Below are positions 1 through 64,000 of a stretch of DNA of 64,000 nucleotides, in pieces. The DNA lies in the NCBI GenBank assembly GCA_963827475.1, contig CAWHAZ010000005.1:384001-448000 (forward strand), in the 5' to 3' direction. Under the pieces are notes generated by a model. It had not been told where the DNA came from. It was given only the letters and a program-made list of their open reading frames with translations, and did no database searches. Origin of the DNA: an uncultured Chloroflexia bacterium (lineage in GTDB: Bacteria > Chloroflexota > Limnocylindria > QHBO01). Every line of letters starts with the position of its first letter. The first letter of the stretch is position 1. Made by a program: the position numbers and the translations under genes.

Positions 1-86
1 AGGTCGGCTCCCATGCCGACGTACTGCGAGCCCTGGCCGGGGAACACGAAGGCGTGCGCGCCGGCCATCACGTCAGGTGTGGACAT
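1..86 (-). CDS. fabD: Malonyl-CoA:ACP transacylase, 5' end only (runs off the window)
   Basis: Reverse strand reads MSTPDVMAGAHAFVFPGQGSQYVGMGAD; FPGQGSQ is the FabD N-terminal signature. Confidence 0.85.
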   Translation of the reverse strand, partial: MSTPDVMAGAHAFVFPGQGSQYVGMGAD

Positions 87-153
87 GTTGACCCAGGGTG
101 CGTCCCTCTCGAATGAGGTCGCGAGTATAGGGCCGTGGGAGCACGCTCGGCCA

Positions 154-1551
154 CTAGGCTTCCTCGACGGCCGCGAAGCGGCGGACGACCTCGTCGAGAA
201 CCGGGACCCCGAACCGGATGGCGCTCACCGGCACACGCTCGTCGTGGCCGTGGAACACCTCGAGGAACGGGGCGCCGTCCAGGCGGAGCGGGACGAAGCC
301 GTAGGTCGGGATTCCGAGCGTGGCAAGCGCCTTCGCATCGGTTCCGAGCGTGATCATCATCGGCAGGGCGACGGCGTCGGGGTCGGCGCGCCGGAGCGCG
401 TCGCGCATGAGGCCGACGATGGGTGCGGCAGGATCAGCTTCGATCGCCGGCATGCTCATCACCGCCTCGACCGTCACGTCCGGCCCGGCCAGGTCCTGGA
501 GCCGCGCGGCGAGCGCCGCCTGGTCCGTGCCGGGCAGGGTGCGGACGTCGATCTCCGCCATCCCGTGGCCGGGGATGACGTTCACCTTGGTCCCGACCTG
601 GAGCACGGTCGGGGTGATCGTGTCCCGCAGCATGGCGCCCAGGGAGCGGCGAAGCGTCGGATCCGCGACTGCCTGGTCGAGCGCGGCGCGTGCCGCACGG
701 TGATCGCCGGGCACGAGGTCCGCGACATCGCCCAGGCCGAGGGCGGCGAAGAACTCGCGGACCACCGGTGGGCGGGTCGCCGCTGGGCGGCGGCGTCGGC
801 CAGGCGGGCCACGGCCTCGGCCAGGCGGATGGCGGGATTCTCGGCGTGGGGCATGCTGCCGTGGCCCGGCGTCCCCGTGGCGTGGAGCCGGGTCCAGATG
901 ATGCCCTTCTCCGCCACCTGGATCGCGTACGCCCGCCGGTCACCGATCGTCATCGAGTACCCGCCGACCTCGTTCAGGGCCGCCGCCGCCGGGCCGGCCT
1001 CGGACGAGAACAGGTCCGGGCGGGCGCTGACCCAGTGCCGCGCGCCGTGCTCCCCGCCGGCCTCCTCGTCCGCGACGGCGGCGAAGATGACGTCCCGTCG
1101 CAGCGGGACGCCGGATCGGCGCAGGCCGACCATGACCGCCAGCTCCATGGCCACCATGTCCTTCATGTCCACCGCGCCCCGGCCCCACACCACGCCGTCG
1201 ACCAGCTCCCCGCCGAACGGGTCGCGGGACCAGGCGTCGGCCTCGACGGGCACGACGTCGATGTGGCTGAGGAGGACCAGTGGCGGCTCCGGGCTCGTGA
1301 CCGAGGGGTCGGCCGCGGAGCCGCGCGAAGCAGCTCCCCCGGCCCGGCGCGGCCTCGAGCACCTCCGCCGCGACTCCCGCGGCGGTGAGGACCTCGGCGC
1401 AGTAGCGGGCGGCCGCCGTCTCCCCGCCGGTCGAGTCTCGCCCGGCCGCGGTCAGCGGGTCGCCCGGGGGGTTGACCGACGGGATGCGGATGAGCTCCCG
1501 GAGATGGGTGATGGCCTCGTCGGCGTCGGCGGTGGGCGGGACGGCGTTCAC
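154..1551 (-). CDS. M20/M25/M40 family metallopeptidase/deacylase (two apparent frameshifts)
   Basis: Pieces in three frames: LRELIRIPSVNPPG, WGRGAVDMK, ADEEAGG, GHGSMP, KVNVIPG, TDAK, HGHDER. Confidence 0.85.
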
Positions 1552-2505
1552 GGATCGCGAACGCGAGCGGGGACTGTGGCCAGCTGCCCGTCCGACACGG
1601 CTTCGGCGGCCGCCTGGTCCCGCCGCTGGTCAACCAGCCGTGAGACCCCGATGTCGGCCACGAGCAGCGCCACCGAGGTCAGCAGCAGGACCGGCTCCGC
1701 GGTGGCCAGGCCCATGAGCAGCAGGGCGAGCAGGAAGAAGCCGTGCATCGAGAAGCGGGTGAAGAACGCGAGGCGGAGGTCGACGATGGCGGCGGCCTGG
1801 CCGTTCGGCGCCAGCCGCCCCGATCCGAAGGTTCCTGCCCAGGAGATGGCCACGAAGACGATGAGCGTCAGCCCGAACAGCCACAGGCCGCCGCCCGGCT
1901 CGGCGTTCGTGAGCTCCATGATCATGGCGAACGGGATGATCGAGGTCAGGAGGATGGCAAACGCCGGGATCGGAACGCCGAGCTGGAGCCACTCCAGCTG
2001 AGGGCGGGTCGCGGCGACATCGCGCAGCCATCGGCTCAGCAGGCTGAAGCCAAGGGTGACGAACAGCCAGGCGTAGAAGTTGCCGGCCGGGACGCCGAAC
2101 CAGCCCTGGTCCAGGTCCGACGCCGACCCAGGTCCACATCCCCATCCGGATGGCGACCGCGTCGAAGGCGAGGTCGAGCATGATCACGAGCACCGCATCG
2201 ACGAACGGCGCCGTCCAGCGGCGAACGCCGAGGGCGTCGGTGATCCGCATCGCGCCGGCGATGAGCAGCGCCCAGGTGAGGCCGATGACCAGCGGGGCTC
2301 GGTCGAGGACCAGCACCCAGTCGGGGCTGTAGTGGTAGGTCTGGAAGATGAGCTGGTCGCCTTCCTCCAGCAGGAGGCCGAAGGCCGCCGCGCTGAGGAG
2401 CTCGAGGAACGGCAGCCGGCCGCGGCGGAGCGCGGCAACCGCCGCCCCGACGAACAGGAGCGACGCCGCGACCTCGAGGAAGAAGAAGACGGGGTTCACC
2501 GGCAC
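1548..2505 (-). CDS. Carotenoid biosynthesis (CruF/DUF422-like) membrane protein (frameshift near 2120)
   Basis: Multi-TM; motifs APLVIGLTW, DLAFDAVAIRMGMWTW, then WFGVPAGNFYAW in the next frame; TATGAT -10 just before the GTG. Confidence 0.6.
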
Positions 2506-2563
2506 GGCTCGATCATAGGGGGGCCCGGTTCGGACGGCCAAGAGGCGGTCGTAGAATGCCGGC

Positions 2564-4007
2564 ATGACCACCGAGGTGCGCGCGCCGAGCGTCCCGATCT
2601 ACCTCGCCGGCGAGTTCGTCGAGGCCGGGACCCCGCTCGAGGTCCGCAACCCGGCCAGCGGGGAGCTGGTGGCCACCACCTGGCAGGCGGGCCCCGACGA
2701 GCTGGAGCGCGCCACCGCGGCGGCGTCGAGCGCCTTCGCCCAGACCCGACGGCTCGCCAGCTTCGAGCGGCGGGACGCGCTCCAGCACGTGGCGGACTGC
2801 ATCGCCCGTGACGCGGACGAGCTGGCCGAGCTGCTCACCCGCGAGTCGGGCAAGCCGATCCGCGACGCCCGGGCCGAGGTCGCCCGCGGCAGCCTGACGT
2901 TCCGGACCGCGGCCGAGGAGGCGCTCCGCATCAACGGGGAGTGGATCCCCCTCGATTGGACGGCCGCCAACCGGGGACGGAGCGGCATCGTCCGCCGCTA
3001 CCCGATCGGCCCGGTGGCCGGCATCAGCCCGTTCAACTTCCCGCTCAACCTGGCTGCGCACAAGGTCGCGCCCGCGATCGCCGCCGGCTGCCCGATCGTG
3101 CTCAAGCCGCCGAGCAAGGACCCGCTGGTCGATGCTCCGGGTGGCCGGCTACCTGGCCGAGACGGACCTGCCCGCCGGCGCGGTGAGCATCCTGCCCATG
3201 GACCGCCCCACCGGTGACCGGATGGTCGCGGACGATCGGTTCAAGCTCCTCAGCTTCACCGGCAGCCCCAGCGTGGGCTGGAAGATGAAGACCGATGCCG
3301 GCCGCAAGAAGGTGGTCCTCGAGCTGGGCGGCAACGCCGGGGTCATCGTCGACGAGACCGCCGACCTCGACTGGGCGGTCGCGCGGCTGGTGTTCGGCGC
3401 CTTTGCCTACGCCGGTCAGGTCTGCATCAGCGTCCAGCGCATCTACGTCGTGGAGTCGATCTATCCCGAGTTCGAGCGGCGCTTCGTCGAAAAGGTGCGC
3501 GAGGTGAAGATGGGCGATCCGCTCGACCCGGCCTCGGACCTCGGACCGATGGTCGACGAGGCGGCGGTGGCCCGGACCGATACGTGGGTCCGCGAGGCGC
3601 TGGCCGACGGAGCGCGGGCCCTGACCGGGGGCACGGCCGACGGGCTGTTCTACGCGCCCACCATCCTCGTCGACGTGCCCCGGGACGCTCGGGTCTGCGG
3701 GGAGGAGGTCTTCGCCCCGGTCGTCAACCTGTTCCCCGTTCCGGATTTCGCGGCCGCCCTGCGCGAGATCAACGACAGCCGGTTCGGGCTCCAGTGCGGG
3801 GTGTTCACGAGCTCACTGGAGCGAACTCTCGCCGCCCACGACGAGCTGGAGGTCGGCGGCATCATCGTCAACGACGTGCCCACCTGGCGGACCGACGCCA
3901 TGCCCTACGGCGGGGTCAAGGACTCCGGACTCGGCCGCGAGGGCCTGCGCTGGTCGATCGAGGACATGACCGAGCCCCGCCTGCTGGCCTTTGCCCGCCC
4001 GCTCTGA
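2564..4007 (+). CDS. NAD(P)-dependent aldehyde dehydrogenase (frameshift near 3130)
   Basis: ISPFNFPLNL, FTGS, LELGGN, AGQVCIS, EEVFAPV, PYGGVKDSG motifs. Confidence 0.92.
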
Positions 4008-4352
4008 GTGACCCAGGCCGCCACCCGCTTCGTCCGGATCCTGCCCGCCGCGGACCTCCAGGACGGGGAGCTGATCCCGGTCGCCATCGACGGCCGGCCG
4101 GTGGTCCTCGTCCGCCACCAGGGTGAGTTCTTCGCGGTCCAGAACAACTGCACGCACAAGGACTACCCCCTGTCCGAGGCCGGATTCGACGCCCGGGACG
4201 GGGTCCTGGTGTGCGCCTGGCACGACGGCTGCTTCGACGTCCGGACCGGCGCCGCGGTCGCGCTGCCGGCGACCGAGCCGGTCGAGACCTTCCCCACCCG
4301 GGTGGATGCCGACGGCTGGGTCGAGATCGGTCTGACCGGGAGCCTGCAATGA
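4008..4352 (+). CDS. Rieske-type [2Fe-2S] ferredoxin
   Basis: CTH...CAWHDGCFDVRTG Rieske ligand pattern. Confidence 0.9.
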   Translation: MTQAATRFVRILPAADLQDGELIPVAIDGRPVVLVRHQGEFFAVQNNCTHKDYPLSEAGFDARDGVLVCAWHDGCFDVRTGAAVALPATEPVETFPTRVDADGWVEIGLTGSLQ

Positions 4353-5129
4353 GCATCGAGGCGCTGCCCTACGTCAACTGGATCTTCTGGGGGGCGCTGT
4401 CGGGCGGCACCCTGCTGGCGGTCGGCCTGACCGAGTGGCTGGGCGGCACGACCCGCGGCTACCGCCTGTTCATGGCCGTCGCGGTGCTGGCCGGCGCCGC
4501 GATCTGGCTCGCCTCCGAGATGGGCCTGGCGCCGGTGCCCGCCACCGACGCCACCGCCGAACTCCGTCGCGCGCTTGGTCTGGGCTCTTCGGCGGCCTCG
4601 CCCTCGCGTACGCGATCGCCCTGTGGCGGACGTGGCCGCGGACCGGGCTGCGCCGTCGGCGGGGGAGCGGCCGGCATCGCGGCCCTGGTGAGCCTCGCGG
4701 TAGCCGGAGGTACGGCCAACCCCGACCCTGTTCGCCGCCGGGCTGGTGGCCGCAGCGGTGGCCCTCGGATCGGTCAATGCCGCCATGCTGCTCGGCCACT
4801 GGTACCTCGTCACCCCCAAGCTGTCTCCGGCCCCGCTCCGCCGGCTGATCTGGGTCCTGATCGGCGCCCTGGTCGCGGAGGGCCTCCTGGCCGCGTGGTC
4901 GCTGGTCGTCTCCGGCGCGGATCTCACGGGCGACACGACCTGGCTCATTGGCCTGCGCTTCGGAGTCGGCATCGTCCTGCCGCTCGCCATCGCCGTCGCG
5001 GCGCTGCTCGCCTCCCGGGCCGCCTCGCTGCAGGCCACGACCGGCCTGCTGTACATCGGGTTGGCGATGGTCATGGCCGGCACCATCGGCGCCGCCTCGC
5101 TCAGCTACCTGGGCGGGACCCCGGTCTAG
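4349..5129 (+). CDS. Conserved multi-pass membrane protein (frameshifted)
   Basis: ATG overlaps the ferredoxin stop; hydrophobic helices across three frames; AMLLGHWYLVTP motif. Confidence 0.6.
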
Positions 5130-5133
5130 GCCG

Positions 5134-5796
5134 ATGCGCGTCGTCGTTCGCTGCTTCGCCACCCTCCGCGAGGCGAGCGCCGCGCGCTCGGAGCTCGAGC
5201 TGGCCGACCCCGCGTCCGTCGACACGGCCTGGGCCACCCTCGCGGCGCGGTACCCCGCCATCGAGCCGCATCGGTCCTTCACCCAGCCTGCCCGCAACGG
5301 GGTGGCCGTCGGCTGGGACGAACCGCTTGGCGAGGGTGACGAGGTCGCCTTCCTGCCGCCGGTCTCGGGTGGGGGCGACACGCCCACGGTCGGCCTGAGC
5401 GACGGACCGATCGACGTCGAGGCCCTGGAGCGGATCGCGGGCGCCGGCCACGGGGCGGTGGTCACCTTCGTCGGCCGCGCCCGCAACCGCGGCGACGACG
5501 GCCGGGAGGTCACCGGCCTCGAGTACGAGGCCTACCCCGAGATGGCGGAGGCGACCCTGCGGGCGGTGGCCGGCGAGGTGCCGGAGCGCTGGCCGGACTG
5601 CTCGGTCGCGGTCGTGCACCGAATCGGGACCGTGCCCATCGGCGAGGCGGCAGTGGTCATCGTGACCGCGGCCCCGCATCGGTCAGACGCGTACGAGGCG
5701 AATCGGTATGTCATCGAGGCCATCAAGGCTCGGCTGCCGATCTGGAAGCTCGAGCACTTCGCCGATGGCTCCCGCTGGAAGCGCCCGGGGGCTTAG
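5134..5796 (+). CDS. moaDE: Fused molybdopterin synthase MoaD-MoaE
   Basis: N-terminal ubiquitin-like part ending FLPPVSGG, then MoaE motifs GAVVTFVG, LEYEAY, HRIG, APHR, IKARLPIWK. Confidence 0.9.
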   Translation: MRVVVRCFATLREASAARSELELADPASVDTAWATLAARYPAIEPHRSFTQPARNGVAVGWDEPLGEGDEVAFLPPVSGGGDTPTVGLSDGPIDVEALERIAGAGHGAVVTFVGRARNRGDDGREVTGLEYEAYPEMAEATLRAVAGEVPERWPDCSVAVVHRIGTVPIGEAAVVIVTAAPHRSDAYEANRYVIEAIKARLPIWKLEHFADGSRWKRPGA

Positions 5797-5805
5797 GATC
5801 GACCG

Positions 5806-5976
5806 ATGGACAGCGAGTACCGCGAGCCCTCGTGGCGCGGCGTGATCCTGACCCTCGTCGCGGTCATCGTCGTGCTCGCCGGGCTCGTCTTTCTCACCTC
5901 GTACGTCCTGCAGCAGGCCTGCGATCCAGGCACGGTGAGCTGCGCTATCCCGTCGGCGCCTGATCCAGGGAACTGA
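5806..5976 (+). CDS. Small single-TM protein (56 aa), not in the ORF track
   Basis: MDSEYREPSWRGVILTLVAVIVVLAGLVFLTSYVLQQACDPGTVSC...; TAGGAT -10 six nt before the ATG. Confidence 0.55.
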   Translation: MDSEYREPSWRGVILTLVAVIVVLAGLVFLTSYVLQQACDPGTVSCAIPSAPDPGN

Positions 5977-6483
5977 CGCCCGCCAGGAAGGCACGGACCT
6001 CGTCCGAGGACCGGAGACGAACCACCGCGAGGTGGGGGTGCGCGGCGAGCAGCCGCGGGTAGTCGCGTCGCCGGCGCTCGAACGTCGTCCAGGCCCAGAG
6101 GACGATGGAGTCGCGGCTGAGCGTGGTGCGCAGGCTCTCCCGGTTTCCATTCCACAGGACTTCGCGGCTGACCATCCGCCGGATCGTGCGGGAGATCACG
6201 CGCCACATGACGACCGGTCGCGACAGATCGAGCCAGACGACCGTGTCGGCGCGCTGCCAGACGATGTCGCGGACGGCGCTGTAGTTGCCATCGATGACCC
6301 ACGCGTCCTCGGCGGAGGCGTCGGCGACCCGCGTGCGGAGGACCGGCGTCGGGACGCTCTGCCAGTCCGGACCCAGGACAGCGCGTCGAGCTCGACGTGC
6401 CGGATACCCAGGCGGTCGGCGAGCGCCGCGGCGACCGTCGTCTTCCCGGAGCCGCTCGTTCCGATCACGTTGACCCGGCGCAT
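5945..6483 (-). CDS. Adenylate kinase-like P-loop protein (FlaR/topology modulation family), frameshift near 6380
   Basis: RVNVIGTSGSGKTT, HVELD, WVIDGNY, RADTVVWLD. Confidence 0.8.
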
Positions 6484-6548
6484 GCCGGCGGAGGATAGCG
6501 GGGTGCCCGGTGGCGCCGAAGTGATCCGTCGGGGCACAATGCGCGCCA

Positions 6549-7781
6549 ATGCCTGATACCGGTGGCGACGTCCTGTGCCCGACCTGTGGCCAGTGGACGC
6601 CCCCAGCCCCCTTCTGCACCGAGTGCGGAGCGACCCTGCAGGTTGGCTTCCGTGAGCCCGGCGAGAGCGGCGACGGCGCCTTTCGTCGCGGCCACGAGGT
6701 AGACCAGCCGGGCTCGCCGTGGGGCCCGGGTGAGCGCTTCGAGCCGGAGCCGGAGGACCAGGCGGCTCGTGCGGCGGCCGCCGCGGCCGCCGCAGCCGCC
6801 GGGGCGGCTGGAGCCGCTGGAGCAGCCCGCGTTGATCACCTGGCCGAGGCCGAAGAGGCCGAGCCTCCGTGGCCGCCGGTCGATTCCGCGGCCGCCACGC
6901 CGCCTCCCGCCGACGTGCCTGTCGAGGGCCCTGAGCCCGAGCCTCCCCCTGCCCCGAAACGTCGGACCCGGGCGAAAACCGCCGCGGCCGCCGCCGGGGT
7001 CGCGGCGGCGGGTGCTGCAGCTGGTGCCACCGCCGGGGCCGCCGCGGCAGCGGCATCACCGCCATCGACACCCGAGCCGGCTAGCCCCGAGGCTTCGGCT
7101 CCCGAGCCGCCTCCTGCCGTCGAACCACCTCCCGCCGCACCCCCGCCGCCTCCTGCCGCACCCCCGCCCGTCACGTATGCCGGACCGCCGCGGGACGGTG
7201 ACGACGGCAACAGCGGCGTCTCCGGGCTGGTGTTCGTTGTCTTCCTCGGGATCGGCGTCCTTGCTCTCCTGGGCGGCGCCGTCCTCGGAGGCGTCTTCGA
7301 TGGCCCGGTCGCCGAAGCCTCGCCGACGCCCTCGATCACGGCGTCGACGCCGACCCCGGAGCCGCTGTCATCGGCCACGCCGGAGTCCTCGGCCCTCCCC
7401 ACCGCGCCCGGACCCACTCCCACGCCTGCCGTCACCCCGCCTCCGGCGGCGGATGGGTTCCTGGCACGGGCCGAGCCGTGCGCCGAGCCGCCGAGCAGTC
7501 CGACCTGCGACAACAGCGGCGCCGAGAACAACGGCGACGTCTGGATCCTGGTCAGCTTCCGCCACGCTCAGCCGACCGACGCCATCGCGGTGAGCATCCA
7601 CGACGACTCAGGGGCGTCGGTCGCTCAGAGCAACCCGATCCCACTTGCCTTCTGCGGCGCGAACACCGACTGCGCCGGCTGGACGTTCTTCGATTTCCAC
7701 GGCCTGGACGACGGCGACTACGAAGCGCGCGTCACCCGCAACGGGACCCAGGCCGCGACGACCGAGTTCACGGTCAACTGA
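6549..7781 (+). CDS. Zinc-ribbon / Pro-Ala-rich linker / single-TM protein with an extracellular Cys-containing domain
   Basis: CPTC..FCTECG at the N-terminus, low-complexity P/A region, TM near aa 225-250, Ig-like-looking C-terminus. Confidence 0.65.
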   Translation: MPDTGGDVLCPTCGQWTPPAPFCTECGATLQVGFREPGESGDGAFRRGHEVDQPGSPWGPGERFEPEPEDQAARAAAAAAAAAAGAAGAAGAARVDHLAEAEEAEPPWPPVDSAAATPPPADVPVEGPEPEPPPAPKRRTRAKTAAAAAGVAAAGAAAGATAGAAAAAASPPSTPEPASPEASAPEPPPAVEPPPAAPPPPPAAPPPVTYAGPPRDGDDGNSGVSGLVFVVFLGIGVLALLGGAVLGGVFDGPVAEASPTPSITASTPTPEPLSSATPESSALPTAPGPTPTPAVTPPPAADGFLARAEPCAEPPSSPTCDNSGAENNGDVWILVSFRHAQPTDAIAVSIHDDSGASVAQSNPIPLAFCGANTDCAGWTFFDFHGLDDGDYEARVTRNGTQAATTEFTVN

Positions 7782-7784
7782 CGG

Positions 7785-8849
7785 TCAGCGGACCGTCTGG
7801 CGGGCCGGCTCCCGACGGTCGCGGCGGCGCGCCGCAAGCGCGCTGAGCGCCTCGAGCACGCACCGGTGGGCGGCCGCGGCCGTCACCTCTGAGACGTCGT
7901 ACGGGGGAGCCACCTCGACCACGTCCATCCCGACCAGCTCGACGGCGGCCGCCACCTGGCGCACCGCGCGCAGCAGCTCGCGGGTGAGCATCCCGCCCGG
8001 CTCCGGCGTCCCCGTGCCGGGCGCCATGCCCGGATCGATGACGTCGATGTCGACCGAGAGGTAGATGACCTCGGGGCCGTCCAGCGCCTCCGCGATCGCG
8101 TCGGTGACCACGGCTTCCGCCCCGCGGGACTCGATCTCGGTCATGAGATGCCAGCGCATCTCGCGCTCGCGCATCCAGGCCAGCGTCTCGGCCGGCGGCC
8201 AGTAGCCACGCAGCCCGACCTGGACGAAGTTGCGCCCGGCCACGGCGCCGGACTCGATGAGCCGCCGCATCGGCGTGCCGTGGGACAGGAGCTGGCCCCA
8301 GGTGTTGTCTCCGGTGTCGGCGTGGGCGTCGAAGTGGACGATGCCCAGCCGGCGCGGTGCCACGGCTTCGGCAACCGCGCTCGCCGAGGGGAACGTGATC
8401 GAGTGGTCGCCGCCGAGGACGATCGGGATCGCGCCGGCGTTCGCCACCTCGAGCACCCGCGCTCGAATGACCTGGTGGCCGCGCTCGAGTCGGCCGGGGA
8501 CGACGGGCGCGTCCCCGCCGTCGACCACGTCGAGCCAGTCGAAGGGGTCGACCCCGGTCTGGAGCGAGTGGATGTCCCCGGCGTGGTACGACGCCGCGCG
8601 GATCGCGCGCGGCCCGAAGCGGGCGCCGGGCCGGTGGCTCACCCCGTCGTCGAGCGGCGCACCGAGGATGACCACATCGGGGCGTCGCGCGGCCAGCGCG
8701 GCGCCATCGGTCACCAGCGGAAGCTTCTGGAAGGTCGTGCTGCCGAGGTAGGACGGAAGGTTGAAGTCGTCCCACTCGTGGAGTGGATCCGCGCCGTCCG
8801 GAGGAGCCGGGTCCTCTTTGCCACGACCGGGCAGGTGACGATCACTCAT
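7785..8849 (-). CDS. speB: Agmatinase-family ureohydrolase
   Basis: RPGARFGPRAIR, GGDHS, DAHAD, SHGTP, SVDIDVIDP..APGTGTPEPGG; the exact substrate is uncertain. Confidence 0.85.
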   Translation of the reverse strand: MSDRHLPGRGKEDPAPPDGADPLHEWDDFNLPSYLGSTTFQKLPLVTDGAALAARRPDVVILGAPLDDGVSHRPGARFGPRAIRAASYHAGDIHSLQTGVDPFDWLDVVDGGDAPVVPGRLERGHQVIRARVLEVANAGAIPIVLGGDHSITFPSASAVAEAVAPRRLGIVHFDAHADTGDNTWGQLLSHGTPMRRLIESGAVAGRNFVQVGLRGYWPPAETLAWMREREMRWHLMTEIESRGAEAVVTDAIAEALDGPEVIYLSVDIDVIDPGMAPGTGTPEPGGMLTRELLRAVRQVAAAVELVGMDVVEVAPPYDVSEVTAAAAHRCVLEALSALAARRRDRREPARQTVR

Positions 8850-8940
8850 GTGCATCGGGCCTGTCACCGGGGGCGCCGTCGCGGCGCGGAGCTGGCCCGC
8901 CGGGCGCTTCGATCGTAGCAGAGGGGGGTACCATCCGGAC

Positions 8941-9345
8941 ATGGGCGAGGGCCGCCGCAGCTACACGATCGAGGAGGCCAATGCCCTGCTGCCGGAGGTC
9001 CGGGCCGTGCTCCTGCAGCTGGCGGTGGAGAAGGGCCGGCTGGAGAACGTGGTGGCGTCGCTCGCCGCCCACGCGGGCGGGGGCGCGGGCAACGGGAACG
9101 TGGCGCATGCCGACGCCATGGCCCGTTCGGAGGCCGAGATGACCGAGATCGGGGGCGGGATGCGAGCCCTGGTCGAGCATCTCGAGTCGCTCGGGATCGA
9201 GGTCCGCGACCTCGAGCAGGGGCTGGTCGACTTCCCCGGCGAGCGGGACGGGCGGCCGGTCTGGCTGTGCTGGCTGCTCGCCGAGCCAGCCGTCGAACAC
9301 TGGCACCCGATCGACGAGGGGTTCGCCGGCCGTCTGCCCTGGTGA
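8941..9345 (+). CDS. DUF2203-like protein
   Basis: YTIEEANALLP...GLVDFP...VWLCW...WH..DEGFAGR pattern. Confidence 0.8.
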   Translation: MGEGRRSYTIEEANALLPEVRAVLLQLAVEKGRLENVVASLAAHAGGGAGNGNVAHADAMARSEAEMTEIGGGMRALVEHLESLGIEVRDLEQGLVDFPGERDGRPVWLCWLLAEPAVEHWHPIDEGFAGRLPW

Positions 9346-10265
9346 GCGGACCGATGCGCTTCGTGGTGGTGGGTGACGCGACGCTGGACGTCACCGTCCG
9401 CGACGCGGCCCCGGTGCCGGGCTCCGACCACGCGGCCGCGATCGCGGTCGGGCCGGGCGGGCAGGGCGCGAACCTCGCCGTCCGACTTGCCCGGCAGGGT
9501 GCCACGGTCCGCCTGGTGACCGCCGTCGGGCCGGACGCCGCCGGTCGGCAGCTGGAGGCCCTCCTCGCCGCGGAGGGCGTCGACGTGCGGAACCTCGGCG
9601 CCGCGCGGAGCGGGATCGTGGTGTCCCTCGTCGATGGTTCCGGGGAGCGGGCGATGCTCTCCGATCGCGTCTCGCTGGATCCGGCGGCGTGGTCCGAGGG
9701 ATGGGAGCTCCTGGACGATGCGGACTGGATCCACGTCTCCGGCTACCCCCTCGCGGACCCGGCCGGCGGAGCGGGCCTGGCCGACCTGGTCGGGGCACGA
9801 CCGGCAGACCAGCGCGCCAGCGTGGGCGGAGGCTCGTTCGCGGCCGGCGCCGGGATCGCGGACCGGCTGCGGGCGGCGCGACCGGACCTCGTCCTGTTCG
9901 ACCGGCTGGAGGCCGCCGCGATCGTCGGCCAGGGGGAGCCGGACGGTCTCGCGGCCGAGGCGCTGGCCGCGGGCGTCGTCGAGCGTATCGGCGGCATCGC
10001 CGTGGTGACCGATGGCCCGGCCGGGGCGGCCGTCGCCACCGCTGATGGCTCGTGGTCGGTCGCGGGCCGCCCGGAGCCGCGGGTGGACGCCACCGGCGCG
10101 GGCGACGCGCACGCGGCCGGCATCCTGCTGGCGCTTGCCGGCGGGCCGTGGCCGCCGGCGGCGGACGATCTGCGACGCGCGCTCGAGTCTGGCGGGCAGC
10201 TGGGTGCCGAGGCCGCCGGACGTGCCGGAGCCCAGGCCAGGCTGCCGTCGGAGGCCCGGTCGTGA
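9342..10265 (+). CDS. psuK: PfkB-family kinase, probably pseudouridine kinase
   Basis: GGQGANLA and VDATGAGDA PfkB motifs; GTGA overlap with psuG. The substrate is inferred from gene context. Confidence 0.7.
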   Translation: MSGPMRFVVVGDATLDVTVRDAAPVPGSDHAAAIAVGPGGQGANLAVRLARQGATVRLVTAVGPDAAGRQLEALLAAEGVDVRNLGAARSGIVVSLVDGSGERAMLSDRVSLDPAAWSEGWELLDDADWIHVSGYPLADPAGGAGLADLVGARPADQRASVGGGSFAAGAGIADRLRAARPDLVLFDRLEAAAIVGQGEPDGLAAEALAAGVVERIGGIAVVTDGPAGAAVATADGSWSVAGRPEPRVDATGAGDAHAAGILLALAGGPWPPAADDLRRALESGGQLGAEAAGRAGAQARLPSEARS

Positions 10266-11183
10266 GCGGGGAGTGGCTGGCGATCAGCGCCGAGGTCCGC
10301 GACGCGCTGGAACGAGGCCACGCGGTCGTGGCCCTCGAGTCCTCCCTGGTCGCCCAGGGCCTGCCTGCGCCCGCACAACCTCGAGACGGCGCGAGCCGCG
10401 GAGGAGGCGGTCCGTGCCGCCGGCGCGGTGCCGGCCACGACCGCGATCGACGGTGGTCGGGCGGTCGTGGGCGCTGACGGCCCGCTGCTGGAGCGACTGG
10501 CGGACCCCGACGCCCACCCGGCGAAGGGCGGGTCGCGCGACCTCGGCCCGCTCCTCGGGTCCGGAGCCCTGGCCTCGACGACGGTGAGCGCGACGATGCG
10601 GATCGCCCACGCGGCCGGCATCGCGATCATGGCCACCGGCGGGATCGGCGGCGTCCACCGCGGGGCGACGCGCTCCTTCGACATCAGCGCGGACATCGAC
10701 GAGCTGGCCGCCACGCCGGTGGCCGTCGTGTGCAGCGGCGCGAAGGCGATCCTCGACCTGCCGGCCACGCTCGAGCTGCTGGAGTCCCGCCGCGTGCCCG
10801 TCGTCGGCCTGAGGACCGCGGAGCTGCCCGCGTTCTACAGCCGCGAGAGCGGGCTGCCTCTCAGCCACGTCGCGGGATCGGCGGCCGAAGCGGCAGGCTT
10901 CCTCGCCGCCCACCGGGCGGTGCCCGGGTCGGCGGGGATGCTCCTCGTCCAGCCACCGCCCGACGCGGTGGCCATTCCAGCTCCAGAGGTCGAGGCCTGG
11001 ATCGGCGCCGCGTTGCTGGCGGCGGAATCGGAGGGCATCCGGGGCGCTGCCGTGACGCCGTACCTGCTCAGCCACGTGGTGGCGGCGTCGGACGGGCGCG
11101 CCCTGCGCGCCAACATCGGTCTGATCGTGGCCAATGCCGGTGCGGCTGCCGAATTGGCCGTGGCACTCGGCGCGCTATCCTAG
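10262..11183 (+). CDS. psuG: Pseudouridine-5'-phosphate glycosidase (frameshift near 10375)
   Basis: VVALESS, STTVSATM, ATGGIGGVHRG, DISADIDEL, GAKAILDL, VTPYLL. Confidence 0.9.
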
Positions 11184-11216
11184 CCGCGGGCCCATCACTC
11201 TCTCCGGGAGGACAGG

Positions 11217-11795
11217 ATGCGGATCTACGAGGGGAGCCCGCGACAGGACTGGGAAGAGGTCCTGCGCAGCATCGGCGCATGGGCGGACCGCGAGGTCCTC
11301 AAGGAGCTCCTCTTCCTCGAGCTCGACGGCGGCTTCCTGGTCCAGGGCATCCATGAGTCCATGGGCGGGCAATGGTCGGAGACGGGCACGTTCGCGAAGC
11401 AGACCCACGAGCTGACCGATGACCAGGTCGGCGACCTGATGGGCGAGGCGAAGGAGAACCGCGACTCGGCCACCGAGGATCACGCCGAGGTCGGCATCGC
11501 CAACTTCTACGAGCAGGCGCTCCGGATCATCGGCAAATGGCTCGACGGCGTGCAACCCCGCGACGTCTTCTTCTTCGAGCAGGGTGGGTCGTTCGTGGTC
11601 CGCGCGTTCGTCGTCGGCGCCCACGGCAAGGTCGGCCACCAGCTGTCCGAATTCACCCGGGACGAAATCGTGGCTATGATCGAGTCCGCACCGTCCGATC
11701 GCGGCCATGCGGCCGCGCCGGCGCCACCAGCTACCGAAGCGACAGCTCCGGCCAGTGAGGTGCCCGCGGCGGGCGGAACGGAGACCGAGACATGA
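11217..11795 (+). CDS. Hypothetical protein made of two tandem homologous domains
   Basis: Good codon usage and an RBS; WEEVLRSIGAWAD is repeated as YEQALRIIGKWLD. Confidence 0.7.
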   Translation: MRIYEGSPRQDWEEVLRSIGAWADREVLKELLFLELDGGFLVQGIHESMGGQWSETGTFAKQTHELTDDQVGDLMGEAKENRDSATEDHAEVGIANFYEQALRIIGKWLDGVQPRDVFFFEQGGSFVVRAFVVGAHGKVGHQLSEFTRDEIVAMIESAPSDRGHAAAPAPPATEATAPASEVPAAGGTETET

Positions 11796-11944
11796 ACGTG
11801 ATCAAGAACATCGCCATCGCCATCGGGGCCATCCTGGCCGCGCTGATCATCGTCCCCCTCACGGTCCTGGCGGGCCTGTTCGTCTGGCTCAAGCTGACCG
11901 AGGAGGTCGATGACGAGCCCTGGGAGATCGACGACGCGATCTGA
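11792..11944 (+). CDS. Small single-TM protein with acidic tail (50 aa), not in the ORF track
   Basis: MNVIKNIAIAIGAILAALIIVPLTVLAGLFVWLKLTEEVDDEPWEIDDAI; ATGA overlap with the upstream gene. Confidence 0.6.
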   Translation: MNVIKNIAIAIGAILAALIIVPLTVLAGLFVWLKLTEEVDDEPWEIDDAI

Positions 11945-11968
11945 CCCGGTGCGGCTCGGGTCCCTGAC

Positions 11969-12803
11969 CTAACCAGCCGGCCCGGAGGCCAGTCCCCAGG
12001 CGATCGTCCACAGCACCGCCGCGGCGAGCATCCCCTGCCACAGCCGGTGCGGGTCGGTCGCGCCCCGCAGGATCGCCACCAGCCCCAAAACGCCCAGCGC
12101 GAGCGGAGCCGCGGTGAGCTGGCCCCCGAGCAGGAAGCTGATCCCCACCCCGACGGCGACGCCGACGGCAAGCACCAGCGCGACCCGCTGACGCGGCCTG
12201 CCGTCCGAGGACCTGCGCCAGGCATCGGGACCCGACGGCCGCGTCGGCGTCGAAGTCGCGCAGGGTGTTGGCCAGGTGGGCCGCGGCCGCGAAGGGCGCC
12301 ACCAGCAGGACGGCGGGCGCGACGCGAGCGAGGGGCACGTCGACGCCGCTCGCAATCCACAGCGGCAGCAAGCCGAAGCTGATCATGTACGGCACCACGG
12401 ACAGCGGCGTCCGCGACAGCCACAGGTTGTAGACGAACGCCGAGCCGGTGGCCGCCGCGCCGATCACCAGTGACGCCGTCCCGAGCCGCCCGCTGGCGAC
12501 CAGCTGCACCGCCAGTCCGGCGGCCGCGATCCACAGCGCCATGGACGCCGACAGGTCACCGGCGGGCAGCGGCTTGTCCGCTCGAAGGCTGGCATCCCGC
12601 GCCTGGTCAGCCAGGTCGTTGATCGCGCCGGTGAACACCTGCGAGCCCCCGACCGCGGCCGTGGTGAGGGCCACCGCCGCGAGATCGATCGGCCCGCCAC
12701 CTTCGCGGGCGAGGATGAACGCCAGCGCCGCGCTGAGCGCGGTGACCGCGAGGGCAGGCGCCGGGTGCACGACCCTGATCGCGCCCAGCACCGTGGTCCG
12801 CAT
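11969..12803 (-). CDS. UbiA-family prenyltransferase (frameshift near 12200)
   Basis: NDLADQARD..RADKPLPAG and NTLRDFDAD Asp-rich motifs; multi-TM. Confidence 0.8.
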
Positions 12804-12876
12804 CCCGGCATCGTAGCGGCGTCCGCCGGTGATCGGTCTGGCCCCAATCGAGTACCATCAGGACCCGGGTGGGTGA

Positions 12877-14697
<1,821 letters not shown>

Positions 14698-14704
14698 CCG
14701 CACC

Positions 14705-16300
14705 GTGACCCGGACCGCTCCCCGTCGGGCGGCGCCCCGGCGTCGCTCGTCCGGCGCCTTCGACCAGGCCGCCTACGAGCGCGAGGTCGAGACGTTTGCC
14801 GGCGAGCGGGGTGAGGCCGAGTACGCGAACCTGGCCGGCCTGCGGGCCGAGCTGGACCTCGCGTCCGTCTACCAGCGCCATGCCGGCCTCTTCTCGCCTG
14901 CCGCGATCGACGGTCTGCGCCAGGCCGCGGCCGGAACCGGCCCCGCGGCGGGCCGAGCCCAGCGGCTGCTGGGGTTCGCCGTCGCCGGCCACCTCGAGCA
15001 GGCGGCCGCCCCCCTCACCGACCGCATCGCCGCGGCCGAGTCCACGGCCGTCGTCGTCTGGCGCCGCGAACGGATCGGCTATCGCCGCGCCTCGATCCGG
15101 ATCGCCGAGATCAGCGACCGCACCGAACGGAACGCGCTCGACGAGCGCTACCGCCTGGCGATAGAGGCCATCAACCCGCTGCGCGAGGAGCGCTGGCTGA
15201 TCCTCCACGGCCAGGCCCGGACGCTCGGCGCGGCCGACTACGTCGCCCTTATGGCCGAGACGTCGGGGCTGGACCCGGAGGCCCTGGCCGCCGGGGCGTC
15301 CGCCTTCCTCACCGAATCGGAGACGCTGTACTACGCCGCCCTCCGCCGATACCTCGCCCTGATCGAGATCGAGGGCGGCGACGCGACCAAGGCCGACCTG
15401 TCGCACCTCCTGCGCGGCCGGAGCTGGGACCACTACTTCGACTCGGCCCGGCTGACCGAGGTCCTGGCCCGGACGTTGACCGGCCTGGGCATCGAGCTCG
15501 CGGCTCAGGACGGCATCACCCTCGACTTCGAGCCGCGACCCGCAAAGTCGCCTCGCGCGTTCTGCGTGCCGGTTCGCGTCCCGGGCGACGTCCGCCTCAT
15601 CGTCCAGCCCCGCGGCGGCCACGACGACTTCGGCAGCGCCCTTCACGAGATGGGCCACCTCCAGCATTTCGCGCATATCTCGGCGCGGCTGGATCCCGCG
15701 GACCGCTACGTCGGCGACGAGAGCGTCACCGAGGGTTGGGCGTTCCTGTTCCAGTACCTGCTCGCCGAGCCGGAGTTTCTGGCCGTCGAGCTGCGGATGC
15801 CGGCCGACGCCATCCCGGGCTGGCTCGATTTCAGCGCGTTCCGCAAGCTCTACTTCCTGCGCCGCTACGCGGCGAAGCTCCTGTACGAGCTGCGCCTCCA
15901 CCGCGGTGGGGAGACCGCCGTGCACCGTGCGGAGTACGCCGGGTTGCTCGGCCTGCTGACCGGGGTCAGGACGCCGGACGCGGGCTACCTGGCCGATGTC
16001 GACGACGGCCTGTATGCGGCCCGCTACCTGCGGGCGTGGCAGGCGGAGGCCAGCCTGTCGACCGGGCTTCGCGACCGCTTCGGCGCCGCGTGGTGGCGCT
16101 CACCGCAGGCCGGGGCGTTTCTGCGCGAGCTGTGGTCGGCTGGACTGGGACCATCTGCCGAGGACGTGGTTGCCTCGCTCGGGTATGATCACCTCGATTG
16201 GCGGCCGGTCCTGCGCCAGATCCGCGCGCAGCTGATCGGTGCAATGAGTGGTTACGGCGGGCCGAACATTACGACCCGTGCCGGAAGCCGCAAGGTCTGA
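14705..16300 (+). CDS. Gluzincin (M3/M32-like) metallopeptidase-like protein
   Basis: KSPRAFC, HEMGH (HExxH) and a downstream TEG third-ligand motif. Confidence 0.65.
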   Translation: MTRTAPRRAAPRRRSSGAFDQAAYEREVETFAGERGEAEYANLAGLRAELDLASVYQRHAGLFSPAAIDGLRQAAAGTGPAAGRAQRLLGFAVAGHLEQAAAPLTDRIAAAESTAVVVWRRERIGYRRASIRIAEISDRTERNALDERYRLAIEAINPLREERWLILHGQARTLGAADYVALMAETSGLDPEALAAGASAFLTESETLYYAALRRYLALIEIEGGDATKADLSHLLRGRSWDHYFDSARLTEVLARTLTGLGIELAAQDGITLDFEPRPAKSPRAFCVPVRVPGDVRLIVQPRGGHDDFGSALHEMGHLQHFAHISARLDPADRYVGDESVTEGWAFLFQYLLAEPEFLAVELRMPADAIPGWLDFSAFRKLYFLRRYAAKLLYELRLHRGGETAVHRAEYAGLLGLLTGVRTPDAGYLADVDDGLYAARYLRAWQAEASLSTGLRDRFGAAWWRSPQAGAFLRELWSAGLGPSAEDVVASLGYDHLDWRPVLRQIRAQLIGAMSGYGGPNITTRAGSRKV

Positions 16301-16390
16301 CCGGACGCCGACAGTCACCCCACCCGGAGCCTCACGTGGCCATGTGGCCCACATCGCGCTCCGCTTTCCCTTGACGGAGATGTCTCCCCC

Positions 16391-17854
16391 ATGAATGACG
16401 AACCTCGCCAGCCGCGACGCGGACGACCGCGACGCCGGCCCGATGGCGGCGGCTCCCGCCAACGGCACGGCGGCGGAGCCCGCGGCAACTTCCAGCGCCG
16501 CCGGGATTACGGGCCCGGGTATGCATCGGTCTATGCCGGTCCGTACCCGCAGGCGCACGACGAGCCGGCGCTGACCCTGGCTGAGCTCCAGGAGAAGTCG
16601 ATCGACGAGCTGCGCGAGCTGGCGACCGAGTACGGCATCGAGGCCGACGGCCTCGAGCACTCGGATCTCGTCCTCAAGCTGCTGGACGCGGTCCCCCTGG
16701 CCCAGGGCAGTCGCCGCGAGGAGATCGTGCCGGGCGAGGTGGCGGGCATCCTGGAGATCGTCGACGAGGGCTTCGCGTTCCTCCGCGTCGACGGCGTCAT
16801 GCCCTCGCAGGACGACATCTACGTCTCGTCCAGCATCGTCCGTCGCTTTGGGCTGCGCACCGGCGATCGGATTGTCGGCCAGAGCCGCGCCCCGAAGGAC
16901 CAGGAGAAGTACTGGGGCCTGGCCCGAGTCGACATGGTCAACGGGATCGATCCCGAGCTCGCCCGCCGCCGCCCGCACTTCGACTCGCTGGTGCCGGTCT
17001 TCCCCGACGAAATGTTCGACCTGGAGGTCGATCCCAAGAACCTCACCCAGCGCCTCATCAACCTGATCGCCCCCATCGGCAAGGGGCAGCGTGGCCTCAT
17101 CCTGTCGCCGGCCAAGGCCGGCAAGACCACCGTCCTGAAGAACATCGCGCACGGCATCACCGAGAACCACGCGGACGCGCTGCTCATGGTCGCGCTCATC
17201 GGCGAGCGGCCCGAGGAAGTCACCGACATGCAGCGCTCGGTGCAGGGCGAGATCTACGCCTCCACCTTCGACGAGCCGACCGAGAACCACACCCGGGTCG
17301 CGGAAATGACCCTGGAGATCGCCAAGCGGCAGGTCGAGACCGGGCGCGACGTCGTCATCCTGCTCGACTCCATCACCCGCCTGGCACGGGCCTACAACCT
17401 GGCCCTGCCGGCATCGGGCAAGACCCTGTCCGGTGGCGTGGATCCCGCGGCCCTGTACCCGCCCAAGCGCTTCTTCGGCGCCGCGCGGAACATCGAGGGC
17501 GGCGGCAGCCTGACCGTCATCGCGACCTGCCTGGTCGACACCGGCTCGCGGATGGATGACGTCATCTACGAGGAGTTCAAGGGCACCGGCAACATGGAGC
17601 TCCTCCTCGACCGCAAGCTGTCCGAGAAGCGCATCTTCCCGGCCCTCGACGTCCTCCGTTCGGGGACCCGGCGCGAGGAGCTGCTGCTCGACGACAACAC
17701 GCTGAAGATGGTGTGGACCATGCGCCGCATGCTCAGCGCCCTCGGACCGAACGAGGGGATCGAGCTGCTCATGCAGCGGCTGGGCAAGACCAAGGACAAC
17801 GCCGAGTTCCTCGTCCAGCTGTCGAAGAGCGTCGAGGCATCCGAGGGCAGATGA
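16391..17854 (+). CDS. rho: Transcription termination factor Rho
   Basis: [44 protein letters not shown]; Arg/Gly-rich N-terminal extension. Confidence 0.97.
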
Positions 17855-19239
17855 AGCCGATGAGGCCGCGTCGCGGCCTCCGTCGGACCGATCCGTCGCC
17901 CGCTCCCCTGGTCACCGGCCTCGTCCTGTCCCTGGCGTTGGCCGCCTGCGCCTCGGGCTCGGGCAGCCCGGTGGTCTCGGCCGATCCGTCGTCCTCCGCA
18001 CCGGCCTCGGCCGGCGGGAGCGCCGGCATCGGTCAGGTCGTACCCGCCCCCGGCTCGGACAGCCGGATCTTTGGTCCGAACCCGGGCGCGATCGTGGTCG
18101 GCATCGATCCGGGGCACGGTGGCTGCCTGGACTGGGGCGTGCCGAATCCGTACGACAACACCGTGGAGCGGTCGGAGAAGGCGCTGACCCTGGCCATATC
18201 GCTCGCCCTCCGCGAGCGGCTCGAGGCCGAGGGAGTGACCGTGGTCATGACCCGCGACACCGACGTGGCCCTCGCCGGGGACCTCTACCCCGATCTCGGC
18301 TGCCACGGCGACCCCTTCCGTGACGTGAACGGCGACGGGCTTGCCGGCTTCGGCCCCGACCTGCCGGAGGCGACCCGCACACGGGACGAGCTGTCCGCCC
18401 ACATCGACCTGCTCAACCTCGCCCGCGCCGACGTCCTGCTCAGCGTCCACATCAACTCGTTCACCGAGAACGGGGTCGTGATCGAGGTCGCCGGGACGGA
18501 GACCTACTGGACCGATGAGACGCCGTGGGGCGTCCCGCACTCGGAACGGCTGGCGACCGAGGTCCAGGCCGAGGTCGTGGCCGCGCTCGATGGGCTGGCG
18601 TCCTACGAGCGCCAGGACCGCGGCACCGACGCCGTGAACTACTACGTCATCGCCCCGCCGACGACGAGCGGCGACCCGGCCGAGCCCCGCCGCGGAAGCC
18701 TGATGCCCGGCGTGCTGGCCGAGGTCGGATCCATGTCGCTGGCCGCCGAGGCGGACCTGCTGGCGACCGCCGAGGGCCAGGAGGCGATCGCCGACGCCCT
18801 GCTCGAGGCGCTGGTCGCCTGGTTCGATGGCCGCGGGCACGCGGCACGGTTCGACCTGGAGGTCCCCGGCGGCGCGGCGGGCCGCGTCCCGGAGGTCGTC
18901 CCCGGCACCGGCCCGCCGTTCTGGGCCGTGGCCGTCGATGATCCGGCGGGACTCCGGTTGCGGCTCACGAACACCGGTCCGACGACGTGGCCGGCCGACG
19001 TCTCGCTCCTGCTCGGCTGGTCGTCGTCCGCCGACCCCTACCTGGCCCGCCCGCCGGAGCTCGACCCGCTGCCGGCGGACGTGCCCCCGTTGGCGCCCGG
19101 TGAATCGGTGGTCCTCGTCCTCGACGTACCTTCGCCGCCCGCCGCCGACCGGTCCGTGGCCTGGCTCACGCTGGAAATCGACGGGATGGTGCTCGCCGAC
19201 ACCGGCAATCCCGCGCTTCAATTCGCCTCGGAACGCTAG
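17851..19239 (+). CDS. N-acetylmuramoyl-L-alanine amidase (Amidase_3) lipoprotein with a C-terminal Ig-like domain
   Basis: LAAC lipobox, IDPGHGG, SEKALTL, VMTR, SVHIN, PGVLAEVG. Confidence 0.8.
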   Translation: MKPMRPRRGLRRTDPSPAPLVTGLVLSLALAACASGSGSPVVSADPSSSAPASAGGSAGIGQVVPAPGSDSRIFGPNPGAIVVGIDPGHGGCLDWGVPNPYDNTVERSEKALTLAISLALRERLEAEGVTVVMTRDTDVALAGDLYPDLGCHGDPFRDVNGDGLAGFGPDLPEATRTRDELSAHIDLLNLARADVLLSVHINSFTENGVVIEVAGTETYWTDETPWGVPHSERLATEVQAEVVAALDGLASYERQDRGTDAVNYYVIAPPTTSGDPAEPRRGSLMPGVLAEVGSMSLAAEADLLATAEGQEAIADALLEALVAWFDGRGHAARFDLEVPGGAAGRVPEVVPGTGPPFWAVAVDDPAGLRLRLTNTGPTTWPADVSLLLGWSSSADPYLARPPELDPLPADVPPLAPGESVVLVLDVPSPPAADRSVAWLTLEIDGMVLADTGNPALQFASER

Positions 19240-19376
19240 ATTGGTTGACCTGCCTTTGACGGCCTTGCTAGGATCGCCCCGCACGACGCCAACCGTGCCC
19301 CTGCTGCGGTCCTCGACCGGATCGCCCCCCGGCGTCGAGTTCGTTCGCGAAGAACACGCCCAGGAGCCAGCGCATA

Positions 19377-20162
19377 TTGGTTGACTCGTCCCGGCCGGTG
19401 CGCCGCCGTCGTCGTAGCCATGGCACAGCCGCCCGCGGCTTGGCCCACCTCGCGGTCGTTGCGCTGGTGGCGGGCAGCGTCAGCCTTGGCGTGCTGGCGG
19501 CGCAGGGCCTCATCGGTCTGGACAGCACGGCCATCCGTGTCGTGGCTCCTGCGCTGGGTGCGGTCTCCGAGCGGGCCGCTGCCGCCGAAGACCAGGCGGT
19601 GACGATCGAGATCGAGCCCGAGGTCGCGGCCGAGGCGGAGTCCGAGGTCGAGGCCGAGGTCATGATCGAGGAGCGGGCCACCGCGACCCCGCCGCCCGAG
19701 GTCCCCCTCGCCATCATCCTGCCCCCGCCCCCGCCACCGGTCCGCACCGGGTCGGTCGGACCTTCGCTTCCGTTTGCCGGCCCGACCGGCTACGTGGACG
19801 GCGACGGCTCGCTGACGTGGCCGGTGCCCGGCGGATACGTCTCGCAATACTTCTGGGGCGGGCACCGGGGCCTGGACATCGCCCACGCCGCGGGCGGGCC
19901 CGTGGTGGCTGCCGACACCGGCACCGTCGTCTCGGCCGGGTGGGTCAACAACGGCGGCGGTTGGGTGATCACCATCCAGCATGCCGATGGGCGCACCACC
20001 GCGTACAACCACCTCGGCGCGATCCTGGTGGGCAACGGCCAGGGCGTCACCCGCGGGCAGCAGATCGCGACGGTCGGCTGCAGCGGCTGGTGCACCGGGC
20101 CGCACGTCCACTTCGTGGTGATCGTCAACGGCGTCATCGTCAACCCGCTGCGCTTCCTGTAA
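19377..20162 (+). CDS. M23 family metallopeptidase
   Basis: HRGLDIA, YNHL, CTGPHVHF; N-terminal TM; TTGACC..TAGGAT promoter upstream. Confidence 0.88.
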   Translation: MVDSSRPVRRRRRSHGTAARGLAHLAVVALVAGSVSLGVLAAQGLIGLDSTAIRVVAPALGAVSERAAAAEDQAVTIEIEPEVAAEAESEVEAEVMIEERATATPPPEVPLAIILPPPPPPVRTGSVGPSLPFAGPTGYVDGDGSLTWPVPGGYVSQYFWGGHRGLDIAHAAGGPVVAADTGTVVSAGWVNNGGGWVITIQHADGRTTAYNHLGAILVGNGQGVTRGQQIATVGCSGWCTGPHVHFVVIVNGVIVNPLRFL

Positions 20163-20189
20163 CCAGCCGCTCCGTATCATCGGAGCACG

Positions 20190-21479
20190 ATGTTCGCGGA
20201 CCGCGTCCGAATCCACGTGACCGCCGGCGCCGGCGGCGACGGCTCGCCGTCCATGCGCCGCGAGGCTCACGTGCCGCGTGGCGGCCCTGACGGCGGCGAC
20301 GGCGGTCGGGGCGGGTCGGTCATCCTCCTCGCCGAGGCCGGCCTCACGTCCCTCGGTGCGTATCGCCACTCCCCGCACGTGAAGGGCACGTCCGGCGGTC
20401 GGGGCGCGCGGCGACGGGCGCACGGGCGCGACGGGACCGACGCGGTCGTGGTCGTCCCCCCGGGAACGGTGGCCCGTCGGCATCCCGAGGGGGAGCTGCT
20501 GGGCGAGGTCCTCGCTCCCGGCGACCGCCTGGTCCTCGCCCGGGGCGGCCGTGGGGGGCGCGGCAACGTCCACTTCGTGTCGTCCACGCACCAGGCGCCC
20601 CGCCACTACGAGCGCGGTGATCCGGGCGAGGAGGGGTGGATCGAGCTCGAGCTGAAGCTCATCGCCGAGGTCGGGTTCGTCGGGGCGCCGAATGCCGGCA
20701 AGTCGACCCTGCTGGCGGCGCTGACCGCAGCCCGGCCCGAGGTGGGGCCCTATCCGTTCACCACCACCACGCCCAACCTCGGCGTCATCGACCTCGGCGA
20801 CGAGGACGCGGGCGAGCGCACCGCGGTCATCGCTGACGTGCCCGGCCTGGTCGAGGGAGCGCACCGCGGGCAGGGGCTCGGGCACGAGTTCCTGCGCCAC
20901 GTCGAGCGCTGCCGCGTCCTCCTCGGCGTCGTGGACGGCGCCGCCGACGATCCGGTCGGTGAATGGCGAGCGGTGGCCGAGGAGCTCCGGCTCCACGACC
21001 CCGCCCTGCTCGCCCGCCCGCTGCGGGTGGTCGTCACCAAGCAGGATCTGCCCGAGGCGCGGCAGCAGTGGTCGGAGGCCGAGGCCGCCCTGCGCGGAAA
21101 CGGTCTGCAGCCGATCGCGGTGTCCGCCCACGACGGCACCGGGCTCGAGGAGCTGCGTGCCGCCCTGGCCGATGCGCTCGCCGAAGCAGACCGCCGCGCG
21201 CCGACCGACGCCCCACCGCCCGCCCGACGGCTGCACCGCTTCGATCCTGCGACCGAGGGCTGGGAGGTGGTGGCCGAAGCCGACGGCCTCCGCGTCCGCG
21301 GCACCGCCATCGAGCGATCGGCGGCCCGCACCGACTTCACCAACGCCGAGTCCCGGGATCGGTTCCAGCGTCGCCTGGAACGGATGGGTGTCGACGCCGA
21401 GCTCCGCCGCCAGGGGGCGAGGGACGGCACGACCGTGCACATCGGTCCCCTCGAGCTCGAATGGGGTGACGAGGAGTGA
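20190..21479 (+). CDS. obgE: GTPase ObgE/CgtA
   Basis: GGPDGGDGGRGG, PNAGKST, YPFTT, DVPGL, C-terminal OCT domain. Confidence 0.96.
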   Translation: MFADRVRIHVTAGAGGDGSPSMRREAHVPRGGPDGGDGGRGGSVILLAEAGLTSLGAYRHSPHVKGTSGGRGARRRAHGRDGTDAVVVVPPGTVARRHPEGELLGEVLAPGDRLVLARGGRGGRGNVHFVSSTHQAPRHYERGDPGEEGWIELELKLIAEVGFVGAPNAGKSTLLAALTAARPEVGPYPFTTTTPNLGVIDLGDEDAGERTAVIADVPGLVEGAHRGQGLGHEFLRHVERCRVLLGVVDGAADDPVGEWRAVAEELRLHDPALLARPLRVVVTKQDLPEARQQWSEAEAALRGNGLQPIAVSAHDGTGLEELRAALADALAEADRRAPTDAPPPARRLHRFDPATEGWEVVAEADGLRVRGTAIERSAARTDFTNAESRDRFQRRLERMGVDAELRRQGARDGTTVHIGPLELEWGDEE

Positions 21480-22168
21480 GCACCAGCCCGCCAAAGACCC
21501 GCGCTCGCAGCCGGCTGGTGCCCGTGCGGCAGCCGGAGCCATCCACCCGAACCGAGCCCGCTCGCCGCGAGCGGCTCGGGGTCCTCGGCGGGACCTTCGA
21601 CCCGCCGCATCTCGGCCACCTCTGGCTGGCCACGACCGCCGCCGACGAGATGGACCTGTCCAAGGTGCTTCTCGTGCCGGCCGCCAATCCACCCCACAAG
21701 CGGCGCCGGGCGATCAGCCATGCGGCGGATCGCGTGCTCATGACCCGGCTGGCGGTGGCCAACGACCCCCGTCTCGACGTCTCCCTCGTCGAGCTGGAGC
21801 GGGACGGGCCGTCCTACACGGTCGACACCCTGGACGAGCTCGGCCGGCGCCACCCCGATGTCGACCTCGTGCTGATCATGGCCGCCGACAGCCTGGCCCA
21901 GGTCGAGACCTGGCGCGAGCCCGACCGCCTCCTCGAGCTCGCGATCTGGGCAGTCGGTCCGCGGCCCGGCATCACGCTCCCGACCCGGGCCGAGCTGACG
22001 GCACGGTGGGGGAAGGCCGCCTCCCGCATCCACCTCCTCGGCGGTCCGGCGCTGGACATCAGCGCCAGCCACATCCGCCGCCGCGTGGCGGCCGAACGCG
22101 CCATCCGCTACCTTGTGCCCCGAGCGGTCGAAGAGCTCATCGTCGACCGCCGTCTGTACCGTCGCTGA
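21476..22168 (+). CDS. nadD: Nicotinate-nucleotide adenylyltransferase
   Basis: GGTFDPPHLGH, PPHK, SYTVDTL, ISASHIR. Confidence 0.95.
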   Translation: MSTSPPKTRARSRLVPVRQPEPSTRTEPARRERLGVLGGTFDPPHLGHLWLATTAADEMDLSKVLLVPAANPPHKRRRAISHAADRVLMTRLAVANDPRLDVSLVELERDGPSYTVDTLDELGRRHPDVDLVLIMAADSLAQVETWREPDRLLELAIWAVGPRPGITLPTRAELTARWGKAASRIHLLGGPALDISASHIRRRVAAERAIRYLVPRAVEELIVDRRLYRR

Positions 22169-22222
22169 CCTGTCGTTGACCCCAGGGCCCGGAGGACCAT
22201 CCTGCAGGAACCGACCCCGAAC

Positions 22223-22588
22223 GTGACCCCGCTCCACGCCGAGCTGGACCCCACCGAGCTCGCCCATCGGATCGTGGAGATCGTGTCCGACCACAAGGGC
22301 AGCGACGTGGTGATGCTGAAGACCGGGGAGCTGACATCCCTGGCCGACTACTTCGTGATCGCGACCGGCCGCTCGGACCGCCAGGTGTCGGCCCTCGCCG
22401 GCGCGCTGGTGGAGGAGCTCCGCGCTCAGGGTGTCCGACCGCTCGGGGTCGAGGGCCGCTCGGGCGCCCGATGGGTGCTCCTCGACTTCAACGACGTGAT
22501 CGTCCACCTGTTCACCCCCGACGAGCGGGAGCGCTACGACCTCGAGCGGCTGTGGAGCGCCGCTCCCGCGGTGGTTCGCCTGGTCTGA
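22223..22588 (+). CDS. rsfS: Ribosome silencing factor
   Basis: ADYFVIATG, WVLLDFNDVIVHLF, RERYDLERLW; follows nadD. Confidence 0.93.
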   Translation: MTPLHAELDPTELAHRIVEIVSDHKGSDVVMLKTGELTSLADYFVIATGRSDRQVSALAGALVEELRAQGVRPLGVEGRSGARWVLLDFNDVIVHLFTPDERERYDLERLWSAAPAVVRLV

Positions 22589-22770
22589 CCGCCGCCCCGG
22601 CCCGACCCCCGCGCTCCGCCGGCCATCGGTACCCCCGAGGTACCACCCCAGGGACCCTCGTGGAGCGTGGACGCACCACCTGCTGACGTCCATTCGCCCA
22701 CGGGCCGGTACCAGCCCCGGGTACGGGGGTCCTATTGAGGGAGGCCCATGGCGACCGCATTGTCGGCGCC

Positions 22771-23034
22771 ATGAGCACGACTCGGAAGCGCGACGTCCCC
22801 GCGGTCGAATCCTGCCGCTATTGCGGTGGCGGGCTCCTGACCTCGGTCTTCGACACGTCCTTCCGCGACGAGAGCATCGAGGAGCGGCTGTTCTTCGCCC
22901 TCCCCGGCGCCCTCTGCCTGCCGTGCAAGCAGCTGTACATCGACCACCAGCTGATCGGCATCCTCGGCCTCTCGAACGCGCGCTGCACCTTCGCGATCGA
23001 GAGCGACCGCGTCCTGCGCGCCGGCGCCGCCTGA
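22771..23034 (+). CDS. Small zinc-ribbon protein
   Basis: CRYC...CLPC pairs; the start may be further upstream (22735). Confidence 0.6.
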   Translation: MSTTRKRDVPAVESCRYCGGGLLTSVFDTSFRDESIEERLFFALPGALCLPCKQLYIDHQLIGILGLSNARCTFAIESDRVLRAGAA

Positions 23035-23036
23035 TC

Positions 23037-24075
23037 TCAGGCCCGGGCGCCCGCCGGGGCCGCTCCGAGCACGAACTCTCCGAGCCATGCCGCGAGCGCG
23101 GCCTCCGGCTCCGCTGACTGGGTCTTGATCGCCAGGTCCGCCTCGAACAGCCCGCTCAGCATCGCTTCCAGCTCCGACCCGCTGTAGCGCTTCGCCGCGG
23201 TCGCGATCCTCCCGACGGCCGTCGGGTTGCCCGGGCGCAGCCGTTTCGTCATCTCGGCGGGGGTCGCTCCCTGGCCCAGCAGGTCGCGGGCCACGATGAG
23301 GTCCGCCACCCGCGACTCGAGAGCGGCCATGATCTTCAGCACCGGCTCGCCCTCGTCGAACGCACGTTGCAGTGCCTCGGCCGCCCGTCGCCCGTCCCGC
23401 CGCTCCACCGCGTTGGCCACGGCATTGACCGATGGCGGCCGGACGTCGGCCACCAGCGCCTCGACGTCCGCGACGTCGATCGGCCGGTCCTCGACCGCAA
23501 TGGAGAGCTTGCTGCAGCTCCGCATCGGCGACCCGCGTCTGCTCGCTGCGCTCGACGTCGTTCTCCCACACGCCGCCGATGCGCTCGGCGAGTGCGGCCG
23601 CCGCCGTGGGACGGATGTCGATGCCCAGCTCCACCGCGTGGCGGGATACCCAGCCCCGCAGCTCGTCGCGGCGCGGCGCCGGGCAGGCGACCACCTGGCC
23701 GTCGGCGGCGCGGACTGCCGCCTCGAGCCGGCCGAGCAGCGCCGGGGGCCGCCCGGCGTCCCGCGACGGCCGGAGTTCGGCGAGAGCGAGCGCCGCACCG
23801 TCGGGGAGCGCCTCGACCATGCCCAGCAGTCGGTCCGCCGCCGCGCTGGACGTTCCGGCGGCCCGCAACGGCTGGCGGATGACGACGCAATGCGTCCCGA
23901 ACATCCCGACCGTCGCGGCCTCGAGCCGCGCCCGTTCGAGAAGCGGCTCATCCGGTGTTCGCTCCGGAGTGAGCACCACGGTCCCGGTCGCACCGGCTTG
24001 ATCGGCGAAGGCGGCGACGGCTCGGTCGATCTGGTACGCGTCGTCGCCGTGGGCCAGCAGGACCTTTCCGCTCAC
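23037..24075 (-). CDS. holA: DNA polymerase III delta subunit (frameshift near 23510)
   Basis: LLAHGDDAY N-terminus, C-terminal LFEADLAIKT; canonical position after comEC. Confidence 0.85.
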
Positions 24076-24084
24076 CGGCCGATC

Positions 24085-26583
24085 CTATCGCGCCGGCAGC
24101 GGACCGACGTCGCCGCGACCGCCGTGGACCCAGAACGACGCGCCATCGGTCACGACCTCGACATTGCCGTCGAGGTCGGTGCGGAAGATGCGCAGACCGG
24201 AGACCTGGGCGAGGGCGTCGAGGGTGGACCGATGCGGATGGCCGTAGCTGTTGTCCGCGCCGGCCGAGATGATGGCGACCCGCGGCCGGGTGGCTGCCAC
24301 GAAAGCCGGAGTCGTGCCCGAGTCCGACCCGTGGTGGGCGACCTTGAGCACCTCCACCGGCCCGAGCTCGCCTCTGCCCTCGAGGAGCGCCTCGACCGGG
24401 GCCTCCGCGTCGCCGGTCAGGAGGGCCTCGAACGTGCCGTACCGGACCAGCAGCACGATCGACCCGTTGTTCACGTCGCCTTCCGGGAGGGGACCGTCCA
24501 CGTCGAGCGCGTCCGGGAACAGGATCTCGAGCGTGACCTCGCCGACCCGGATCCGCTGCCCTGCCGTCGCGGCCACGACCCTCGCACCCGGCTCGCGTTC
24601 GGCCGCCGCCATGAGGGCGCGGTGGGGGTCGGTTTCGATGAGGCGGCCGCCGTCCACGAACAGCGCGACGTCGTGCCGGCGCAGCACCTCGCCGAGCCCG
24701 CCGAGGTGGTCCTGGTGCGGGTGGGTCAGGACCACGACGTCGATCCGGCGCCGGTGGAAGGGCAACGACTGGCCGAGCCGCCGGAGCGTGAGGTCGGGGT
24801 CGGGCCCGGCATCCACCAGCGCGGTAGCGCCACCCGGTGCCTCGATGAGGATCGCGTCGCCCTGACCGATGTCGAGCACGGTGAGGTGGAGGCGGCCGTC
24901 CGAGCCGCTCATGGCGGTGGCCAGGACCACGGCCAGTACCACGCCGAGGGCCACGCGCCGTGGCCGGGCGGCCCAGGCCAGGGCCGGCGCGAACGCCGCC
25001 ACCTCGGGCAGAGCGTGCCGCGAGGAGCCATCGGCTGGCTCCAAGGGCACGAGGTCGGGCGGGCCGGGCTCCGGTCGGCCGTTCAGGCGGTGGACGACCA
25101 GGGCCAGGCCCGGATACCACGTCGCGGTGAACCACGGCGCGCCGGCGAGCGGGATGGCGGCCAGGGGCAGCGCCGCGGCGGCGGTCCCGGTCGCGATGAG
25201 CCCGCGCAGCGGCAGCCACGCCGCGCCACCGGCGAGCCAGGTGCCCGCGTCCGAAGCCAGCGGTGCCGGGACGGCAGCCGCGAGCCCGCCGATCACCGAG
25301 GCCGCCGCCGCGCCGGCCATGACCGCCGGGATGAGCGGGACGACGATGACGTTCGCCAGCGGCGCCACCAACGAGACCTGCTCGAACGTGGCCAGCAGAA
25401 CGGGGAGCGTCGCCGCCTGGGCGGCCACGGTCAGCGCCACAGGCGTTCGGATCCAGGCCGGCCAACGGCCGAGCCGCGCCTCGAGGGGAGCGGCGAGGAG
25501 AATCAGCCCGCCGGTGGCCAGGGCCGACAGCTGGAAGCCGACATCCCACAACGCGCCGGGGTTCACGAGCACCATGACCAGAACCGCTCCCATCAGCGCC
25601 GAGGCGGCATGGGCCGGCGACCCGCCCAGGCGCGCGAAGAGCAGCGCCACGGCCATGAGCGCGGCCCGCACGACCGCCGGCGAGGCGCCGACCAGCGCGA
25701 CGTACGCGACCACCGCCATGACCGCCACCACGCCCGGCACGTGCGGGCCGAACCGCGCCCGCAGCCGGTGGGTGGCCGCCGCGATGAGCGCGACCACGAT
25801 CGCGACGTTCCATCCGCTGATCGCGACCACGTGCGACAGGCCGGCCACCGCGAACGCGTCCCGGATGGCCGGGTCCATCCCGGCCCGCACCCCGAGCAGG
25901 ATCCCCGCACCCAGCGAGGCCTCGGGCTCCGGAACGGTGCGCACCAGCCCGTCGAGCAGCCAGCGCCGAACGCTCGCCGGGGCCTCGAGCATCGGATTGG
26001 ACCGATGCCCGATGACCTGCAGCTCCCACGCGCTGCCCAGCGCGCCGATCCCCTGGCGCCGTAGTCGCTCCCGATAGGCAGCCTCTTCGAGATCGGCGGC
26101 GTCCGCGGCGCGCAGCGTGACCTCCAGCGCGACCTGGTCCCCGGCCTGCACCGCGAACGCCCGCGGAACGCGGACGAGCAGCCGCCCCGGCCTCGGGCCG
26201 TCACCCAGGCTGGGATCCCGCAGCTCGAGGTCCTCCAGGACCAGGTCGTGGGCCGTGCCACGGGGCGTCGGCTCGTCGACGACCACCCCGATCAGGCGCA
26301 GGGGCGTGTCGGTCGGGAGCGTCTCCACGCCCGCGCGTCCGGCGGTCGGCGCGGCCACGGACCATCGGAGGCCACCCGCGACGATCCCGACCAGCAGGGC
26401 GATGCCGATCACCGGCGCCACCCGCATGCCGCCCGGGCGGACCGCGGCCAGCACCGCGGCGAGGGCGGCCCCAGTGCCCACCGCCAGCGCAGCCGCCGGC
26501 CACCAGCCCGCGTCGGCGGTGGCGATGCCGACCAGCGTCCCGGCCAGGACCCCCGGCAGGCCCCACGCCCCCACCTGGATCAT
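24085..26583 (-). CDS. comEC: Competence protein ComEC/Rec2
   Basis: GLSHVVAISGWN, DVGFQLS, LDIGQGDA, THPHQDH, LKVAHHGS, YGHPH. Confidence 0.95.
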   Translation of the reverse strand: MIQVGAWGLPGVLAGTLVGIATADAGWWPAAALAVGTGAALAAVLAAVRPGGMRVAPVIGIALLVGIVAGGLRWSVAAPTAGRAGVETLPTDTPLRLIGVVVDEPTPRGTAHDLVLEDLELRDPSLGDGPRPGRLLVRVPRAFAVQAGDQVALEVTLRAADAADLEEAAYRERLRRQGIGALGSAWELQVIGHRSNPMLEAPASVRRWLLDGLVRTVPEPEASLGAGILLGVRAGMDPAIRDAFAVAGLSHVVAISGWNVAIVVALIAAATHRLRARFGPHVPGVVAVMAVVAYVALVGASPAVVRAALMAVALLFARLGGSPAHAASALMGAVLVMVLVNPGALWDVGFQLSALATGGLILLAAPLEARLGRWPAWIRTPVALTVAAQAATLPVLLATFEQVSLVAPLANVIVVPLIPAVMAGAAAASVIGGLAAAVPAPLASDAGTWLAGGAAWLPLRGLIATGTAAAALPLAAIPLAGAPWFTATWYPGLALVVHRLNGRPEPGPPDLVPLEPADGSSRHALPEVAAFAPALAWAARPRRVALGVVLAVVLATAMSGSDGRLHLTVLDIGQGDAILIEAPGGATALVDAGPDPDLTLRRLGQSLPFHRRRIDVVVLTHPHQDHLGGLGEVLRRHDVALFVDGGRLIETDPHRALMAAAEREPGARVVAATAGQRIRVGEVTLEILFPDALDVDGPLPEGDVNNGSIVLLVRYGTFEALLTGDAEAPVEALLEGRGELGPVEVLKVAHHGSDSGTTPAFVAATRPRVAIISAGADNSYGHPHRSTLDALAQVSGLRIFRTDLDGNVEVVTDGASFWVHGGRGDVGPLPAR

Positions 26584-26593
26584 CGGCAGCGGG

Positions 26594-27190
26594 CTACGGG
26601 ACGGTCACCAGGTCGGCGATCTGCTCCAGCTGACGGGCCGTCAGGACGTCGCGCGTGACCAGCTCCTCGAGGGTCGCGAACGGTTGCTCCTCGCGGGCCG
26701 AGATGATCCGCTCGGCCGTCACCGGACCGATGCCCGGCAGCTCCTCCAGCTCGGCCTGCGTGGCGCGGTTCAGGTTCAGGAGACCGCCGCTGCCACCGTC
26801 TCCTCCCTCCCCGCCGGCCCCGGCGCCGATCACCGGGACCAGGATCTGTTGCCCATCGACGACCTCCGCGGCGAGGTTCAGGCTCTGCGCCGCAGCGGCC
26901 AGGTCGGCTGATTCCGCGTAGCCGCCCGCGGCCGCCAGCGCATCGGCGACCCGCGACCCCGCGGGCAGGTGATGGATGCCGGGCTCGTTGACCCCGCCCT
27001 CGACGTCCACGACCAGCTCGCCGCCAGTCTCCGCATCTCCGGGCTGGCTGGCGCTGGCCCATGGATCGGCCGGGAGCGGCGGCGCCCCCGCCACCGGGAC
27101 GACGCTCAGCAGGAGGGCGAGGCTGGCCGCCGCGGCCAGGACGGCGGCCACGGCGACCGCAGCCACGGTGACGAGGTCGAATCTGCTCAT
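26594..27190 (-). CDS. comEA: Competence DNA receptor ComEA
   Basis: SLBB part VVDVEGGVNEPG, HhH part LNLNRATQAELEELPGIGPVTAERII. Confidence 0.93.
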   Translation of the reverse strand: MSRFDLVTVAAVAVAAVLAAAASLALLLSVVPVAGAPPLPADPWASASQPGDAETGGELVVDVEGGVNEPGIHHLPAGSRVADALAAAGGYAESADLAAAAQSLNLAAEVVDGQQILVPVIGAGAGGEGGDGGSGGLLNLNRATQAELEELPGIGPVTAERIISAREEQPFATLEELVTRDVLTARQLEQIADLVTVP

Positions 27191-27281
27191 GCGCTCCTCG
27201 ACGGAGGCGAGCGAGGCGATCGGCCTGCGTCCGAAACCCGACGCCCGGGCACTCGACGCCGGGCCTCGGAAGCAGGACCGC

Positions 27282-27320
27282 AGGCTAGGGCCCGGTGGTT
27301 ACCTTCCGGTTACCACCCGC
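27282..27320 (-). promoter_or_regulatory. comEA promoter: GGTAACC-N4-GGTAACC direct repeat nine nt upstream of a TAGCCT -10
   Basis: Minus strand reads GCGGGT GGTAACC GGAA GGTAACC ACCGGGCCC TAGCCT; the same layout recurs at 59615-59656. Confidence 0.6.
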
Positions 27321-27334
27321 TATCCGATTGGGAT

Positions 27335-29929
27335 TCAGCTGGTCTTGGTGACGACGTTCACCAGTCGCCCGGGAATGTGGACGACGCGGGCCGGCGCCCG
27401 GCCGTCCAGGTAGGCCTGCACGCGCTCTGAGGCGAGCGCCAGGCGCTCGATCTCCTCCTCCGTCGTGTCCGGCGGTACCAGCAGCCGGTCCCGCAGCTTG
27501 CCGTCGACCTGGACGGGCAGCTCGATGAGGTCCTCCACGGCCAGCGCGCGATCTGCCGCCGGCCACGCCTGCTGGTGCACCGAATACGGGTGACCCCGAC
27601 GCTCCCACAGTTCCTCGGTGATGTGCGGAGCGGCCGGGGCGAGCAGGAGGAGGAGCGTGTCCACGGCCTCGTCGACGACCTCGCCAGACACCCCCCGGCT
27701 GAGCGCATCGGCGATCGCGTTCGACAGCTCCATGAGCTTCGACAGCGCGGTGTTGAAGTGCAGCTCCCCGTAGTCCGCGGTGACCGCCGCGATGGTCTGG
27801 TGGGTCGCTCGCCGTAGGGCGCGGTCGCCGGCGCTGATCGCGGCCAAGAGCTCGTCCGCCGATGTCCCGCCGCTGCCGGGGATCTCTCCGGCGATGCTGC
27901 GCGGCGGCATCCCGGGCACGGACGCATCGGGCAGCTCCGCGCCCGCCACACCGGGAGCGGATGGTTGGGCCAGGTTCCAGACCCGCGCCAGGAAGCGGGA
28001 GATGCCCTCGATGCCAGTCGGGGACCAGGGACCGCCCTGGTCCCAGGGACCGATGAACAGCAGGAACAGGCGGACCGTGTCGGCCCCGTAGCGCTCGACG
28101 AGGTCGTCGGGGTTCACGACGTTGCCGCGGCTCTTGCTCATCCGCTGGTGATCGGCGCCGAGGATCTGGCCCTGGTTGCGCAACGCGGTGAACGGCTCGT
28201 TGAATGACAGGTGGCCCATGTCCCGCAGCGCCTTTACGAAGAAGCGGCTGTACAGCAGGTGAAGCACCGCATGCTCGGCGCCGCCGGTATACAGGTTCAC
28301 CGGCATCCAGTGCCGCATCGCCTCGGGGTCCCAGGCCGCCCGATCGTCGTGGGGCGAGGTGTAACGGAGGTAGTACCAGCTCGAGTCGACAAAGGTGTCC
28401 ATCGTGTCCGTCTCGCGTCGAGCGGGCTCGCCGCCGACCGGGCAGGTGGCCGCCAAGAAGCCGGCGTGCGACTGGAGCGGCGAGACGCCGGTCGGGGCGA
28501 AGTCGACGTCACGGGGCAGGAGGACCGGCAGCTCGGACTCCGGGACCGGCTGGGCGCCGTGGACGTCGCAGTACACGATCGGGATCGGCGCGCCCCAGTA
28601 GCGCTGGCGCGAGACGAGCCAGTCCCGGATCTTGTAGGTCACCGCCGGCCCGCCGAGATCGCGCTCGGCGAGATGGGCGGTGATGGCCGCGATGCCCTCC
28701 GCCGCGCTCATGCCGGTGAACTCGCCCGAGTTGACGAGCACCTCGTCCTCGGTGTGGGCGGTGAATGCCGCGTCGACCGACGGCTCCTCGCCGCGAGGCG
28801 CCACCACCACTTCGATCGGCAAGTCGTAGCGGCGAGCGAAATCGTAGTCCCGGGCATCGTGCGCCGGCACCCCCATGATCGCGCCCGTGCCGTAGCCGGG
28901 CAGGACGTAGTCGGCGATCCAGACCGGGACTGGCTCATCGGTCAGCGGGTTCACCGCGTACGCACCGATGAAGACGCCGGAGCGCTCACGCTCAGTCGAC
29001 AGCCGATCGATCTCCGTCTCGCGCCGGGCAGCGGCCACGTAGGCCTCGACCTCCGCCCGCCGGTCATCGGTCGTCAGCCGCGGCACCAGGGCGTGCTCCG
29101 GGGCGAGCACCATGAACGTGGCCCCGAAGATCGTGTCCGGGCGGGTGGTGAACACCCGGATCGGTTCCATGCCCTCGGCATCGGCTTCCGCGGCGGATCC
29201 GATGGGTGCCACGGGGAAGTCGATCTCCGCTCCCTCGGATCGGCCGATCCAGTTCGTCTGCATGAGGAGGATCGGCTCCGGCCAGTCCATGCCGGTGAAG
29301 TCGAGCAGCTCGTCGGCGTACTTCGTGATCCGGAAGAACCACTGCTCGAGGTCGCGCTTGATGACCGGCGTGTCACAGCGCCAGCAGCGACGCTCCGTGC
29401 CGAGCACCTGCTCCCGGGCGAGCACGACCTGGTCCTTCGGGCACCAGTCGACCGCGGCCATGGCCTTGTACGCGAGCCCGGCCTTGTAGAACTGCAGGAA
29501 GAGCCACTGCGTCCAGCGGTAAAAGGCCGGATCGGAGGCGATGACCTCGCGCGACCAGTCCCACGATGCGCCCATCGTTCGGAACTGGGCGCGCATCCGG
29601 TCGATGTTGGCGTTCGTCCAGTCCGCCGGATGGATACCGCGGTCGATGGCCGCGTTCTCGGCCGGCAGCCCGAACGAGTCGAAGCCCATCGGCAGCATGA
29701 CCTGCTCGCCCCGCATCCGATGCATGCGTGCCACGACGTCCGGCCCCACGGACGCATACCAGTGACCGATGTGCACGTCCCCGCTGGTGTACGGGTACAT
29801 CGTCAGCAGGAAAAACGGGCCGCTCGCGTCGTCGTGGGCGCGGTACAGCTCGTCGCGCTCCCAGCGCTCGCGCCACCTGGCCTCGTACGAGGATGGATCG
29901 AGGCGCTCGGGCCGTGCGGCATCGGTCAT
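27335..29929 (-). CDS. leuS: Leucine--tRNA ligase
   Basis: MYPYTSGDVHIGH, FTTRPDT editing domain, RETDTMDTF, RMSKS. Confidence 0.97.
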   Translation of the reverse strand: MTDAARPERLDPSSYEARWRERWERDELYRAHDDASGPFFLLTMYPYTSGDVHIGHWYASVGPDVVARMHRMRGEQVMLPMGFDSFGLPAENAAIDRGIHPADWTNANIDRMRAQFRTMGASWDWSREVIASDPAFYRWTQWLFLQFYKAGLAYKAMAAVDWCPKDQVVLAREQVLGTERRCWRCDTPVIKRDLEQWFFRITKYADELLDFTGMDWPEPILLMQTNWIGRSEGAEIDFPVAPIGSAAEADAEGMEPIRVFTTRPDTIFGATFMVLAPEHALVPRLTTDDRRAEVEAYVAAARRETEIDRLSTERERSGVFIGAYAVNPLTDEPVPVWIADYVLPGYGTGAIMGVPAHDARDYDFARRYDLPIEVVVAPRGEEPSVDAAFTAHTEDEVLVNSGEFTGMSAAEGIAAITAHLAERDLGGPAVTYKIRDWLVSRQRYWGAPIPIVYCDVHGAQPVPESELPVLLPRDVDFAPTGVSPLQSHAGFLAATCPVGGEPARRETDTMDTFVDSSWYYLRYTSPHDDRAAWDPEAMRHWMPVNLYTGGAEHAVLHLLYSRFFVKALRDMGHLSFNEPFTALRNQGQILGADHQRMSKSRGNVVNPDDLVERYGADTVRLFLLFIGPWDQGGPWSPTGIEGISRFLARVWNLAQPSAPGVAGAELPDASVPGMPPRSIAGEIPGSGGTSADELLAAISAGDRALRRATHQTIAAVTADYGELHFNTALSKLMELSNAIADALSRGVSGEVVDEAVDTLLLLLAPAAPHITEELWERRGHPYSVHQQAWPAADRALAVEDLIELPVQVDGKLRDRLLVPPDTTEEEIERLALASERVQAYLDGRAPARVVHIPGRLVNVVTKTS

Positions 29930-30519
29930 GGCGTGCCCTCCCCGGCGCGCCATCGGTCGGCCGCGCCGCTCTCCGGGAACCATGCCATGAGCAGCTCGTC
30001 GCGGTACGTGCCGTCAGCCTGGCGGAACTGGCGCCGGCGCAGTCCCTCGCGGACGAAGCCGGCCCGCGTGTACACCGCGATCGCCCGCGCATTGTCGGGG
30101 AACACGCTGAGCGCCAGGCGGGTCATGCCCCGCTCGCGCACCCAGTCCTGGGCGGTGGCCACCAGGGCAGTGCCCAGGCCGACGTCCCGCCAGCCGCCGG
30201 CCACGGTCACCGACAGCACGCCGACGTGGCGCGAGCTGACATCCCGGTCCGACATCACCAGGGCGTTGCCCACGACCTCGCCGCCGGCGTCGGCGACCAC
30301 CACGGCGGACTCGTCGGCCCGGATCAGCTCCGCGATGAAGAACGCCTCGGACGGCGGGCTCACCGCCGTGGCCGGCGTCACCAGCCAGCGCCCCTCGGCG
30401 CGGACCGCCGCGTACAGGTTCGCCAGGGGCTCGGCATCGGCCGGGCGAGCGTGGCGCAGCACCCATGGACGGCCGTCGGCCGCAATGCGCTCCGAGATGA
30501 AGGTGCTGGTCGTGGTCAC
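29926..30519 (-). CDS. GNAT acetyltransferase, first gene of the leuS operon
   Basis: GxGTAL CoA motif, NARAIAVYTRAGFVREG, DELLMA; GGAG RBS before the GTG; ATGA overlap with leuS. Confidence 0.85.
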   Translation of the reverse strand: MTTTSTFISERIAADGRPWVLRHARPADAEPLANLYAAVRAEGRWLVTPATAVSPPSEAFFIAELIRADESAVVVADAGGEVVGNALVMSDRDVSSRHVGVLSVTVAGGWRDVGLGTALVATAQDWVRERGMTRLALSVFPDNARAIAVYTRAGFVREGLRRRQFRQADGTYRDELLMAWFPESGAADRWRAGEGTP

Positions 30520-30547
30520 CGCCGTGGCTCCGTCGATATCGGTCCCG

Positions 30548-30587
30548 AGAAACAACGCGACCCCGCTTCGTCAGGACGAAGGGGGTC
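30548..30587 (-). terminator. T-box intrinsic terminator
   Basis: GACCCCCTTCGTC-CT-GACGAAGCGGGGTC hairpin followed by GCGTTGTTTCT. Confidence 0.8.
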
Positions 30588-30620
30588 AGCCTCGCGGTAC
30601 CACCTGAGCTTGACCGATGG

Positions 30621-30696
30621 TGGTGGAGCTGGGGGGACTCGAACCCCCGACCCCCTGCATGCCATGCAGGTGCTCTCCCAGCTGAGCTACAACCCC
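30621..30696 (-). tRNA. tRNA-Ala(GGC)
   Basis: 76 nt cloverleaf GGGGTTGTAGCTCAGCTGGGAGAGCACCTGCATGGCATGCAGGGGGTCGGGGGTTCGAGTCCCCCCAGCTCCACCA; G3:U70, encoded CCA. Confidence 0.97.
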
Positions 30697-30860
30697 ACGG
30701 TCGGTCCACTCGTCGGCGCGATATCGGACGCCATCCGGCCGGCTCTCACCAGCTGCTCGACGGGCGAGTTCCGCGCTTCGTCGCCACCGGCTTCCACCGT
30801 CCCGGCTCGCTGCGGGCGACGTGGGCGCCTACTGCTCCCGCGTCAACGCGTTCGTGGCCG

Positions 30861-30890
30861 AGTATAGCGAAGGGTGTCGCGCCCTCTCAA
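30861..30890 (-). promoter_or_regulatory. Housekeeping sigma promoter for the T-box/tRNA/GNAT/leuS transcript
   Basis: TTGAGA-N18-TATACT just upstream of T-box Stem I. Confidence 0.75.
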
Positions 30891-30916
30891 TCGGTGCCGA
30901 TGGCGCGCCGTCCGCT

Positions 30917-31701
30917 TCAGACGGCCGGCGCCTCGGGCTCCGCTTCGTCCTTCGCCCCGGCTGCCGGGCCAGCCAGGCGGCCCACAGCGGAACCAGGATG
31001 CCCGCGAAGACGATGGTGATGACCTGCGACAGCAGGAAGAAGTCGAACTCGGTGCCCGCCTCGATGAGCAGCGGGACGGCCACGTGGTCCCAGACGACGC
31101 TGATCAACCCGAGCACGGCAACGACCCGCGCGAAGACCGCCAGGCCGGCGGGAACCCAGCCCGCCGCGCCGGCGAGCCCGGCGAAGGCCAGCAGACCGAT
31201 GGCGAACATGACCACGACTCCGCCGTTCAGCCAGAACACGATTCCCTCGACGACGAACCGGATCATCTCCCGGCTCACGAGCTCCTCGGCGAGGAACCCG
31301 CAGTCGCAGTACTCGGGGTTGGTGGCGGCCTCGATGGCGCCGAGGTAGATCAGATTCGACGCGACCCCAAGGGTGCCGGCCACGATGAAACCGACGGCCA
31401 TGAGGCCGCTTCGGGCGTCTTCACGATTCATCGCCTGGCTGAGGACGAGACCAAGGACCGCAATCCCCGCAAACGCGATCGCGAACAGAAGCGACGACGA
31501 GAGGTCTTCGAGCCAATGCTCCTGGGCGTGTTCGAAACCGGCCAGGATGACGTCGACGCCCGTGAGATTGGGATCAAAGGGGGGCTCCGGCACGAAGACG
31601 TGGAAAATCTTCAGCCCGTAGATGACGGCCGCGAGCAGCAACGCGACGGCGATCAACCAGCCAAGTCGGGATGTATGGGTGCGCCAGGCGGAATCAGGCA
31701 T
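30917..31701 (-). CDS. Multi-pass membrane protein, unknown function
   Basis: About 6 TM helices, YCDC motif. The true stop is probably TGA at 30917 after an indel, because the tracked ORF otherwise runs into the T-box promoter. Confidence 0.6.
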
Positions 31702-31787
31702 CAAGCGGGTCTCTCCTCTGGTCGGTTCGAGCGCAGCATGATCGGTCCTCGCGCGGGCCGTTGCCGGTCGTTTTGGCGCGCCCTTGC

Positions 31788-32757
31788 TCAGAGGAGCGTT
31801 CGGAGGCCGGCCTCCAGCTCGCGCGGGGCGTAGCCCAGCTCGCGCTTCGCCTTCTCGCTCGACGCCCAGTACGTCACGCCGACGGACGCTCGGATGGTCT
31901 CGCCAATATTGGGGTCGCCCCCGAGCACAGGTCCGATGAGCGCGCCGAGGGGAGCGAGCCCGCGGAGCAGCCAGGAAGGCGTCGAGACCTTGGGCGGCTC
32001 CGTGCCGGCGAGCGCCGCCGCTCGGCGAACCACCTCCCCGAGCGTGGTGATCTCCCCACCGAGCGCGTACGCCTCGCCGATCGTGCCGCGGTCGTGGACG
32101 AGGAGGATGCCGGCGGCCACGTCATCCACGTGGACCAGGGATACACCGAGGTCGGCAGCGTTCAGCACGGTCAAGGTGCCATCGATCGCCTGCTTCACGA
32201 CGCCACCGAGTTCCGAGTGATCGCCAGGCCCGTAGTTCTGTCCCGGCATCGCGATGAGGACTGGCGCACCGGCCGCGATCCGCTCCTCCGCCGCCAGGTG
32301 GGCCAGGTACTTCGTCTCGTCGTAGTACGACAGAAAAGCCGGGGGTTGCGGCCGGCGATAGCCCTCGTCCACGACCCTGCCACTGGTGTTCCCAAACACG
32401 TTGATCGTGGACACGTGCACGATTCGTGGCACCGCAGCGTTGATGGCGGCATCCAGCACGGTTCGGGTGGCCACCACGTTGGCGGTGAACATCGCCACGT
32501 GCTCCGACTCGGGAATCCCAACCCGGTAGCTGCCGGCGAGGTGGAACACCGCATCCGCGCCGGTGAGCGATCTCCGCCAGGCGCTCGACCGTGACCGAAC
32601 CGAGATCGGCCTCGACCAGCTGGCACCCGAGCGCGGCCAGGGCAGCGGCCCGCTCCTGGTCGCGGACGATGGCCACCAACTCGTCGTCTCGCTCCCGGAG
32701 CGTGCGGACGAGTGCCTGACCGATGAAGCCGGCCCCGCCGGTGACAACCGCCCTCAT
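31788..32757 (-). CDS. NAD-dependent epimerase/dehydratase (extended SDR), frameshift near 32565
   Basis: VTGGAGFIG, FHLAG, YDETK, VHVDDVA, KAKRELG. Confidence 0.85.
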
Positions 32758-32827
32758 GCGGCCATGATGACGGGACAGGACCTTCTGGGTATCGGGCAGG
32801 AATGCGGCGAGCGGCTATGCTCCGCCG

Positions 32828-33673
32828 GTGACCACCACCTCCATGAGCTCCCGCGGGCTCCCCATCGCGGTCCTCGTTTTGAGCCTGCTGTTCTTCTGGG
32901 CGTGGGTCTGGTTCGCCGTCGCCGGTGGCGGCGGTCTGACCGATCCTGCCGAGATCCTGACCCAGGGCGCCCAGGCCACCTCCGATGCCGACAGCTTCCA
33001 CCTGTCACTCACGGTGGACGGCAGCATGACCGATGCCGACACCGGCCAGCCGGTGTCGCTCGACGGGATGACGGTCGCCGGAGACCTCGACATCGCGGGC
33101 AAGGCAGCCCACCTCACCTTTGCGCTGCCGATGCTGATGGGAATGTCGGGCGAGGCGATCGTCATCGGTGAGGACATGTACCTCCTCACGCCGATGGTCG
33201 ACGAGTGGCTGCACCTGACCGGCGAGCCGGAGAACGGCGATGAGCCGGCCGGCGAGCCGCCGACGGACGAGGAGATCGCGGCCAAGGTCGACGAGCTGCT
33301 CACGACCGATGGGGTGGGGGTTGCGAAGCTGGCCGACCAGCCGTGCGGCGACGACACCTGCTACCACCTCCAGCTCTCCATCTCGGCCGAGGCCATCGCC
33401 GCGCGCCACGGGGAGATGCCCGCGCCGACCGACATGGGCGAGCTTGGCGGCCTCGTGCCGAACCCGGAGTTCACCGGCCCGGTGGTCATGGATCTCCTGT
33501 TCCAGACCGACGGGCTGTGGCTGCGTCAGGTGACCGTGGTCAGTGAGGGCGACGCGGGCGAGGCGACCATGGCGCTCGAGCTGAGCGAGTTCAACACCGC
33601 CTTCGACATCAGCCCGCCACCGGCCGACCAGGTCATCGAGGCAGAGGACTTCCCCTTCTTCCAGGTGCCCTGA
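32828..33673 (+). CDS. Membrane-anchored LppX/LprAFG-like protein
   Basis: N-terminal TM, SFHLSLTVDG, CYHLQL, C-terminal SEFN..DISPPPADQV. Confidence 0.55.
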   Translation: MTTTSMSSRGLPIAVLVLSLLFFWAWVWFAVAGGGGLTDPAEILTQGAQATSDADSFHLSLTVDGSMTDADTGQPVSLDGMTVAGDLDIAGKAAHLTFALPMLMGMSGEAIVIGEDMYLLTPMVDEWLHLTGEPENGDEPAGEPPTDEEIAAKVDELLTTDGVGVAKLADQPCGDDTCYHLQLSISAEAIAARHGEMPAPTDMGELGGLVPNPEFTGPVVMDLLFQTDGLWLRQVTVVSEGDAGEATMALELSEFNTAFDISPPPADQVIEAEDFPFFQVP

Positions 33674-33788
33674 GCCCAAGCCGGCTCGAACGAACCGCTT
33701 TCCCGGGCCGGTAGAATGGGCCCGATCGACGCGATTCGAATGCCGTGCCGCCCCATGGCGTCGCGTCAAGTGCTCGGAGGAACTGGTC

Positions 33789-34880
33789 ATGAGCAGACGC
33801 GTCATTCCCGTCGGCTTCCTACTCATCGCGCTGGTCATCGCCGCGTGCGAGTCGTCGCCCAGCCCATCCCCATCGGGGGAGCCGTCGGCTGGCGAGTCTG
33901 CATCAGCGGTTCCGACACCGGGTGAGCCGCCCGCGGAGGGCCGCCTGGCCCTCGTGCAGGAGCGGGGACAGTTGATCTGCGGAATCAACGGCAGCCTGCC
34001 GGGATTCAGCTTCCTGGACTCGGCGAGTGGCGAAACCACCGGATTCGACGCCGACTTCTGTCGCGCGGTCGCCGCCGCTGTCTTGGGCGATCCGACCCTG
34101 GTGGAGTTCCGAGCGCTTAACGCCGACGCTCGTGGACCGGCTCTCCAGAGCCAGGAGATTGACGTCCTGATCCGCAACACCACGTGGACCGTGACCCGCG
34201 ACACGGATTGGGGCCTCTTCGCGCCGACCACGTTCTACGACGGCCAGGGCATGATGGTTCGCTCTGCGGACGGGATCAGCTCGCTCGCAGACCTGGAGGG
34301 CGCCACCATCTGCGTCCAGACCGGCACGACCACCGAGCTGAACCTGGCCGATGTGTTCGGGTCCGAAGGCATCGATTTCACCCCGCTGCCATTCGGCGAG
34401 ATCGAGCAGACCTACTCGGCGTACGACGAGGGCAGCTGCGACGCAGTCACCAGCGACCGCTCACAGCTGATCGCGCAGCGGACCACGCTCAGCAACCCGG
34501 ACGACCACGTCGTCCTGGAAGAGGTCATGTCCAAGGAGCCTCTGGGCCCCGTCGTTCCGCACGGGGACGAGGGGTGGTTCAACATCGTCAAGTGGGTGGT
34601 CTTTGCCACCATCGAGTCAGAGGAGCGGGGAATCACCCAGGACAACGTGGCCGACATGGTCGGCAGCGACAACGTGGTGATTGCCCGCCTGCTCGGGGCA
34701 GAGGGAGATCTCGGTCTGGGGCTGGAGCCCGACTGGGTGGTGGACGTGATCACCGCCGTCGGTAACTACGGCGAGATCTACGAGCGCAACCTGGGTCCCG
34801 GGACCCCGTTCGACCTCGATCGCGGGCCGAACAGCCTGTGGACCGAAGGTGGGCTCCTGTACGCACCGCCCTACCGGTAG
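33789..34880 (+). CDS. aapJ: General L-amino acid ABC transporter substrate-binding lipoprotein
   Basis: IAAC lipobox, GFDADFCRAVAAA, RNTTWT, SKEPLGP, VGNYGEIYERN, GGLLYAPP. Confidence 0.9.
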   Translation: MSRRVIPVGFLLIALVIAACESSPSPSPSGEPSAGESASAVPTPGEPPAEGRLALVQERGQLICGINGSLPGFSFLDSASGETTGFDADFCRAVAAAVLGDPTLVEFRALNADARGPALQSQEIDVLIRNTTWTVTRDTDWGLFAPTTFYDGQGMMVRSADGISSLADLEGATICVQTGTTTELNLADVFGSEGIDFTPLPFGEIEQTYSAYDEGSCDAVTSDRSQLIAQRTTLSNPDDHVVLEEVMSKEPLGPVVPHGDEGWFNIVKWVVFATIESEERGITQDNVADMVGSDNVVIARLLGAEGDLGLGLEPDWVVDVITAVGNYGEIYERNLGPGTPFDLDRGPNSLWTEGGLLYAPPYR

Positions 34881-34890
34881 ACGAAGACCA

Positions 34891-34924
34891 AGCCTCGGGG
34901 CGGGGCACGCTCCGCCCCGAGGCT
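34891..34924 (+). terminator. Strong intergenic hairpin after aapJ (partial terminator or mRNA stabiliser)
   Basis: AGCCTCGGGGCGGGGC-AC-GCTCCGCCCCGAGGCT; no U-tract. Confidence 0.6.
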
Positions 34925-34941
34925 GATTCCAGGCCCAGGCC

Positions 34942-36132
34942 GTGACCCAGGCCGGGCACCCGGACCATCAGCACGCCACGCCTCCACCGTGGCGCGACGC
35001 CCGCGTGCTCCGCGTCGCCGTGCAGCTCGTGGTGCTGCTGGCCGTCGCGATCGGGGTTGCCTTTCTGCTGAACAACCTCGTCACGGCCATGGGCGAGCGG
35101 GGCTTGACGTTCGGGTATTCCTTCCTTGATCGCCGGGCCGGATTCGAGATTGGCGAGAGCCCGATCCCGTACAACGCCGACGAGTCGTACGGGCAGGCGT
35201 TCATCGTCGGCCTGCTGAACACCCTGTTCGTCAGCCTGGTTGGAATCGTGCTGGCCACGCTGTTGGGGGTGCTCATCGGCGTGGCGCGCCTGTCCCCCAA
35301 CTGGCTCATCGCCAAGGTCGCGGCTGGCTACGTGGAGGTCATCCGCAACACGCCCCTTCTTGTCCAGCTGTTCCTGATCTACTTCGCCGTCCTGCTCCAG
35401 CTCCCCGGAGTCCGGGAATCGATCTCCCTTCCCGGACCGATCTTCCTGAACCAGCGGGGCCTCTTCGTGCCAGGCCCCCAGCTCAGCGCGACCTTCGGCA
35501 CGTGGCTCGCGTTACTGGGTGCGGGACTCGTCATCGTGGTTGGCGCGCGGATCGTCGCTTCGCGGCGGGGAGCAGCGGGGCGTCCGTCGTATCGCATCGG
35601 CGCCGTCGCCTGGCTCGTCTTCATCGGTCTCGCCGTCGGCGGCTGGATGGTGCTCGGCGACCCGCCCCTGACATTTGACCCTCCGGTGTCCGGCCGATTC
35701 AACATCACCGGCGGACTCGCCCTCTCGACCTCGTTCACGGCCCTGCTGATCGGGCTGGTGATCTACACCGCCGCGTTCATCGCGGAGGTTGTGCGTGGCG
35801 GCATCCAGGCCGTGCGCCGAGGCCAACTGGAGGCGGCCCGCGCGCTCGGGCTGTCGGAGGTTGACACGCTTCGGCTGGTGGTCTTTCCACAGGCCTTGCG
35901 GGTGATCGTCCCGCCCCTGACCAGCCAGTACCTGAACCTGGTCAAGAACTCGAGCCTGGCGATCGCCGTCGGCTATCCGGACCTGTTCAAGGTCGGGACC
36001 ACGATGGCCAACCAGACCGGCCAGCCGGTGCCGGTGATGGCCCTCGTGATGGCCACGTACCTCGCCATCAGCCTGGCCACCTCGGCGCTGATGAACCTCT
36101 ACAACCGGCGAATCCAGGTCCTGGAGCGGTAG
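34942..36132 (+). CDS. aapQ: Amino acid ABC transporter permease
   Basis: RNTPLLVQL, AEVVRGGIQAV..GQLEAA, KNSSLA. Confidence 0.9.
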   Translation: MTQAGHPDHQHATPPPWRDARVLRVAVQLVVLLAVAIGVAFLLNNLVTAMGERGLTFGYSFLDRRAGFEIGESPIPYNADESYGQAFIVGLLNTLFVSLVGIVLATLLGVLIGVARLSPNWLIAKVAAGYVEVIRNTPLLVQLFLIYFAVLLQLPGVRESISLPGPIFLNQRGLFVPGPQLSATFGTWLALLGAGLVIVVGARIVASRRGAAGRPSYRIGAVAWLVFIGLAVGGWMVLGDPPLTFDPPVSGRFNITGGLALSTSFTALLIGLVIYTAAFIAEVVRGGIQAVRRGQLEAARALGLSEVDTLRLVVFPQALRVIVPPLTSQYLNLVKNSSLAIAVGYPDLFKVGTTMANQTGQPVPVMALVMATYLAISLATSALMNLYNRRIQVLER

Positions 36133-36137
36133 GGGCC

Positions 36138-37331
36138 ATGAGCGGAACGACCCTCCCACCGCCGCCCGCCACCATCGGGCCCGTCGCCTGGCTGCGGAAG
36201 AACCTGTTCTCGGGTCCGGTCAGCTCGCTCATGTCGGTGTTGATCGGTGGGCTGCTGCTGGCGCTGGCCATCACGGTTGCCCAATGGGCGATTTCTGAAG
36301 CGCGCTGGGACGTCATCACCCGCAACATGCGGTTGTTCCTGATTGGCCAGTACCCGCCAGACCTGGCCTGGCGGATCTGGCTCTCCCTGCTGATCCTGTC
36401 CGGCCTGGCCGGCCTCTCGGCGGGTGCCTTTGGGCGGACCACCCGGGCGCTGGCGATTTCGCTGTCGGCCTTCCAGGCGATGCTCGCCGGCTTGCTGGCC
36501 GTGTCGTCGGTGGGGCCGCTGATCGTCATCGGCATGGTGCTGAATGCCGCCTTGGTGTGGGCCGGGCTCGTCGTCGGGCTGCGCCGACTCGTCCCGCGGC
36601 GTCCGCTGCGGATCGGGTGGCTGATCTCGATGCCGGTCATCATCCTCTTGCTGAACGGGTTCCCCGGCACGCCACTGGCAGCGGTCAGCTCGAACCTGTG
36701 GGGCGGGCTCCTGCTGACCGTCCTGCTCGCCACGGTCGGTATCCTCCTGTCGTTCCCGCTGGGCGTGCTGCTCGCCCTGGGGCGCCGAAGCACCCTGCCG
36801 GTGGTTCGGACCCTGAGCACGGCCTACATCGAGGTGATCCGCGGTGTCCCGCTCATCACGATCCTGTTCATGGCGGACATCCTGCTGCCGTTCTTCCTGC
36901 CAGGCGAGATTCGGATCGACCGCGTCACGCGGGCGATGGGCGGAATCACGCTCTTCTCGGCCGCGTACGTGGCCGAGAACGTCCGCGGCGGCCTCCAGGC
37001 CATCCCGAGCGGCCAGATCGAGGCGGCCCAGGCGCTCGGGCTCAGCACGGCCAGGATCAACATCCACGTCGTGCTGCCCCAGGCCTTGCGATCGGTCATC
37101 CCGGCCAATGTGGGGCTCTTCATCAGCCTGCTGAAGGACACGACGCTGGTGACCATCATCGGGCTCCTGGAGCTGCTGGGCATCGGTCGCGCCATCCTGG
37201 CCCAGCCAGAGTCGCTGGGGGCGCACCTGGAGGTCTATGTCTTCATCGGCGCCGTCTTCTTTGTGCTGTGCTATGCGATGTCGCAGGCCAGCTATCGGCT
37301 CGAGCAGGCGCTCGGAGTAGGGTCCCGCTGA
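36138..37331 (+). CDS. aapM: Amino acid ABC transporter permease
   Basis: [36 protein letters not shown]. Confidence 0.9.
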
Positions 37332-37347
37332 GGGACGAGGAGAACGA

Positions 37348-38112
37348 GTGACGACTGAGCGGACGACTGACGCGAAACCGACCGACATCATCGTGGCGCG
37401 TGACGTCCACAAGTGGTTCGGCCAGCTGCACGTCCTGCGCGGGATCAACCTGACGGTTCGGGCCGGTGAGGTGGTCGTCATCTTCGGTGCATCGGGATCG
37501 GGCAAGTCAACCTTCATCCGCACCATCAACCGCCTTGAGGAGCACCAGCGCGGCGAGATCTTCGTCGACGGCATCGAACTGACCAATGACATCCGCAACA
37601 TCGCCGCCGTGCGCAGCGAGATCGGGATGGTCTTCCAGTCGTTCAACCTGTTTCCCCACCTGACCGTCCTCCAGAACGTCGCCCTGGCTCCGATGCGGGT
37701 CCGCAAGTGGCCGCGCGAGCGTGCCGAGCAGGTGGCCATGGACCTCCTCGAGCGGGTGGGGATCCCCGAGCAGGCGCAGAAGTTCCCGGCGCAGCTGTCC
37801 GGCGGGCAGCAGCAGCGGGTGGCGATCGCCCGGGCGCTGGCCATGCAGCCGAAGATCATGCTCTTCGACGAGCCGACCTCGGCGCTCGACCCGGAGATGA
37901 TCAGCGAGGTGCTCGACGCGATGCGGGAGCTGGCTGAGACGGGGATGACGATGGTCTGCATCACCCACGAGATGGGCTTCGCGCGGGCCGTCGCGAATCG
38001 GATGGTCTTCTTCGACGAGGGCGTGATCGTGGAGGAGGGCCCGCCGAAGCAGATCTTCGAGGCGCCGGAGCACCAGAGGACGAAGCGATTCCTCTCGCAG
38101 ATCCTCCACTGA
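37348..38112 (+). CDS. aapP: Amino acid ABC transporter ATPase
   Basis: [35 protein letters not shown]. Confidence 0.92.
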
Positions 38113-38147
38113 GGCTCAGGCGCGCAAATGCGCCGATCTCGGTGGGG

Positions 38148-38223
38148 TGGTGGAGATGAGGGGACTCGAACCCCTGACCCCCGCGATGCGAACGCGGTGC
38201 TCTCCCAGCTGAGCTACATCCCC
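38148..38223 (-). tRNA. tRNA-Ala(CGC)
   Basis: 76 nt GGGGATGTAGCTCAGCTGGGAGAGCACCGCGTTCGCATCGCGGGGGTCAGGGGTTCGAGTCCCCTCATCTCCACCA. Confidence 0.97.
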
Positions 38224-38311
38224 ACGGGGCGCCTTGCGAGGCGCAGGACGAGGCGTCCGCGAGGATAGCACGACGCTCCCGGAAGGCCCTCCCACGCGTA
38301 ATCTCAGGGGA

Positions 38312-38340
38312 TTGTCATAGAACATCTGTTCTATTAGACT
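38312..38340 (+). promoter_or_regulatory. SOS promoter with a LexA box between -35 and -10
   Basis: TTGTCA-N17-TAGACT enclosing the palindrome TAGAAC-ATCT-GTTCTA (GAAC-N4-GTTC at 38320-38331). Confidence 0.88.
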
Positions 38341-38347
38341 GACCGAT

Positions 38348-39139
38348 GTGACCCTGCCCGCCGTTCAGCCGCTCCCCGAGGTGCTCGATGCGCTTCGCGA
38401 GCGCGGCCTGCGGCGAGGCGTGACGCCGCTCCCCGGGGAGGTGGTGGTCCCCGCCGTCCCCACCGGTCACGCCGCGCTGGACGAGGCGCTGGCCACCGGT
38501 GGCTGGCCCCGGGGAGCGTTGGCCGTGCTGGATGCCGCTCCCGGCCACGGCGCCACGTCGCTGGCCCTCGATGCGGCCGCTGCCAGCCAGGCGGCCGGGG
38601 GCCTGGTGGCGTGGATCGACCTGGCCGGCACGTTCGACCCGGCCTGCGCCGCGCGCCGCGGGGTCAACCTCGAATGGCTGCTCCTCGTCCGCCCCGCCGA
38701 CGTGACCGAGGCCGTGGAGCTGGCCGCCTGGCTGGCCCGCTCGCGTCTCCTCGACCTGCTGGTGCTGGACCTGGACGGACCGGCCGTCCCGCGCTTCGAG
38801 CGGCTGGCCGCCCTCCTGCCCCGCTCCGACGCCATAGCCCTGCTCATCGGTCCGCCAGCCCTGCGCCAGGCCGCCGGCAAGGTGGCCGGGGTCCGTCTCC
38901 GTCTCGAGCGCCGGGCCTGGCTGGCCGTCGGCCGCGACCTCGTCGGCCTCCGCACCGCGGCTTCGGTGACCCGTCACCGCTGGGCGCTGGCCGGCGGCCA
39001 CGCCGAGCTCGACCTGTGGTTCGGGGAGGGCCGCCGCATCGACTCGCTGCTCCCGGCCCTCGCCGCGCCGGAGCATCCGTCGGTCGAGCCAATCGAGCTT
39101 CCGGTCGAACATCCCGCGCTGGTCGTCCTCAGCGCCTGA
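38348..39139 (+). CDS. imuA: ImuA'/RecA-like mutasome accessory protein
   Basis: VPTGHAALDEALATGGWPRG, degenerate P-loop GHGATS, AWID..FDP..GVNLEWLLLVRP. Confidence 0.8.
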   Translation: MTLPAVQPLPEVLDALRERGLRRGVTPLPGEVVVPAVPTGHAALDEALATGGWPRGALAVLDAAPGHGATSLALDAAAASQAAGGLVAWIDLAGTFDPACAARRGVNLEWLLLVRPADVTEAVELAAWLARSRLLDLLVLDLDGPAVPRFERLAALLPRSDAIALLIGPPALRQAAGKVAGVRLRLERRAWLAVGRDLVGLRTAASVTRHRWALAGGHAELDLWFGEGRRIDSLLPALAAPEHPSVEPIELPVEHPALVVLSA

Positions 39140-39158
39140 CGGTCCCAGGGGCATACCG

Positions 39159-40220
39159 ATGCGAGTCCTGATGCTGGTCTGGCCCACCCTCCGGACTGCG
39201 GAGGCCACCGCCCAGTGGGAGGCGCTGCTCGACCGGCTGGATGACCTCTCCCCGCGGATCGAGGCGCTGGAAGAGGGCGTGGCGCTCGTCGACGTGACCG
39301 GCCTCGAACCGATGCATGGCTCGGAACGACGAGTCGCCGCTCGAGCGGTGGCCCTGGCCGGGACGTATCCGGTGCGGGTCGGGATCGGGGACAACCGATG
39401 GCTGGCGTCGCTCGCCGTTCGGCTGGCCCGCGGCGACGAGCGGGCCGCGTGCCTGATCCTGCCCGCCGGCGAGGGGCGCGCGACGCTCGCCCCGATGCCC
39501 ATCGGTCTGTTGCCGGCGGAGCCGGCCGTGAAGGATCGGTTCAGCCTGTTCGGGCTGACGACCATGGGCCAGCTGGCCGGGCTGCCGCGGTCGGCGGTGG
39601 CGGCCCAGTTCGGGGAGGTGGGGGAGCGGCTCCAGGCGCTCGCCCGCGGGGAGGACCCGAGACCCCTCGTCCCGCGCCGCCGGCCGGAGCGGCTGGCCAC
39701 CTCGGTCCGCTTCGAGCCGCCGGCGGAGGGCGTGACCGAGATCACCCTCGCCCTGCGTCGCGCGGCGACGGCCCTGACCGACCGGCTCGGCGGCCGTCAC
39801 CTCGCCCCGGGCCGCGCGGTCCTCGCCCTGGACCGGGAGTCGGCCGCGCCCCTCACCGTTCACCTGGCCCTCCCCGAGCCCAGCACCGACCCGGACTGGA
39901 TCACCCGCCTGCTGCTCGCCCGCCTCGAGGCCCAGGTGCGGGGCAGTGCCGGCGGCGAGGACGAGGCGCGGATCACGTCCCTGGCCCTCACCCTCGACCG
40001 CCTCACCAACCCCGCCGCCCGCCAGCTCCCCGCCTTCGAGCCCCAGGCCGGCCGGTGGGAGGAGCTCCGCTGGTCGGTGGAGCGGATCGGCGCCCGGTTC
40101 GGGGACGGCCGCCTGTGGCGGGCGGTCGTGGATCGGCCCACCGCGGCGCTGCCCGAGCGGCAGGCACGGCTGGTCGAGATCGGCCACGAGGCCGGTCACG
40201 AGGCCGGCACTCAACCGTGA
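39159..40220 (+). CDS. imuB: ImuB-like inactive Y-family polymerase
   Basis: LSPRIE, VDVTG, LAPMPIGLL, GLTTMGQLAGLPR, clamp-binding-like QLPAF, RIGARFG. Confidence 0.8.
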   Translation: MRVLMLVWPTLRTAEATAQWEALLDRLDDLSPRIEALEEGVALVDVTGLEPMHGSERRVAARAVALAGTYPVRVGIGDNRWLASLAVRLARGDERAACLILPAGEGRATLAPMPIGLLPAEPAVKDRFSLFGLTTMGQLAGLPRSAVAAQFGEVGERLQALARGEDPRPLVPRRRPERLATSVRFEPPAEGVTEITLALRRAATALTDRLGGRHLAPGRAVLALDRESAAPLTVHLALPEPSTDPDWITRLLLARLEAQVRGSAGGEDEARITSLALTLDRLTNPAARQLPAFEPQAGRWEELRWSVERIGARFGDGRLWRAVVDRPTAALPERQARLVEIGHEAGHEAGTQP

Positions 40221-40471
40221 CCCGCCTCCACGCCACGCATCCCCTGGTCCAGGTCGACACCGACGAGGCTGGCACGCCCGTCCGCCTCCGGCTGGACGGC
40301 GAGACCCATGGCGAGATCGGCATCTGCAACCGCTGGCGGCTGGTCGACGACTGGTGGCGCGAGCCGGTGGCCCGCGCCTACTTCAAGCTCGTCACCCGCG
40401 ACGGGCTGCTGTGCACCGTCTTCCTCGACGAGATCCGCGGCACCTGGCACCTGGAGCGCATCTTCGACTGA
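40217..40471 (+). CDS. Small ImuB-C-terminal-like protein (DUF6504-like), 84 aa
   Basis: RWRLVDDWWREPVARAYFKL...WHLERIFD; GTGA overlap with the imuB stop. Confidence 0.75.
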   Translation: MTRLHATHPLVQVDTDEAGTPVRLRLDGETHGEIGICNRWRLVDDWWREPVARAYFKLVTRDGLLCTVFLDEIRGTWHLERIFD

Positions 40472-40487
40472 CCGATGCCGCCGCCGG

Positions 40488-41229
40488 TCAGCTCCCCGGC
40501 GCCACGATCAGCAGGACCCCCAGCGCGGTGACGAGGACGAACACGAAGCGTCGGAACGTGTCCTCCGGCAGGCGACGGAGGATCGGCGTCGCCAGGAGCG
40601 TGCCGAGGACGACGCCAACCGCCGCGACCACGACGTACGGCCAGTTGGCCGCGATCTCGGCGCCGCCGGTGACGAGGTAGACCGGAAGCCGCGCGGCATC
40701 CACGGCGAGCGCGATCCCGGTGGCGGTGGCCACCGTCGCCGCGGGTGAGAGGCCGAAGTGCAGGAGCGCGGCGGCCCGAATGCCGCCCTGGTTGCCGACC
40801 AGGCCGCCGAACGCGCCGGACGCCATGCCGGCGGCCACCGCCCACGGCCCAGCCGGGATCCGCATCCGTGCCGTGAGACCGGTCAGACCCGCCCAGCCCC
40901 GAGAAGATGAGCAGGACGCCCAGGATGATCCCCATCGTCCGGCTGGCGAGCACGGTCAGGAACAGCGCGCCGACCAGCCCGCCGATCGCGCTCGCCGTCC
41001 CGAAGGTGAGCAGCACGCGCCGGTCGACGTTGCCCCGCAGGAGCCACAGGCGCAGGGCGGTGGCCGCCGCGTGGGGAATGGCCACCAGCAGGACGGCCGT
41101 CTTCGTGCCGAACTCGATCGCGACGAGCGGCGTCAGGAGGCTGCCGATCCCGAATCCGGCGATCGCCGCCACGCCGCCGGCGAAGATCGCGACGAGGAGA
41201 AGGACGACCAGCAGCACGGCCACTAGCAT
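40488..41229 (-). CDS. TSUP (TauE/SafE) family transporter, frameshift near 40890
   Basis: GFGIGSLLTP, GAFGGLVGNQGGIR, multi-TM. Confidence 0.8.
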
Positions 41230-41235
41230 GACGCG

Positions 41236-41985
41236 ATGTTCGTCATCGATCGGCTGTGGCCCGACCCCGCGGCCGGCCTCGACCTGGATGCCGCGTTCGC
41301 CGATCTCACCCTGCCCGAGCCGCCGGCCGGACGCCCGTGGATCGGCCTGAACATGGTCACCAGCCTCGACGGCCGGGCGCAGCGGGATGGGACGGCCGAT
41401 GACATCGGCGATCGGGCCGACCGGCGGCTCATGCGCCTGCTGCGGGTCCCGTTCGACGCGGTGGCGATCGGGATCGGCACCCTGCGCGCGGTGGACGGCT
41501 GGACCGACCTGCCCGCCGACCTGGCAGCGGTTCGGGCGGCGGCGGGGCGTCCGCCGCAGCCGCTGGGGGTGCTGATCGCCGGCAGCGGACCGATCTCGAC
41601 CGATCGGCGCTGGTTCACGACCGACCAGCCGCGGCTGGTGGTGGTCGGGCGGGACGGTCCGCGACAGGTCGAGGGGGCCGAGGTGCTGGCCGCGCCGACA
41701 CCACATCCCGAGCCCGACTGGGTGGCCGGCGCGTTGCGGGAGCGGGGGATCGGCTCCGTCCTGCTCGAGGGCGGACCCACCGTCAACGCCCGCTTCCACG
41801 CCGCGGGGCTCATCGACGAGCTGTTCTGGACGGTGGGGCCGTGGCTGCTCGGCGGGGAGGGCCTGCCCATGATCGCCCCGGATCCCCCGACCCAGAACCC
41901 GCGGCCGGCCTCGCTGGTGAGCGTCCACCGCCACGGGGACGAGCTGTTCCTCCGCTACCGGTTCGGAACGGGGAGCAGCGGGTAG
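41236..41985 (+). CDS. RibD C-terminal / DHFR-like reductase
   Basis: NMVTSLDG, DAVAIGIGT, LLEGGP, LIDELF, ELFLRY. Confidence 0.85.
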   Translation: MFVIDRLWPDPAAGLDLDAAFADLTLPEPPAGRPWIGLNMVTSLDGRAQRDGTADDIGDRADRRLMRLLRVPFDAVAIGIGTLRAVDGWTDLPADLAAVRAAAGRPPQPLGVLIAGSGPISTDRRWFTTDQPRLVVVGRDGPRQVEGAEVLAAPTPHPEPDWVAGALRERGIGSVLLEGGPTVNARFHAAGLIDELFWTVGPWLLGGEGLPMIAPDPPTQNPRPASLVSVHRHGDELFLRYRFGTGSSG

Positions 41986-41994
41986 CATCGGTCC

Positions 41995-42906
41995 ATGGCC
42001 AACGGCGACCGGGGACTGGGACGCGTCGGGGTCTGGACCGATCCGGACGCGCTGCCCATCGACGAGCTGCTGCCGTTCGCGGCGCGGGTCGAGCAGCTCG
42101 GCTACGGGACGCTGTGGATTCCGGACGTCGTCGGCCGGGAGCCATTCACCCTGGCGGGGCTGTTGGCGGGCGTGACCTCGTCCATCGGCCTGGGCACCAG
42201 CGTGGTGAACATCTGGGGCCGTGACGCGCAGGCCACCAAGATGGCCGCGCTGACCCTGCAGGAGGCGACCGGCGGGCGGTTCACGCTCGGCATCGGCGTC
42301 TCGCACCACCACCTCGCCGAGAAGGTGCGGGGCCACGTCTACGAAAAGCCGCTGACCCGCATGCGGGAGTACCTCGAGGCGTATCGGTCCGCCATCTACA
42401 AGGGACCGATGCCGGCCGGGATGCGCGAGCCGATGGTGATCCTGGCCGCGCTCCGCGAGCGGATGCTGGCGCTGGCGGCCACCGCGGCCGACGGGGCGTT
42501 CCCGTACCTGGTGACCACCGACCGGCTGGCGTGGATTCGCGGCGTGCTCGACGCCGCCGCCGAGGTGGCGGCCGCCGAACGGCCGGTGCTGGCGGTGAGC
42601 CTCCCGGTCGTGCTCGAAACCGATGCGGCGGCCGCCCGATCAGCCGCCCGCCACTACCTGCTGCCGTACCTGCGGACCCCGAACTACCAGGCGGCGTGGG
42701 CCGAGCAGGGGTTCGAGGCCGCCGACTGGGAGCGGCCGGGGAGCGACCGCCTCGTCGACGCGATGGTGGCGTGGGGCGATCCCGACACGCTGCGTGCCCG
42801 ACTGGGCGAGTCCTTCGCCGCCGGCGCCGACCACGTGGCCATCATCCCGGTGACACCGTCCGGCGACACGGTGGACCTGCCCGTCCTGGAGGCGCTGGCG
42901 GGCTGA
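41995..42906 (+). CDS. LLM-class, probably F420-dependent, oxidoreductase
   Basis: LGYGTLW, GTSVVNIWGRD, GRFTLGIGVSH, DRLVDAMVAWGD, AGADHV. Confidence 0.85.
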   Translation: MANGDRGLGRVGVWTDPDALPIDELLPFAARVEQLGYGTLWIPDVVGREPFTLAGLLAGVTSSIGLGTSVVNIWGRDAQATKMAALTLQEATGGRFTLGIGVSHHHLAEKVRGHVYEKPLTRMREYLEAYRSAIYKGPMPAGMREPMVILAALRERMLALAATAADGAFPYLVTTDRLAWIRGVLDAAAEVAAAERPVLAVSLPVVLETDAAAARSAARHYLLPYLRTPNYQAAWAEQGFEAADWERPGSDRLVDAMVAWGDPDTLRARLGESFAAGADHVAIIPVTPSGDTVDLPVLEALAG

Positions 42907-42918
42907 CGACCGCCGGTC

Positions 42919-43467
42919 CTAGGGCTGTGCCTCCTGGGCCGCCTCCCACTCCGGGCGGGTGATGACGTAGCGCAGGACCGTCGTGCCGTGGAGCGTGGCG
43001 TCGCCCCGGAGCGTCTCGCCGAGCTTGGTCGCGACCCGGATGGATGCCGTGTTCTCGGGGTAGATGAGGCTCATCAGCGCGAGGAAGTCGCGGTGGCGGA
43101 ACCCCCAGTCGAGCGCCGCTCGGCCCGCCTCGGTCGCGTAGCCGTGGCCCCAGAACGGTTTGCCGAGCGTGTACGCCAGCTCCGGCCCGGGCCAGCCATG
43201 CGGGAAGTGGATCCCGACCCGCCCCATGAACGTGCCGCTCTCTCGTTCGGTGACCGCCCACGGTCCGTAGCCACGCAGGACCCAGTGCCCGAGCCAGGCG
43301 GCAACCGCCCGCCAGCAGTCCTCGGGTCCCGGGATCGTGCCGTCCCCGATGTAGCGCACCACGTCGGGGTCCTGGAGCAACGCGCAGAAGACCGCGGCGT
43401 CGTCTTCCATCAACGGCCGCAGGACGAGCCGTTCGGTCTCGAGGGTGGGGATGTCGACGACCGGCAT
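42919..43467 (-). CDS. RimJ/RimL-type GNAT acetyltransferase
   Basis: IPTLETERLVLR, GHWVLRGYG, WGHGYATEA, PENTASIRVATKLG. Confidence 0.88.
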   Translation of the reverse strand: MPVVDIPTLETERLVLRPLMEDDAAVFCALLQDPDVVRYIGDGTIPGPEDCWRAVAAWLGHWVLRGYGPWAVTERESGTFMGRVGIHFPHGWPGPELAYTLGKPFWGHGYATEAGRAALDWGFRHRDFLALMSLIYPENTASIRVATKLGETLRGDATLHGTTVLRYVITRPEWEAAQEAQP

Positions 43468-44027
43468 CACCCACCGCTCCCCGCGCGGGCGGACGCCATC
43501 CATTCGGCGCGGCTGATGGCCCACAGGCCGGTGGTTCCGCCACGGAACGCGACCTCGCCGCGGTACGACTCGCCGATCCGCCCGGCCACGGCCTGCGAGG
43601 CGTGGTTGGTGGGATGGATGAGGCTGACCAGCTCGTCCACCTCGAGGTGGACGAACCCCCAGTCCAGCGACGCGCGCGCCGCCTCGGTGGCGTAGCCGCG
43701 CCCCCACCAGGCGGGACCGAGCATCCAGCCGACCTCGGTCCCCGGCCATCCCTCCGGCTCCCACAGCCCGATGCGACCGATGAACGCGCCGCTCTCCCGC
43801 TCCTCCACCGCCCACATCCCGAACCCGCGCAGGGCCCAGTGTCCGATCCACAGCGCGATCGACCGCCAGCACGCCTCGCGCAATGGCGCCCCGGCGTAGC
43901 CCACGAACGGCCCAATGATCGGGTCCGCGGCCATTTCTTCGAGCGCGTCGACATCGGTTTCGCGATATGCGCGCAGCAGCAGCCGGTCCGTCTCGAGGGT
44001 GGGGATCTCCGTGAGCCGTCCTGCCAT
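43467..44027 (-). CDS. RimJ/RimL-type GNAT acetyltransferase (tandem paralog)
   Basis: IPTLETDRLLLR, GHWALRGFG, WGRGYATEA, PTNHASQAVA. Confidence 0.88.
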   Translation of the reverse strand: MAGRLTEIPTLETDRLLLRAYRETDVDALEEMAADPIIGPFVGYAGAPLREACWRSIALWIGHWALRGFGMWAVEERESGAFIGRIGLWEPEGWPGTEVGWMLGPAWWGRGYATEAARASLDWGFVHLEVDELVSLIHPTNHASQAVAGRIGESYRGEVAFRGGTTGLWAISRAEWMASARAGSGG

Positions 44028-44094
44028 GACCTGACCGCGATGATCGCCGATTCACCCGATCGCGATCGGCCCGCTCGGAGCGTATCCTGACCGC

Positions 44095-45054
44095 GTGACG
44101 GAGCCGAAGCCTTCGCGCGGAAGGAACATCCTCGTCGGCATCCTCGGCGTGTTGGCCTGTATCGCCATCACGCTCTCGGCGTCGATCCTGTGGATCCACC
44201 AGGTCGCGCTGAACACGGACCGCTACGTCACGGTCATCAGTCGGGTGGCGACCGACACCCAGGTCGTCGAAGAAGTGGGCGGTCGGCTGGCCGACCAGAT
44301 CGTCGACCGGGTCGACGACGAGTTCGACATCCCGCGCCTCGTCAGACCACTGCTCCGAGACTGGATCGCGGAGCAGATCGGCGCCTTCATGGGCACCGAT
44401 GTCTTCACCGACGCGTGGGCCGCGGCGAATCGGGTGGCGCACACCGCCGCGGTGGGCCTGCTCCGCCGCGACTCGCCGCTCGACAGCTCGGACGGAGAGC
44501 TCAGCATCAGCGTGCTGCCGGTGGTCATCGTCGGACTGGAACGACTGCAGGAGACCGGGATCCTTCCGGATGACCTCGAGCTGCCCGACCCGTCGGACGT
44601 GGGTGAAGGGGAGGTCATTCGGGAGTTCATCGCCGACCGGCTCGGGATCGACCTCCCGCCTGATTTCGGGGAAGTGCCGCTGGTTCGCATGTCCCGCCTG
44701 GAGTCGGTGCGCCAGCTCGTGCGGAGCTTCGACCTGATCACGGTGATCGGCGTGGCGGTCGCCGTCGTGCTGACGGCGTTGACGGTATGGCTGGCACGCG
44801 ACCGGCGCCGTGCGGTGATGCTCCTGGGACTCGGTACCGCCGCCGCCGTCCTCGTGGTTCAGGTGATCACCTTGATCCTCAGCCAGGCGGTGGAGACCTC
44901 CCTGGCGGACGACGGGACGCCGATCCTGGCCGCCATCGTTGGCGCCCTGATCAGCAATCTGGCCCTGGCCCTGACCGTCGTCCTCATCCTGGGCGTCATC
45001 GCGGCGGCAGGCGCCGTAGCCATGGGCAGACGGAAGCCCGAACCCGCGGGCTGA
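44095..45054 (+). CDS. Integral membrane protein
   Basis: N-terminal TM, LNTDRYV, WAAANRVAH, three C-terminal TMs. Confidence 0.7.
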   Translation: MTEPKPSRGRNILVGILGVLACIAITLSASILWIHQVALNTDRYVTVISRVATDTQVVEEVGGRLADQIVDRVDDEFDIPRLVRPLLRDWIAEQIGAFMGTDVFTDAWAAANRVAHTAAVGLLRRDSPLDSSDGELSISVLPVVIVGLERLQETGILPDDLELPDPSDVGEGEVIREFIADRLGIDLPPDFGEVPLVRMSRLESVRQLVRSFDLITVIGVAVAVVLTALTVWLARDRRRAVMLLGLGTAAAVLVVQVITLILSQAVETSLADDGTPILAAIVGALISNLALALTVVLILGVIAAAGAVAMGRRKPEPAG

Positions 45055-45064
45055 CCGCGACTGA

Positions 45065-46003
45065 TCAGGCGGCGGGGGCGTCAGGCTCCGGAGTCGTCGA
45101 CTGGGGCGGCTGCGGCGGTCGTGCCGGACGGACGCGCCGGAAGAGCTTCCAGGCCACGAACGCGACGATCCCGAACACGATCAGGGCCGGGATACCGACG
45201 ATGAGGAGCCAGATCCCGGCGCTGACCAGCCACTGGCCGAAGCTGACCAGGGACGCGACTGCCTCCTCGACGATGACCGCCGGGTCGAAGTCTTCTGAGG
45301 CCTGCTGGACCGGCTCGGGGGTGGGGATGATGGAAACGGTGAGCGTCGCCAGGTCGACCGCGTCGGTGTAGTACTCGAGCTGGGCCTCGTAGGCCTCGAT
45401 CTCGCCGCGGACGGCGAACAGCTGGTTCTGGATGGCGAGGATGTCCTCGACCGTCTCGGCCCGGTCGAGCAGCTCGCGGTACTCGGCCTCGGCCGCCCGC
45501 AGGTTCTCCAGGCGGGCCTCGATGTCGATGACGACGGCGGTGACGTCCTCCTCGTTGGTGGCCTCGGCCTTGACCTCGCCGTCGAGCTCGTGAATAGCGG
45601 CGATGGCGTCCTCGAACCGGTCGGCGGGAATCCGCATGGTGAGCGTCGCCATGTCCTCGACCTCGCCTTGGAACGAGTTGCTGATGAACCCGTCCAGCTC
45701 GACGGCCAGGGCGCGAACCTCGCCGACGGTCTCGGGCACGTTCTCGACCTCGACCGTGATCTCGCCGGTGCGGATGATCGACCGATCCGCCTGGCCGGCG
45801 ACGGGGGCCTCACCGGTCACGCCCCCTCCGGTCTCGTCGGCGGCCAGCCCCGGGGCGACCAGCCCAGGGGGGACCTCTCGTGCTTCAGGGTCGACAGCGA
45901 GTCCGCCGTCCAGGTTCTGCGATACGGCCGCCGGTTGGCAGGCGGCGAGGAAGAGCGTGAGGACGGCGAATAGGACCAGGAGCGCGGTGCGTGAGGTCTT
46001 CAC
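45065..46003 (-). CDS. DUF4349-like lipoprotein
   Basis: LAAC lipobox, IIRTGEITVEV, LTMRIPA, EDVT..DIEARL coiled coil, C-terminal TM. Confidence 0.8.
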   Translation of the reverse strand: MKTSRTALLVLFAVLTLFLAACQPAAVSQNLDGGLAVDPEAREVPPGLVAPGLAADETGGGVTGEAPVAGQADRSIIRTGEITVEVENVPETVGEVRALAVELDGFISNSFQGEVEDMATLTMRIPADRFEDAIAAIHELDGEVKAEATNEEDVTAVVIDIEARLENLRAAEAEYRELLDRAETVEDILAIQNQLFAVRGEIEAYEAQLEYYTDAVDLATLTVSIIPTPEPVQQASEDFDPAVIVEEAVASLVSFGQWLVSAGIWLLIVGIPALIVFGIVAFVAWKLFRRVRPARPPQPPQSTTPEPDAPAA

Positions 46004-46041
46004 GGGATGTGGTCTCCAGGTGGTGGGTTGTCTGCCCCTCA

Positions 46042-46067
46042 GACGCCGCGCCGCCTCCGGCGGTTCC
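46042..46067 (-). promoter_or_regulatory. Putative ECF sigma promoter
   Basis: Minus strand reads GGAACC-N16-CGTC upstream of the DUF4349 gene. Confidence 0.6.
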
Positions 46068-46094
46068 CGCGCCGCCTCCCCGTATGATCGGTCG

Positions 46095-47312
46095 ATGGAT
46101 GGCCACGGCCGCCGGCCCCTCCTCGCCCTGATCGGAGCGGTCGCCTGCGCCAGCACCGCGTACATCGCCGTTTTCATCGTCAGCTCGCTGGCGGTTCTCG
46201 AGATCACCGGTTCGGCCGTCGCCGCCGGGCTCCCCAGCGCGCTCGCCGTCCTGGCCACCGCGTTCGGGGCAGTCGCGGTCGCCAATCTCGGCATTCGATG
46301 GAGCCGGCCGATGGCCGTCTCGATCGGGTTCGCGGTGGCGGTCGTTGGCTGTGGCCTGGCACTGGCCGCGGTCGCCTTCTCGTCGTTGGCATGGCTCCTC
46401 GCCGCCAATCTCGCGTTCGGGATCGGGAACGGCGCGCTCCAGCAGACGCGCTACGCGGCCGCTGACTCGGTGCCCACAGACCGGAGGGCGTGGGCGGTCG
46501 GTCTCGCGGTGTGGGGGTCGACGGTCGGAGCCGTGTTCGGGCCGAATCTCCTCGGCCCGGCCGAGGGGCTGGCCGAGACCATTGGCGTCGATCCGCTGAC
46601 GGTCGCCATCGGCATCGTCGCCGCCCTGTTCGGCGCGGCAATGTTGCTGGCACTCCTGGCTGGGCGCTGGGAAGGACGGGTGCCCGATTCGGCAGAAGCG
46701 GGGCCACGAGGGTGGACCGGATTCCAGGTCGGGCCGCTGCTGCGCGACATTCGCCTGCGGTCGGCCCTGGCCGCCATGATCGGCGGGCAGATCGCCATGG
46801 TGCTGGTCATGACCATGACCCCGTTGCACATCCATGGCGGCGGAGGCGACCTGGTGTTCGTGGGCCTGGTGATCAGCGCCCACACGCTCGGGATGTTCGC
46901 GCTCGCGCCGCTGACGACCCGACTCGTGACCATGCGCGGGCCCACGCCGGTCGCCCTGGCCGGAATGGTCGTCATCGTGGCTGCGGTCGTGTTGGCGGCC
47001 GTCGCCCCGCCGCACTCGGGCCCGCTCCTGGCGCTCGGCCTGTTCCTGCTCGGCTACGGCTGGAACATGTGCTTCGTGTCCGGCAGCACGATGCTCGTCG
47101 AGGGCGCGCCGTCGGCGGATCAGACCGCGCGGCAGGGAGCGGGCGATTTCCTCGTGTTCATCTCCGGCGCCTTTGCCAGCCTCGCATCTGGCGCGCTGCT
47201 CGCGGGCGTGGGGTTCGCGGCGATGTCCCTCGTGGCCGGGGCCATCCTGGTCGTGCCGGCGGCCATCATCCTGCGCGAGCGCGGCCGCTCCCCGGAGCCC
47301 GCCAGAGCCTGA
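46095..47312 (+). CDS. MFS transporter
   Basis: About 12 TM, RYAAAD, MTMTPLH, ISAHTLGMFA, GWN. Confidence 0.85.
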   Translation: MDGHGRRPLLALIGAVACASTAYIAVFIVSSLAVLEITGSAVAAGLPSALAVLATAFGAVAVANLGIRWSRPMAVSIGFAVAVVGCGLALAAVAFSSLAWLLAANLAFGIGNGALQQTRYAAADSVPTDRRAWAVGLAVWGSTVGAVFGPNLLGPAEGLAETIGVDPLTVAIGIVAALFGAAMLLALLAGRWEGRVPDSAEAGPRGWTGFQVGPLLRDIRLRSALAAMIGGQIAMVLVMTMTPLHIHGGGGDLVFVGLVISAHTLGMFALAPLTTRLVTMRGPTPVALAGMVVIVAAVVLAAVAPPHSGPLLALGLFLLGYGWNMCFVSGSTMLVEGAPSADQTARQGAGDFLVFISGAFASLASGALLAGVGFAAMSLVAGAILVVPAAIILRERGRSPEPARA

Positions 47313-47320
47313 CCGGCATC

Positions 47321-47348
47321 TGGACAAATCGAACGCATGTTCTAGACT
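47321..47348 (+). promoter_or_regulatory. SOS promoter with a LexA box upstream of dnaE2
   Basis: TGGACA-N16-TAGACT enclosing GAAC-GCAT-GTTC (47331-47342). Confidence 0.88.
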
Positions 47349-47358
47349 GGACCGTCCG

Positions 47359-50300
47359 ATGGTCGGCCCGGACGCGTACTGCGAGCTCCACGTTCACAGC
47401 AACTTCTCGTTCCTCGACGGGGCCAGCCATCCGGAGGATCTCGTGGCCCGGGCGGCCCGGATCGGGATGCCGGCGCTGGCCCTCACCGACCACGCGGGGC
47501 TGTACGCCGCCGTCCGGCTGTGGAAGGGGGCGGAGGCGACCCGGACCGATGACGCCCGCGCCGCGGGCCTCTCCCCGGTGGTGCCGATCCTGGGCGTGGA
47601 GCTGGCCATTCCCCGCGATGATCGCGAGCTGCGCCTGGCGCGGCGCGGGCGGCGCATGGCACTCCCGCTCCGCGGAACGAAGGCCAGCCGCGGCTGGCCG
47701 GGGGAGCACCACGCCGGCCCGGCCCCCGGCGACCACCTCGTCCTGCTGGCCCGCGACCCGGCCGGGTACGCCGCTCTGTCGGGGATCGTGTCCGCCGGCC
47801 ACCTGGCCGGCGAGAAGGCGTTCCCCGTGTTCGAGGCGGCCGTGCTGGAAGCGGCGCTGGACGAGGCGAAGGGTCATCTCATCGGGCTGAGCGGCTGCCG
47901 GAACGGGGAGATCCCGCGGAAGCTGCTGGCCGGGGAGCGGGCCGCCGCCCGTTCGGTCGCGGAACGGTGGGCCCGTCACTTCGCCGACGGGGACTTCTGC
48001 GTGGAGCTGTCCCACCACCTGCTCCCCGACGACGACTGGCTCGTCGCCGAGCTGGCGTCCCTGGCCGACGAGACGGGCCTGTCCACCGTCGTCACCAACG
48101 AGGTCCACTACGCCGAGGCGGCCGGTCATCGGCTCCAGGACGTGCTGGTCGCCATCCGCCACGGCGCCTCCCTCGACGACACGCGCGAGCTCCGCCTCCC
48201 GAATGCCGAATATCGGCTCAAGACCGGACCCCAGCTCGCGCTCCTCGGCGCCGGCCTGCCCGATCCCCGCGCCCGGCGAGCCTGGCACGACGGGATGGCG
48301 CAGGCGGCGACCATCGGTCAGGCCTGCCGGCTGGACCTGGGCTTCGAGCGCTATCGGTTTCCCGGCTTCACCGTTCCCGACGGGGAGACGCCCTTCTCCT
48401 ACCTGTACCAGCTTGCCCATGACGGCTTACGGCGCCGGTATCGGCCCATTACCAAGCAGGCGCTGGAACAGCTGACCCACGAGCTGGGCGTCATCGACCG
48501 CACGAACCTGTCGGAGTTCTTCCTGATCGTGTGGGACCTCATGGAGTACGCGCGGCGGAACAAGATCATCGGCCAGGGGCGGGGGAGTGCCGGCGACTCG
48601 ATCGTGGCCTACTGCCTGGGCATCACCAAGGTCGATCCCATCGAGCACAAGCTCCTGTTCGAGCGCTTCATCAACGAGGCGCGCGCCCTGCCCGACATCG
48701 ACATCGACTTCGACGTGAACCGCCGCGAGGAGGTCATCCAGTACCTCTACCGCCGCTACGGCGTCGACCACGCGGCCATGGTCTGCAACGTCATCACCTA
48801 CCGCGCCCGGTCGGCCGTGCGGGAGGTGGCGAAGGTCCTCGCCTTTCCGCCGGACGTGGTCGACCGCATCGCGAAGGCGCTCGACACCCGGGACGCGTCC
48901 GAGGTGGCCAATGACCTGTCCCTGGATGGCGAGTTCGGCTGGCTGTTCGAGGAGCTGGGCAGCCAGACCGATACCGATGGCGGAACCGTGACCGATGCCG
49001 AGGCGGATCCCTTGGTCGTCCGCAGCAACGACAACACGTGGCACTTCCGCGGCCGTCCGACCCTCCGCCCGGACCTGGCCGCCGCCGAGGCCCAGGCCCG
49101 CGAAGCGGCCGGTGACCATGACGGCCGGCCGTACAGCGAAAGCGGCTGGTACCCGCCCCGCCGGCCGAGCGCCCTCGACCAGTCCACCGTCCAGGTCCGC
49201 CACGAGGGCTGGGAGCGGCAGCGCTACGCGGGCATCACGGCCGGTGACGACCACGAGGGGCACGTGGCGGTGGATCCCGAGAGCGGGATGCCGGTCGAGC
49301 GGCGTCCCCGCCCGCCGGTCGTCACCGAGGCGCCGGTCGAGGAGTCGCCGCCGATCCGGCCGCGGAACCGGTGGCAGTGGCTGCTCGCCCTGTGCGCGGA
49401 GATCGACGGCTTCCCGCGCCACCTCGGGATCCACGTCGGCGGCATGCTCGTGACCCGGACCCCGATCACCGAGCTCGTCCCCATCGAGCGGGCCACCATG
49501 CCGGGCCGGGTCGTGACCGAGTACGACAAGGAGGACGTCGAGGCCCTCGGCCTGGTGAAGATCGACCTCCTGTCGCTGCGGACCCTGGGCGCGGTGTCGG
49601 ACGCCCTGGACCGCATCGAGCGGGACACGGGCCGCCGCCCCGATCTCGACAGCCTCCCCCACGACGACCCGGAGGTCTTCGCGTCGATCAAGACCGCCGA
49701 CACGGTGGGTGTGTTCCAGGTCGAGTCCCGGGCCCAGATGCAGGCGCTGCCCAAGGCCAGCCCGGCGCGGTTCGAGGACCTCGTCGTCCAGGTCGCGATC
49801 ATCCGGCCCGGCCCGGTCCAGGGCAACGCGGTTCACCCCTACCTGCGCCGACGCGCCGGCCTCGAGGAGGCGGTCTATCCCCATCCCAGCCTGCGGCCGA
49901 TCCTGGAGGACACTCTCGGCGTGATCCTCTACCAGGAGCAGGTCATGCAGATCGCGATCACCGTCTGCGGCTACAGCGCGACCGATGCCGACATCTTCCG
50001 CAAGGCGATGGGCTCCCATCGGTCTCACCAGGCCATGCAGCGCGAGCGGGACCGGTTCATTACCGGCGCCTTACGGACCGGTTTGACCGAGGCCGATGCC
50101 GAGGACCTGTTCCGCCGCTGCAGCGCCTTCGCCGAGTTCGGCTTCGCCCGGGCCCACGCCGCGGCCTTCGCCAAGATCACCTACGACACCGCGTGGCTCC
50201 GCCTGCGCTACCCGGCCCACTACCTGGCCGGGCTCCTGAACAACCAGCCGCTCGGGTTCTACTCCCCGGCGACCCTGGTCAACGACGCGCGCCGCCACGG

Positions 50301-51165
50301 CCAGACCATCCTGCCGGTGGACGTGAACCGATCGGCGTGGGAGCACGAGACCGAGCGGCTGGCCGAGACCGGGGACGCGGCCCGCGACTTTGCCGTCCGG
50401 CTCGGGATGCGACAGGTGAAGGGCATCGACGAGGCGGCGCGGACGATCGTCGAGCGCGAGCGAGCCATCGGTCCGTACCGGGGCGTGCGCGACTTCGTGG
50501 CCCGTACCGGCCTGGCCGAGCCGGTGGTCGAACGGCTGGTGGCCATCGGTGCCTTCGACTGGACCGATACGCCCCGCCGCGAGCTGCTGTGGCAGCTGCG
50601 CGCCACCCTGCCCGATGCGGATCCGGATCGGCCCCCGCTGGGCCTGACCGATGCCGCAGCCGGCGAGGTGGGCGCCACCCTGCCACCGATGAGCCGCGCC
50701 GAACGGGTGGCGGCCGACTACCGCGAGCTGGGCCTGTCGCCCTCGACCCATGCCGCGGAGCTGTTCCGCGACCGGCTGACGGAGCGCGGCGTGCTGACCG
50801 TCCGTGGCGCCGGGGAGCAGCGGAACGGGGCCATGATCCGGATGGGCGGGGTGGCAACCTCGATCCAGCACCCGATGACCGCCAAGGGATTCGTCTTCCT
50901 CGCCATCGAGGACGAGACCGGGATGATGAACGTCACCCTCCGTCCCGACGTCTACCGCCGCTTCCGCTCGGTCCTCCACCGCAACCCGCTGCTGGTGGTC
51001 ACCGGCCGGCTCCAGGTCGAGGGGCTGGTCCTGAACGTGGTGGCCACCCACCTCGAGCCGGTGGAGGCGGTCATCGCCGAGCCGGCGGCCGCGGATGCCG
51101 CCTCGCCGGAGCGCGACCGCGAGGCGCGCTTCGACCTCATCCGCCAGCGGCGGATGTTCCGCTGA
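47359..51165 (+). CDS. dnaE2: Error-prone DNA polymerase III alpha (DnaE2/ImuC)
   Basis: YCELHVHSNFSFLDGASHPE, GRGSA, PDIDIDF, PRHLGIHVGG, FQVESRAQM, AIIRPGP, LLNNQPLGFY, OB-fold. Confidence 0.93.
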   Translation: MVGPDAYCELHVHSNFSFLDGASHPEDLVARAARIGMPALALTDHAGLYAAVRLWKGAEATRTDDARAAGLSPVVPILGVELAIPRDDRELRLARRGRRMALPLRGTKASRGWPGEHHAGPAPGDHLVLLARDPAGYAALSGIVSAGHLAGEKAFPVFEAAVLEAALDEAKGHLIGLSGCRNGEIPRKLLAGERAAARSVAERWARHFADGDFCVELSHHLLPDDDWLVAELASLADETGLSTVVTNEVHYAEAAGHRLQDVLVAIRHGASLDDTRELRLPNAEYRLKTGPQLALLGAGLPDPRARRAWHDGMAQAATIGQACRLDLGFERYRFPGFTVPDGETPFSYLYQLAHDGLRRRYRPITKQALEQLTHELGVIDRTNLSEFFLIVWDLMEYARRNKIIGQGRGSAGDSIVAYCLGITKVDPIEHKLLFERFINEARALPDIDIDFDVNRREEVIQYLYRRYGVDHAAMVCNVITYRARSAVREVAKVLAFPPDVVDRIAKALDTRDASEVANDLSLDGEFGWLFEELGSQTDTDGGTVTDAEADPLVVRSNDNTWHFRGRPTLRPDLAAAEAQAREAAGDHDGRPYSESGWYPPRRPSALDQSTVQVRHEGWERQRYAGITAGDDHEGHVAVDPESGMPVERRPRPPVVTEAPVEESPPIRPRNRWQWLLALCAEIDGFPRHLGIHVGGMLVTRTPITELVPIERATMPGRVVTEYDKEDVEALGLVKIDLLSLRTLGAVSDALDRIERDTGRRPDLDSLPHDDPEVFASIKTADTVGVFQVESRAQMQALPKASPARFEDLVVQVAIIRPGPVQGNAVHPYLRRRAGLEEAVYPHPSLRPILEDTLGVILYQEQVMQIAITVCGYSATDADIFRKAMGSHRSHQAMQRERDRFITGALRTGLTEADAEDLFRRCSAFAEFGFARAHAAAFAKITYDTAWLRLRYPAHYLAGLLNNQPLGFYSPATLVNDARRHGQTILPVDVNRSAWEHETERLAETGDAARDFAVRLGMRQVKGIDEAARTIVERERAIGPYRGVRDFVARTGLAEPVVERLVAIGAFDWTDTPRRELLWQLRATLPDADPDRPPLGLTDAAAGEVGATLPPMSRAERVAADYRELGLSPSTHAAELFRDRLTERGVLTVRGAGEQRNGAMIRMGGVATSIQHPMTAKGFVFLAIEDETGMMNVTLRPDVYRRFRSVLHRNPLLVVTGRLQVEGLVLNVVATHLEPVEAVIAEPAAADAASPERDREARFDLIRQRRMFR

Positions 51166-51182
51166 CGGCCCACAATCGGTCC

Positions 51183-51575
51183 GTGGCCGACCATCCGCTC
51201 GCTGAGCCGCTTCGCGAGTTCGCGCTGAGCCTGCCCGAGGCATGGGAGGACCATCCGTGGGGTGAGAACGTGGCCAAGGTCGGCAAGAAGGTGTTCGTCT
51301 TCTTTGGGTTGGCCGACGAAGAGCACCCGTTCGGGATGACCGTGAAGCTGCCCGACTCGTACGACGTCGCGATGAGCCTGCCGTGGGCGAAGAACCCCGG
51401 CTACCGCATGGATCGCGGCCACTGGGTCTGGCTCCATCCGCCGAAGGACGCCCCGCTCGAGATGCTCACCGACTGGATCGAGGAGAGCTATCGGGCCGTC
51501 GCATCCAGGGCGCTGGTCCAGACCCTTGACGCCTCGGCTGAGCCGGACCAGAGTGCCAACACGCAGGAGGACTGA
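51183..51575 (+). CDS. MmcQ/YjbR family protein
   Basis: ALSLPEAWEDHPWG..VAKVGKKVF, GHWV, WIEESYRAVA. Confidence 0.85.
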   Translation: MADHPLAEPLREFALSLPEAWEDHPWGENVAKVGKKVFVFFGLADEEHPFGMTVKLPDSYDVAMSLPWAKNPGYRMDRGHWVWLHPPKDAPLEMLTDWIEESYRAVASRALVQTLDASAEPDQSANTQED

Positions 51576-51578
51576 CCG

Positions 51579-51845
51579 ATGTCCGAGGGACACGATCCGG
51601 CCCAGGCGATCGGGACCGTCACCCACTACTTCGGCCACCTGTCGGTGGCGGCCGTGACCTTGACCGATACGCTTCGCGTCGGGGAGAGGATCCACATCAC
51701 CGGGCACACGACCGACGTCGAGCAGACCGTGGAATCGATGGAAGTCGAGCACGCCAAGGTCGAGTCCGCGGGACCGGGCGACGACGTTGCACTCCAGGTC
51801 ACCGAGCACGTCCGGGAGCACGACCGCATCTTCCGCGAGGGATAG
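51579..51845 (+). CDS. Small EF-Tu domain-2-like beta-barrel protein
   Basis: IGTVTHYF..SVA, GHTTDVEQTVESME, VREHD. Confidence 0.7.
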   Translation: MSEGHDPAQAIGTVTHYFGHLSVAAVTLTDTLRVGERIHITGHTTDVEQTVESMEVEHAKVESAGPGDDVALQVTEHVREHDRIFREG

Positions 51846-51852
51846 TCGCCGG

Positions 51853-51878
51853 GGAACCATCGGGCGCTGAGCACCGTC
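51853..51878 (+). promoter_or_regulatory. Putative ECF sigma promoter
   Basis: GGAACC-N16-CGTC upstream of the DUF2330-cupredoxin pair. Confidence 0.6.
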
Positions 51879-51936
51879 CTGCCGCCATCAACTCGTTGCG
51901 GCCAGCAGCCGGGCCGCCCGATGGAGGAAGCGTCCG

Positions 51937-52992
51937 ATGCGACGACGTCTCGTGTCCCTGGCGGCTGCCACCGCAGCCCTGTTTCTCACCGCAGCTCCCG
52001 CCCTCGCCTGCGGCGGGCTGATCGGTCCCAACGGCGCTGTCAACCTGCTGCGAACGACGACGTTCGCCGGCTACCACGACGGCGTCGAGCACTACGTCAC
52101 CGCCTTCGCGTTCGCCGGCGGGGAGGGCGAGTTCGGCTCGCTGGTTCCGCTGCCGGACATCCCGACCTCGATCGAGCGGGGCGGCGACTGGACGCTCCAG
52201 CGCCTCGTGCTGGAGACCGAGCCGCAGCTGTTCCTCGCCCAGGAAGCCGCCCTCGGGGCCGCGGACCGGGCCGAGGTGCTGATGGAGGTCCGGATTGACG
52301 CGCTCGACATCACGATCCTGCGCGGCGGCGGCACGGAGGTCGGGGAGTGGGCCACCGAGCACGGTTTCCGCCTCCCGCCGGACGCGCCGGAGGTCCTTGA
52401 CTTCTATGCCAACCGCTCCCCGATCTTCCTGGCCGCGGTGTTCGATGCCGATGCAGCCGCCGCCCGCGGACAGGCGGTCGGCGACGGGACGCCGGTCCAC
52501 CTGACCATCCCGACCGACGACCCGTGGGTGCCCCTTCGGATCCTGGCCCTCGGCAAGTCCGAGGCCGAGACGGTCGAGGCCGATGTCTACCTCCTGACCG
52601 ATGAGCGGCCAGCGCTGCTGCCGGCGCCGGGCAGCTTCCTGGCCGCCGACGGCATGGAGCTGGCCCACAGCGACCGCGCGAGCGATCAGCTGCTCGCGGA
52701 CCTGCGCTCGGACAAGGGCATGGAATGGATCCCCGACGACGCGTGGCTGACCAAGGTACGGATCAACGCCGCCGCGCCGGACGTGTCGTTCGACCTGGCC
52801 ATCGACGCGGGCGGCGGCCTGCCGTCGCTGGTGGATGCCGGGTTCAAGACGTCGGGCCCCGCCCAGGCGCTGTGGGTGACGTCGCGGGCTCTTGGGCCGC
52901 TGGTGCTCATCGTCGGCCTGCCGCTGCTGATGGCCCTGTTCGCGGCCTCGGTCATCGGTCAGCGGATGGCGCCGCCCCCGTCCGGGGCCTGA
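51937..52992 (+). CDS. DUF2330-like exported protein with a C-terminal TM
   Basis: Signal peptide ending ALA-CGG, FGSLVPLP, WVPLRILALG. Confidence 0.65.
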   Translation: MRRRLVSLAAATAALFLTAAPALACGGLIGPNGAVNLLRTTTFAGYHDGVEHYVTAFAFAGGEGEFGSLVPLPDIPTSIERGGDWTLQRLVLETEPQLFLAQEAALGAADRAEVLMEVRIDALDITILRGGGTEVGEWATEHGFRLPPDAPEVLDFYANRSPIFLAAVFDADAAAARGQAVGDGTPVHLTIPTDDPWVPLRILALGKSEAETVEADVYLLTDERPALLPAPGSFLAADGMELAHSDRASDQLLADLRSDKGMEWIPDDAWLTKVRINAAAPDVSFDLAIDAGGGLPSLVDAGFKTSGPAQALWVTSRALGPLVLIVGLPLLMALFAASVIGQRMAPPPSGA

Positions 52993-52995
52993 TCG

Positions 52996-53403
52996 ATGCG
53001 GTCTCGCGGCATCGGTGCGGCGCTGGCCCTCGTCCTGGCCGCGCCGATCGCCGCGGGCTGTCAGCCGCCACCGGAATCGGTCCGGGTCGAGATCGTGATC
53101 CGCTACTCGCACTTCACCCCGTCCGAGATCTCGGTCCCGCACGGGGTTCCGGTGCGGTTCGTGTTGATCAGCCAGGATCCAATCGAGCACGAGTGGCTGA
53201 TCGGGGATGAGGCGTTTCACGAGCGCCATCGCACCGGGACGGAGCCGTCCCACGGGGAGCGGCCGAATGAGGTCACCATTCCGCCCCTGGGCACCGTGGA
53301 AACCACGCTGACCTTCGACCAGCCGGGCGAGATGGTGGCCTTCATCTGCCATGTTCCCGGCCACGAGGCCTACGGGATGGTCGGGACCCTGCGGATCACC
53401 TGA
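52996..53403 (+). CDS. Cupredoxin-fold (plastocyanin/azurin-like) lipoprotein
   Basis: AAGC lipobox, HE, CHVPGHEAYGM type-1 Cu ligand loop. Confidence 0.85.
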   Translation: MRSRGIGAALALVLAAPIAAGCQPPPESVRVEIVIRYSHFTPSEISVPHGVPVRFVLISQDPIEHEWLIGDEAFHERHRTGTEPSHGERPNEVTIPPLGTVETTLTFDQPGEMVAFICHVPGHEAYGMVGTLRIT

Positions 53404-53407
53404 GCGA

Positions 53408-54205
53408 TCAGGCGCCGACCGGCGGGGCTCCCAGCAACGGCGGCAGCACGTTGCCGAAGAAGTAGCCGACGATGCCGGCCAGCGCTCCGATGGCGAGGAT
53501 CTCGAGGCCGGAGCGCAGTGGGTTGCGACGGGTCCAGCGTGCCTTCACCACGCCGACTCCGAAGAGCACGACACCCGTCGCCAGCAGCGAGGCCCAGATC
53601 GACTGCGGCGTGGGCAGGATGAGGTAGGGGAGGATGGGGACGAGGGCGCCGAGCCCGAACGAGCCACCCATGATCATCGCGCCCTGCAACGGCGAGCCCG
53701 CGTGCTCCTCGACGTGCAGGGACAGCTCCTTCTCGACCATGGTGCGGAGCAGGACGTCCGGGTGGCGGCTGACGATGCGTGACACCTCCGCGGCCTCCTC
53801 GGCTGGGAGCCCGTCCTCCTCGAACATGTACGCGACCTCGGCCTGTGCCTCGCCGGGTCGAGTCACGACTTCGTCGCGTTCGCCCGCGATCTGCGCCTCG
53901 AAGATCTCGCGCTGGCTCTTGCTGGAGAGGTATTCGCCGGCGGCCATGCTGAACATGCCGCCGAGGGCCGTGGCGATGCCCGCGACCAGGATGGCGTAGG
54001 TGTCGGCGGTTGCTCCCGCCACGGCGCTGGCCACCGCCACGGTGCTCACCAGGCCGTCCTGGACGCCGAAGATGGCCTCCCGGATGTCTCCCAGCAGCGC
54101 CGCGCTCCGCCGCTCCTCGGCGACGTGGGCCTGGATCCAGTCCCTGTCGAACTCCTCGGCCTTCAGGCCGGCGCGACTGGCCTCGTCCTCGTAGGGGTCG
54201 GTCAC
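53408..54205 (-). CDS. VIT1/CCC1 family Fe/Mn transporter
   Basis: REAIFGVQDGLVS, FSMAAGEYLS, GALVPILPY. Confidence 0.9.
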   Translation of the reverse strand: MTDPYEDEASRAGLKAEEFDRDWIQAHVAEERRSAALLGDIREAIFGVQDGLVSTVAVASAVAGATADTYAILVAGIATALGGMFSMAAGEYLSSKSQREIFEAQIAGERDEVVTRPGEAQAEVAYMFEEDGLPAEEAAEVSRIVSRHPDVLLRTMVEKELSLHVEEHAGSPLQGAMIMGGSFGLGALVPILPYLILPTPQSIWASLLATGVVLFGVGVVKARWTRRNPLRSGLEILAIGALAGIVGYFFGNVLPPLLGAPPVGA

Positions 54206-54846
54206 TCCCCGGTCGTGTCCCCAGCCAGCCGCCACGCAAACGGGAACGCGAACGTCGCGACCACCACCTTGGCGAGGTCCCACGGGATGAACACGATGGC
54301 GCCCCAGTAGATCGCCTCGGAGAACGCCATCCCGCTGACGAGGTACAGGATCGGGACGCCGATGAGGTAGATCACGAACGATCCGAGGAGCATCAGCAGG
54401 AACGCGCCGGTCCGGGTCCGCTCCCACTGCCGCTGGGCCAGCCGACCGCACAGGGTGGCGGCGACGATGAAGGCAAACAGATAGCCGATCGTCGGCGCCA
54501 GGCCACCGCCGGTTTCCGCTCCCAGCCCGCTTCGGCCATCGGCGAAGACACCCATGCCGAGCGCGCCGGCGGCGACGTACAGGAGCATCGAGGCAAAGCC
54601 GCGCCCCGCACCCAGCGCGGTGCCGGTCACGAGGACGGCGGCGGTCTGGAGCGTGTACGGCACCGGGTTGCCGCCGATCGTGAACGAGACCTGGGCCGCG
54701 AGCGCCGTCAGCGCGGCGCCGGCCACGATGAGCAGGACGTCGCGCACGACCTGCGCGGTCCGCCCATCCGCCCGCGGGACGAAGGTGTCCACCAGGGTGA
54801 CGGCGCTGGCGCGCAGCGGCGGCAGGTTGGCCTCGGGGCTGGTCAT
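54202..54846 (-). CDS. bioY: Biotin ECF transporter S component
   Basis: PVPYTLQT, PTIGYL, FIPWDLAK; AAGGAG RBS. Confidence 0.88.
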   Translation of the reverse strand: MTSPEANLPPLRASAVTLVDTFVPRADGRTAQVVRDVLLIVAGAALTALAAQVSFTIGGNPVPYTLQTAAVLVTGTALGAGRGFASMLLYVAAGALGMGVFADGRSGLGAETGGGLAPTIGYLFAFIVAATLCGRLAQRQWERTRTGAFLLMLLGSFVIYLIGVPILYLVSGMAFSEAIYWGAIVFIPWDLAKVVVATFAFPFAWRLAGDTTGE

Positions 54847-54937
54847 GCTGGGCGATGCTCCTCCTTGCCGGGCGAGTGTAGACCCGCCCGACAAGTTCGG
54901 AGTGCCGCCCGCGGGCGGCTCCGCTACACTCGCGACG

Positions 54938-54972
54938 TCCTTTAAGTCCGGCCCCGTGAGGCCGGGAAGGAG
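54938..54972 (+). promoter_or_regulatory. PyrR-binding stem-loop sequestering the carA Shine-Dalgarno
   Basis: TCCTTTAAGTCCGGCCCCGTGAGGCCGGGAAGGAG: CUUUAA motif, CCNGUGAGG loop, and TCCTT pairing with AAGGA; TACACT -10 at 54925. Confidence 0.8.
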
Positions 54973-54976
54973 CGCG

Positions 54977-56143
54977 ATGCCGACCATTTCGAGCCTGCCT
55001 GCCACGACGCCACCCGCGATCTCGGGACCGGCGTCGTTTTCGCGTCCGGGCCTGCTCGCGCTGGAGGGCGGCACCGTGCTCCACGGCCAGCTGCGCGGCG
55101 CGGACCGCGTGGCCGAGGGCGACCTCATCTTCACGACCGCCGCCACCGGCTGGGGCGAGATCCTCACCGACCCGTCCTTCGCCGGCCAGGTCGTGGTCCT
55201 CACCCATCCGATGGTCGGCAACTACCGAATCGACCGCTCCGAGCTCGAATCCGACAAGGTGCACGCCCGGGCGCTGGTCGTCACCCGGCTCGTGACCCCG
55301 CCCGACGGGCCGGGCATGTCGGTCGAAGAGCTGCTGGTCGAGGCCGGCATTCCCGCCATCGAGGGCATCGACACCCGTGCCCTGACCCTGGAGCTGCGTC
55401 GGGGCGCGGCCCGCCGCGCGGTCATCCGCTCCGGAGACCAGGGCGCGGCCGACGCCGTGGCCGATGCGCGCTCATCCCCGGCGTGGGAGGCGGTCGATCA
55501 CGTCGCGGCGGTCGCGCCCCGTGAGCCGTACCGGCTCGCGCCGGACGGCACGCTTCGCGGCCGGGCGGTCCTCGTCGACTTCGGCGTGAAGCGCTCGCTC
55601 CTCCGTGCCCTGACGGGTCGCGGGCTGGAGGTCGTGGGGCTGCCCCCGGACGCCACCGCGGACGGTGTCGCGGCCCACGATCCGGACCTCGTGGTGCTCA
55701 GTCCCGGGCCGGGCGACCCGTCCCGGATGGAGTCCCAGATCGCGACCATGGCCGACCTGCTCGCGCGGGCCACCGCCGGCGGGCCGCCGCTGCTGGGGAT
55801 CTGCCTTGGCCACCAGCTGATCGGGCTGGCGGTAGGCGCTCCCACGCGGCGTTTGGCGGTCGGCCACCACGGCGGCAACCACGGGGTCATCGAGACGGCC
55901 ACCCGGCGCGTGACCATCGGCGCCCACAACCACGAGGTCGAGGTCATCGACCACCCGGCCCTGGCTACGGCTGGGCTCCGGGTCAGCCACCGCGATCTCA
56001 ACGACGGGACGGTCGAAGGGCTCGTCCACGTCGGGGGCCGGGTGGCATCGGTCCAGTTCCATCCGGAAGGCGCTCCCGGTCCGACCGATGCGGCCGGCCT
56101 GTTCGACGCGGCCCTCATCAGCGCCGGCCTGGCGTCGGCGTAG
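54977..56143 (+). CDS. carA: Carbamoyl-phosphate synthase small subunit
   Basis: [37 protein letters not shown]. Confidence 0.92.
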
Positions 56144-56153
56144 GCCAGGACCG

Positions 56154-58944
56154 ATGCGCCCCCGTCGCGTCCTGATCATCGGCTCGGGGCCGATCGTCAT
56201 CGGTCAGGCGGCCGAGTTCGACTACGCGGGCGTCCAGGCCTGCCTCGCGCTCCGCGGCGAGGGGATCGAGACCGTGCTCGTGAACTCGAACCCGGCCACG
56301 GTCATGACCGATCCGGACGTCGGCGGCACCGTGCTCATCGGTCCGCTGACCCTCCAGAATCTCGAGCGGGTCATCGCCGAGCACCGCCCGGATGCCCTGC
56401 TGCCGACCCTGGGCGGCCAGACGGCGCTGAACCTGGCGGTCGGCCTGGACGACGCCGGGGTGCTGGACCGATACGAGGTGGCGGTGCTCGGGACCCCGCT
56501 GGCCGCGGTGCGGGCGGCGGAGGATCGCGGCGGCTTCCGAGCCCTCGTCCAGTCCATCGGGGAGCCGGTTCCCGAGTCGGCGGTCGTGGAGTCGGTCGAG
56601 GCGGGCATGACGTTCGTCGCCGAGCTCGACGCCCCGGTGGTCATCCGCCCGGCCTTCACCCTCGGCGGTGGCGGCGGCGGGTTCGCGTCCGGCCCCGCGC
56701 AGGCGCGGGCCGCGATCGCGCGCGGGCTGGAGGCCAGCCCCATCGGCCAGGTCCTCGTCGAGCGCAGCCTGCTCGGCTGGGCGGAGATCGAGTTCGAGGT
56801 CATCCGTGACGCGGCGGATACGACCATCGCGATCTGCGGGATGGAGAACCTCGACCCGATGGGCGTGCACACCGGCGACTCGATCGTGGTGGCGCCGATC
56901 CAGACCCTGCCGGACACCGTGGTCCAGCGGCTGCGCCGATCGGCCCTGGCCATCACCCGCGCCCTGAAGCTGGAGGGCGGCTGCAACGTCCAGCTGGCGG
57001 TGTCACCCGACGGGTCGGACTACCGGGTCATCGAGGTCAATCCGCGCGTCTCGCGCTCGTCGGCCCTGGCGTCGAAGGCGACTGGCTACCCGATCGCGCG
57101 GGTCGCGGCCCTCGTCGCCCTCGGGAAGCGGCTGGACGAGATGCGCAACCCGGCCACCGGCGGGGGATCAGCCGCATTCGAGCCGGCGGTCGACTACGTG
57201 GTCGTCAAGCTGCCGCGCTGGCCGTTCGACAAGTTCCCGTTCGCCGAGCGAGACCTCGGGATCCAGATGAAGGCCACCGGGGAGGCGATGGCCATCGACC
57301 GCGAGTTCGGCCCCGCCCTGCTGAAGGCGGTCCGCTCCCTCGAGCCGCGGGGTCGCGGCTGGCTGTGGGAGGACCCGGCGTGGCGCCTTGCCGAGAAGCG
57401 CGCCGGCGGACCTGGGGGCGTTTCTCGCGGCGTCCGACACCCGGCTGTGGCGGATGGTGGGGCTGCTGCGCCACGGCTGGGCGGACGCGGCGGCGATCAG
57501 CGCCGTGACCGGCATCGCCCCGTGGTTCACCGAGCGGATCGCGGAGGTCGTGGCGGCCGAGGCGGAAGTCGTTGGCGCTCCGCTGGAGGAGGTCAAGCGG
57601 CAGGGCTTCGGGGATGCGGACGTTGCCGCCCTGTCCGGCGTGCCGGCAGCCGCCGTGCGTCGGGCACGAGTGCGGGCCGGGCTTGCGCCCGCCTACCGGC
57701 GCGTGGACACCTGCGCCGGCGAGTTCCCGGCCGAGACGCCGTACTTCTACTCGTCCTACGCCACGTCGGAGGTGCCGCCGCCGGCCGACCGCCGCTCGGT
57801 CATCGTCGTCGGCTCGGGGCCGATCCGCATCGGTCAGGGGATCGAGTTCGACTACTGCTCGGTCCGTGCGGCGTGGGCCATCCGGGACCTCGGGTACGAC
57901 GCGGTGGTCATCAACAACAACCCCGAGACGGTGAGCACCGACTACGACGCCTGCTCGCGGCTGTACTTCGAGCCACTCGACACCGAGAGCGTCCTCGACG
58001 TCCTCGACCACGAGCGGGCGTTGACCGGCGAGCCGCCGCTGGTGCTGCTGACCTTCGGCGGCCAGACCGCGATCGACCTCGCCCGCGACCTCGCGTATGC
58101 CGACGTGCCGGTCGCCGGCCTGACCGCCGATGCGATCGAGGCCTGCGAGGACCGCGATCGGTTCGCCGCATTGCTGGACCGGCTGGGGCTGGAGGGACCG
58201 ACGGGCCGCCTGGCGTCCGACGCCGAGGGGTTGGAGGAGGCGATCGGAGAGCTGGGGTACCCGGTCATCGTCCGGCCGTCGTGGGTCATCGGCGGACGCG
58301 GGATCGCCGTCATCCGCGATCGCGTGGCCCTGGGTGTTCTGCTGGCCGGCGAGGTCGGCTGGCCGCTGCGGGTCGACGCCATGGTCGGCGGCGTGGAGCT
58401 CGACATCGACGTCATCTCTGACGGCAGCGCCTGGTCGGTGCCGGGGATCCTCGAGCAGCGGGACCCGCCGGGCGTCCACTCCGGCGACTCGCTGGCCGTG
58501 CTGCCGCCTCGCAACATCTCGCGCGAGGCGCAGGAGCTGGCGGCGGAGGCGGCCGGCCGGATCGCGCTTGCGCTCGGCGTGCGCGGGATCCTCAACGTCC
58601 AGGCCATCGTGGATGGCGAGCGGGTGGTGGTGATCGAGGCCAATCCGCGGGCGTCTCGCACCGTGCCGATCGTGGCCAAGGCAACCGGGCGGGACGTCGT
58701 GGCGGCGGCGGTCCGCTGCGCGCTCGGCGCGTCGCTGGCGGAGGCCGGGCTCGCTGCCGGCTTGGCGCCGGATGGACCGATGGTTGCGGTCAAGGCGCCG
58801 ATCGACTCGCTCTGGCGGCTGCCCGGGGTGGGGACCGAGCTGGGGCCCGAGATGCGCTCGACCGGCGAGGTGCTGGGTCTGGGGCCGGACTATGCCGCCG
58901 CCCTGGCGGCGGCCGAGGAGGCGGTGGCCGCCCACCGCCCGTAG
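56154..58944 (+). CDS. carB: Carbamoyl-phosphate synthase large subunit lacking the MGS domain (frameshift near 57400)
   Basis: [33 protein letters not shown]; second half [15 protein letters not shown]...EMRSTGEV. Confidence 0.92.
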
Positions 58945-58954
58945 TCAGCGTGGC

Positions 58955-59599
58955 TTAGCGGCGCTTGCCCTTGGCCGGAGCCTTGGCGTTGATGGCCATC
59001 CGCCGGCGCAGGTACCCGCCGTAGAACCCGGCGAAGGCCCCCACCAGCCCGTACAGGACCACCAGCGCGGTCAGGCTCGTCACGACGGCGCCGGCGGCGT
59101 TCAGACCCTCGCCGGCCTGGATGGTGATGAGTCCGGCGATGAGCGCGTGGAAGATCACGCCGAGCACGCCGGCCGCGGTCCCGAACAGCCACGGTCGCCA
59201 CCAGCCGAACCATCCGGCCCCGATCAGCAGGCCGTACTGGCCGAGCGTGATCGCGAAGGCCACCAGGTTCTCACGAGGGACGATCAACAGTGCCAGCTGC
59301 AGCACGGCCCAGCCGATGGCGGCCACGCCCCAGGCCAGCGGATGTCGTGCGAGGAGCCACGCCCCGGAGACGTAGCCGCGGAACCGTCCGCGGTACGTGA
59401 AACCGGCCAGCGGGTCGCCCTTGCCCGGCAGCGGCGGGGCGGGCGGGAACAGTCGGGTGAGGAGGCTCGGCGGGCGAGCCGGGGCCGCTGTGGAGGTCAC
59501 GGCTTCGTCTGCGAGCGGTTCCTCGCCGCGAGCCACCAGGCGTTGGCGTCGCCGGGCTTCGGCGCGCTGGCTGGAGCTCCGGGATCGGGTGGCGGGCAT
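58955..59599 (-). CDS. Membrane protein with basic termini
   Basis: About 4 TM helices; TACAAT -10 just upstream of the ATG. Confidence 0.65.
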   Translation of the reverse strand: MPATRSRSSSQRAEARRRQRLVARGEEPLADEAVTSTAAPARPPSLLTRLFPPAPPLPGKGDPLAGFTYRGRFRGYVSGAWLLARHPLAWGVAAIGWAVLQLALLIVPRENLVAFAITLGQYGLLIGAGWFGWWRPWLFGTAAGVLGVIFHALIAGLITIQAGEGLNAAGAVVTSLTALVVLYGLVGAFAGFYGGYLRRRMAINAKAPAKGKRR

Positions 59600-59614
59600 G
59601 GGCGCGGATTGTAC

Positions 59615-59656
59615 GCGGGCGATAACCACGCGGTAAGCGGGGCTGGAGATGCTGCG
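59615..59656 (+). promoter_or_regulatory. Promoter motif matching the comEA promoter
   Basis: GCGGGC GATAACC ACGC GGTAAGC GGGGCTGGA GATGCT GCG. Confidence 0.55.
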
Positions 59657-59715
59657 CGCCCTTCGCCACCCGGGCGGCGACCCGATCTGCGCTCGCCTTC
59701 GCCCGGGGTTCGTCC

Positions 59716-62174
59716 ATGCACCACGCTCCGTCACGTTCCGTCCGCCACTGTGCCGGCGCCTTCGCCCTCGCCGCGCTGGTCGTCGCATTTGCCATCTCGG
59801 AGACGGCACATGCCGCTCTGACGGCCGATGGCTTGACCGCGTCGAGCATCGGTCACCTGGTCATCTCCGAGGTCATGACCGGGGGAGCCGGCGCATCGGA
59901 CGAGTTCGTGGAGCTGTACAACCCCGCCAGCGTGTCGCTGTCGCTCGACGGCCTCGAGCTGGTGTACGTCACGGCCAGCGGGGCCACGGTCACCCGCAAG
60001 GCCGTCTGGGGGCCAGGCGTGGAGATCGGCCCGGGCGGGCACGTCCTGGTGGCAAACGAATCCGGGGTGTTCGCCGGCATCGCCGACGGGACGTACGCCG
60101 GCGGCCTGGCCGCAACCGGGGGCAGCATGGCCCTGCGCGTCGTGGCCGCGGCGCATGCCATCGATGCAGTCGGCTGGGGCACGGCGACCAGCAGCTGGCT
60201 CGAGGGCAGCCCCGCACCAGCGGCTCCCGCCGGGTCGAGTCTCGAGCGGCTGCCGGGCGGCGCCCTCGGTTCCGGGCAGGACACCGATGGCAACCTTGTC
60301 GATTTCGTCGTCCGACCCGCTCCGGACCCGCAGAACAGCACCTCGCCGCCGGTCCCGACCGGCTCGCCGTCCCCTGATCCGAGCGCGAGCGAGCCGCCGT
60401 CGGATAGCGCGTCCCCGTCGGCCAGCGGGGACCCATCGGTCACGCCTGAGCCGACCACCACGCCGGAACCGTCGAGCGAGCCATCGTTCACTCCGGACCC
60501 GACCGCGGCTCCGTCCACGACACCGACACCGACGCCGGCGGCCACACCCGCGCCCACGCCCGGCCCGGCGCCACTCACCGTCGTCCAGGCCCGGGCTCTC
60601 CCCGACGGGAGCGCGGTGGTGGTCCGCGGCACGACGCTCACCGACTCGGCGTTTGCCGAGGGCGGCGGATACCTTGCGGACGGCTCGGGCGGGATCGCGG
60701 TCCTGCTCGACGACGGCACATTTCCGCGAGGGGTCGAGCTGGTCGTCAGCGGGACGGTGGATGATCGGTTCGCGCAGCGCACGGTGCGTGCCGACGCTGC
60801 CGGCCTGACGATTCTCGGACCTGGCCAGGACCTCGAGGCGGACCCCGTCGACACCGGGGCGGTGGGGGAGAACGTGGAGGGGCGACTGGTCACGGTCAGC
60901 GGCCTGGTCGCCGGCTCCCCGACGGAGCTCGCTGCGGGCCTCGCGTTCGAGGTCGACGACGGGTCCGGGCCGATCCGCGTCCTCGTTGGGCCGACGACCG
61001 GCATCGACGCGAGTTCCTGGCAGGGGGGCAGCTCCCTGACCGTGACCGGCGTCGTCGGGCAGCGCGATTCGTCGGGAACCGGAGCCGAGGGCTACCGGGT
61101 CCAGCCGCGGGACAGCGGGGACGTCCTGGCCGTCGCCCCGCGCAACGCCCGAGGCCACGCCGAGCCCGTCGCCCGCCGCATCGTCGAGTGCGACGCCAAC
61201 TCCCTCGCCCGGCGCCGCGCCCCTGGTGACGATCGCCGAAGCCCGGGCGGCCGCGACCGGGTCAAGCCTCCGGATCCGCGGCGTGGTCACGCTCCCAACG
61301 GGTCTGGTGGAGGCGGGGAGCGCCGTCGTGGCCGACGCCGGCAGCGCCATCCTTGTCCGGACCGGCTCGGAGCTTGGTCGGCTGCGACGGGGCCAGCTGG
61401 TCGAGCTGACCGGCACGCGTTCCACGCTCTCGGGGATGCTCAGCCTGCGCGTCTCGCAGCGAGCGACCGTTCTGGGTACGCAGGCCGAGCCCGGGGGCGT
61501 CCGGCGGGCCAGCGGCGGAATCGGCGAGGCGGACGAGGGCATCCTGGTCGTGGTCCGCGGTCTCGTCGCCGATGGTCCCCGGCGCACGACGGGCGGCAGC
61601 CTGACGCTCACGGTCAATGACGGCGGCGGGCCGCTGCGGGTGTTCGTAGCGGCCGGGACCGGCATCTCCGCTCCGTCCATTCCCGCCGGATCGTGGGTCG
61701 AGCTGCGGGGCGTGGTCGGCCAGCAGACGAGCGGAGCGGCGCCGACCGAAGGCTACCGCCTGTGGCCGCGCGACCGAGGCGACGTGCAGGTCATCGCCCG
61801 TTCCACCGTCGGCGGGCGCGGTTCGGCCAGCGGGTCGGGGACCGATCGGACCCGGGGAAGGACGCACGCCCCCAACTACGACCCAAGCGTCGTCGGACGC
61901 GCTGACCTTGACCAAGCCAGACCTCGGCGGGGCTGTCGCCCTGGCCACGGCGCTCCGCGATCCCGGCACCGATGACGGCTCGCCACGGCCCGAGGTCCCG
62001 CCGATCCAGGGGCCGCTCGCGGCCGGGCTCGGCGGCCTGGCCGGGCTGATGGCCCTGGCCTGGCGCCACGGGACGTGGGCTCGGCTGTGGGTCGAGGTCG
62101 CACAGCGGACCGGCTGGAGGCGCACCACGGCGATCGACGAAGGGGAGGACGAGTCGTATACCCTCGCCCCGTGA
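59716..62174 (+). CDS. Secreted lamin-tail-domain protein with tandem OB-fold repeats and a C-terminal TM (two frameshifts)
   Basis: Signal peptide, LVISEVM..DEFVELYNP, P/S/T linker, OB repeats ending YRVQPRDSGD and YRLWPRDRGD, TM followed by WRH. Confidence 0.75.
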
Positions 62175-62998
62175 GCGAGCCCACGAGCGCCGATTCGCCC
62201 CAGAGCGGGTCACGCATGTACCACATCGCCCTCGAGCGGGGCGAGCTGGCGGAGTACATCATCCTGGTGGGCGAGCCGAGCCGGGTGGCGAAGGTCGCCT
62301 CGCGCTTCGACAGGGTGGAGGTGGAGCGCAGCAACCGGGAGATCACCACCGCCACCGGAACCTGGCAGGGCATGCGCCTGTCGGTCATGTCGACCGGCAT
62401 GGGCCCCGACAACACCGAGATCGTGCTGGCCGAGGTCCTGGAGATCACGGACCAGCCGACGTTCGTGCGCGTGGGCTCGTCGGGCGGACTCCAGCCTGAG
62501 ATCGGTCTCGGGGACCTCGTGGTCTCGACCGGGGCGGTGCGCCTGGAGAACACGACCGACTTCTACGTCCATCCCGGCTACCCGGCCATCGCCCATCGCG
62601 ACGTCGTCCAGGCACTGGAGACGGCCTGCCAGCAGCTGGGGTACGCCCACCACGTGGGGATCACCGCCACCGCCCCCGGTTTTTTCGCGCCGCAGGGAAG
62701 GGCGATGCGCACGCTCCCGGTTCGCTATCCTGATCTCGCAGAGGAGCTCAGACGTCAAGGCGTTCTGAACCTCGAAATGGAGTCGTCGGCACTGTTCGTG
62801 CTGGCGGGCCTGGCCGGATCGCGTGCGGGCACTGTTTGCGCGGTGTACGCCCAGCGAACAGCCGGGACGTTCGTGGGGGAAGGCGCGGCAAAGGAGGCCG
62901 CGGAGGCGCGCTGCATCGATGCCGGTCTGGCCGGGATCCACCTGGTGTGGGAAAAGGACAGCAGCAGCGAGTCGAAACCAAACGAAATGAACGCTTAG
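62171..62998 (+). CDS. udp: Uridine/nucleoside phosphorylase
   Basis: MYHI, VGEPSRV, NREI, STGMG, RVGSSG, NLEMESS; GTGA overlap with the upstream gene. Confidence 0.85.
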   Translation: MSEPTSADSPQSGSRMYHIALERGELAEYIILVGEPSRVAKVASRFDRVEVERSNREITTATGTWQGMRLSVMSTGMGPDNTEIVLAEVLEITDQPTFVRVGSSGGLQPEIGLGDLVVSTGAVRLENTTDFYVHPGYPAIAHRDVVQALETACQQLGYAHHVGITATAPGFFAPQGRAMRTLPVRYPDLAEELRRQGVLNLEMESSALFVLAGLAGSRAGTVCAVYAQRTAGTFVGEGAAKEAAEARCIDAGLAGIHLVWEKDSSSESKPNEMNA

Positions 62999-63013
62999 GA
63001 GGCAGACGAACCG

Positions 63014-63157
63014 ATGGCGACCGACGGCTACTGCGTCAAGTGCAAGACCAAGCGGACCATGAAGGATGACCGCAAGATCACGATGAAGAACGGCAAGCCC
63101 GCGACGCAGGGCATCTGCCCCGTGTGCGGCACCAAGATGTTCAAGATCGGAGGCTGA
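63014..63157 (+). CDS. DUF5679-like small basic zinc-ribbon protein (47 aa), not in the ORF track
   Basis: MATDGYCVKCKTKRTMKDDRKITMKNGKPATQGICPVCGTKMFKIGG; AGGAGG RBS. Confidence 0.85.
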   Translation: MATDGYCVKCKTKRTMKDDRKITMKNGKPATQGICPVCGTKMFKIGG

Positions 63158-63176
63158 GGCCCCCATTCGCCTCGCC

Positions 63177-63211
63177 GGCCGCCGAGCCCCGCTCGGCGGC
63201 CTCTCCATTTT
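63177..63211 (+). terminator. Intrinsic terminator
   Basis: GGCCGCCGAGC-CCC-GCTCGGCGGCC followed by TCTCCATTTT. Confidence 0.65.
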
Positions 63212-63231
63212 CGGCCGGTAGAATGGCCCCA

Positions 63232-64000
63232 GTGCACGCCGGCAACCCTGGGCCGATCCTGGCCATTGATCTCGGCGGCACGCTGATTCGGGTCGCGCAC
63301 CTGAGCCCCGACCTGACCGTTGCGCACCGAGAGGTGATCCCGACCATGGCGAACCTTGGTGTCGAGAGCATCCTCGATCGCCTGATCACGACCGCTCGAT
63401 CGGTCTGGGCCGCGGCCGAGGCCGGCGGCCAGCCGGTCCCACGCGCGATCGGCGTGTCGTCTCCAGGTCCGTTGGATCCGAAGCGGGGCGTCGTCCACCA
63501 ACCGCCCAACCTCCCCGGCTGGGACGAGGTTCCCCTGGCGGATCGGCTTGCGGACGAGCTCGGCGTACCCGCGTTCCTCGAGCGGGACACGAAGGTCGCC
63601 ATGCTCGCCGAATGGCGGCACGGGTCGGCGGTCGGCGCCGAGCACGCGATCTACATCACCGTCTCGACCGGGATCGGCGGCGCGCTCGTGGTCGACGGCC
63701 GGCTGGTCGACGGTCCGGACGCGACGGCTGGCGAAATCGGCCACCTGACCGTGGAGCTGGACGGCCCGCCCGACGGGGAGGGCGCCCCGGGCCACGTCGA
63801 GGGCATCGCGTCCGGCGCGGCCCTCGCCCGAGACGGCGCCGCTCTGGTCCAACGGGGCGAGGCGCCTCGCCTGGCCGAGCTCGTCTCGTCGGGGACGCCC
63901 CTCGACGCGGCCGCCGTCTGCGCCGCCGCCGACGCGGGCGACGCCGCCTGCCGCTCGCTGATCGAGCGGGCATGGACCGCCATCGGTGCCACCTGTGCCG
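63232..64000 (+). CDS. ROK family sugar kinase, partial (runs off the window)
   Basis: LAIDLGGT, GVSSPGP, STGIGG, AGEIGH; TAGAAT -10 before the GTG (alternative ATG at 63223). Confidence 0.88.
   Translation, partial: MHAGNPGPILAIDLGGTLIRVAHLSPDLTVAHREVIPTMANLGVESILDRLITTARSVWAAAEAGGQPVPRAIGVSSPGPLDPKRGVVHQPPNLPGWDEVPLADRLADELGVPAFLERDTKVAMLAEWRHGSAVGAEHAIYITVSTGIGGALVVDGRLVDGPDATAGEIGHLTVELDGPPDGEGAPGHVEGIASGAALARDGAALVQRGEAPRLAELVSSGTPLDAAAVCAAADAGDAACRSLIERAWTAIGATCA

Follow-up and report, generated by a model that had tools for sequence, protein, structure and literature searches.

The leader of leuS in a bacterium of the Chloroflexota carries a complete tRNA-Ala(GGC) gene within a T-box riboswitch. 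It lies in a 64,000-nucleotide stretch of DNA from an uncultured Chloroflexia bacterium, here called the window, and the tRNA occupies the variable Stem III of the riboswitch. The reading that we favor, with a probability of roughly 0.7, is that of a leuS T-box attenuator that bears the assembly's only tRNA-Ala(GGC) in Stem III, is expressed from one constitutive promoter, and reaches its regulatory decision before the tRNA is processed out of the transcript.

Anatomy of the leuS leader and its nested tRNA

All elements named in the original prediction are present on the minus strand at the positions where it had placed them. In the direction of transcription, the leader and the genes that follow it consist of:

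30861..30890, minus strand: promoter-like site, TTGAGA (30890-30885), an 18-nt spacer and TATACT (30866-30861), with 10/12 consensus matches
30569..30855, minus strand: whole T-box leader including the nested tRNA, positions 1-219 of Rfam model RF00230 (50.0 bits, E = 4.5e-10)
30755..30849, minus strand: Stem I, with AGUA/GAA specifier-loop motifs, AGCGA bulge and GGUGGAA distal loop (covariance-model alignment)
30766..30768, minus strand: specifier codon CUC (Leu), followed by G (sequence and covariance-model alignment, GAA-CUC-G)
30738..30753, minus strand: Stem II hairpin, GCUGGU-GAGA-GCCGGC (covariance-model alignment and fold)
30707..30737, minus strand: Stem IIA/B region, with the CGGAUGGCGUCCG hairpin, the CCGAUAUC box and a conserved GAGUG ahead of Stem III (covariance-model alignment; hairpin also in the fold)
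30701..30706, minus strand: 5′ strand of the Stem III closing helix, GACCGA (covariance-model alignment and fold)
30621..30696, minus strand: tRNA-Ala(GGC), 76 nt, with G3:U70, A73 and encoded CCA (ARAGORN; Rfam RF00005, 62.5 bits)
30612..30617, minus strand: 3′ strand of the closing helix, UCGGUC (covariance-model alignment and fold)
30593..30605, minus strand: T-box sequence AGGUGGUACCGCG, with the UGGU bulge at 30602-30599
(sequence and covariance-model alignment)
30549..30587, minus strand: terminator hairpin, GACCCCCUUCGUC ... GACGAAGCGGGGUC, and U-rich tail (fold; inner part, 30577..30560, by terminator scan)
29926..30555, minus strand: open reading frame of a GNAT-family acetyltransferase, listed TTG start at 30555 (GNAT models, RimI-like among them, each scoring under its cut-off)
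27335..29983, minus strand: leuS, leucine--tRNA ligase (TIGR00396, 931.5 bits against a cut-off of 548.4)

The covariance-model search aligned RF00230 over its full length, with the nested tRNA region accommodated as an 81-nt insertion in the Stem III loop, and a genome-wide T-box search returned the identical match. A default Rfam scan of the window at gathering thresholds reported two tRNAs and no T-box, because the leader's score of 50 lies below the gathering score of 93, and a permissive scan was needed to recover it. Neither of the genome's two uninterrupted T-boxes reaches that threshold either (67.6 and 61.2 bits). Folding energy is uninformative for this leader of 70% G+C, its z-score being 0.01.

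Within the expression platform, the 5′ arm of the terminator overlaps the 3′ arm of the antiterminator, with a UUCGUC segment common to both, making the two helices mutually exclusive. The cognate tRNA-Leu(GAG) is encoded elsewhere in the genome (C5:961093-961177) and ends in ACCA, complementary to the UGGU bulge. The TTGAGA-18-TATACT site is the only promoter-like site between 30300 and 31100 (mean of 0.0 in shuffled sequences), and the scan of this interval found no second one in the leader. Across an alignment of leaders from the window's family, the -10 element TATACT is almost unchanging, while the arms of Stem I differ with pairing retained, as judged by eye. Downstream, the GNAT gene separates the T-box from leuS in Limnocylindria-like loci only; a GTG at 30519, with GGAG before it, would be a more likely start for it than the listed TTG.

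The nested cloverleaf passes both tRNA models applied to it, ARAGORN and RF00005, the latter against a gathering score of 29. Its sequence is invariant across 29 leaders of the family save for a 1-nt gap in one of them (L005). That this might be the genome's only tRNA-Ala(GGC), a point raised in the original prediction, is borne out for the assembly, which leaves 10% of the genome unassembled. ARAGORN made further "tRNA-Ala" calls on C6 and C7 (94 and 93 nt), which we rejected as false positives with mismatched stems and no T-loop consensus. The nested gene is likewise the sole GGC copy in another carrier genome (G013) and in Desulfotruncus alcoholivorax (G439), a statement confined to the Ala tRNA genes recovered and checked there, since BLAST with the window tRNA failed to list Desulfotruncus's own nested tRNA.

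Conservation of the nesting and of its closing helix

The same nesting recurs in relatives of the window's genome. A leader with a nested tRNA occurs in 31 of the 36 other genomes of its family; the tRNA is tRNA-Ala(GGC) in 30/30 extracted family leaders (27/27 when three unpublished genomes are left out) and in 10/10 additional loci, of which two belong to the window's own family and eight to other families of its class. A pattern scan across named genomes extended this range: 71 of 80 loci have a tRNA-Ala(GGC) just before the T-box sequence, and their carriers are Chloroflexota, clostridial-type Bacillota and one Armatimonadota-labelled metagenome-assembled genome (MAG). All 71 tRNA-bearing loci hold this isoacceptor and no other, leuS lies downstream in 64 of the 71, and GAACUC, which contains the specifier CUC, is found in 67 of the 68 loci whose upstream sequence extends 200 nt or more; since kin loci are not independent, these counts overstate the number of separate observations. 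RF00230 spans the tRNA at full length in each of eight diverse nested loci, five of which exceed the gathering score (96.5-133 bits). Further phyla suggested by MAG labels (a proteobacterium, Methylocystaceae, Bacteroidales and Acidiferrales) were not counted, their leaders matching Chloroflexota or Syntrophomonadaceae types.

In genome samples, the exact pattern was found in 29/401 Chloroflexota and 7/71 members of Desulfotruncus's phylum (7-10%), a search that misses true cases such as those in G069 and G090; the reversed control pattern gave 0 in both samples. Nesting is absent from many lineages. Isolate genomes with the nesting include Desulfotruncus alcoholivorax DSM 16058, Desulfofundulus thermosubterraneus DSM 16057 and Tengunoibacter tsumagoiensis Uno3. 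To call the placement of this tRNA unusual, as was first done from the sequence of the window, is an understatement: the nesting is widespread and spans at least two phyla.

We examined the helix that closes Stem III around the tRNA. In the window, the covariance-model alignment and an unconstrained minimum-free-energy fold agree that this helix surrounds the full cloverleaf. Across loci, 64 distinct pairs of strands have a mean of 5.34 of 6 positions paired, compared with 3.80 when partners are shuffled (sd 0.11, maximum 4.17, 2000 shuffles), and several types of Watson-Crick pair occur at each of positions 2-5. Linker length between helix and tRNA is variable: 0-28 nt 5′ of the tRNA and 0-84 nt 3′ of it. 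With conservation across more than 100 loci and compensatory changes in the closing helix, the survey of related leuS leaders upholds the original view of a maintained structure rather than a disrupting insertion.

Some relatives display other states. In one (G066), the tRNA lies ahead of an uninterrupted T-box; in two related families (f3 and f4), the tRNA is kept before leuS, the T-box is gone, and a -10-like box lies 10-15 nt ahead of the tRNA. From this it follows that tRNA and leuS were linked before the nesting arose, and judging by the sequences compared here the linkage is also the more stable of the two.

Metatranscriptome contigs run from Stem I through the tRNA into the antiterminator, DNA in the libraries being possible. 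One (X1 record 5) spans 30566-30854, and another from a second study (X5 record 25) spans 30592-30740 with zero differences. Leader contigs join contigs that enter the GNAT gene through 30-nt overlaps, again with possible DNA carry-over. We considered contig ends at 30566/30595 and 30825/30854 as the terminator end and the transcription start, and rejected them: the exact 30-nt overlaps mark junctions of the assembly graph, and assembled contigs cannot show RNA ends. Per-contig depth is 24.8 for leader contigs against 5.9 for GNAT-entering contigs in one dataset (X1) and 51.6 against 20.1 in another (X4), a difference that is unusable as evidence of termination since the conserved leader sequence pools several strains. 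Depth is also high over the tRNA body, pooled over organisms; this and the sole GGC copy lend indirect support to a tRNA-Ala that may be matured, aminoacylated and used in translation. In RNA runs whose word share is 0.18-0.25, probably just the invariant tRNA is present.

Proposed order of decision and processing, and competing explanations

These observations are best explained by a transcription-attenuating leuS T-box that would read uncharged tRNA-Leu(GAG) through its specifier CUC and its UGGU bulge, with the tRNA-Ala(GGC) gene carried by the variable Stem III on a 6-bp closing helix. We infer a single transcript from one constitutive promoter, to which the RNA contigs lend weak support. 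Uncharged tRNA-Leu would stabilize some of these transcripts, and only those would extend into the GNAT gene and leuS. The decision would be made co-transcriptionally, within about 20-70 nt of the emergence of the tRNA. Only later would the tRNA be excised by RNase P and 3′ processing, parting Stems I and II from the antiterminator/terminator portion and giving leuS mRNA a new 5′ end. Such severing of the leader is plausible. Were RNase P to act before the polymerase had completed the next 20-70 nt, the leader would be severed before the switch could decide.

Because the tRNA precedes the terminator, every transcript, whether terminated or read through, would be a tRNA-Ala precursor. The suggestion that the leader doubles as a tRNA precursor, already made in the original prediction, thus follows from three features of the locus: the position of the tRNA upstream of the terminator, the sharing of the only promoter-like site, and the presence of a sole GGC copy in the assembly. 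The linkage might pay by salvaging a leader that would otherwise go to waste, or it might simply reflect a shared promoter that cannot be split.

A more far-reaching version of this scheme is possible though doubtful. It would make the leader a self-severing leuS riboswitch older than the divergence of Chloroflexota and Bacillota, in which obligatory maturation of tRNA-Ala irreversibly disconnects the sensor (Stems I and II) from the expression platform, sets the 5′ end and stability of leuS mRNA, and couples LeuRS synthesis to the capacity for tRNA processing. Until the decision has been made, the compensated helix would then keep the two halves joined or delay RNase P.

It is also conceivable, if unlikely, that the tRNA is a neutral hitch-hiker, which entered or was enclosed in a tolerant Stem III loop once in a distant ancestor and was kept as the sole GGC gene sharing the leuS promoter, with no functional interplay. 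The variable linkers indicate a geometry that is not fixed, and relatives cope both when the tRNA precedes a T-box that is not interrupted (G066) and when there is a tRNA but no T-box at all (f3 and f4). The linkage of tRNA to leuS is kept more stably than the nesting. Against neutrality, however, the nesting persists in Chloroflexota, Bacillota and Armatimonadota-labelled lineages, and compensatory change preserves the closing helix. Moreover, since excision of the tRNA must cut the leader, a complete lack of interplay demands either very slow processing or halves held together by the helix.

Quite improbable, in our judgment, is that the nested tRNA is itself a working part of the switch, either as a decoy in cis (by pairing of its ACCA end with UGGU, or by docking of its elbow on Stem I) or as an RNase P-dependent timer or off-switch. 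The nested A73-CCA is indeed complementary to the UGGU bulge about 20 nt away, and A73, like G3:U70, is present in 110 of 111 nested tRNAs. The occurrence of the same isoacceptor at all 71 scan loci would also be hard to credit to chance if any tRNA served, but a single origin followed by inheritance explains it equally well. CCA, by contrast, is encoded in just 90 of the 111, the linker lengths vary, and the specifier CUC is unreadable by the anticodon GGC. Structural work has established that the T-box discriminator rejects a tRNA 3′ end bearing any extension, and it should therefore reject the 3′-extended end of the nested tRNA. Competition of the nested ACCA with tRNA-Leu for the bulge, entertained in the original prediction, is accordingly unlikely as a conserved function, given the incomplete encoding of CCA and the variable linkers.

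We regard as very improbable the view that the T-box is a relic, with promoters inside the leader driving the tRNA, leuS or both, and Stems I and II regulating nothing. Such promoters can arise, as the -10-like box in relatives without a T-box indicates, but the window leader has no second promoter-like site, and the gap between the tRNA and the T-box sequence is just 16 nt. In addition, the specifier, the Stem I motifs, the T-box sequence and the terminator are conserved across phyla, and a relic would lose them. Lastly, an assembly artefact or an insertion private to the window's MAG can be dismissed, since more than 100 loci, each assembled independently, show the parts in the same order, isolate genomes and metatranscriptome contigs among them.

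Relation to known systems and significance

In its general plan, the window leader resembles canonical transcriptional T-boxes (RF00230; for example Bacillus tyrS, glyQS and leuS), with which it shares Stem I and its specifier, Stem II and IIA/B, Stem III, a UGGN bulge, competing terminator and antiterminator, and an aminoacyl-tRNA synthetase downstream. Stem III of a canonical T-box is a short, variable hairpin. In the window, by contrast, the Stem III loop consists of an entire housekeeping tRNA gene that serves a different amino acid, and the leader is therefore also expected to be a tRNA precursor that should be cut by tRNA-processing enzymes. Joint transcription of tRNA and mRNA has a precedent in the thrU-tyrU-glyT-thrT-tufB operon of E. 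coli, where both derive from one promoter and the tRNA is cut from a longer transcript. The relatives with the tRNA ahead of an intact T-box or without a T-box (G066, f3 and f4) resemble this plain tRNA-mRNA operon form; in the window, the tRNA sits inside a helix of a regulatory RNA rather than beside it.

Cleavage of T-box leaders also has precedents. The Bacillus subtilis thrS leader is cleaved upstream of its terminator. The met T-box leader of Staphylococcus aureus is reported to be cleaved by RNase III (PMC7913692). In both the thrS and the met leader the cut comes after the decision, leaving an mRNA that begins close to the terminator hairpin, which affects its stability, much as we propose here; these leaders are cut by an mRNA-decay nuclease, whereas the cuts predicted in the window are those of tRNA maturation.

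Two further systems link tRNAs to structured RNAs. GOLLD RNA is described in PMC12990946 as a large structured non-coding RNA of unknown function with an embedded tRNA, found in tRNA arrays and prophages; it resembles the window leader in having a tRNA gene within a structured RNA and differs in having no known ligand or mechanism of gene control. In Bacillus cereus, tRNA-Other is, according to PMC3399842, a separately encoded pseudo-tRNA with no function in translation, whose target in trans is the trpS1 T box. It shares the link between a tRNA-like gene and a T-box but, by the same account, is neither nested nor canonical nor located in the leader; the original prediction, in placing a tRNA-like RNA within a B. 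cereus T-box leader, therefore misplaces what is a separate, trans-acting gene. Term look-ups in a 2020 T-box review (PMC7583486), in Wels 2008 (PMC2494555) and in the TBDB preprint found no mention of a nested tRNA in the text that these look-ups covered. A full-text literature search, with key comparative T-box surveys and their supplements outside its scope, likewise returned no account of such a nesting.

For RNA that senses tRNA, the textbook example is the T-box riboswitch, in which Stem III has been treated as a variable spacer. Here, a terminated leader that would otherwise count as wasted would become a productive tRNA precursor, and the riboswitch would have to work on a transcript destined for cutting between its sensor and its expression platform. 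The nesting thus raises the question of how such a switch functions when tRNA processing should split the leader in two, and provides a natural system for testing the speed of a co-transcriptional decision relative to RNA processing. The existence of cultured carriers, Thermosyntropha lipolytica DSM 11003 among them besides the isolates named above, opens such questions to direct testing. Since standard scans can miss nested leaders (50 against 93 bits here), T-box surveys of high-G+C Chloroflexota are probably incomplete. Finally, the states found among relatives, with the tRNA before a T-box, inside one or without one, make it possible, as is rarely the case, to trace how a tRNA gene and a regulatory RNA came to be interleaved.

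Leader anatomy and genomic setting

On the minus strand of the window, a promoter-like site, T-box, tRNA, terminator, GNAT-family gene and leuS follow one another where the original prediction had placed them. Its central claim, an intact tRNA-Ala(GGC) nested in a complete leucine T-box, proved right in every detail using the T-box covariance model (CM), ARAGORN and the Rfam tRNA model.

Features of the leuS leader (window coordinates)
30890..30861, minus strand: promoter-like site TTGAGA-18-TATACT, the sole one in 30300-31100 (site scan)
30855..30569, minus strand: T-box leader (Rfam T-box model 1-219 end to end, 50.0 bits, E 4.5e-10)
30768-30766, minus strand: specifier CUC in the loop GAA-CUC-G (CM alignment)
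30706-30701 / 30617-30612, minus strand: Stem III closing helix GACCGA/UCGGUC, enclosing the tRNA insert
30696..30621, minus strand: nested tRNA-Ala(GGC), 76 nt (ARAGORN; Rfam tRNA 62.5 bits)
30605-30593, minus strand: T-box sequence AGGUGGUACCGCG (CM alignment)
Downstream of the T-box sequence, minus strand: terminator hairpin and U-rich tail (scan and fold)
29926-30555, minus strand: GNAT-family ORF, between T-box and leuS
Downstream of the GNAT ORF, minus strand: leuS (TIGR00396, 931.5 bits against a cut-off of 548.4)

The Stem I motifs, Stem II and the IIA/B region are all present in the CM alignment, which places an 81-nt insertion atop Stem III. That the flanks of the tRNA pair, so that it caps Stem III, is seen both in this alignment and in an unconstrained fold of 30560-30858, which returns Stem II, the IIA/B hairpin, the closing helix round a full cloverleaf, and the terminator; by folding energy, this segment does not stand out from its shuffles (z = 0.01). 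A search for a separate promoter between the tRNA and the antiterminator found none, and shuffled sequence yielded a mean of 0.0 promoter-like sites versus the one in 30300-31100. By sequence reading, the nested tRNA has G3:U70, A73 and an encoded CCA.

The window's own assembly (1.92 Mb, 70% G+C, 7 contigs, 90% complete), in which the window occupies C5:384001-448000, contains 48 tRNAs by ARAGORN. Within it the nested gene is the sole genuine tRNA-Ala(GGC), with a second copy possible in the missing tenth; two long 'Ala' calls on contigs C6 and C7 were rejected as false positives. Because tRNA-Ala(UGC) and tRNA-Ile(GAU) are absent from the assembly, the rRNA operon is probably unassembled. 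The cognate tRNA-Leu(GAG) is encoded, ends in ACCA, and fits both the CUC specifier and the UGGU bulge. Two other full-length T-boxes score 67.6 bits (C1:21844-22110, plus strand) and 61.2 bits (C5:632732-632932, plus strand), and all other T-box matches in the assembly also fall below the Rfam gathering score of 93. Since uninterrupted T-boxes share this shortfall, the low score of the leuS leader reflects lineage and composition besides the insertion, and default annotation would show no T-box in this genome. A partial match lies at C5:940799-940862 (minus strand, 26.9 bits). Elsewhere in the window, tRNA-Ala(CGC) lies at 38148-38223, on the same strand and 7.4 kb upstream of the leader. An 83-nt ARAGORN call of tRNA-Arg(GCG) at 33943-34025 (plus strand, anticodon at position 37), unreported by the Rfam tRNA model at its gathering score, is probably either spurious or a degenerate tRNA.

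Distribution of the nested and related arrangements

A DNA search of 60 relatives showed that 31 of 36 other genomes in the family share most of the leader, tRNA included; the remaining five, 57-82% complete, match over the tRNA only. ARAGORN placed tRNA-Ala(GGC) at the same position in 30/30 extracted leaders (27/27 excluding the unpublished genomes G016, G021 and G031). Across an alignment of 29 family leaders, the tRNA is invariant but for one single-base gap (in L005), and Stem I, Stem II and the terminator differ in sequence with pairing retained by eye. The survey of related leuS leaders suggested in the original prediction thus found the same nesting, and found it in other families as well: ten more loci, eight from other families of the class (seven f2, one f5) and two from the window's own, all have tRNA-Ala(GGC) after the IIA/B region and ahead of the T-box sequence. 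In those eight, the tRNA sequence differs, encoded CCA is often absent, and the closing helices differ yet remain complementary (GAGAGC/GCUCUC, GAGACA/UGUCUC).

We also scanned named species genomes for a generic tRNA T-arm with a T-box sequence 15-45 nt on, obtaining at least 120 stretches, 80 of which were turned into loci. Among the matches listed, a tRNA lies at the match in 71/80 loci and is tRNA-Ala(GGC) in 71/71; of the remaining nine, two have a tRNA outside any T-box context (one tRNA-Thr, one tRNA-Phe), four have no tRNA and three are cut by the locus edge. By depositor label, 37 of these 71 matches are Chloroflexota (Limnocylindria, Thermomicrobiales, Ktedonobacteria, 'Chloroflexia', Anaerolineae) and 24 Bacillota (Syntrophomonadaceae, Peptococcaceae, Thermoanaerobacteraceae, Thermacetogeniaceae, Desulfotruncus, Desulfofundulus and others); 10 have another or no label, one being Armatimonadota. 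Several odd labels among the 10 look like binning errors, as their leaders match Chloroflexota or Syntrophomonadaceae types. Loci L052, L054, L074, L079 and L111, with leaders of these types, were deposited as Acidiferrales, proteobacterium, Methylocystaceae, Bacteroidales and Proteobacteria; in two of them the matched stretch is identical to that of Chloroflexota genomes in the sample described below, and all five are probably mis-binned contigs or wrongly labelled.

Among the same listed matches, a LeuRS match follows the T-box in 64/71 loci; five of the other seven end within 1.4 kb, and L058 and L082 show none in 1.1-1.7 kb. Of the 68 listed loci whose upstream sequence reaches 200 nt or more, 67 have GAACUC; L064 instead reads GAAGCUCG. 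The Rfam T-box model runs full-length across the tRNA in 8/8 diverse loci, five of them above the gathering score (96.5-133 bits). The exact pattern, which undercounts (G069 and G090 are nested with variant T-box or spacing), is present in 29/401 sampled Chloroflexota genomes and 7/71 sampled genomes of the Desulfotruncus phylum; a reversed control pattern gave 0 in both samples.

Other relatives arrange these parts differently. Two families of the class, f3 and f4 (L166, L167 and L168, from G042, G038 and G044), show no detectable T-box at E <= 0.001 but retain tRNA-Ala(GGC) 40-110 nt ahead of leuS; a -10-like box precedes this tRNA by 10-15 nt. Between tRNA and leuS, f3 has a G+C-rich hairpin and T run that may be left over from the T-box terminator. 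Genome G066 (f11, L178) has tRNA-Ala(CGC), tRNA-Ala(GGC), an uninterrupted 255-nt T-box (66 bits) and leuS, and Tengunoibacter (L177, G440:C1:4795900-4796600) and G090 (L179) have tRNA-Ala(CGC), a T-box with nested tRNA-Ala(GGC), and leuS. G083 and G064 have neither T-box nor Ala tRNA beside leuS. Since f3, f4 and G066 keep the tRNA by leuS without nesting, the tRNA-Ala(GGC)-leuS linkage is more widespread than nesting, itself one of several ways in which these three parts are ordered. A second tRNA directly upstream of the leuS T-box occurs in L177, L179, L178, L079, L080, L082, L099, L114 and L116, from Ktedonobacteria-like and Anaerolineae-like genomes. It proved to be tRNA-Ala(CGC) in the cases checked, and leuS seems to have an old linkage with both Ala isoacceptors. 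One f3 genome (G046) has a fluoride riboswitch upstream of leuS on the opposite strand (L165 1228-1305, minus strand; 44.6 bits against a gathering score of 34).

Among the matches listed, GNAT stands between T-box and leuS only in the Limnocylindria-like lineage (besides the window, L048, L055, L061, L063, L068, L072, L076, L086, L089, L090, L101, L103, L104, L110 and L122), with all GNAT family matches below their cut-offs; this position predicts that it is under leucine-tRNA control. In Anaerolineae-type loci L080, L088, L099, L113, L114 and L116, the LeuRS match falls into two parts, roughly residues 3-440 and 410-880, separated by 200-390 extra bases, which suggests a lineage-specific insertion in LeuRS.

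The closing helix and the nested tRNA

Two anchors defined the closing helix: the conserved G following GAGUG, and the C just 5′ of the AA that leads into the T-box sequence. In all, 102 of 108 loci were scorable, giving 64 distinct strand pairs. A mean of 5.34 of the first 6 positions are paired, a value somewhat inflated by anchoring on the best-pairing candidate, versus 3.80 with shuffled partners (sd 0.11, maximum 4.17, 2000 shuffles). Position 1 is always G-C, and at each of positions 2-5 between three and five kinds of Watson-Crick or G-U pair occur. Compensated helices are plain in the raw list: GACCGA/UCGGUC, GAUAGG/CCUAUC, GACAAA/UUUGUC, GAGAGC/GCUCUC, GUCGG/CCGAC, GACUGA/UCAGUC and GAUGGA/UCCAUC. 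This covariation indicates that the closing helix is selected as a helix, and bears out the proposal of a maintained structure rather than a disrupting insertion.

The 111 nested tRNAs (51 distinct sequences) have G3:U70 in 110, A73 in 110 and encoded CCA in 90. In both G013, a single-contig genome of the same genus, and Desulfotruncus alcoholivorax, the Ala tRNA genes recovered are UGC, CGC and the nested GGC only. Judged by these features, the nested tRNA behaves as a real tRNA.

A tRNA that is a purely neutral hitch-hiker is compatible with these data, in that the helix-tRNA linkers vary (0-28 nt on the 5′ side, 0-84 nt on the 3′ side) and relatives show alternative arrangements. A cis-acting decoy, whose ACCA end was proposed to compete with tRNA-Leu, is disfavoured: 21/111 nested tRNAs encode no CCA, helix-tRNA geometry is variable, and the anticodon mismatches the specifier. 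The specifier and every core motif are conserved, which excludes a relic T-box; more than 100 independent assemblies with the nesting exclude misassembly.

Transcripts, proposed mechanism and precedent

Part of the stretch is present in twenty metatranscriptome runs, all available as assembled contigs, with 40-43% of sampled words in four runs from a single rhizosphere study. One 290-nt contig (X1 record 5) spans 30566-30854, from Stem I through the tRNA to the terminator; others span 30566-30758 (X2 record 14), 30649-30854 (X4 record 23) and, in a second study and with no difference, 30592-30740 (X5 record 25, 151 nt). Contigs bridging both tRNA borders fit an unprocessed precursor or, possibly, DNA in the libraries. 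We rejected contig ends as RNA ends, as they are 30-nt overlaps with neighbouring contigs.

In such a T-box, Stem I binds tRNA-Leu at its anticodon and elbow; when the tRNA is uncharged, its free NCCA end stabilises the antiterminator, beneath which Stem III stacks. To our knowledge the apex of Stem III makes no contact, so a large, independently folding insert would be tolerated there. With the tRNA ahead of the terminator and served by the same sole promoter-like site, each transcript started is expected to give a tRNA-Ala precursor, and GNAT and leuS would be reached only by transcripts that tRNA-Leu stabilises. The decision point lies 20-70 nt after the tRNA, probably well under a few seconds of transcription, and we infer that the decision is taken before RNase P and the 3′ processing enzymes act. 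Excision of the tRNA would then split the leader, leaving a leuS mRNA whose 5′ end falls right behind the tRNA, close to the terminator/antiterminator hairpin. In Bacillus subtilis, a hairpin near the 5′ end of the processed mRNA stabilises thrS mRNA; the predicted leuS mRNA would resemble it in carrying such a hairpin after a leader cut. The closing helix may serve as the normal base of Stem III, and may also be a clamp that holds the halves together or slows RNase P.

In the full-text literature searched, no paper turned up that describes a tRNA gene nested in a T-box leader, and term look-ups in a 2020 T-box review (PMC7583486), Wels et al. 2008 (PMC2494555) and the TBDB preprint gave no mention of such nesting. 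As Bacillota leaders pass the Rfam threshold and overlap annotated tRNAs, we put the chance of an earlier mention in print at roughly one in four. Among the papers found, the closest cases are GOLLD RNA with embedded tRNAs (PMC12990946) and a trans-acting pseudo-tRNA of Bacillus cereus (PMC3399842), the latter being the case that the original prediction described as a tRNA-like RNA in a T-box leader. The nesting matters because it is both ancient and unexpected, and because cultured strains allow direct tests.
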